DNA from: Kudoa neothunni
Taxonomy: Eukaryota > Animalia > Cnidaria
DNA: 32,961 bases
Direction: 5' to 3'
NCBI GenBank assembly: GCA_964304625.1
Contig: OZ199840.1
Span: forward strand, 2,932,028-2,964,988
The notes below the pieces were generated by a model. That model was not told the origin of the DNA and did no database searches. It saw nothing but the letters and a program-made list of their open reading frames with translations. Both the position numbers and the translations under genes were made by a program. Each line of letters opens with the position of its first letter. Within the stretch, counting starts at the first letter, position 1. Positions 1 to 32,961 of this stretch are shown here, one piece after another.

Positions 1-1200
1 GGCGGAGTTTCACGCTAGATTAGGATAAAAAACCAAACCGAAAAAGTATTACGATCTGATCTACGTGAAAATAAATAATAATTGTTATTTTAAACAGTAA
101 ATTAGCTATTAAACAGTGGCTTACATTTAACGATCGTCCCCTAACAGCTTGCGAATAATTACATAAAAGATGTGACAGGATTAATTGTTATATTTCATAT
201 TGTTTTACTGAAAAACTAGTCGATGGAAATCGAAAATACCAGAAAATTGAATAGGAAACAATTTTTAAAATTAGTTTATCAAATAATAATCAAGGGTCAT
301 ATTAACCACAAAGGACCTCTGAAGATTGTTTTTAGCGACCTTAGAAGGATAATTGGGAGCGAGTCGAATTTTGATTGCGAAGCGCTGACCTATACTTTAG
401 TTTGTGAATCTAATTTTGTAATAATCAAAAAATTTCAGGTTTCTTCTATTGAAATCTTAAATGGACGGACTAAACGTGCTAGATGAAATACCGAATAAAA
501 TCAGTCAATTTCTTAAAATTATTTTATTAATTTATTTCAAAATATATAATAAATATAAAATAATAGAAATTAAGATATTAAAGAAAAATAATAAAACGAT
601 TAGATCGGGTTAACATTCCGCAAATATTACTATGGCACAATTTTACGATCTAATGTAGTTTACATTCATATTATTATTCTATAATATTTCTTTTTTATCA
701 AATTAAATTAATTAGTTTTATATTGATATATACATGATTTTAGATATCAACAAATGTTCTTTTTAAAAATTGCTCCATATTTCGATCTATGTAAATTAAA
801 TACATAGATTTCAATACAATAAATTATTTTATTATATTCTCAATGATGTATCTCATAAGAATTTGAATGTTTTCAAATTACAATTCATAACGCGCACGCA
901 ACAGATTTTGTGTTATTTCTAATCTTGTATAATCCAAGAGTCGGGATTAATATGTTTTTGTTACACCCACAAACATTTTAATTAATAAAAAAAGTAGCTC
1001 CACAATATTAGAACAAATTACTATTGGTTAATTTACAAATAAATTTCATGAGAAAATTCATATGTCTGAAAATTAAATAAAGCCAAGTTAAATGGGTCGA
1101 TTCATCTAAAACTTTAAATAAATCATTAAATAAAGCTCTATTATTTTATAATAATTAAATATATAAGATAATTTGTATAGAAAATTGATAAATTTTTGAT

Positions 1201-1237
1201 CATTATTTTAGTTGCGCAATGCGCAACTAAAATAATG
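1201..1237. repeat. Perfect inverted repeat (18-bp arms, 1-nt spacer) ending on the SNX14 ATG
   Basis: CATTATTTTAGTTGCGCA-A-TGCGCAACTAAAATAATG, read directly. Confidence 0.9.
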
Positions 1238-4200
1238 CTTGTGTTTCTAGCTTTAGGGCTATTGCTAGGAGTGGTTGTACTAACCATATTACATGGGTAT
1301 TAGTTGCATATCAAATTTTTTAATAAACAATCCGTAGTTATTCAGATGTTATTTATGAGTGGTGTGTATGTGAAAAAGACCCTAAACAAATCTCAGTCAA
1401 TTGTCAAACGACATATCCTCTTGGATATCCAGTTGAAAATTTGTTTCTAATTGATGAAACAATCAACAATCTTCTTGTTGAGGTTGATTAGGCATTTTTA
1501 TTATTATATGAGTCAATACCAATTATTTTAGAATATTGATTTGTTCACAAAAAAATATTTCAAAGATTATTTTATGTAAGTGGTTGAAATGCTTATTGAT
1601 AGGACAACGCTTTTGCATTATAAACATTGTTGTCATGACCAACGAGAGGAATATTTAACCGACTACTAATTAGAATCGATTATCAAATAAAAGTTTTTCT
1701 CAAAGAAATTATCACATCATCTTACACCCAACTACACAACGTAATGCATGTATTAAATCAATTTTGCTATAAATATTTTCTTGCAGATCAATATCAACAA
1801 ATGGATTGTTGATCATTTAATTCCACTGTTAATTGACATGGACGTGGTGGTTGGTGTGGTCGAAAAAAACCGTAATTTGAAGGATGATATTTTCTGTATG
1901 GTTTCCAATCTGATGGATTTGAAAAAAGAGTCAAATTCGAAGTATTTTATTATTTTGGCGCATTTTATGACAAATAATAATAATAATGTATAATTTTGTG
2001 TGGAAGGATATTTGATGTGTTTATTCACGATTTCACATCATCTACGCTTTTGGACTCGACTGTTGACAATATTTTGTTATCGTTGGTATTTTAATCGTTG
2101 TTGAAATTCTATGAAAACTTTTACGTAGAAAATATATTTGAGAAACTATATGATGAATAATGAGGCAGACCGATCCACCACCGTCATCTCTGATGGTCAA
2201 AATATGGTTTATAATTATAAAATTATGCTTGATGGATACCCTGAATTTGATGACATTCATCTTTCACCGAATGTACTTTTAAATTATATTTAATTATTAT
2301 TTTCTACAATATACACTCGAACTAAATATTATATTCTTTCTAACGAGAATAGTTGACGCTTGATCTGGGCCAGATTCTTCGAAATGAATTTTATTTGGTG
2401 AACTTTATCGATTTTATCTATGATCATCCTTTACGTTATCGCCAATTTATGCTGCTATTATCAATAAGTGAGGAATTAATGTTTTTTATTCTGTAGATAA
2501 TTATGTTATAGAACGATTTCAAGAGGTTATTTTGGAGAAGGATGACTTGGCTGAGCAGGAATATTTGCTTTTGTTGCATAACGAGGTGTGTTGGTTTATT
2601 GATATATGATGTTGTTGGTCGTGAAATCTTTGACTCTACCACTCGTTAGGCTGTAAAAATAAAAGAGATTTATTTGCTCAACCATTGCAACCACAAAGTT
2701 GCTTCGCTACAATTGTTGCCACAGCAGATTGTCGACACTATTGTTGATAGTCTCCAAGATTGCACACAAGATCGTACCCACTATATTATGCTATTTATGA
2801 GGTGACTTTTGTGGGGGTATTGTAGCACTTTAATGCCTTTCTGTTCCAGCGCGTACAGATGGCTTTTCAATGTATTCAATGTAGTGGCTTTGAATGAATT
2901 TATTGCAAGTTCACATGTGAGATTTTTTTCACATTTTTTAATCTGTCTATGATCTGCTTTTCTAGTTCATAAAATGTCATTTACCCGCAAAAAGGTCGAC
3001 CAAAACCGCAAACGACTCGATCAATGATGTTTACGTGATGTACATTATTAGAATTAATATTAATTCTTAATTACCACATAATTTTGCTAATAACGCATTA
3101 ATGTATGCAAGCATTATAGCAGTGTTTCCCATCGGTGGGACATGGAAATTTTTGAGCGTTTAATGAACGACTCTGATAGGACTTTAAAAATAGCGAGCAT
3201 TGATGTGGCGTGAATAATGGTGAGATAATTGGCCAGTGTGGCGCACTTTGAAATCAATTCCTCGATTATTGATTTAGTTTAATGTTGAATGACTATGAAT
3301 ATTATAATACAATGACTAATTATATAACAATAAATAGTAACGTTTAATGCGGTCTTTATCCCCGATAGAATTGGAATGACTTTAATTCCAATCTTGTCAC
3401 ATTTATAATCGTGATATACCTTTTTGACGTAGCCAAATATTACATTGCTTAATTTTTGTTATTTATCTGCGGTTGATAAGTTCCGTATACACGATAGTCC
3501 TGTCTAATGCTGGTTGAATTACCACGAGTTCCATTTAACGACCTTATTGGCAGAGTGGAGAATTAAAGATGCTACTTTTTTTAAGTCCATCGTTAAATTA
3601 AATCAGATCTGATCGAATACATTTTAATTTCAATGAGAAAAATAGTATATATTAATCGCGGTCCAATTTTAATGTGAAATGAATCTTGATTCAAAGTTAT
3701 AGACAATTTAAGTTAAAAAATCAATACCTTTGAAGAAGGCGGGACACGGAACTTTCTTTCAAAAAAAGTGGGCGCGATGAATAAAAAGTTGGGAAACACT
3801 GCATTATAGATATTTAACTCTTTAGAGTTTTCTATAACAGAGAATTTCTGATTTTTAAAGTAATGTTAGTATATAATAAGAAAACTTCGGATTAAAATGA
3901 ATTATTGTTGAAAAAATAAATAATAATAATAATAATACGATTTAAACGTTCGTTGATAGATAAATGCGATATTAAAATTTCTCAAAAAATTTGTGGTTAT
4001 ATGTAATTGTTTTTTACATTATGATTTACAAATTGATAAGTTCGAAATTTCGATACTTTATTATGGAATCATTTGTGATCATTTTAAATAATAAACCTCT
4101 ATATTACAATTAATAAATTATAAATTATAATATTAAGGTTAGGCCATTTAAAATCACGAACGAATTTTTAACCGTATTCAGATAATTTGATTATCTATTT

Positions 4201-6868
4201 TAAGGTTATATAATTAAAAAAATTGTATTTTGTAATTTCGACCACTTTTATAAGAGATAGACAACTCTCCTAATGTCTTTTACTCCATAGACAATTTTGT
4301 AATAAAAATGAAATTAATGGATCTAAAAAATTTAAAGCTTTTAATTTATATAGTATTTTAAAGAATAATAATTCTGGTTAACCATACGGTAAGCCGATAT
4401 AGAAATTTATGAACGAACTAATATTTTTTCATTTTTGGGCTTTAATGACCTCTTGGGCACAAATTTTTTTTGGAAAAAGGATGATAAATTATTTTACAGC
4501 TATATAACAATTATATTAAAAAATGGCATTAAATTATATATTGTATTTTAATATTGTTAGAAAATTGCATGGATATAAAAAAATATAAGGCGACATTAAT
4601 GTATAAAAATATAAGAAAGTATCAGATGATGTTGATATATAGATATAGCAAAATATAAAGTTATGTTGATTGGGTTAATCAAATTAAATTAATAGTTTGT
4701 TAAAATATTAAAGCCCTCGCATCCCCATCTTCTGAAACATTAAAAATATACGGATATTTTTGTTGATTCTGGATGAAGATTATTTTTTCCCTGTTAACAT
4801 TTTTATGTGAAAGTGTAGCGATGTTTTTTCTTAATTAATCGAAAACGAAATCATTTTGTTAAAGCTTATTTATATTATTCAGCGCGTTTGTGTAGGGTTC
4901 ACAGTCTTGACGCTGTTTAATTGTTATTTCAATATTTGTGAGTATATAGTTCTTAGAATTACCCGTTCTAAATTTACTATTTATGATTTTGCAACAACTA
5001 AAAAAAGTATCCTGAGGGAATTCTTATAGGCTTTGTCGTTATTTTAAACTACTATAGTTTTACTATTAAAACAGCTTGGATTGACAATTATAACATGTAA
5101 AAAGCTAATCATTTACACACAACTCCATTTAGTTACTCTGCCGATGAGGAAGATCATGATGAACTTGAGCTAATTTCATCGTTGGCGACCTCCACCAAAA
5201 ATGAACCCCACCATCCATCTATTGTTGTCAGCGATTATTCAGCAAATGCCAATGCCAACAGCAACACAAATGTTCAGTCTCTCGATCTTTCTGTGTGTTC
5301 GAATTGGCGTGTGGATATTTTGTCGGTGATTAGAGATTATAACAATGACAAAAAAGTGATTTCTATCTGTGGCTAAATTAAGCGAATTTAATTGGAATAG
5401 GGGTTTGTGTTTGTTATCAATGTTACTATTCCAACAAAAGATAACGGTAATCAACAATATATCCCTTATTCGAACTTTTTCAATTTAATAATTCATTATT
5501 AGTTATAAAATGGGAAGTTTCTAGGTAGCTAATAGTTTACTATTACATAAATAAAAATAAATCCTACAATCACACCTAGATCATACAATGATTTTTATCT
5601 GCTGGAAAAGTTGATGAAATCGTTCTACGGAAATGCTTTCAATTTGGATTTGCCAGCCAAACGTTCTCTTTTTCGTCCAGACTTCAATTTTCTAACTAGC
5701 AACAGAAGATCTTTTGAAAATTTTTTAAATGTACTAACTAAATGAATGTTGAACATTGATTTGTGAGAGTTGATGTTGTAGGCTATTCTTCAAAATCCAG
5801 TTTTTAAACACAGCCGATTGGTGTCAATTTTCCTTGATTCTAAAAGTCAATTTAATCCCGCATCAACTTCCACAGTTCCAAACAATACCGCCAAATCTTT
5901 TATGAATTCATTCTACGCTCCTAACAGCAACGTAGATCTAAAGGTAACAGATAGTAAAAATCAAATGAGAATTAACTTGGTATCAATTTATTGGTTTAAA
6001 CTAGGGAAGCGTTGATAGTAGCAGCGCGGCTGTAAATTTCAAGAATTTCTTCACCAAGATTATACTGCCGACCTATAAAGAAAATGTTTGGACGAAATAC
6101 GAATATATGCATGCTCTGAAATATCTCAAAAACACATTCACATCCACTCAATTCGAGCACCACCATTCGAATACCACTGCCAAATTCGAACCTATTTTTG
6201 AGTCGATCTACCCCCACCATTGCAACCATCCCGAGATCAATTTTTGTCGTTCACTTGGCTCTTTAAAATCAAAATGTTGGATATCTTTTTATGTTAGTTT
6301 GGCGATGGTGTATATTTTTATAGTGTTGAAAAATGTGCATAGTTTGTATTCCAAATTTTGTATCCATATCTTTTTTTTTTGGTCGTTTTCTATACATAAA
6401 TGGATTAGATCATATCTAGTGAAGTATTTATATTGTTATTCTGATTTCAATGATTGACAATTGATTTAGCTATAGGGTCGCCGATAGCAACAGATTTGAT
6501 TTATTGAAAAAGTGCCTACTTACTAGTCGAGGTATTTTTTAACTCTTGAAATAGTTGTGGTGACTGGTTGATAGAACTTCTTAAATCGAATCCTGATACT
6601 TCCGACCAACCAGCTACAATATCTAATGATGTGCTCAAGACTCAACTTGAGACACATTTGAAACAACGTTTTAGTCTGTTTTTTAACGTATCCGATCTGC
6701 AGTCACTTTCAAGCTGTTTGATTGATGTACTTAATGATGACGATAAAAATAAAAAAGTATCTCTTACTTTGGTGACGTTTGTGATCTTTTTTGTTAATTT
6801 TCTATTTCTAGGTTGTTCTACTGTTGATTCATGATTTTTTGTACTATGTTAATAAACAACTTCTATAG
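1235..6868 (+). CDS. SNX14: Sorting nexin 14-like protein (N-terminal TM, PXA, RGS, PX, PXC), 21 exons, about 846 aa
   Basis: Phase-consistent GT-AG model: exons 1235-1296, 1338-1482, 1532-1575, 1674-1740, 1787-1941, 2007-2085, 2129-2272, 2353-2467, 2497-2585, 2650-2801, 2826-2916, 2966-3039, 5133-5355, 5401-5446, 5503-5524, 5580-5730, 5782-5943, 6005-6423, 6470-6531, 6575-6756, 6812-6868 (2541 nt, open). Hydrophobic N-terminus MLVFLALGLLLGVVVLTIL. RGS-like LGQILRNEFYLVNFIDF...IERFQEVILEKDDLAEQEYLLLLHNEAVKIKEIY. PX WEVSRSYNDFYLLEKLMKSFYG...LPAKRSLF...FENFLNAILQNPVFKHSRLVSIFL. PXC-like end NKKVVLLLIHDFL. Best resemblance (from recall) is SNX14 among SNX13/14/19/25. Individual exon boundaries may be slightly off. 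Confidence 0.85.
3120..3801. mobile_element. Non-autonomous hAT-type MITE (682 bp) in SNX14 intron 12
   Basis: TIRs CAGTGTTTCCCA (from 3120) and TGGGAAACACTG (to 3801). Perfect 8-bp TSD CATTATAG at 3112-3119 and 3802-3809. No ORF. Confidence 0.92.
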
Positions 6869-8009
6869 CAATATTCTAGTTGTGGAAATGGCTTTGAAAT
6901 CATTTCAACTTTTATAATGAATTTTTTATTAATTATCATTATATAAATATGGAACTTGTCTGTTTAATGTGTAAATTTTATAATCGATTGAAGCATGCTC
7001 ACAATTACATTTTTTTAATTTTTCTAGAAATAAGCTATTTTCGTAAAATTTATACATTTACTCCAATTTCAGATTCTAAAAATGTGAGATAACATCTATT
7101 TGTTTCAAAAACACTTTGTTTTATCTTAATCTCGTCGACTAAAATTTAAAGAACCGAATATGTGTTAAATCTTCCGTTTTCAATGTTCATCTATATTTTA
7201 TTTAACATAGCAATGTAAAAAGAACATTAATAATTTTATTTTATTATAATAAAGAAATTGTTGAACTCGTTTACGATTTGAATGTATGGAACATTTTAAA
7301 TAATGTAAAACTTGGAATAAAATTTCATGTTGTTTAATAATAGAAAAATGTAAATATTGAAAAATAAGTAATAATTTTTATTTTCGTTGAGAGAATAGTT
7401 TGAAAGTGAGAAAAATAGTACCGTAAATGAAAGTCCTATTTATTTGTTATTAATTTTGATAAATAACTGAATAATCATTTGTTAGTAAATATTTATTTCT
7501 ATATAAAAATTAAGCTCGATAAAAAGTAACAATTTATTCATCCACTCTATTTAATTATTATATTTTTAATTTGGTAAAAAATTCCCTCTTTATTTTCAGA
7601 TATATAAAGTAAACGTTCAACCACATACAGTAGACAATCGATTTGACTTACTTTTATTTTTCTTCTCTTGTATGTAATTATCAGAGTAGAAACTATTTTT
7701 GTGAATTAATAAAGTTTATTTTATACAATTAAAATTAACAAGAAAAAAAGTTAGAAAGTATTTTTTTATTAAAATAAGTATTATCAATTTTACGTAACAA
7801 AAACGATCTCAACCCTAATTTTTAAAATCCTTTTTTTAATCAAATACATCCACAATAACATTGTAAATCATTTATACTCCAAAAATTATTATTTTTTTCA
7901 TCATATAAAAATTTTCGAATGAAAGCTAATAAATCTTTCGTATTTAGTGATTTTGATCTCGTATCTATTTTTGCTTTGAAAACTCCTAAAACAATGATGT
8001 CGAATTGAT

Positions 8010-8570
8010 TTCCTCATGTAAAATGAGTTTGGATTTATTAAAAAGAAACATTGTGGAAAAGGAACCAAATAATAATTTTAATGCTATAGTTTATAATTGA
8101 TTAAAAGCATTCGAGTCAAGGAAACCGATTTATTATAGTCGATTAAATACGTGAAAAATTCTTAAAGGAGTTCCATTCACAATAATTTATTACGGATAGG
8201 AGGCTTTATTTTATGGATATATTTCGCGCCTTAATTTAAAAATGGTCTATTTTCTTTGGCGACCATTTATGCATTCGAAACTCTTCCATAACTAGTAGAA
8301 CAAATTTAATGCTATTAATGGAAGATTTTCTACCGCCTTGTTTGTACAGTTTATATCAAACTATGCTATTCAATCGACAAAACAATGTCAAATTATTTTA
8401 ATATGTAATAGTTTTCTAAGATAAACTTTGATTTACGTCTAGAATCTAATTCATTTCTAGAAAACAGATCCAAAATGATTTATGAGCTAATTTTATAAGT
8501 CCATTTCCGATAATTGTTCAGATCGTCCATTGGTTTATCAGCACAGGAATTGACGTGTTTTTAACAGCAA
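8010..8570 (+). pseudogene. Possible highly degraded LTR-retrotransposon integrase relic
   Basis: Broken-frame fragments (MSLDLL, FITDRRLYF, RSSIGLSAQEL) occur in the order of rve integrase motifs. Many stops and no LTRs seen. Confidence 0.25.
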
Positions 8571-9218
8571 TAAAAATTTACCAATTCAATTTGAGTAGAA
8601 TAAGAAAGCAAGAATGATAATGAAACAATTAAAATATATCTAATTTGTTAAAATAATAATTCCAGAAATACTGTTAACAATCTGTGTGTCTGTAGCTCAA
8701 CTTTTAACAATTAAACTAATTATATATCATCATTGGTGTATTTTCAAAAAAATTTATCAAGTTAGGTACTATCTACCAATAAACGAAGAATTCATTTCTC
8801 AACGTCCAACTACAAAAGTATTTTGGTTAAAAACCACCTTATTAAAAATGCTAGCTATCTAAATGCATAGCCGCCAACTTTTCTTCGGGCTATGTTAAAA
8901 AGATAAAAATCAATAATTGTGAATTTAGTTATATTCCATCAATATAAAATATTTTAATTGTTCGCGCACGCACCAAAAGTACCTAAAATCGGTCGGTGAT
9001 GCATTTTCAGTAATTTTCTTTGATCCCTAGGGGATTACAGAAAATCGATGATCTACTTTACAATGTACTTATTGATCAATAAATATTGTAAAATAAGTGA
9101 TAGATTTTACTGATTTTTTTAAAATTATACAATCTAAACAATTTAATGAAAAATCGATGTATAATATTATTTTGAACTTATTGATCACGAAATATAGATA
9201 TGATTAACATTAAGTTTG

Positions 9219-12200
9219 GGTAGTGGCTATTACCACGGATCCGTGTAATCCCCACGGGAATCAATTTCTCTGCAATTATTATCTCTATTAAATAACTAAT
9301 TTCACATTACTATTATTTATAGTTTTCTCTACTAAATTATAGAATTAGGTAACAATTGAGAATATCTTTTTTTACATATTTATATTGTTTATTTTATTGA
9401 TCGCTTTCCATAATTAAATGAAAGATTTATTAATCTTAATTTAATACATGCTCAAAATTGTATTATATCATTTTCTGTCAATAATAAGATTAAAGTTAAA
9501 GAATTTTGTGTGATTTTGTAGGTCTGACATTACTCTTGAAGCGCGCGCTTCCACATGATATATTCAACCTCGTGTTATTTAATTTTTTTCCAATATTTAA
9601 ATTATATGATTTAGTGTATTCTATTCATAAATTATGAACTTTAAGATAAAATATGCTCATTATATATCACAGAAATGATGTGAATTTTCCTCTTTAGATT
9701 TCAATATAGACAAGAATTTTGAAAAAATTAATCATAATTAGGTCATTTTTCTGAAATTAGATAAATATAACATGATGAACAATGGCTATCCTAGTCAAAT
9801 AAATAATGAGAGATCTAAGCATATTTAGTTTTCTTTTTGTATCCAATAGTGGTTAAAGCGTATCCCTTTGGTCTCCCAACAGACTTCAATTGAGAGGGAA
9901 TTTTTAAGGCTAAAATAATTAAAAAAAAGAAAGGAAATGAAATGAAAGTACCATCAAGCTCGATCATATTTAAAGTAGGTGCTAATTGATTTTCAGACAA
10001 AAACCGTTTGGATCTCGGGAGCATTTTCATTTGAAATATTATTAACAATAATATTCTCGATAATCTCCTCACCTTGCAGAATAATATTATTACCAACACC
10101 CTCAACATTTATTTGAGAATTAAAATTATTCTCTATAACATCTATTTTTTGTAAGTTAGATACGAGTAAAATATTCAAGTTAAGCGTCATATACCTCTTC
10201 CTTCAGAGATATCTTCATCTTCGGCTATAGCCTCAGAGTATTCAATGGTGCGATTTCCTAAAAATAAATCAAGAAAAGTTAAGTTTTCTTAAAATACCTA
10301 ATTTATTTATTTTATTAGTTTGATGTCGTGGTTCTTGATTATTTTTTCTATTGTGTTGAATAGTGATAGGCAACTATCATAAAACTCCCTACAATATTCA
10401 GCGGACAAAGCTGCTAGCTTATTTGTGTAAATCACAGAATTTTTTAAACGTTTTCCATAAGAATTAAAAATTTCTTTTGGTTTTATTGTAATACTCTCTT
10501 TTGGTGTTATATTTATAGTTTCCATTTCCAAGAATCGGCTCATGTGATCTTTTGACCACCTAGGGTGGCATAAATTTGAATCAAACATTGGAAGCAGGTT
10601 AAACGCTCTCTTTTTAAAAATATGACTACATGGAAGGAGATGCGATCTGTAAATATAACAATTGCATTTTATGGATGTAGTTAAACTATCCGTATTCGTG
10701 TTTTAGTCAAAATTTTGAATTTGTTTGTGGATTATATTGAAGGCAAATGGATTTAAATGATTAAAATACGCGTTTAGAACTTCATTTGAGGTATCAAAAT
10801 TAACTGGGTTCAGTAATATTTTGGTTATATTGTATTTCCTTTCTATTCTCATTGATTTGAGAGCGTCAAAGAAATAACGGAAAAAATCGTTAGGATTTGA
10901 AAATTTCTTTATTGTTTGTTTTAATTGACCATTAATGGCTTCTAATCTATTATTGGTCAAGTTTTCATAGAAACGATATGCTACACTTAATCCTATGACC
11001 CCTTCATCAGCGATTGTTTCCTTATTGGATTTAAAATAGTTAGTTAACTTATCGCTGCTTTGTTGAAAAAGATTATTGCATAGTTTATCGAATTCATGTT
11101 TATTTTTCGAATAGATAATTTTATTAAGAGTTTCAAGCAATTAGTTCCTTTTCTCTCGAGTGATACTCTATTTCGACATAGTTATTTCACGTCAAAAACT
11201 TTGAGAAACATGAAATATGCAGATCATTAGATTGGAGTTAGGAAATAATTCTTTCAAACATTTCCTTAGAGTGTGGTGCTTGTCAGTAATGATCGTTCGG
11301 ACATTTTGAGTCATGTTCGGCATCATTTTTATTAGTTGAGAAATATACCATTTAATTGACTCCGCCGTTTCATCGAACAAGATGCAGCCGCTAGTTATGT
11401 GGGTTTCACCAACCGAGTCTTCTGCAACAGACAGATACAATGGCGCACTAATGAACTAATAAAACAACGAAATAGAGAAAACCTCCTAAGATTACCGTGA
11501 GTCTAGCAGTTTATAGGTTGCATCAAGCATGAGTAACTCTGGAAAGAAATTAATTGTGTTGAGCATCTGTTTATCCATAAAAAAGATTCCACAAACATTT
11601 TTATTATCATCTGATAAAACGCTCACCATGCAATTGTATTGATTCTTTAAAATTTCTAAAATTAAAGCAACGTTATCAGTTCCAACTTCAGAGGATTTTT
11701 TAATGTTGTGGATAGCTTTCAAAGGTATATTCTTGCCTGTCTCGTCATTTATCTTGGCTTGTATGAGCTTTTTGTTTGCTCTGACAAATAGCCATCACAT
11801 TGGTTTAATTTCCTCTGACTGTGCTGGGTAAGTTTTCTTAGATCCATGGATCATTTGGATGATTATGGACAGTGTTAGAAGATCTAATCTCCAGGAAATT
11901 TCCGTCTACACTTACTCTTAATGTAACTTTAAATGGGCAATCTCTCTTAAGGGAATTTTTCTTGCGTTCGCCTTTACCTCTATTTCGGTAATGGGCTCCA
12001 AAGTAGCATACGTAAGTTATTTCGTAATACACTAGCGTGTTTTTAATATTTCGATTAACCTAGTTTTGCACTGAGTCAATTCTTCTTGAATCTCGAATCT
12101 TTAAATTCACAAAATGACTATTCTCATACTCTTGAATATAAGATTTTAAACTTTCAAAAGTTTAAAATTTCATTCCAATATGAAAATTGTCTGAATTCGA

Positions 12201-12508
12201 ATCACTCATTGTAGTTCAACCAAACTCGTGAAACACGTGGAGTTATGTTTACACTGCATGGCTCAAAGCAATAATTTAGAAATGATTAATATTTATAATT
12301 AATTCAACGTTAATATTGTTTTAGTCTATTAAATTCGCTAACATTTATGTTTCTGACCGTCTATTTTACATAAATTTACAACCATCTCAAATTTCTTTAT
12401 TTTTCATAATTTAGTAGAGAAAAATATAAATAATAGTAATGTGAAATTAGTTATTTAATAGAGATAACAATTGCAGAGAAATTGATTCCCGTGGTAATAG
12501 CCACTGCC
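9219..12508 (-). mobile_element. Mutator-like (MULE) DNA transposon, about 3.3 kb, with long TIRs
   Basis: TIRs of about 110-130 bp (GGTAGTGGCTATTACCACGG...GAATCAATTTCTCTGCAATT...CTACTAAATTAT at about 9219-9340, reverse complement at about 12406-12508). Flanks TTAAGTTTG (9210-9218) and TTAAGTTTA (12509-12517) form a 9-bp TSD with one mismatch. Confidence 0.92.
9815..12209 (-). pseudogene. Disrupted MULE transposase (FAR1/ZSWIM3-like N-terminus, DDE core, SWIM finger)
   Basis: ATG at 12209. Motifs YYEITYVC...CPF...HNH, FPELLMLDATYKL, IITDK...CIFHV, TNNRLEAING, SWIM CNC...LPCSH (about 10620-10667) and C-terminal GRPKG. Multiple in-frame stops and frameshifts. GT-AG introns at 11448-11495, 10258-10297, 10142-10194 and 9910-9951. 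Confidence 0.88.
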
Positions 12509-12838
12509 TTAAGTTTATAAGCTTTGCACACATCGAACACGTGACAGTCTGTTTTAGGCACTTCCTCTAGGCGAATTAATTAAGTTAGATGTCAAACAAA
12601 ATTAACTCCAATAAAAGAAAGGTTGAAATAAAATTTATTATTTTGAAACCCTTTCTCATTATACATTATATACCATTTAGGAGTTAAATCCGTTACTATC
12701 AAAAATAACATATATTTATATATCAATAATGACATTTTAAAAATAAAACTAAAACTATAGGAATGCGTAAAATTCAAAAATTACTTTTCATACGTCTTTT
12801 ATTTATTTAGGGGTATTTAAACAATAGAATTTCAGGTT

Positions 12839-14946
12839 TAGTGCTTCCCGCAATTATAAATAGGTCATGTAATTTTTGATTAAAATCGACGTTTATTTTC
12901 TTCGGGCTTGTGGGTTTTTACGAAATTTAAACATATGACGAGAAAAAGAAGACAATTGGTCAGTTTTTTGGACGAATGGTCGTTTATTGAAATAATTGAC
13001 GATGTTTTGGTGTGCAAATGCTGCAAAGTTAACCTGCCAACACAACAGAATATAATACAGGAGCATTCAGTTTTATAAAAATATAATTCTTTGATTAATT
13101 CGTCAAAACATACGTCTCCGTTATCTAATTCTTTTTAAAGATACCGAAATAATGATGAAATGGAAATAGATTCAGTTTCGACGGTAATTTATGGTGGACT
13201 CTTTAAATCCATTGCAAACCACACTCCCCTGCGTAACTATATTACAAAATACCGCCCTATCACGAGATCTTTACCTGATGGTAGACTACTATTTGACAAA
13301 ATTGTTGAAGCATTGACGCTTATATTGAGCAATATGCGGTTTTCATTAATGATTAACGAGACTCCGGATTTCAAAAATCGGTCATTGTTTCATACGTTAG
13401 TGTGCTTCTATGATCACTCGTTGGATAAAAAAGGTCTTTATGTCGGATCCCACGATTTTACGTGAATGCAACTCAGTGGTTATTTCCAACCATATTTCTC
13501 AAGTGATGACCAAATATAAAGTCGATTGGAACAATTGTTTGGCTATAATATCCGCTTCAGCGCCATATATGATAAAATATTACAAAAATATTTCAATATT
13601 ACATTCAAATATCATAAGATTTCCTTGTTGCTCCCATTTGATTCATCTTTCAATTCAAAAAATTACCTAAGATATACTTCCTCATGTATGATTTTTTTGT
13701 ATGAAATTTTCGGAACTTATTTCAAAAAACAGATGTGCTAGGAAGGTTTCTGTGTATCATCTAGCAAAACATGATATTGAATATTTAAAAGAAATACCCC
13801 GTGTAAATGATTACAGAGGGTATAATCTCTATGATGGTGTTAATGAAATATTGAATTATATTCCTGCTGTTAGTGACTCCTTGGTTGATAATGAAATTGA
13901 TCTAAACATTTCTTCGCTCAAAGAATTCTTTATTTATTTTAAAGTCATTGTCGAGAAATTGAATCCAATTAACAAATTTTCAAAGTTTATTGAATGTGCG
14001 AATGAACTGACTTTTTCAGGTGTATTCGAATGGATATCATCAACGTTCCGAATTGATAAAACTTCAATAATATTGTCTCAAGATCAAACCCTTTCTGAAT
14101 GGAATTTTAAGGATAGAGAGGCCATCACAATTAAGTCGAACGTGTTTATTGATAAATTAATATCGAATCTCAATGAGATAATATGTAAAAAAACGTACGG
14201 TTGTTTCCTATCTTCAACGTTCATGGAGACTGTCAAAAACCTTGATACAACCAAAAATATGAATTTCAAATCAATAAATATACATGATATTGCGAAATTC
14301 TTAATTTGAGAACATAGAAAATCAATAAAAGTTCAACTTCAATCATTATCCTCCTTAAATGAAATAGATGTGAATAGTGCTTCACACTTTTGGATCAACA
14401 AGAGAAGATTAACCTCAATATTATCAAAAATAGCTCTGGATATTTTATCAATTCCTGCTTTTTCAATCGCTATTGAAAAGAGCCTTTCAGAAACGAGGCA
14501 TTATTCACACAATATAGATCTTCACTCTCAAAGAAAAGTGCTCAATGGTCATACAGTTATATTACACTGGAGACATCAAATATTAATAACTGATATAATT
14601 ATTCATATTTTATTTAATTATATAATTATATTATTTTCTATCAGAGTTATTAATTTTCGTCATAATAAATTAATATTTTTGACAAATATCTAATAAAAGG
14701 TGACTTTTTATAATAAATATACATTCAAACAAATGGTTTACATCATTTACGTAATTATAAATGGTTTGATTTGATAATCAAATAATTTGTACGCTAGATG
14801 TGCGTACTTTTCAACGAACCTCAAAATGGTCGTAAAAATCCTTCCTATATGAAAAAGCATCGATTTCAATCGAAGATTTTTCTGAAAATTAACGTTGAAA
14901 ATTACACGCTCTAATATAAATTATCCAAAACTGCCGGGAAGCATTG
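12839..14946 (+). mobile_element. Degenerate hAT transposon (about 2.1 kb) with transposase pseudogene (about 12935-14560)
   Basis: Imperfect TIRs TAGTGCTTCCCG / CGGGAAGCATTG. Flanks TTCAGGTT / TTCATGTA (6/8 TSD). Zinc-finger-like LVCKCC...QEH, FSLMINETPD (first catalytic strand), CCSH (CxxH) and C-terminal dimerisation motif FW...LSKIALDILSIPAFSIAIEKSLS, in shifted frames. Confidence 0.82.
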
Positions 14947-15440
14947 TTCATGTATGGATACTCTGCCACTTCAAGTGTATGTAAACTCAAACCCAATTAC
15001 GCAATTTTGTATATCGTGACTTTTCAAACGGTATGATCTATTTTAATTAGAAACTATAAGTATATAAATAAGCCATTCTACGTATCAACGTGCGAACCTC
15101 TGGATTATGATTATTTATCTTTTTTTAAGAATCGCAAGGTATTTTTAACAATATTATTATGTGAATAATATATATACATATAATGGGGTAATTTAAATAA
15201 TTATTGTTTATAGAAATCGCGGTTATATATTGAAATAACACTTAGGTACCTTTGAACTGGAGTTGTTGGGACATACCCTGTTTTTTAGTACTGTCCGTAA
15301 ATGGTCAAACAGTTGCAATTGAAATTTTTACGGTATCATAAGAGCTTTAAAAGTTCTTGAAAAAAATATAAATCATTTTTCATTATTAATAACATTAAAA
15401 AATGAATAAAAATATCAGATTAAAAGTTTAAATTCATCAT

Positions 15441-17423
15441 TTAAAGTGCATCATTATTTGTAGACCGCAGAAATCGGCAAATCTGCATAAATATGACAAA
15501 TATAAATAAATAATAAATATTATAGAGTATATAATATCTGTTATTCGTTTTAAAGATTAACCATAATTTTATGTGATGATTTACTCACTCTATAATTTCT
15601 GAAGTGATGCACATTGCGAAGGAAAACACCAAAGATAACCATTGCCAGTAACGAGCCTATCACACAGGGTATAACAATTTTCGGAAACCGCAGATTATGG
15701 TTCTGATGTTTTTTGCCTCTTTCTCCATCGTTATCATCGACGCTAGACTGGCTTGGTACGCTACTATTACAATCACGAGCGTTTGTTTCAGACGTACTCA
15801 TTGTATTTACATTAGCGGTGGTAGCGTTAGTTAAGTGGGTCCAAGGAAAAATGGTTGTTTCATTTGAAATGTTCGGTAATTCAATTTTCCATTTGGATAA
15901 TAATGTCTCTTCATTTTGAACTAATTTCAAAATGATTTCTCCCACATCTTGAGAAAATTTATTGATTTCGTCACGGACAGCGCCAAGTTTTATTTGTAAA
16001 TTAGGCAGTTGACTTTCTATGATGTCAATATTTGATAAATAAATTTGAAGTTGGTTAGATTTTTTGCCCACAAATTCGTATCGGTACCCCATTCTTGAGA
16101 ATCTACGAATAAGTGACCGATAAATATCAACCGTTGAACCGAAATTTCCGCGAGCAATCTCAATCAATGCTCCAATTATATTAACAATATGCTCTAAGCT
16201 CATTTTAGTGGACCAGTCTTTAGCAGTTAAACCATTTAACAATGATTGAATTGGTTCCTTAGAATTGTCCAGTTCCGTCAGCGTTTGTGTTATATTTTGG
16301 TATATTTGATGTTCATTAGAAGATCTCTCAAGGTATGGTTTCAAATTATCGATAAAGTGATCGATTTCTTTAATAACTTTGGTGGAAAGACACGAGGTAT
16401 ACTTTGGAAGATTTTGAGTCAAATCTTTCCATTGTTTTCTCTTTTGTTCGAGTTGTAGCAATAGCAGATGAATATTTCCATGCTTGTTGTTCTCCTTTTC
16501 CAATTCCTCAATATACTCTGGGAATTTTGAATTGTAAGATCCAGATTTATCGATGTCACCGTGAAGCTTTTTTAGCTTAATGTGGCATTTTACAAAGTTT
16601 AATCCTTCCGATGACATTAATGTTTTTAGTTGGTCATATTTTGACATTGTTATGGAAACAGTGGAATCCAGACGTGGAACGGGTTTTTTCTCATCGCAAG
16701 CCTTTTTAAGCATCGAAAAATCGTTCAAGAATAATTTCCAGGTTTGTTGGATTTTATCTGTCAAGTTATACGAACTTTCGATCTTGTCATAATCTTCTTT
16801 GCTACTGCTGCCTTCTCCATTACAGATTCGTTCAGAAAATTCAACCAAGGCTCGGAATTTTTGTAAACTTTTTTTATAGTAATCGATATTATTTTGTAGC
16901 TTGGTAATCCATTTTAAATGTCCTGATAGTGACATAAGCGCTCCGTCAAATTGGTTTATAGAAAACCAGGAGTTTCGTGTTTCCTTTATGTTTGTGACCG
17001 AATTTTTTATGTATTCTCCTAAAATTTTATCAACTCCATTTAGAGTATAAATGATTTCCTTGTAGTCAAATAGAAATTGATATGACTCAACAATTGTGCT
17101 AAAATACTCGTCTGTGACTTTGTATTTCCTTCTTGTTGAGCGTGCAGTAGCTATATCATTGGATATGCTACTTGCATCACATGTTTCAAATTTTTCAGGG
17201 TTAGATGCATCGTAATTTTCCCAGTTGTATTTGTTGAATGGGGCGTTTATATTTTCTACGCATTTGATTCGATGTAAATTCTTTAATTTTTCCGTTTGGT
17301 CCTCATCGTCTAATTTTACTGGAATCAAATATCTGGATCCTATATCTATAAATGATAGAATAATATGTATCTGTTGGAAACAATTTTACTGATAAAATAT
17401 AGAAGTAATAAATATCGTTGCAT
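15441..17423 (-). CDS. Uncharacterised type I membrane protein with a large helical/coiled-coil ectodomain (about 609-619 aa)
   Basis: The 592-aa ORF is extended by exon 17390-17423 (intron 17346-17389), giving signal-peptide-like MQRYLLLLYFINIGS. S/T-rich stalk, then TM IVIPCVIGSLLAMVIFGVFL followed by basic residues. Ends at 15550 (VNL*) or, via intron 15483-15561, at 15441 (ICRFLRSTNNDAL*). No recognisable family. Confidence 0.8.
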
Positions 17424-20225
17424 CCACTTCCACAATCACTATTGTATGATTTTTAAATTCTAAATCTGATTAGTTCAATCAGTTTTAACTTTGCATTAAA
17501 ATATAATATGGTCAATACATAAACATATTTTAAAATTACTCCAGTTGCATTTTTAATGATCAATAAAGCGAATATATCTTTTTATTGCAGGTTTTCATTT
17601 TTTCGGTATAAGTTTTTAATATAAATTATTTTTAACTTTCAAAGTTATTAGAATATTTTGTTATTTCCAATTTTTTATTGACTTTAAACTGTTTTGAAAA
17701 CAAAACAACCTCATGATTTTGTTTCTTTTTTTAATAAAATTTATAGTGATTGTTCTGCTATGATAAACCAACATATTTTCGATTCTTTCTTATTTAACTA
17801 CTTTATTAATTATTTATTGAACATCAGCCTTATTTTATATACGTGAAAACTATTTTGCAAATAAACAACAGGTATATTAATGAATAACTTTATTTAGGGG
17901 GTTTAGCATTAGGATTAGTTATATAATTAGTATCATCGTGTTTTAGACTATATACTGATTTATGTGTAAAGTTACAGCATTTAAATAGTGATATAATAAT
18001 TGAAGAGCTCATTAAATAATCTCTCCTAAGGTATTGTCTTTATATATATTTCGCTACATTGTTATTAATAAACTAATAAACAAGGATTTTTAGTTGTTAA
18101 TCTGCTTATTTTATTTACAAAAAGTTATGTGGATATTATCTGTATTACGCTAGTAAACTATGAGATTAAAATAATTTTATTTATCAATTTATTTGACATT
18201 TTTGTTTCGATATAACATGAGTTTTCATTATGTTTCTATTTTATAAAATAATCATGTATTATTAGCATCACATATTAATCGTTTCGGATGTGTGTGATTG
18301 AATGGTTCAGGTTTACTTATTTTGGAAAAAGCTTTTCTCATATTAAAGATGATTAAAAAATACGGTCAGGGTTGAAGAAAAATTTTATTCCTTTGAATAA
18401 TCTTATTTAAAAGTTTATCTTTACGTTATTGTATAAAACTGATTTTTTATAGATGAAAAATATATTGCATCTTCAGTATATCAAGAATAAACATCATAAA
18501 TAAAATCCTAAAATATAAAAATAATCATTTTGACTTTAAAATATTGTTAAAAATTAACCCAAGGATAAATATATTAACTAAACACAGTGAGTTCTCGATA
18601 TTTCATAACTTTTCTTTGGTCCTAAAAAGTCATGCAGTTAGAAACACTTACGCATTTATTAGGCTCACATGCGCGAAATATAGCTAGTTTATTGTTGAAT
18701 TATTCTACTCTAAGGTATTTTTTAATCGAATATTTTTTAAAGCTCATTAAAAGAATATAAGGGAAGCAATTCTGCAGTGAATTTGCTTTAGAAGCACACT
18801 CATAATTAAATTAATGCCATTATTTGATTCTCAAGTTGAACACGTTTCCTCAAACGCCTAAAAATTGTTATCTTCATCATTTTCTCAGACCTCCTAAAAT
18901 TTATAAGGAATGTTATTTATCAATTTTTCATTTTCAATCTTGGTTTCCACTATTATATTTAAGTTCTCAATTTAGTTATCTTATGAAATGATTTAAAAGA
19001 ATAATGCATCCAAATTATGTTCATTCGTAAAAATGAAGGCAAGTTCAAAAAATTAATCCCCTATTTGAGTATTTACGTCGAAAAGTCATAACTCTGGATT
19101 AAATTTTATAAGGTTTAAATGTCATTATTTTTACGCCACATTTATTGATTTTAAGGGATTGAATTTATGCTAAAATATTTGATTCTATATATCGTTGAAT
19201 AAATATTTCTTTAACACACAGTAATATTCTATGCCAAGAACTTCACATAATTCTATGATAAATGAGTTATACTAAACTTAGGGGAGTTTTTGAACCGTCT
19301 CTGGATGTGAAGATCATCTATATATATGAGGTAAAAATCATTTTATTTTGTTTGGAAAAATTCAGATATAAATCCTTCAATTTTTTCCGTTGGATGAGGT
19401 TTTTTGATTCGATTGTGAATGGTATTTCATACATAAATAATTTATTTCCTTTAAAATTTTGGATTTTATAATTTAATCTATGGTAAATAGAGTAACTTTC
19501 CCTCTCAAGGAACCAATCCCTAGTGTGGTTTCACCTTTTTCATAATGCATACATCATTTTAAAATTTGATTCCTAATGATTTTTAAACAAATTTTGTGCA
19601 TCACTTTTATTTAAATAGAGCCTTAAATCCAATGTTAGTACAATTTAGTTTTTATATTTGTAAATTATAACTGAAAAACTAAATGCCAATTCATAAACAT
19701 CATAATTATGGTATTCCTCACACATATACATTATTTACTGCTCTTACACTAAAAATGACTTTCACATTCGAACAAAAAATTTTGCGTCAGTTGGGATCAA
19801 TAATACCATTATCGATACTCTGGAGTTTAAAATTTTAATAATTAAGAAGTTGAAAAATATTTTCATTTTATCCCTAATCGCAGTCATGTTGTATGGTGGT
19901 AGTTTTATAATCGCTTTAACTTACATTAGTTAAATTCTTCTTTAGTTCGAGAACTATTTAAACTTAATAATTAATTATTAAATCATGGATCTAATTTTTA
20001 TTGTTAAGTTATTGGAATTACAATATGCACCATTCATTTTAACTGTTAAGACTATTCGATGTTATAGTCTGTTGCCTTCTTGCATCTAGTTCCACAGTAC
20101 AAAATATCACGAAATAATACACCAACAGTAATAGGTTATCTAATTAAGGTTCGTTTTTGCGCCAGATTCAACCGCCTCTTAATTCCTCATGAGAGATTAG
20201 CGGCACCCCCCCATTGATTATCACA

Positions 20226-20312
20226 CAGTCGTGTCTCGGTATTGCGTAGAAAATTTGGACCGCTAACCTATTACACAATACAAAATTTTCACGCAATATC
20301 GAGGCACGACTA
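20226..20312. mobile_element. 87-bp pogo/Tigger-like (Tc1/mariner superfamily) MITE, almost entirely TIR
   Basis: CAGTCGTGTCTCGGTATTGCGTAGAAAATTT ... AAATTTTCACGCAATATCGAGGCACGACTA form about 30-bp arms. TA follows the right end and CA precedes the left (mutated TA TSD). Confidence 0.75.
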
Positions 20313-20635
20313 TATATCTTTTTAACATTAACTCTATGTTATTGATTCATCAAACCGTAACATTCAAATTTTCCAACCAACAGCTCGTTAGGATTTAGTT
20401 ATACAGAGCTTTAGGAAACTAAGATTCAAGGATTATGAGATTGAAATCCAGAAATTGGTTGCGCAATAGCGAAACCAATCAAAATTCCTCATTTTTTAAT
20501 AATTCAAATTTAATTTAAATATATGACGTGGATTTCGTTGGATAATTAATAACAAATGGCGCATTTAAATAAATATACTTATATTGAATAATACACAGAA
20601 GATAAACGTTAAATTAATCAATATCGAAGTCTTAA

Positions 20636-21893
20636 CCCTCGAAGGATGGTGACCCAAACAATTACGTGTGTTCCCAAGGGGGTCGGTTTGCGACCCTAGT
20701 GGTTTTCTACTATAATGATTGACTATGATTCTACCATTTGGTAGAGAGACTAATTAATCTTTTGACTATTAAAATATATGCTTAAAATAACCAGGCGAAA
20801 AAGAATTTGTTAACAATATCGTAACCATTTCAGGAGACATTACCAATTAGACCTATTCAAACGAAACTTAAATGGTAACTTTAACAGATTTAACTATTTT
20901 GGTTTAGTTTTTAATTAAATTGACTAAAATGGAAGCTTTTACGCCACTTTTAACACCAATATTAGGCTGATATGATAGACCATGGCAGTAACGGATGTTT
21001 ATCTCCAGTGACTTTCGGTAATTTAATATTCATTTATAAATTAAAATATGTTTACAACACATCTTGAGAAATAAAGAATAACGTTAATTCTAAATAAGTA
21101 AGGATGAATTTATTTGAATTATGAGAGAAAATATTTTTTATCAGAATATGAATATGATTCAAAGCTTATGTCTTTTAGCATGGTTTTAATCGTTCCACTA
21201 GTTCTAAGGGAACATTCCAGCTTAATTTCACTAAATATTAAAAAAAAATTTTTTAACATAAATGGAACTGTTTAATTTTATGGAAATGGGTGAATTGTTG
21301 AAATTTGGCCATATCATGACACAAAAATAATGCGACTAAGTTTTAATCGATTAATTATTAAACTAAACAATTAAATTCAAGAAAAATAATGTCACCCTTC
21401 AATTTACTATAATTTAAATTTAATTTACTGAAAAAATAAACATTATGAAATATTTAAAAAGCACATCAAGCGCCTATTTCGGATTTCAACGCGCAATAAC
21501 CAGGGCGACAATATTAGAGGGGTCAATCTCTTTAACCCTATTCCATTTTCGGAACCTTATATTAAATAACAAGAATGGTTAAAAATTACAATATTCCTCA
21601 ATTTAGTCGTGACAATATATATTGAGATTATCATTATTCTTATCACGTAAATTAATACACTTTACACAACCATATAAAATATTTTTAAATTACGTGTATC
21701 AATGCTACGTAACATCAACCGCAATTATTGAACCGTTAAATCCTATAATTAATCTGGAATTTTGTATTTATAAACAATACACAATAATCTAAGAATACAC
21801 GAACTCAAAAATTAAAATAAAATGTTTAAGTAGGGAAAAATAAACATTAACCAAAAGTGGGGTCACGAATGACCTCGTATGATCCCAGGAGTG
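20636..21893. mobile_element. Possible degenerate piggyBac-like non-autonomous element
   Basis: TTAA on both sides (20632-20635, 21894-21897). Ends CCCTCGAAGGAT versus reverse complement CACTCCTGGGAT (8/12). Subterminal GGGGTC...GACC motifs near both ends. Confidence 0.35.
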
Positions 21894-21920
21894 TTAATGT
21901 AAATATGAATATACAGTATA

Positions 21921-22732
21921 CAGTCGGTGGCTGGTTCTACTAATTTTTTAAAAAGAAGCGCAATTTGAATAATCAAATTCACTATCAATATAGAATATTT
22001 TTTACATGTTTTTATTAAAGAATTTAGATCTAAATAATATAGTACGGTTGAGAATTTTCCGACTTCTTGATCACGTGACTACCCAGTTTTACCCATTAAA
22101 AAAATAGATGAATTTTAATGTTCGAAAGAATTAAGTGAAATGAAAAAAATCAAAACATGAATTAATAAAATATGTCCACAATATCTCCCCGAAAGCTGTC
22201 AAATTTGTTACTATAAAGCATCAGATATATCCTTCATATCCAACCCCTTTGGCACCTTAAAAACCCAAATAAAATTGTTTAAATTACTGAATACAAATCG
22301 ATTAATGTTTTCAGTTGCGAATTTATTAAAATGAGTTTAAAAAATTATCCAATTTTGACAAAAAAGGAACAATCGATCGATCATGATCGCATTGGTGAAA
22401 GCTGTATTCCAAAATATTTTGACGAATTTTTTGTGATCAAAATAACTAATTATTTGTCCCTTAAATGTATGCAATTCAATTATATTAAATAATTAAGAAT
22501 ATTATTATATGCGCGTGCTAATAAGTGCTTAAAACCAGACGTTGCCAATTCCACACACATTTTTCCGCGATGCCGAAGGGATTACTCAAACCCGGGTAAC
22601 GAGTGTGCCTTCATTAAAAATTTATTAAACTTCATTACAAAAACTTGCGCATTTCAATTATGTTATTTAATAAATAATCGAATAATTTCCTGTAATTCGC
22701 GCGCAAAAGATGCGTAAACCAATCACTGGCTG
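21921..22732. mobile_element. Possible Tc1/mariner-type MITE relic
   Basis: TA|CAGTCGGTGGCTGGTT ... AACCAATCACTGGCTG|TA; 12/16 TIR identity and a TA TSD. Confidence 0.45.
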
Positions 22733-23195
22733 TATACAGATATTTATCCACTTAAACTCCAAAATTTTTTTGATATACAAAAATTTAAGAGAAAGTGGAA
22801 ATAATATACAAGCTAAATTTAATGTTTAACATACATTTTTTTGTTAATTATTGTAGTCTTATGAGATTACGCGTGCTTCCGAGTTGGTTCGAATTTAGAA
22901 TGGGAAAATATTTTAAAAATAACTATGTTTAAATCTCAACCTTCCTATCACTCTGATCTGATTTTTGAAGATAATCGTAGGGAAGTTTGCATAAAAAATC
23001 ACATCCAAAATGGTGATTTTTAGGTTCCTACACTACTCTCCAATCACAATTTTAGATAAAAATTCAGAATCCATGTGAAAATTGGATTTTATTATAGCAC
23101 AGAACGTATTATTTATCAAATCACCTAGTTCAGTCAATATTTATTCATTACGAGTTAAATCCTTGCACGCTTTCAAATATCGCGTGATAGACGAG

Positions 23196-23203
23196 TATAT
23201 AAA
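23196..23203 (+). promoter_or_regulatory. Candidate TATA box for the snoRNA cluster
   Basis: TATATAAA in locally GC-rich sequence, about 30 nt upstream of the first snoRNA terminal stem (23230). Confidence 0.45.
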
Positions 23204-23229
23204 CCGGCGTCGGCCGACTTTTGTCGTTA

Positions 23230-23297
23230 AAATCCATGATGTAACATCTTTCGGGACTAAGTGTTGTTTGTGCTGATAAATTTCACTGATTGGATTT
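23230..23297 (+). ncRNA. SNORD2: Box C/D snoRNA, SNORD2/snR39B-like (LSU rRNA Gm, yeast G805 equivalent)
   Basis: Terminal stem AAATCC/GGATTT; box C ATGATGT 23236-23242; guide CATCTTTCGGG 23245-23255, complementary to conserved LSU CCCGAAAGAUG; D' CTAA 23257-23260; C' GTGCTGA 23270-23276; box D CTGA 23286-23289. The +5 rule targets the G of CCCG. Confidence 0.85.
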
Positions 23298-23303
23298 ATA
23301 TTT

Positions 23304-23370
23304 TTGTTTTTATGATGATTTACACCGCCCCAGTCTTATGTAAAATGATGAACGGTTGATCTGAAAACAA
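23304..23370 (+). ncRNA. SNORD31: Box C/D snoRNA, SNORD31/snR67-like (LSU P-loop Gm, yeast G2619 / E. coli G2251 equivalent)
   Basis: Stem TTGTTT/AAACAA; box C ATGATGA 23312-23318; guide ACCGCCCCAGT 23324-23334, complementary to ACUGGGGCGGU; D' CTTA; C' ATGATGA 23345-23351; box D CTGA 23361-23364. Confidence 0.87.
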
Positions 23371-23423
23371 TGAAACCATTAGTTAAAAATTAATAAAAAC
23401 CCATTGTTTGTGAGCTTCTGGTT

Positions 23424-23516
23424 GCGTTGGCAATGATGATAGCTCAGATATGATTTCACACAGGGGGTTGTTTATAGCCCTCCATAACGTGATTCAGATT
23501 ATGAGAGCTGAGCCGC
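23424..23516 (+). ncRNA. SNORD97: Box C/D snoRNA, SNORD97-like guide for Cm34 of elongator tRNA-Met(CAU)
   Basis: Stem GGC/GCC; box C ATGATGA 23433-23439; internal hairpin at about 23462-23483; 14-nt guide TTCAGATTATGAGA 23493-23506, the reverse complement of TCTCATAATCTGAA (anticodon arm of eukaryotic elongator tRNA-Met); box D CTGA 23508-23511. The +5 nucleotide pairs with C34. Confidence 0.83.
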
Positions 23517-23774
23517 TTTTATTCTGCCTTAACTTGGACATTTCTTGCTCATATGAATGTTAGAGTTGTGTGTTTTTTAAGGCGGCTAGGCCCCAAAATC
23601 TTACTGGTTCGATGCGGGATGACATATGACATGTGAGGGAACGAATGAGCCTGTGACTTCGACTGTATTTCGAGTATTTGGCTCATTCTCATTTTTTGTG
23701 AAAGCCCCATTGAGAATAGTTTTCAATTTTGTTAATCACCTAAATATTAACAACAGCATGGTACAAATAAACTG

Positions 23775-25027
23775 TTAATATTCATTGCTTTCGCAATAGT
23801 TAGAGCTCGATATTATGAGATCTCCATAGGCTTGTTGGATCCAATCATTAATTTCAAAATCGTCTTGTCAACCAATCAAAGTGTGGTTCTTTAGTTATAT
23901 TGAATTTTATTTACCTAAAGGACAAGTTGATAAAATATTGGATCGTATTGGATAATTGTTGATTGCGTAAATAAGAGTGAGGATCGCCTTTTTTTGTTCT
24001 AAAGCAGTGTTTCCCAACCTCTTTTCTGTCGCGCTCCACCTTTTGCAAAAGTATTGTTTTTTAATTTAAACTGTTTATAACATTGAATGAAGCTCCCTAT
24101 CACACCAAAATTTGAATGCAATTAATATATACTTCTTTTCTCATTAAAATTAAAATGTATTAGACAAGCTCTAACTAAATTTATCCATGGACCTTAAAAA
24201 TTTAATCTTTAATTCTTCATACTGCCAAAGACAGCGTCAGGTGAATCTCATGATAATCTAACCTCCATTAGGAAAGACTTTGGTGTATACGGGGCTAATG
24301 GACCGAAAATAAATAATATAAATACAAAATTAATCAATATTATATTAGATTTAATAAAAAAAGGGGATATGCTATTCTAAATGAGACACGATTGTGAATC
24401 GAACCATTCTGATTCCATCTGGATGAAGATGTCAAATATTGCTAATAATTTTTATATAATTAGTCGTTGCTATTTTCAATGTTATTTTAAAAAGCTCAAT
24501 TAACTGGGAAATTTGAGAATAATTATAAATATTATGTTAATACATATCTTTTATAAAATATATGGAACTTTTTAATTTATTTATTATCAAAATATACTTA
24601 TCTAATAAAAAAATATAAGTAAGAAACCATACTAATTAGTATGAAGCCAAAAATTCTGATATTATATGAAAAAATTACGCCCGCTTTTTAATTTATTTCA
24701 AGTAGTTTCCGTTGTAACCAATTAAAGTAAGTTACCTGCCTCGGTATAAGCACATGAGATATTCCTTGTGGTACTTAAATATTTTAGTTTCTTGCGATCA
24801 CCGATAAGAGGTAATATAAGCTGATTTTATATTTTTTCAATTAAAATAAAATTTGAACTGTTTCGTAAAGCTATTTTGGATACATGAATTTTTCGAAATA
24901 TTATGAATCCTCGCAAAATTTTCATTGAGGAAACCAATGCTCCTAATCAATCGTTAACAATAATAGTAACTCAGTTAACGTGAATGATATCATATAAACC
25001 TGGTATTGAAATATTGAGAAACTTCAT
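23775..25027 (-). CDS. Hypothetical 114-aa protein, 5 exons
   Basis: Phase-consistent GT-AG exons 25000-25027, 24884-24942, 24736-24820, 23915-23998 and 23775-23863 give MKFLNISIPGALVSSMKILRGFIIFRKIHLILPLIGDRKKL...QQAYGDLIISSSNYCESNEY*. No homology recognised. Confidence 0.55.
24005..24480. mobile_element. Diverged, truncated second copy of the hAT MITE, in opposite orientation to 3120-3801
   Basis: Starts CAGTGTTTCCCAAC and is colinear with the reverse complement of about 3310-3801 (shared ATTAATATATACT, TTTTCTCATT-AAATTAAAATGTATT, GTGTATACGG, TATATAATTAGTC). Second TIR and TSD not found. Confidence 0.8.
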
Positions 25028-25137
25028 TTTACAACGTTAATGAAGAGGTATTAAATAACAATCAAAACATAATAAAAGATTATTCCAGACATAGAATATA
25101 AACGATTGATATATTATTGGAGTAAGTTATCAGGTTA

Positions 25138-26370
25138 TTACTCCTTATAATGTTTGAGAACTTTTTCAACCTCATCTTTTGATCCCATGTATATAGGAGA
25201 TGTTTGATGGATATATGCTGGTTGGATGTCAAGAATATCTTGGGCGGGTGTCACGGCCAATCCGCCAGCACTCACAACAATGTAGGCCATGGGAATACAT
25301 TCATAGAGCAATCTCAACTGAAAACCAAATCACATGAATGAATGAATGAATTCCACCCAATGAATACCTTTCCTTTGGGGAACTGCTTTGTGGAAGGGTA
25401 GATGTAAATTCCTCCATACATTAGAGTACGGTGGATGTCGCTAACCATTGAGCCAACATACCTTCCTTTGTACTGTTCTTTGGGATTCTAGAAGATATGA
25501 TTAGGCATTAGATTCAATTAAAGCTGTTTAGATAATTTTAAATACATTTGGATTTTTGATATCATTCAAATAGCTGATAAGATGGGGGTCGAAAGAACTG
25601 GCAGCACCTTCGTTAATACTATAGATGTGGCCCATACTTGGTACTCGAACATTCTTATGTGTTAGGATAAATTCGCCCACTCCCTAAAGCAATAAACTTC
25701 CATACACCACATAAAGATGCGATTTACTGGCTCTAAGGTGAATAAATTCACATGATTGTTAATAGCGAGTACCATAACAGTGGCACTACCGTATAACACA
25801 TATCCAGCGGCTATAAGATCATTTCCACGTTGAAACATGTCACTGTCTTTTGTAGCACCATCGGGTTTTTTCCAGATGGCAAAAATGGATCCAATAGGAG
25901 CCAAGCAGTCAATGTTACTGGATCCATCAAGCGGATCAAATGCTACAATATATCGAGAAGACTCAGAGCATGGCAAGTCGATTGAATGTTCGATTTCTTC
26001 AGAAATTAGAGTACAAGCAGTTCGTGAGGATGTAATATAATTGATGAAAAGTTCGTTGGAAATGACGTCTAGTTTTTTTTGAGTGTCCCCAGTTGTGTTG
26101 GTAGCACCACTCAAACCAAATCTATTCGCAATGAAACCCGTTAAATAATGATTTAAATCAATTCTATAGATTTCGCGCCCACTAAAATTTATACATTTTG
26201 ACAATTCCAGCTCTTCTCACAGCCATAGCTATAGTTTTGCATGCAGTAGCAATGGAAAATAACAAGTGTGTTAAATCACCCCTGGCGCTTGGATATTTCT
26301 TTTGCACGAGCAATATCCATCTGCCGAGGGTCATGCAATCAAGATCAATACCATCAACATTCACCGACAT
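25138..26370 (-). CDS. FBP1: Fructose-1,6-bisphosphatase class I, 5 exons, 335 aa
   Basis: Exons 26195-26370, 25728-26121, 25546-25683, 25368-25487 and 25138-25317. Motifs [48 protein letters not shown] and GKLRLLYEC. Confidence 0.97.
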
Positions 26371-26559
26371 TGGGAACAACTAACAGCAGTCACTTGATTA
26401 GGATTTAGATTGGAGCCTAGGATTATTTTTAAAAAATATGTAAAGTATTTAACTTTCTCGGCTCGCAGAGATATCATTTTGGTATTAAAACGCTCATTTA
26501 TTTTGATATATTTTATAGGAATAAAAAAGTTGTCAAATTTTGCGGAAAGGATTTTTGTT

Positions 26560-27240
26560 TACGCCACCTATCACCAACGGTCTAATCCCAAGTTACGCAA
26601 TAATTCCTATGGAGACGAAATCTCTTTTCATATTTGGCGCTCCAGTCATCCAAACATGAGAGTTTGAGTGTAGTAGAACAGTCAGTGAAAATCGGGGAAG
26701 GTCGCTTATCAACTGGTTGGTTAAATAGTTGATACAAATCTGCATTTAATATCGTCTAATGTGAATTTTAGTCAGTAGCTAGATGTAAAAAAGATTATTG
26801 TTCTTCATTTACGGAAAATTTTAGTAGTAGACCTAGATTCCCAAAATATCTCCATATTCTGAGTTACACCTAAGCACATCACTAGAATAATATTCGCTGT
26901 ATTTTCATAGTGTGGGCCTATTCACGATTATTAGTGAGGGAGAAAACTTAGATGAATACAGAAATTGAGTGAAGAAAACGCAGAAGTATGACCTAAACTC
27001 CATTCTCACATATGAGCTACATTAACTCAGTCTTCTTCCGAAATATTCAATCTGCATTTTATAGTTTTCCTGTGTGCGAAACTTTGGATTTGAAATTTCG
27101 CTATTATGCTGACTCGGCTTTTTGAGAGAGATAAGTTTTGACGCAGTTCCTTTTACGATAAAAAGCTTCTGGTTAAGATCTCATTAATGTATTTCAAATC
27201 TTAGAAGGTGCCATCACATTCAAACATGATTGCATACAAA
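26560..27240 (-). pseudogene. Possible degraded Tc1-like transposase relic
   Basis: Broken frames reading FLYSSKFS...KYSEYY...YGDILGI faintly resemble the Tc1 FSDESKF...GG..VWG region. No TIRs identified. Confidence 0.2.
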
Positions 27241-29181
27241 GCTAATATGACAAAAACTAGAAAAAATGAATTATTAATCAAAATGTGCTGAAATTGAACC
27301 AGAAATAATAATTATTGTGAGTATTTTAACCATTATTTACATATCTACGTATGTGTTAACTGGATGATTTTGATTTTAAATAATGAGGGAATTTTAACGT
27401 CGACTATAGGATAATCAACTATTCGACATTACATAAAGTAGCCGCAATGTAAAAATTCACCAATGCATCCTCTCACATTTTAACAACGCTAGAAATCGTC
27501 GATATTTGAATTAATTTTGAAAAACTCTCAAAAAACGCCATGATAACGAGTATTTTTTTTTAATTTTTATCATTATGTTCTAGAGATAATCGTAAATTTA
27601 TAAGTATCATAATATTTTTTATGATTTAGGAAAATACCTCTAAGTCTTAATTTTCTCGTTTTGATATGGTTATTTGTAAGATTTTACCGTATGACACCTA
27701 AGATGGAGGATATCTCCCTCCGTTAGACTACGTTTATTGAACTTATCATTATAATATAGTAGGATAGGATGGCATTGGTTGAAACTAGTTTTAAGCTGAT
27801 GCTCCGGATAAATAATAAAATTTTTTAAATTTATCGATATTCCTCCCACTGAACTATTGTAAACTCATTAACATTTCCAAATAAAAGTACAAGCATCAAT
27901 GAAAAAATTATATCAAATACCTTACGATGCACCGTATTTTATTTCCTAAAAAACTTCTAGATCAACCTTAAATGTATCACCTACTACTCATGTGTTGCAA
28001 ATATTTCTGCCCCGAATAAGATTATGAGCAGCAGATATAAAAATCTTATAAAGGAAGATGATCCAGAATTGGAAAAACAAAACTATTCGTTTCCTGGGTG
28101 AGAATACATGATTCATTTAAATTATTTTCACTATTTAATTCCATCATCTATAGTTGTACATATTTTCATAGATATCTTTATTTATTTATTATGATAATTT
28201 TGCGGATATCTTTCCTTGTTGACCATAAGGAAAAAATTTTTAGTTGATTATTGGCTAAATTCCTTAGATTTATAACTTTACAAGAGAAAAATTGTGATTT
28301 AAACGTACGACCCCAAGCTATATGATTATAAGTATCATATAATTTAACACATATATTCTCAGCTAAAAAAGCCCATAGAGGGTTTTTTGTTGTATAATTT
28401 AGTATATATTTATTTTTTGCATATAATAATTTTTATAATAAATTTCTTCTTTGTCGTTTTGTTTTAATTAATATAAATGATATTTTCAAGGCGGCCTCAC
28501 AGATATGATTATGTATGTGTGTAACTAATTATGTCGTCATCGACGAGAATTCGTTACACCTAATTTTAAAATCCTTCCTCAACTTTTTCTTATATAATCA
28601 AGATGCAATAAAAAACAAACACATTTGACGAATTCAATTTCTCATGAGAAGTTGCAACTCTTGCATTACAATATGGGAGAGGCTAGTTACATTGTTAATT
28701 TTTAATCCTAAATAGCGCGGTACGCACGCGCGTTAACAACTTTAAATCCTACTAACTTTTATTTACAAAGTATATAAAAACCTAATTTTTAAGAATTTTC
28801 TATATTTATTTGTTTTCGTTCTACCGCTTCGATCTTTGGAATAAAAAATAATTAATATTGTCAAAATTAATGGAACCTGATTATTATTCACCATGCAAAT
28901 AATCGTTTCTTACAATATCATACATCGAAAAGAACACTAACGAAAATAATTAATGTTTATTATTAATTTTTTTATCATATTTATTAAATATTTTTCAATT
29001 GAAATATAGTTTTTATCATTATCAATTATTTTGTACAGCGAATACGTAATTTTGATTCGGATAAATAATAATTGTGTAAATATAATTAAATCCGACATAC
29101 CGAATAAACTAAAGTAGGTAGCTAATTTTCCGAACTTTCGAGATTCTTACGATAAAAATTTTAGAAACGGTCTTATTTTAA

Positions 29182-29257
29182 CCTTTCAAGCATCTTTGGG
29201 ATCCATTGGACCCCACTCGAAGGAATGTGTAACGTGAGTTTTCAGGCGCTCGGAAGG
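29182..29257. mobile_element. Possible miniature piggyBac-like element or footprint
   Basis: TTAA|CCTTTCAAGC ... GCTCGGAAGG|CTAA (8/10 inverted ends), with an internal GGGATCC-ATT-GGACCCC hairpin. Confidence 0.3.
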
Positions 29258-29366
29258 CTAAGGTCTAGCTCAGCACTAGTAGCAGTAGATAAATACCAAA
29301 TAAACGATTGTCAAATCATATAAATTGTGATGGCGTATGAAAAAAAAACAACGAACAATTTTGAAG

Positions 29367-30336
29367 CTAAGCACGATGCTCCATAAAAGTAGAAATCGCT
29401 CTGTACACAAATCGATACTGGTCAAGAGTTTGAACCATTAGTGGCCGGGATAATCTGTGAAATAATTTTTCAAAAAGGTTTGGACCAAAGCAACTCACCT
29501 CAAATTTTTAACAAAATCGCAGATATTCACCGAACTGCCATCTTTGAGATAATGTCTAATGGCGTTATCGAATGTTATGAAAGAGCCTGTTCTTCCCACA
29601 CCAGCGCTACAATGAACCACCTAACAGAAATTAAATTAATTAAATCAAATCTTCATAGTTCAGTGTTAAATGAAAAATCAACAAAAATTTAATGGCCCAA
29701 CCTTTGGGCTAGAATCGAATTCGGTATCGTGGAGAATCGATTGTTGAAATGCAATAAAGTTTGTTGGATTATTAGGAACTTTTTGATCTTTCCATTCGGT
29801 AAAATGGTAATGTTTAATTAGTCTTGAGAATTGATTATTGAAATCCATTCTCAAGAGTGTAGTTTCAGAGTATGAAGTGGATTCACTTGAAACGATACTA
29901 ATAGTCATTTGATTGGGGAGCGAAAGAGGGATTCCCAGCTGTGGTAAATAGTTGTAACATTTTATAACACCACTTTCTACAAAACCAGTCAGCTGGACAA
30001 TACATTTGACCTGGTATTGGTCAATCATATCATAAAAATCCACAAGTGTATTTTCTAGTGGCCCATTAATAGCAATATAGTCCCGGTCCGAATTAATTCC
30101 TCCTATCCAGGAACCATTACAATAATCGGAATCAGCATAAGTCCTCGGTTTCAGATGAACCAACGAAAAATCAGCAGGTATAACATCGGCATATCGATTT
30201 TTATGGATATTCACCGGAAGATGTCCAATAGTGGAAGTTGCTAACATTACTTGACTTATATCAAAAAATTCATCTCTGATATGATCACCCGATGATTTAG
30301 TAGATTCAAGGTCCAATTTGAATAGGTCAGAAAACT
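29367..30336 (-). CDS. Classical protein tyrosine phosphatase catalytic domain (3' three exons; 5' exons probably extend towards about 31300, possibly receptor-type)
   Basis: Exons 29702-30336, 29499-29620 and 29367-29454. Motifs KNRYADV, DYCNGS, YIAINGPL, KCYNY, HFTEWKD, VHCSAGVGRTG and MVQTLDQYRF. Upstream exon-like pieces (e.g. LYPGEKY at about 30870-30895) could not be assembled confidently. Confidence 0.92.
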
Positions 30337-32961
30337 CTAAAATTAACCACATTAATACGACGAAATTGTCGATGACAGTAAACAAATAATGTAAATCAAT
30401 CTGATACGTCGCTCCCTTGGGCACGTCATAACTCGATCAAATCGAAAATTTTATGAAGAAACAAATGCGGCAAATAATAGAAGGTGAGCGGTTTGATGAT
30501 TTGCTAAACTCCTAAAACCTTCACCTTTTTATCGGGACTTCGTCGATCAATTCCGGTATCAAGTGTTATCGCTTGTTTTTAATTTACCTTATTAGAACAG
30601 CTTAGTTGATGCGTCAAATCAAGAAATATCAATATTAAGATTAAATATTGATTATTGGATACTAGCGGTTTCTTTATTATATAATGACCCACGACAGGTA
30701 AAATAGGTTGCGTGAAGTTTCTCTCATGTTTGTGATTGTTGAGATTATTTTAAAACTAAACGAATAATCATATGGTCACGTGGGTTTGATATTTTTCTTA
30801 CATCTCGTCTATTAATAGAGTATTAAGCCCAAATAATACTGTCGGAAGATCCGATGCAGTCGTTGCTGACAAATATTTTTCACCTGGATACAATAGAAGG
30901 ATAACGCCTAATGTGATAAATTAATAAAATATTGATCAACGTATGTTTATTCATTGGTCCATATTTAAATGGACTAAATTGTGTGAATCTGAGACGTAAG
31001 CTGTGTACTCTTATTTTTATTTCTAACAAATTATCGAACCCTACCAAAAAATCATTTTCAATGTACCGTTGCATAAAAGTAAAAATAGGGAATATTTGTA
31101 ATATTATGGACATTAATTTTATAATTATCATAAGAGTTCAAAAATTCAAGATTCTCTTCTTGTATTTAATATTCGGTTAATACATAGGGCTCACCACCTT
31201 ATTTTACAAGAAATCTAAAATCTATCATTATCTATCCGAAAAAAATTCGTTAAGTTTTGTTAATCGCGTACTTTGAGCAGATTTGGTCGTTAATGCTGAA
31301 ATGAGCGGCCTCATTTAATGCCCTTAATTTTATTAAAAATTGAAATATAAGCAGTTTTATTATAATATCAAAATACGACAAAATAGATAAAGTTTGCTCT
31401 TTTAAACTTTTTTAGACATTTTAAAATATGATATAGGGTCACGCTTGTCTTATGACTAAGGTTGGCTTTACTTGAATCTAATTTTTTTAACATTAAATTA
31501 AATTTTGAATTACATTGAAACAGAACTAGTGCGTAATAGACCCCATTCGTAATCGGTTATTATGATTGCATTAAACTAAATTTTTTTCGTCACTTACTGA
31601 TTAAAATAACACAAAATATTCGTGTTTATTATTTATGTGGAAGAAAACAAAAATAAACTCCGTCCTAGAAGTGTGCTTAAACCCCGATTTGTTCGTATTT
31701 CGAACAAATTTTTCCCATGAAAAATAATGAAAATTAATTTACTACGCTACCGCGCACCAAATAAATGACTATTTTTATTCCCATCCATTAAAGAAAATCA
31801 TGCCTTATGTTTATAAAACGTAACAAGTAAATATTAAATATAATAACTAAAATAAAATATAGGATAAGTATTATTTGGGTATCATACAATGGATTATAAA
31901 GAGTTCTCTTTCGCTGACGTTCACATAATTTGATTGAACTACTCTTCTTCTAAAATTTTTTGTCTTCTCTGTTTTATGCTCTAACTGGATTTTTTCTGAG
32001 TATCCTTTCTATATTTGTTTGAACTCAAAATTTTTGGTCGAACTCCAAGGTTGTTCTGTAATCGGAATCTCTCTCTAAAACATACCGAGTATGATGCATT
32101 CGCAATCGAAGTTAAAATAAGTCTGATAAACAAATATTTATTAGATGAATTATAATGAAAATTGGTTTATGTATTCAGTATACTATTTTTTATTTATTAG
32201 CGTATGAAATTTAAAGTGATAATTAAACTCTTTGTCATTTGTAAATAAATTGTTGATAAAATATTTTCGTAGTCAAAAGTATGTAAAGTGTATTATATTT
32301 AATTTTAAATGAAAGGAGAAATAAATTATTCGATGCTTTAAAAAAGATTTATTTCTTAAACATGTTATTTTTTTAAATAAACTATAGGACAAATAAGTAT
32401 TATAATTTAATTAGCGTCAAGATTGGGTTTTTTTGTTTGTTGAATTATTTTGGACTAGCGCTCATGCTCAGCTTTGCCTGATACTATGTGATGGAAAATT
32501 CTAACTTTTAGCTTTCTTTCAGTGTAGTGAAATTCTACGGTAAAGTTAATTTAATTTAATTGGAGGGTTAAAACCCACACATTTTAAGTCTTCGTTTTTA
32601 TTTATGCATTTTAAAGTTTGACATTATTTTTGCACCGTGGTTATTTAGAGACACCAAAATATGCATGTACTTTTCAGTATAATATAAATATAGATGTTGA
32701 TAGAAAATCATTGAATATTTTTAAGTATATTATACAAATTATTGATTATAAATACAAAGATTACAATTTTATGAGAAATCTAATTAGCGATTAATACTTA
32801 TTTGTTAAAAAACACATTAAGTAATTTAAAACAGGGCTTTCGGCTCTTATCAAAATTTTGCGATATAAATTAATTCTTATAATTATCAAATCTATCATTA
32901 GTCTACAAACGATAAGAAAAAAAATACGTGATATATGCCGAAAATAGATAATTAATTACTC

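Follow-up and report, generated by a model that had tools for sequence, protein, structure and literature searches.

A cluster of three box C/D snoRNAs with predicted rRNA and tRNA-Met targets in Kudoa neothunni

Organization of the snoRNA cluster

The analyzed stretch of Kudoa neothunni DNA (32,961 nt, hereafter the window) contains three box C/D snoRNAs, here named sno1, sno2, and sno3, whose presence on the plus strand at positions 23230-23516 is confirmed. The cluster and its spacers are composed as follows:

23230-23297, plus strand: sno1, box C/D snoRNA resembling SNORD2/snR39b, with a D' guide predicted to address the LSU rRNA G in CCCG/AAAG
23298..23303, plus strand: spacer 1, ATATTT, 6 nt between the stems of sno1 and sno2
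23304-23370, plus strand: sno2, box C/D snoRNA resembling SNORD31/U31/snR67, with a D' guide predicted to address the LSU rRNA G in ACUGG/GGCGGU
23371..23427, plus strand: spacer 2, AT-rich, 57 nt from stem to stem (27% GC over 23372-23419)
23428-23516, plus strand: sno3, box C/D snoRNA resembling SNORD97, with a D guide predicted to address C34 of elongator tRNA-Met(CAU)
23517..23520, plus strand: TTTT, directly 3' of the sno3 stem

A C box, a D box, and a terminal stem (6, 6, and 4 bp, respectively) are present in each of the three snoRNAs. In sno1, the C box ATGATGT (23236-42), which has a deviant last base (T), is followed by the guide (23245-55), the D' box CTAA (23257-60), and the D box CTGA (23286-89); a C'-like TGATAA is present, and the ends form the 6-bp stem AAATCC/GGATTT. 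The sno2 sequence comprises the C box ATGATGA (23312-18), the guide (23324-34), the D' box CTTA (23335-38), the C' box ATGATGA (23345-51), and the D box CTGA (23361-64), enclosed by the 6-bp stem TTGTTT/AAACAA. The third member, sno3, combines the C box ATGATGA (23433-39), an inner hairpin GGGGG..CCCTCC (23463-83), the guide (23493-506), and the D box CTGA (23508-11) with a terminal stem of approximately 4 bp. The coordinates that an earlier note had proposed for all three snoRNAs agree with ours to within 4 nt, and its description of a same-strand trio within approximately 290 nt, with the first two members 6 nt apart, is borne out by the boxes and stems. The gap between sno2 and sno3, which is 57 nt in our annotation, becomes approximately 50 nt if the sno3 start is taken from that note.

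A scan of both strands of the 33-kb window for a C box and a D box combined with a terminal stem of 4 bp or more returned six C/D candidates, half of which are the members of the cluster, located on one strand within 290 nt. The same scan of 60 dinucleotide shuffles of the window, again on both strands, gave a mean of 1.6 candidates.

Guide sequences and predicted targets

Target sequences were taken from the single assembled rDNA unit and from the tRNA genes of the same genome. The D' guide of sno1, CATCTTTCGGG, forms 11 Watson-Crick pairs with the LSU rRNA segment CCCGAAAGATG of the organism itself, and the fifth nucleotide upstream of the D' box faces the G of CCCG, which is the equivalent of yeast Gm805, a residue guided by snR39b (PMC5199042). 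The D' guide of sno2, ACCGCCCCAGT, forms 11 base pairs with the LSU rRNA segment ACTGGGGCGGT and picks the second G, the equivalent of yeast Gm2619, which is guided by snR67/U31 (PMC5199042). In the case of sno3, the D guide TTCAGATTATGAGA and the anticodon arm TCTCATAATCTGGG of elongator tRNA-Met are joined by 14 contiguous pairs (12 Watson-Crick and two G·U), an arrangement that puts C34 of the tRNA at position five. Elongator tRNA-Met, whose gene is located at L051:1494-1570, is the best match of the sno3 guide among 38 tRNA loci, and comparison of this guide with the organism's own rDNA revealed nothing comparable to the tRNA-Met pairing. In all three snoRNAs, at least 10 nt next to the D or D' box are antisense to the target, and the fifth nucleotide falls on a known modified residue. 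From these guide duplexes, methylation of the two LSU guanosines and of C34 in tRNA-Met is predicted. The combination of rRNA and tRNA guides noticed earlier in this cluster is thus supported by two duplexes with the organism's own LSU rRNA and one with its own tRNA-Met.

At the gathering level, no Rfam family is matched anywhere in the window. In a permissive Rfam search, sno2 aligned end-to-end with SNORD31 (RF00089) at 29.1 bits (cut-off 40, E-value 3e-4); its guide, ACCGCCCCAGUCU, is identical to the SNORD31 consensus in the Rfam alignment, and sno2 was also aligned with the Giardia and Dictyostelium counterparts of this family. The same type of search gave 18.8 bits for sno1 against SNORD2 (RF01299, cut-off 37), with a nearly identical guide stretch. 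Since both scores lie below the gathering cut-offs while the guides are identical or nearly identical to the consensus, we refer to sno1 and sno2 as SNORD2-like and SNORD31-like in their mode of working and do not count them as formal members of the Rfam families. No matching Rfam family was found for sno3. Judging by its D-box element antisense to the anticodon arm of tRNA-Met(CAU), with C34 at position five, sno3 qualifies as a SNORD97-type guide. The sequence UGAUUCAGAUUAUGAGA-N-CUGA of sno3 recurs in SNORD97-like RNAs of other eukaryotic metagenome contigs, which show little likeness to sno3 beyond the guide.

It is very improbable that any of the three arose as a chance look-alike or is a decayed copy devoid of a functional guide RNA, given that three candidates lie within 290 nt against a background of approximately 1.6 per 66 kb of strand, and that all three guides match, in the correct register, conserved sites of known modification in RNAs of the organism itself. 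The features that could be read in favor of such an origin are the failure to reach the Rfam gathering thresholds, the T at the end of the sno1 C box, the short terminal stem of sno3 (approximately 4 bp), and unremarkable folding z-scores.

Co-transcription of sno1 and sno2

The 6-nt gap between sno1 and sno2 offers no room for a promoter, nor for an exon with two splice sites, so both snoRNAs must be derived from one primary transcript. The exclusion of a one-snoRNA-per-intron organization for this pair, as stated in the earlier note, is therefore a matter of geometry, and so is the need for endonucleolytic separation, which follows from the same spacing: because exonucleases alone are unable to free both sno1 and sno2, a cut in or next to spacer 1 is required, and from the sequence layout this cut must fall in the spacer or in the adjoining stem ends. 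The two spacers, 6 and 57 nt long and located on one strand, are too short for promoters of their own, which is the arrangement expected of a polycistronic unit. A yeast-type Rnt1 (RNase III) stem-loop was found in neither spacer: spacer 1 has only 6 nt, and the fold of spacer 2 (-14.1 kcal/mol, z -1.8) is not significant and no better than those of shuffled sequences. Spacer 2 includes the sequence CATTGTTTG, which could form base pairs with the 3' half of the sno2 stem.

Public RNA data comprise three raw-read runs labeled with the species, in which no reads were found on 4.2 kb including the FBPase exons; since even these neighboring exons are without reads, the runs provide no test of the cluster. 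In addition, no contig from the RNA runs contains the stretch. A functional box C/D RNA would accumulate at 60-100 nt in a complex with fibrillarin, Nop56, Nop58, and Snu13, and its target would be methylated.

Genomic context and intron structure

Open reading frames of at least 70 aa are missing from 17.4-25.0 kb of the window on either strand, and ten short ORFs contain no Pfam family at its threshold. Coding signal was detected neither within approximately 5.8 kb upstream nor within 1.5 kb downstream of the cluster, and exact-product look-ups of two local ORFs retrieved nothing on record. The ORF and Pfam checks are in line with the previous claim that no plus-strand host CDS is evident, as they reveal no coding host. 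The nearest recognizable downstream gene is that of FBPase, which is encoded on the minus strand from approximately 25.1 kb. This gene has four introns of 52-77 nt that begin with GTATAA, GTAAAT, GTATTT, and GTATTC and all end in YAG. Typical introns of this genome are shorter than a snoRNA.

The brevity of introns had led to the suggestion in the earlier note that the guides may have been relocated into a stand-alone transcript. The idea that short introns forced such a relocation is weakened by two other loci. The second intron of RPL32 is 226 nt long and accommodates an H/ACA-like double hairpin with AUAGCA and ACA boxes, a fold that is not recognized by Rfam. The other locus is a U18-like singleton at G000:C2:6455788-6455850, represented by one sub-threshold Rfam match to SNORD18 that is supported by its guide; it is the only other C/D snoRNA found, and the canonical donor AAG/GTAAGTAT (slash at the exon-intron border) is located 135 nt upstream of it. 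Thus, as far as these two loci can tell, enlarged introns seem able to house snoRNAs in this genome, and relocation is not a necessity. The snoRNA census yielded no Rfam match to SNORD14 or SNORD24, and antisense 12-mers for the U24, U43, and U33 sites retrieved nothing snoRNA-like.

Candidate promoter elements upstream of the cluster

The region upstream of sno1 contains the following candidate elements, three of which were identified by a motif search of the window:

22512..22517, plus strand: CGCGTG, distal copy 1 of 3, candidate regulatory site
22870..22875, plus strand: CGCGTG, copy 2 of 3
23181..23186, plus strand: CGCGTG, proximal copy 3 of 3, with its start 15 nt upstream of the TATA box and 55 nt upstream of the C box of sno1
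23196-23203, plus strand: TATATAAA, candidate TATA box with the full TATAWAWR consensus, also readable together with G23195 as the 5' splice site GTATAT

The candidate TATA box, previously reported approximately 30 nt upstream of sno1 and now located at 23196-23203, ends 26 nt upstream of the sno1 stem. The plus strand of the window has 33 matches to TATAWAWR, which corresponds to a chance of approximately 1.3% of finding one in a 13-nt slot, and only one match besides TATATAAA occurs in 2.5 kb. The CGCGTG copies at 22512, 22870, and 23181 are the sole plus-strand occurrences of this hexamer in the 33-kb window, and all of them lie at most 725 nt upstream of the cluster; the background amounts to 0.16 per kb on both strands over 298 kb of the genome, although these statistics are post hoc and the link to promoters was tested in a few places. 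For instance, at the U18-like snoRNA (L175:1446), the reverse form CACGCG precedes the C box by 57 nt, as compared with 55 nt at sno1, and the hexamer also occurs at the start of RPL32 intron 2, approximately 25 nt before the H/ACA-like fold.

The U3 and U2 genes have in common an snRNA-type upstream element, GTGACGTCA, at -70 to -62, which is absent upstream of the snoRNA cluster. An snRNA-type promoter was therefore rejected for the cluster, and its promoter would be of the mRNA type. Promoters of the mRNA type are unusual for independent animal snoRNA genes. A search elsewhere in the genome for the pattern of a TATA box followed by a C box gave 603 matches against 345 in the control, and none of the 50 inspected places is a snoRNA. 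The palindrome GTCGGCCGAC, which lies between the TATA box and sno1, was considered as a recurrent element and discarded, as it occurs at 8 places in the genome and 6 in the control. Nematode SL1 patterns are absent.

A TATA box approximately 30 nt upstream of sno1 would also suit a polymerase III gene. Under such a scheme the locus would not be one unit: sno1 alone would be transcribed by polymerase III and terminated at the T5 run at 23301, with sno2 and sno3 being separate or silent. The T5-G-T5 sequence, which begins 4 nt past the sno1 stem, and the TTTT that follows sno3 fit this scheme; however, the second T5 forms the 5' half of the terminal stem of sno2, 6 nt are too small for a promoter of sno2, the GTGACGTCA element of the U3/U2 type is missing, and boxes, stems, and guides are intact in all three snoRNAs. 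Transcription of sno1 as a separate polymerase III gene is therefore highly improbable.

Candidate splice sites around the cluster

The sequence downstream of sno3 contains two sets of features that bear on the question of whether the cluster is intronic:

23555..23581, plus strand: acceptor-like sites GAATGTTAG (last nucleotide 23563) and TTTTTTAAG (last nucleotide 23581), which would be used only if the cluster lies in a host intron
23643..23697, plus strand: hairpin GAATGAGCC/GGCTCATTC followed by T6, with a region fold of -37.7 kcal/mol (z -1.7)

In addition, G+C content rises right after 23581, and an AATAAA hexamer is located at 23766. With these sites, all three snoRNAs could reside in one long intron of approximately 370-390 nt (from 23195 to 23563/23581) of a small non-coding host gene, with a short first exon up to 23194 and a second exon from approximately 23564/23582 to a poly(A) site after the AATAAA. 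After release of the intron by splicing, an endonuclease would still have to part the three snoRNAs, a situation known from intronic clusters in rice and Drosophila. The donor GTATATAAA fits the local 5' splice sites of the four FBPase introns (GTATAA, GTAAAT, GTATTT, and GTATTC), and the acceptors TGTTAG/ and TTTTTTAAG/ lie 47 and 65 nt 3' of sno3. Such distances are near the one favored by vertebrate intronic C/D snoRNAs. The change in G+C past 23581 and the AATAAA at 23766 would mark the second exon. Moreover, the genome enlarges introns around snoRNA-like folds, as illustrated by RPL32 intron 2 (226 nt), the U18-like snoRNA has its AAG/GTAAGTAT site 135 nt upstream with no ORF around, and the upstream CGCGTG boxes could equally serve the promoter of a host gene. 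Animal snoRNAs in general are mostly intronic (PMC3089462).

The same sites can be read less favorably. In DNA with 71% A+T, donors of the GTAW type and YAG acceptors abound and are therefore of little weight; as an acceptor, AAG is poor, and all four FBPase introns end in YAG; the first exon would measure approximately 25 nt if it started at CTTTC 23170; and the consensus TATA box ending 26 nt before sno1 would have to be a coincidence (approximately 1.3%). No contig from the RNA runs contains a transcript of this kind, which is a weak argument. Taken together, an intronic location of the cluster is a serious alternative, although we hold it to be somewhat improbable. The hairpin at 23643..23697 may act as a terminator, or it may belong to a 3' trailer or to a downstream exon.

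Proposed transcription and maturation of the cluster

The stand-alone transcript put forward in the earlier note gains from the well-placed TATA box and loses from the GTATAT donor that overlaps it and from the acceptor-like AG dinucleotides after sno3. A stand-alone unit is plausible on the available sequence, and the more specific proposal that the locus is one transcription unit with its own RNA polymerase II promoter yielding three C/D snoRNAs is the reading we favor over the others, although it appears to us evenly balanced between true and false.

For a stand-alone unit, we infer the following course of expression. The promoter would be formed by the CGCGTG box at 23181 and the subsequent TATATAAA at 23196, and polymerase II would start at the sno1 stem or a few nucleotides before it, at approximately 23226-23230. 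In the nascent single precursor, a kink-turn would form from each pair of C and D boxes and recruit the core proteins, which shield the individual units. Endonucleolytic cleavage within the AU-rich spacers of 6 and 57 nt would follow, and exonucleases would digest the exposed ends as far as the stems covered by protein. The mature RNAs would direct 2'-O-methylation to the LSU rRNA residues equivalent to Gm805 and Gm2619 and to the wobble nucleotide C34 of elongator tRNA-Met.

A farther-reaching version of this scheme is offered tentatively, as we think it somewhat more apt to fail than to hold in all its parts. It states that C/D guides are made here in the plant and yeast way, within a small, A+T-rich genome of animal type (40 Mb) with introns of 50-80 nt: a TATA-driven polymerase II transcript would begin at sno1, which would thereby retain a cap, a new endonuclease would act in the 6-nt spacer and release the three guides, and the methylation of rRNA and of the tRNA-Met wobble position would be coupled under a promoter with CGCGTG (E-box-like) sites, which are also present beside other snoRNA loci.

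Comparison with known snoRNA clusters

Polycistronic units are the standard form of snoRNA genes in plants and are also known in yeast, Plasmodium, and trypanosomes. The Kudoa locus is a known kind of arrangement, and its particulars are the 6-nt spacing, the mixture of rRNA and tRNA guides, and a possible promoter composed of TATA and CGCGTG elements. Like the polycistrons of plants (Arabidopsis and rice) and yeast, it has head-to-tail C/D snoRNAs on one strand with short A/U-rich spacers; in those systems, one upstream promoter is followed by endonuclease cleavage and exonuclease trimming, and the same is proposed for the present locus. For example, snR67, which corresponds to sno2 in yeast, belongs to a polycistron, and in Arabidopsis the RNAs corresponding to sno1 and sno2 are encoded in clusters (PMC2656528, table 4). 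In contrast to the plant and yeast units, the host here is a genome of animal type, the 6-nt spacer 1 is too short for a yeast Rnt1 stem-loop, and the candidate promoter and the precursor are those we propose from the sequence.

Intronic clusters, such as those of rice, the H/ACA clusters of Drosophila, and PFS15/16 of Plasmodium, contain more than one snoRNA between one donor and one acceptor and require internal cuts, an arrangement that the Kudoa cluster would share if it lies in a possibly non-coding host, whereas the Kudoa cluster is flanked by splice sites of candidate status only and has a consensus TATA box at the position of the donor. The clustered snoRNAs of Drosophila are of the H/ACA class, and its C/D snoRNAs occur one per intron (PMC3089462). 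An animal precedent for clustered intergenic C/D snoRNAs without a nearby coding host is provided by Bm-42 to Bm-45 of the silkworm, a species in which one third of the snoRNA loci are intergenic and two intergenic clusters are known (PMC3089462). However, the silkworm members are approximately 250 bp apart and thought to have their own promoters, whereas the 6-nt spacing in the Kudoa cluster forces co-transcription.

The human SNORD97/SCARNA97 RNA resembles sno3 in that its D-box guide addresses the anticodon arm of tRNA-Met(CAU) and has C34 facing position five (PMC6601510), a function that was shown in human cells (Vitali and Kiss 2019, PMC6601510), and single SNORD97 orthologs are reported from insects, Ciona, and flowering plants (PMC6601510). 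The human genes SNORD97 and SCARNA97 stand alone in introns of EIF4G2 and LARP4, whereas sno3 is the third member of a cluster beside two rRNA guides. For sno1 and sno2, the predicted sites are the same as those of SNORD2 and SNORD31, with degenerate D' boxes (CTAA and CTTA), and the human genes lie in separate introns. The statement of the earlier note that the vertebrate counterparts are intronic in separate host genes is in agreement with the literature, in which SNORD97 is assigned to an EIF4G2 intron (PMC6601510) and U31 and snR39b are listed as intronic (PMC2656528, table 4).

A search for an orthologous cluster by the SNORD97 guide pattern retrieved 120 metagenome stretches, six of which have an upstream C box and none of which has SNORD31 or SNORD2 guides nearby. 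Two of these six (L067 and L158) have a pyrimidine-rich inner part like that of vertebrate SCARNA97, are possibly of human origin, and were left out of further comparison.

If the cluster is a stand-alone unit, it would provide animals with a clear case of a C/D snoRNA gene that is truly polycistronic, and it would lend itself to the search for the animal nuclease by which closely spaced snoRNPs are parted; if it is intronic, it would represent a non-coding host gene of the ordinary sort, uncommon in having three snoRNAs within one intron. On either reading, the three RNAs and their targets would have conserved, known functions, as far as their sequences indicate. The guide predicted for Cm34 of tRNA-Met suggests that the SNORD97 type survives in a very fast-evolving lineage, where its co-expression with rRNA guides would be possible.

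A second copy of the cluster in the assembly

The window closes with a gap of 200 N, and the next 9.8 kb repeat positions 17972-27771 of the window at 99.93% identity, so that an identical copy of the cluster appears 15.2 kb downstream. Given the gap and the near-perfect repeat, we rejected this copy as a real locus; it is most likely an unmerged overlap in the assembly.

snoRNA-type loci and a shared upstream hexamer

Outside the box C/D cluster (sno1 to sno3), two further snoRNA-like loci were seen in the genome. One is a U18/SNORD18-like C/D snoRNA, a singleton in ORF-free surroundings, whose guide GGTCCGTGTT forms a 10-bp pairing with the LSU; AAG|GTAAGTAT is found 135 nt upstream of it. 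The other lies in RPL32 intron 2, which is 226 nt long, whereas introns in this genome usually span 50-80 nt. It contains a double hairpin at L227:2757-2891 with an AUAGCA hinge and an ACA 3 nt from its end, and is therefore H/ACA snoRNA-like; Rfam gave no match for this fold at E values up to 1. All three loci, including the cluster, have CGCGTG/CACGCG, a non-canonical E-box-like hexamer, shortly upstream, against a background of 0.16 per kb. The hexamer is a candidate for a motif that regulates genes of ribosome biogenesis.

L175:1501-1563 (G000:C2:6455788-6455850), + strand: U18/SNORD18-like C/D snoRNA, 31.7 bits
L227:2727-2952 (G000:C3): RPL32 intron 2
Window 22512, 22870 and 23181; L175:1446; L227:2733: CGCGTG/CACGCG hexamer

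snRNA-type promoters and rDNA

The U3 and U2 genes (one each) share the element GTGACGTCA, placed 62-70 nt before the first nucleotide of the RNA. It is likely a proximal element of snRNA-type promoters in this genome.

L173:1431-1439: GTGACGTCA upstream of U3
L174:1431-1439: GTGACGTCA upstream of U2

The rDNA is represented by a single unit in the assembly (L004/L003, G000:C2:5419560-5428248, minus strand). Alignment to the Rfam SSU model is confined to positions 1158-1823, and the 5' half of the 18S, strongly divergent and A+T-rich, is still recognisable by eye.

Sequences flanking the cluster, and SNORD97-like RNAs in other contigs

Two inverted structures border the cluster.

Window 23209-23218: perfect 10-bp palindrome GTCGGCCGAC, between the candidate TATA box and sno1
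Window 23643-23697: 9-bp hairpin GAATGAGCC/GGCTCATTC followed by T6, ~130 nt past sno3

The hairpin lies within a local G+C-rich stretch (23581-23712), and an H/ACA identity was rejected because it is without an ACA box. The palindrome was rejected as a recurrent motif because it occurs at only eight places genome-wide, compared with six for the control; two of the eight are the two assembly copies of the same cluster site.

SNORD97-like RNAs with the same tRNA-Met guide as sno3 were identified in three A+T-rich, eukaryotic metagenome contigs. In L065, only ~10 nt separate the C box of the SNORD97-like RNA from the D box of another C/D-like unit that precedes it.

L065:1635-1728: SNORD97-like C/D RNA
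L118:270-363: SNORD97-like C/D RNA
L157, minus strand: SNORD97-like C/D RNA

Assembly duplication and inverted repeats

A 200-N gap closes the window at 32961, and beyond it window 17972-27771 is repeated at 99.93% (L006:1-10000, G000:C3:2964989-2974988). Thus, 15 kb, including the snoRNA cluster and the FBPase gene, is present twice in the assembly, probably as an unmerged overlap or haplotig. Also in the window, a near-perfect hairpin at 20222-20316 (stem ~40 bp, -41 kcal/mol, z -7.1) has a weak mir-592-like Rfam match (34 bits versus a cut-off of 67); it may be the precursor of a miRNA, or else a small inverted-repeat element. Inverted repeats of 93 nt at 9252-9344 and 12403-12494, 96.8% alike and enclosing ~3.2 kb with ORFs at 10307-11140 (minus strand), resemble DNA-transposon terminal inverted repeats.

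Follow-up and report, generated by a model that had tools for sequence, protein, structure and literature searches.

A box C/D snoRNA gene of Kudoa neothunni with a SNORD97-type guide, predicted to direct methylation of the wobble base of elongator tRNA-Met

We find in an intergenic cluster of Kudoa neothunni a box C/D snoRNA gene of 93 nt, at positions 23424-23516 (plus strand) of the window—the whole stretch of 32,961 nucleotides analysed here, C3:2932028-2964988 of an assembly of 40.26 Mb in four contigs. This gene is likely to be the functional counterpart of the vertebrate SNORD97/SCARNA97, predicted as such from its sequence: it has the boxes and the terminal stem of its class, and a SNORD97-type guide complementary to the elongator tRNA-Met gene, tRNA-Met(e), of the same genome. 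It was recognised by reading the sequence and by a C/D scan; its best Rfam look-alike is ceN56 of Caenorhabditis.

Results

Architecture of the snoRNA

The original prediction described C and D boxes, a terminal stem and a 14-nt element placed one nucleotide before box D, and all are indeed present in the sequence, on the plus strand. Box C (AUGAUGA, 23433-23439) stands near the 5’ end and conforms to RUGAUGA; box D (CUGA, 23508-23511) stands near the 3’ end. The terminal stem is short, 3-5 bp: its 5’ half GGC (23429-23431) pairs with GCC (23512-23514), the beginning of the 3’ half GCCGC (23512-23516), and the GC at 23424-23425 and at 23515-23516 might extend the pairing, with a 3-nt bulge in between.

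The antisense element UUCAGAUUAUGAGA occupies 23493-23506, with a core of 12 Watson-Crick pairs at 23495-23506. Read as TTCAGATTATGAGA, these 14 nt are followed by a single G (23507), then by box D, so that the fifth base before box D is G23503, whose partner in the complement UCUCAUAAUCUGAA is the C of CAU. This is the layout of a box C/D guide: an antisense stretch of at least 10 nt, which stops 1-2 nt before box D and presents the target opposite the fifth base. A C’-like box (GUGAUUC, 23489-23495) appears from the metagenome and ceN56 alignments presented below, its UGAU being common to the metagenome look-alikes and to the ceN56 consensus. The U’s at the 5’ end of the element (23493-23494) are shared with this box, which leaves a free guide of 12-13 nt; the 12-nt core has exactly the spacer length used by the C/D RNP.

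The MFE fold contains, between box C and the C’-like box, an internal hairpin of 8 bp, three of them G.U (23463-23482). The z-score of the whole-RNA fold is -1.0, which is not unusual, and the MFE fold of the snoRNA alone is no evidence. The RNA had been announced as a species of about 90 nt without an obvious pyrimidine-rich insert, in good agreement with its 93 nt and with the 52% of pyrimidines in its internal 48 nt; an insert of the SCARNA97 type, which is a Cajal-body signal, is absent from these 48 nt.

A strict C/D scan of the 33-kb window (RTGATGA, CTGA 45-135 nt further on, at least 4 flanking pairs) gave two candidates, both in the snoRNA cluster, for a mean of 0.69 after block shuffling. 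As to the guide, the chance of an exact 12-nt match in the correct register is about 6e-8 per snoRNA.

The elongator tRNA-Met gene

The pairing had been proposed with an assumed arm, UCAGUCUCAUAAUCUGAA, which is absent from the genome G000. A profile search of this genome with RF00005 yielded 38 tRNAs; the initiator tRNA-Met (L061, arm GCAGGG-CUCAUAA-CCCUG) is among them, the elongator tRNA-Met is missing. Patterns that imposed a canonical T loop (GTTCRANNC), whether an intron was allowed or not, led to tRNA-like debris (L083, L090, L073 and L076) and to a false positive at C1:8060545; they missed tRNA-Met(e) because its gene has GTTTCGA, and GG at the end of the arm. The successful pattern combined the D arm and the anticodon (GG-N1-3-AGNGC-N6-YTCATA); apart from the initiator, it returned a single good candidate (C1:2997408).

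This elongator tRNA-Met-like gene (C1:~2997400-2997470, plus strand), known from the text of the pattern match from position 18 on, has a D loop GG-UU, a D stem AGCGC and A26, an anticodon arm UCAGU-CUCAUAA-UCUGG followed by G, a variable loop GGGGUC, a T stem GUGUG/CACAC round UUUCGACU, and the 3’ acceptor strand; a T6 run (terminator) lies 7 nt past the gene. An intron like that of plants was considered and rejected, the gene having none. The variable loop has one G in excess and the T loop, of 8 nt, one T; both extras sit in homopolymer runs. The gene could be a pseudogene, an unusual tRNA, or carry assembly errors. For the surplus G and T, an assembly error is plausible since the redundant copies of the assembly described below also show homopolymer indels.

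Two observations were made beside this search. At least seven dispersed repeat copies share CTCATACGTACATTTTGCCATGTTCGAAGC (L076, L079, L080, L087, L088, L091 and L092), and L076 is not a tRNA according to ARAGORN. The tRNA-Val(AAC) (L054, C3:9739763-9739835) has a T loop GGGATCGATACCC with A at position 54, which is initiator-like and unusual in an elongator tRNA.

Pairing with tRNA-Met and search for other targets

The guide pairs contiguously with positions 31-44 of tRNA-Met(e), by 12 Watson-Crick pairs (31-42) and two G.U pairs (43 and 44). The complementarity of the guide to the arm of its own tRNA-Met(e) is supported by the C1 gene found with the D-arm and anticodon pattern, although not in its announced extent: the 14 perfect pairs supposed an arm ending in UCUGAA, and the real one ends in UCUGGG. 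In this fit, C is opposite G42 and the U’s 23493-23494 face G43 and G44 instead of A; these two G.U pairs lie inside the C’-like box and may not form. C34 is opposite G23503, at the +5 position upstream of box D, precisely where the +5 rule had been said to place it.

The search for targets covered the genomic matches at 13-14 of 14 positions and 33 other tRNAs of this genome. The runner-up among the latter, Arg-UCU, has 9 contiguous pairs and is mismatched at the would-be target; the initiator tRNA-Met is outside the best eight and, by eye, matches little past the CUCAUAA loop. The exact complement of the 14-mer occurs at three places in the genome: the snoRNA, its assembly twin, and C2:4447595. 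This last site is antisense to a 111-aa ORF, the mRNA of which has the guide’s own sense and therefore cannot pair with it. No tRNA was found at the 30 loci with at most one mismatch to the 14-mer complement (three further one-mismatch sites lie outside this set), and 28 of them—the snoRNA copies being excluded—match no Rfam family at gathering score. No tRNA, rRNA or snRNA family occurs at these 28 sites, which is in favour of the original prediction. Searches of the genome with the 18-mer arm and, at up to one mismatch, with the 14-mer retrieved only the snoRNA and its twin, the site antisense to the ORF, and scattered single sites without tRNAs.

These data bear on the possibility of a real box C/D snoRNA that has another target (rRNA, snRNA or mRNA) or is an orphan, its match to tRNA-Met being without function. 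Orphans are common among C/D snoRNAs, which makes the question legitimate. We nevertheless consider this unlikely: no Rfam RNA lies at the examined genomic sites matching 13 or 14 of the 14 positions, the guide base opposite tRNA position 42 suits the tRNA of this very genome, and the element is the conserved one of SNORD97, for which tRNA-Met(e) was picked as a possible target after a search of stable cellular RNAs (PMC6601510). A guide for tRNA-Met(e) is the reading that we retain.

Genomic context

The window is AT-rich, with about 30% GC. The region of the snoRNA has no long ORFs. The 3’ end of an FBPase gene on the minus strand (25140-26380), whose GT..AG introns measure 44-72 nt, is about 1.6 kb away. 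A fragment of this FBPase scores 143 bits against mammalian FBP1/FBP2, versus 95-100 bits against those of yeast, plant, Leishmania and E. coli; the tRNA-Leu(CAA) of the genome is presumably animal-like. Both are in keeping with a probably metazoan, compact genome. The SL1 spliced-leader sequence has no occurrence in the 307 kb examined, which is uninformative.

A SNORD31/U31-like box C/D snoRNA (23304-23370, plus strand) precedes the SNORD97-type snoRNA, from which 54 nt separate it. It was retrieved by the C/D scan and by the Rfam models SNORD31 (29.1 bits, E 4.7e-4) and GlsR4 (30.8 bits), both scores being below the gathering score, and it carries, intact, the conserved rRNA guide ACCGCCCCAGUC. 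A weak possible third C/D RNA (23229-23297, plus strand) was read by eye, with an imperfect box C AUGAUGU, a box D CUGA at 23286-23289 and a stem AAATCC/GGATTT (Rfam SNORD2, E 1.8). Over the whole window, Rfam gave nothing at gathering score, and no tRNAs.

The intergenic snoRNA cluster combines guides of the rRNA and of the tRNA type.

The final ~15 kb of the window is repeated at 99.93% identity right after a gap of 200 N, which starts one base beyond the window end. The copies compared (window 17972-27771, the repeat probably extending to 32961, against L070 201-10000, L070 1-200 being N) are distinguished by 5 substitutions and 2 indels in homopolymers, i.e. 7 sites in 9.8 kb, and their snoRNA clusters are identical. 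The second copy of the snoRNA, 15.19 kb downstream, was accordingly rejected as a paralogue on account of its post-gap position and of the 99.93% identity: the repeated ~15 kb is most likely an unmerged overlap or a haplotig at a scaffold gap, and not a true duplication.

That the gene copy is silent or decaying, or resembles a snoRNA by chance, and yields no stable RNA, would be in keeping with the ordinary z-score of the fold, the shortness of the terminal stem and the odd loops of the tRNA partner. On the other hand neither box deviates from the perfect motif, the guide matches exactly over 12 nt and the U31-like neighbour has kept its conserved rRNA guide; that none of the 7 differing sites between the assembly copies falls in the cluster is weak evidence in the same direction. 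We find this explanation quite improbable, and favour a functional gene.

Three metatranscriptome runs under the same species label left 5.9 kb of this region, with the FBPase gene in it, uncovered; as even FBPase is devoid of reads, the organism is absent from these runs, which do not constitute a test of expression. The four runs X1-X4, in which the stretch is found, come from one sample, and the type of these runs is unrecorded; the contigs of X1, at a depth of about 6, show no differences.

Related sequences

Rfam scans of the snoRNA gave no SNORD97 match, even with the threshold relaxed from the gathering score to E<=10. The snoU97/SNORD97 family is cited under accession RF01291 (PMC3890542), and the SNORD97 model of Rfam is built on the longer vertebrate RNAs. 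The qualification as SNORD97-like made by the original prediction is therefore to be kept for the guide and the box layout, on which this label rests, and not for an overall sequence homology.

The best Rfam look-alike is ceN56 of Caenorhabditis (RF01643), with 18.1 bits and E 0.12 over 23427-23516, below its gathering score of 60 bits. The ceN56 consensus has the same succession of parts as the present RNA—the UGAU of a C’-like motif, then ACAGAUUAUGAGAG, then the terminal box, with a GGc/CCc stem—and its 3’ end reads ...augauACaGauuauGAGAG-AUGA-gGGc. The two differ by the internal region, ~30 nt shorter here, and by the terminal box, AUGA in ceN56 versus CUGA here. ceN56 was an unclassified RNA the level of which falls upon RNAi of C/D snoRNP proteins (PMC2442092), and we found no literature tying it to tRNA-Met. 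Considering these likenesses, ceN56 may be an unrecognised nematode counterpart of SNORD97.

Metagenome contigs were scanned once with TGATGA-N40-70-AGATTATGAGANCTGA. Seven of the 26 loci obtained are convincing C/D RNAs, in which the C’-like box, the guide and box D are arranged as here; the others seem to be fortuitous hits within coding sequence. L099, L105, L108 and L118, on contigs of ~20% GC, hold near-identical C/D RNAs of the SNORD97 type, with an identical UGAUUCAGAUUAUGAGA-C-CUGA and terminal stems of 5 to 13 bp (13 bp in three of these four). On L105, whose C/D RNA is at 960-1050, inverted (GGGGATT)n/(CCCCAAT)n repeats resemble telomeres and may indicate ciliate minichromosomes. L098, L114 and L115 are soil contigs of 45-49% GC, with a stem GGAUGC/GCAUCC and the guide GAAGAUUAUGAGA. 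Apart from a weak SNORD49 match, Rfam recognised no snoRNA family in the metagenome look-alikes.

In the lineages compared, the part of the guide that pairs with the loop is invariant. Its stem-pairing end varies by lineage, being CAGA here (tRNA UCUG) and GAAGA in the soil contigs, and published tRNA arms vary at the positions matching this end: vertebrates share the arm UCAGUCUCAUAAUCUGAA with Ciona, and fly shares UAAGUCUCAUAAUCUUAA with silkworm (Supplemental Fig. S4 of PMC6601510), the 3’ arm strand being UCUGA in vertebrates and UCUUA in insects (PMC6601510).

Discussion

The snoRNA, if it is transcribed as we infer, would assemble with Snu13, Nop56, Nop58 and fibrillarin on its C/D and C’/D’ motifs. 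The 12-nt spacer between the C’-like box and box D would then pair with positions 31-42 of tRNA-Met(e), i.e. the anticodon loop and the 3’ side of its stem—which supposes that this stem opens—and fibrillarin would methylate the 2’-OH of the wobble C34, opposite the fifth guide base before box D. A possible downstream effect, drawn from human cells, is a protection of the tRNA from cleavage in the anticodon loop.

C/D snoRNPs with non-methylating roles are known, so that binding to tRNA-Met(e) or its precursor might leave it unmethylated, the snoRNP serving as a chaperone or regulating tRNA processing or the production of fragments; the necessary opening of the anticodon stem would suit such a role. 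This is hardly probable, given a register that puts C34 exactly at +5, a canonical box D, and homologous human RNAs that do methylate (PMC6601510). Methylation of C34 is the function that we predict.

What does the gene bring? A SNORD97-type RNA in a non-vertebrate is already known, as are the mechanism and the target. The rarity and novelty claimed by the original prediction were thus overstated, for single SNORD97/SCARNA97 candidates have been published in Drosophila, silkworm, honey bee, Ciona, Arabidopsis and rape (PMC6601510). The snoRNA opens no new question; it adds one further lineage, with a very compact, AT-rich genome, in which the wobble methylation of tRNA-Met(e) is probably RNA-guided. 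Together with ceN56 and the metagenome look-alikes, it suggests a family broader than the list of 2019.

In this direction, we propose tentatively that the SNORD97-type guide may extend beyond animals and plants and be pan-eukaryotic, hence probably ancestral, judging from the RNA described here, ceN56, the maybe-ciliate contigs and the soil eukaryote contigs. If true, Cm34 of tRNA-Met(e) would be the sole tRNA methylation guided by RNA from archaea through eukaryotes, and the stem-pairing end of the guide would track the tRNA arm of each lineage.

In human cells, the methylation of C34 in elongator tRNA-Met is guided by SNORD97 and SCARNA97 together, and a knockout abolishes Cm34 (Vitali and Kiss 2019, PMC6601510). 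The present RNA likewise has one antisense element ...AGAUUAUGAGA that depends on the D box and lies a single base before it; as in theirs, this guide is complementary to the anticodon loop plus the 3’ side of the stem in tRNA-Met(e), with C34 at +5. As in SNORD97, the D-box element is complementary to the tRNA-Met(e) arm of its own genome, here read in the text of the pattern match. The number of genes is that of the non-vertebrates, one per genome, whereas all vertebrates have both SNORD97 and SCARNA97 (PMC6601510); a later review restates the joint guidance and this distribution (PMC7038934). Our RNA departs from SNORD97/SCARNA97 by its length of only 93 nt without a pyrimidine-rich internal stretch, by its two outermost pairs, which are G.U due to G43 and G44, and by its location in an intergenic snoRNA cluster, the vertebrate genes being lodged in an intron of EIF4G2 or LARP4.

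In archaea too, box C/D sRNAs direct the methylation of C34 in elongator tRNA-Met (Joardar et al. 2011, as cited in PMC6601510). They belong to another domain of life and have no demonstrated sequence relationship to the snoRNA described here, the Rfam model of archaeal sR49 giving 12 bits and E 4.5, which is noise. They nonetheless share with it the RNA-guided 2’-O-methylation, predicted in our case, of the identical nucleotide in the identical tRNA, with about 12 nt between the boxes.
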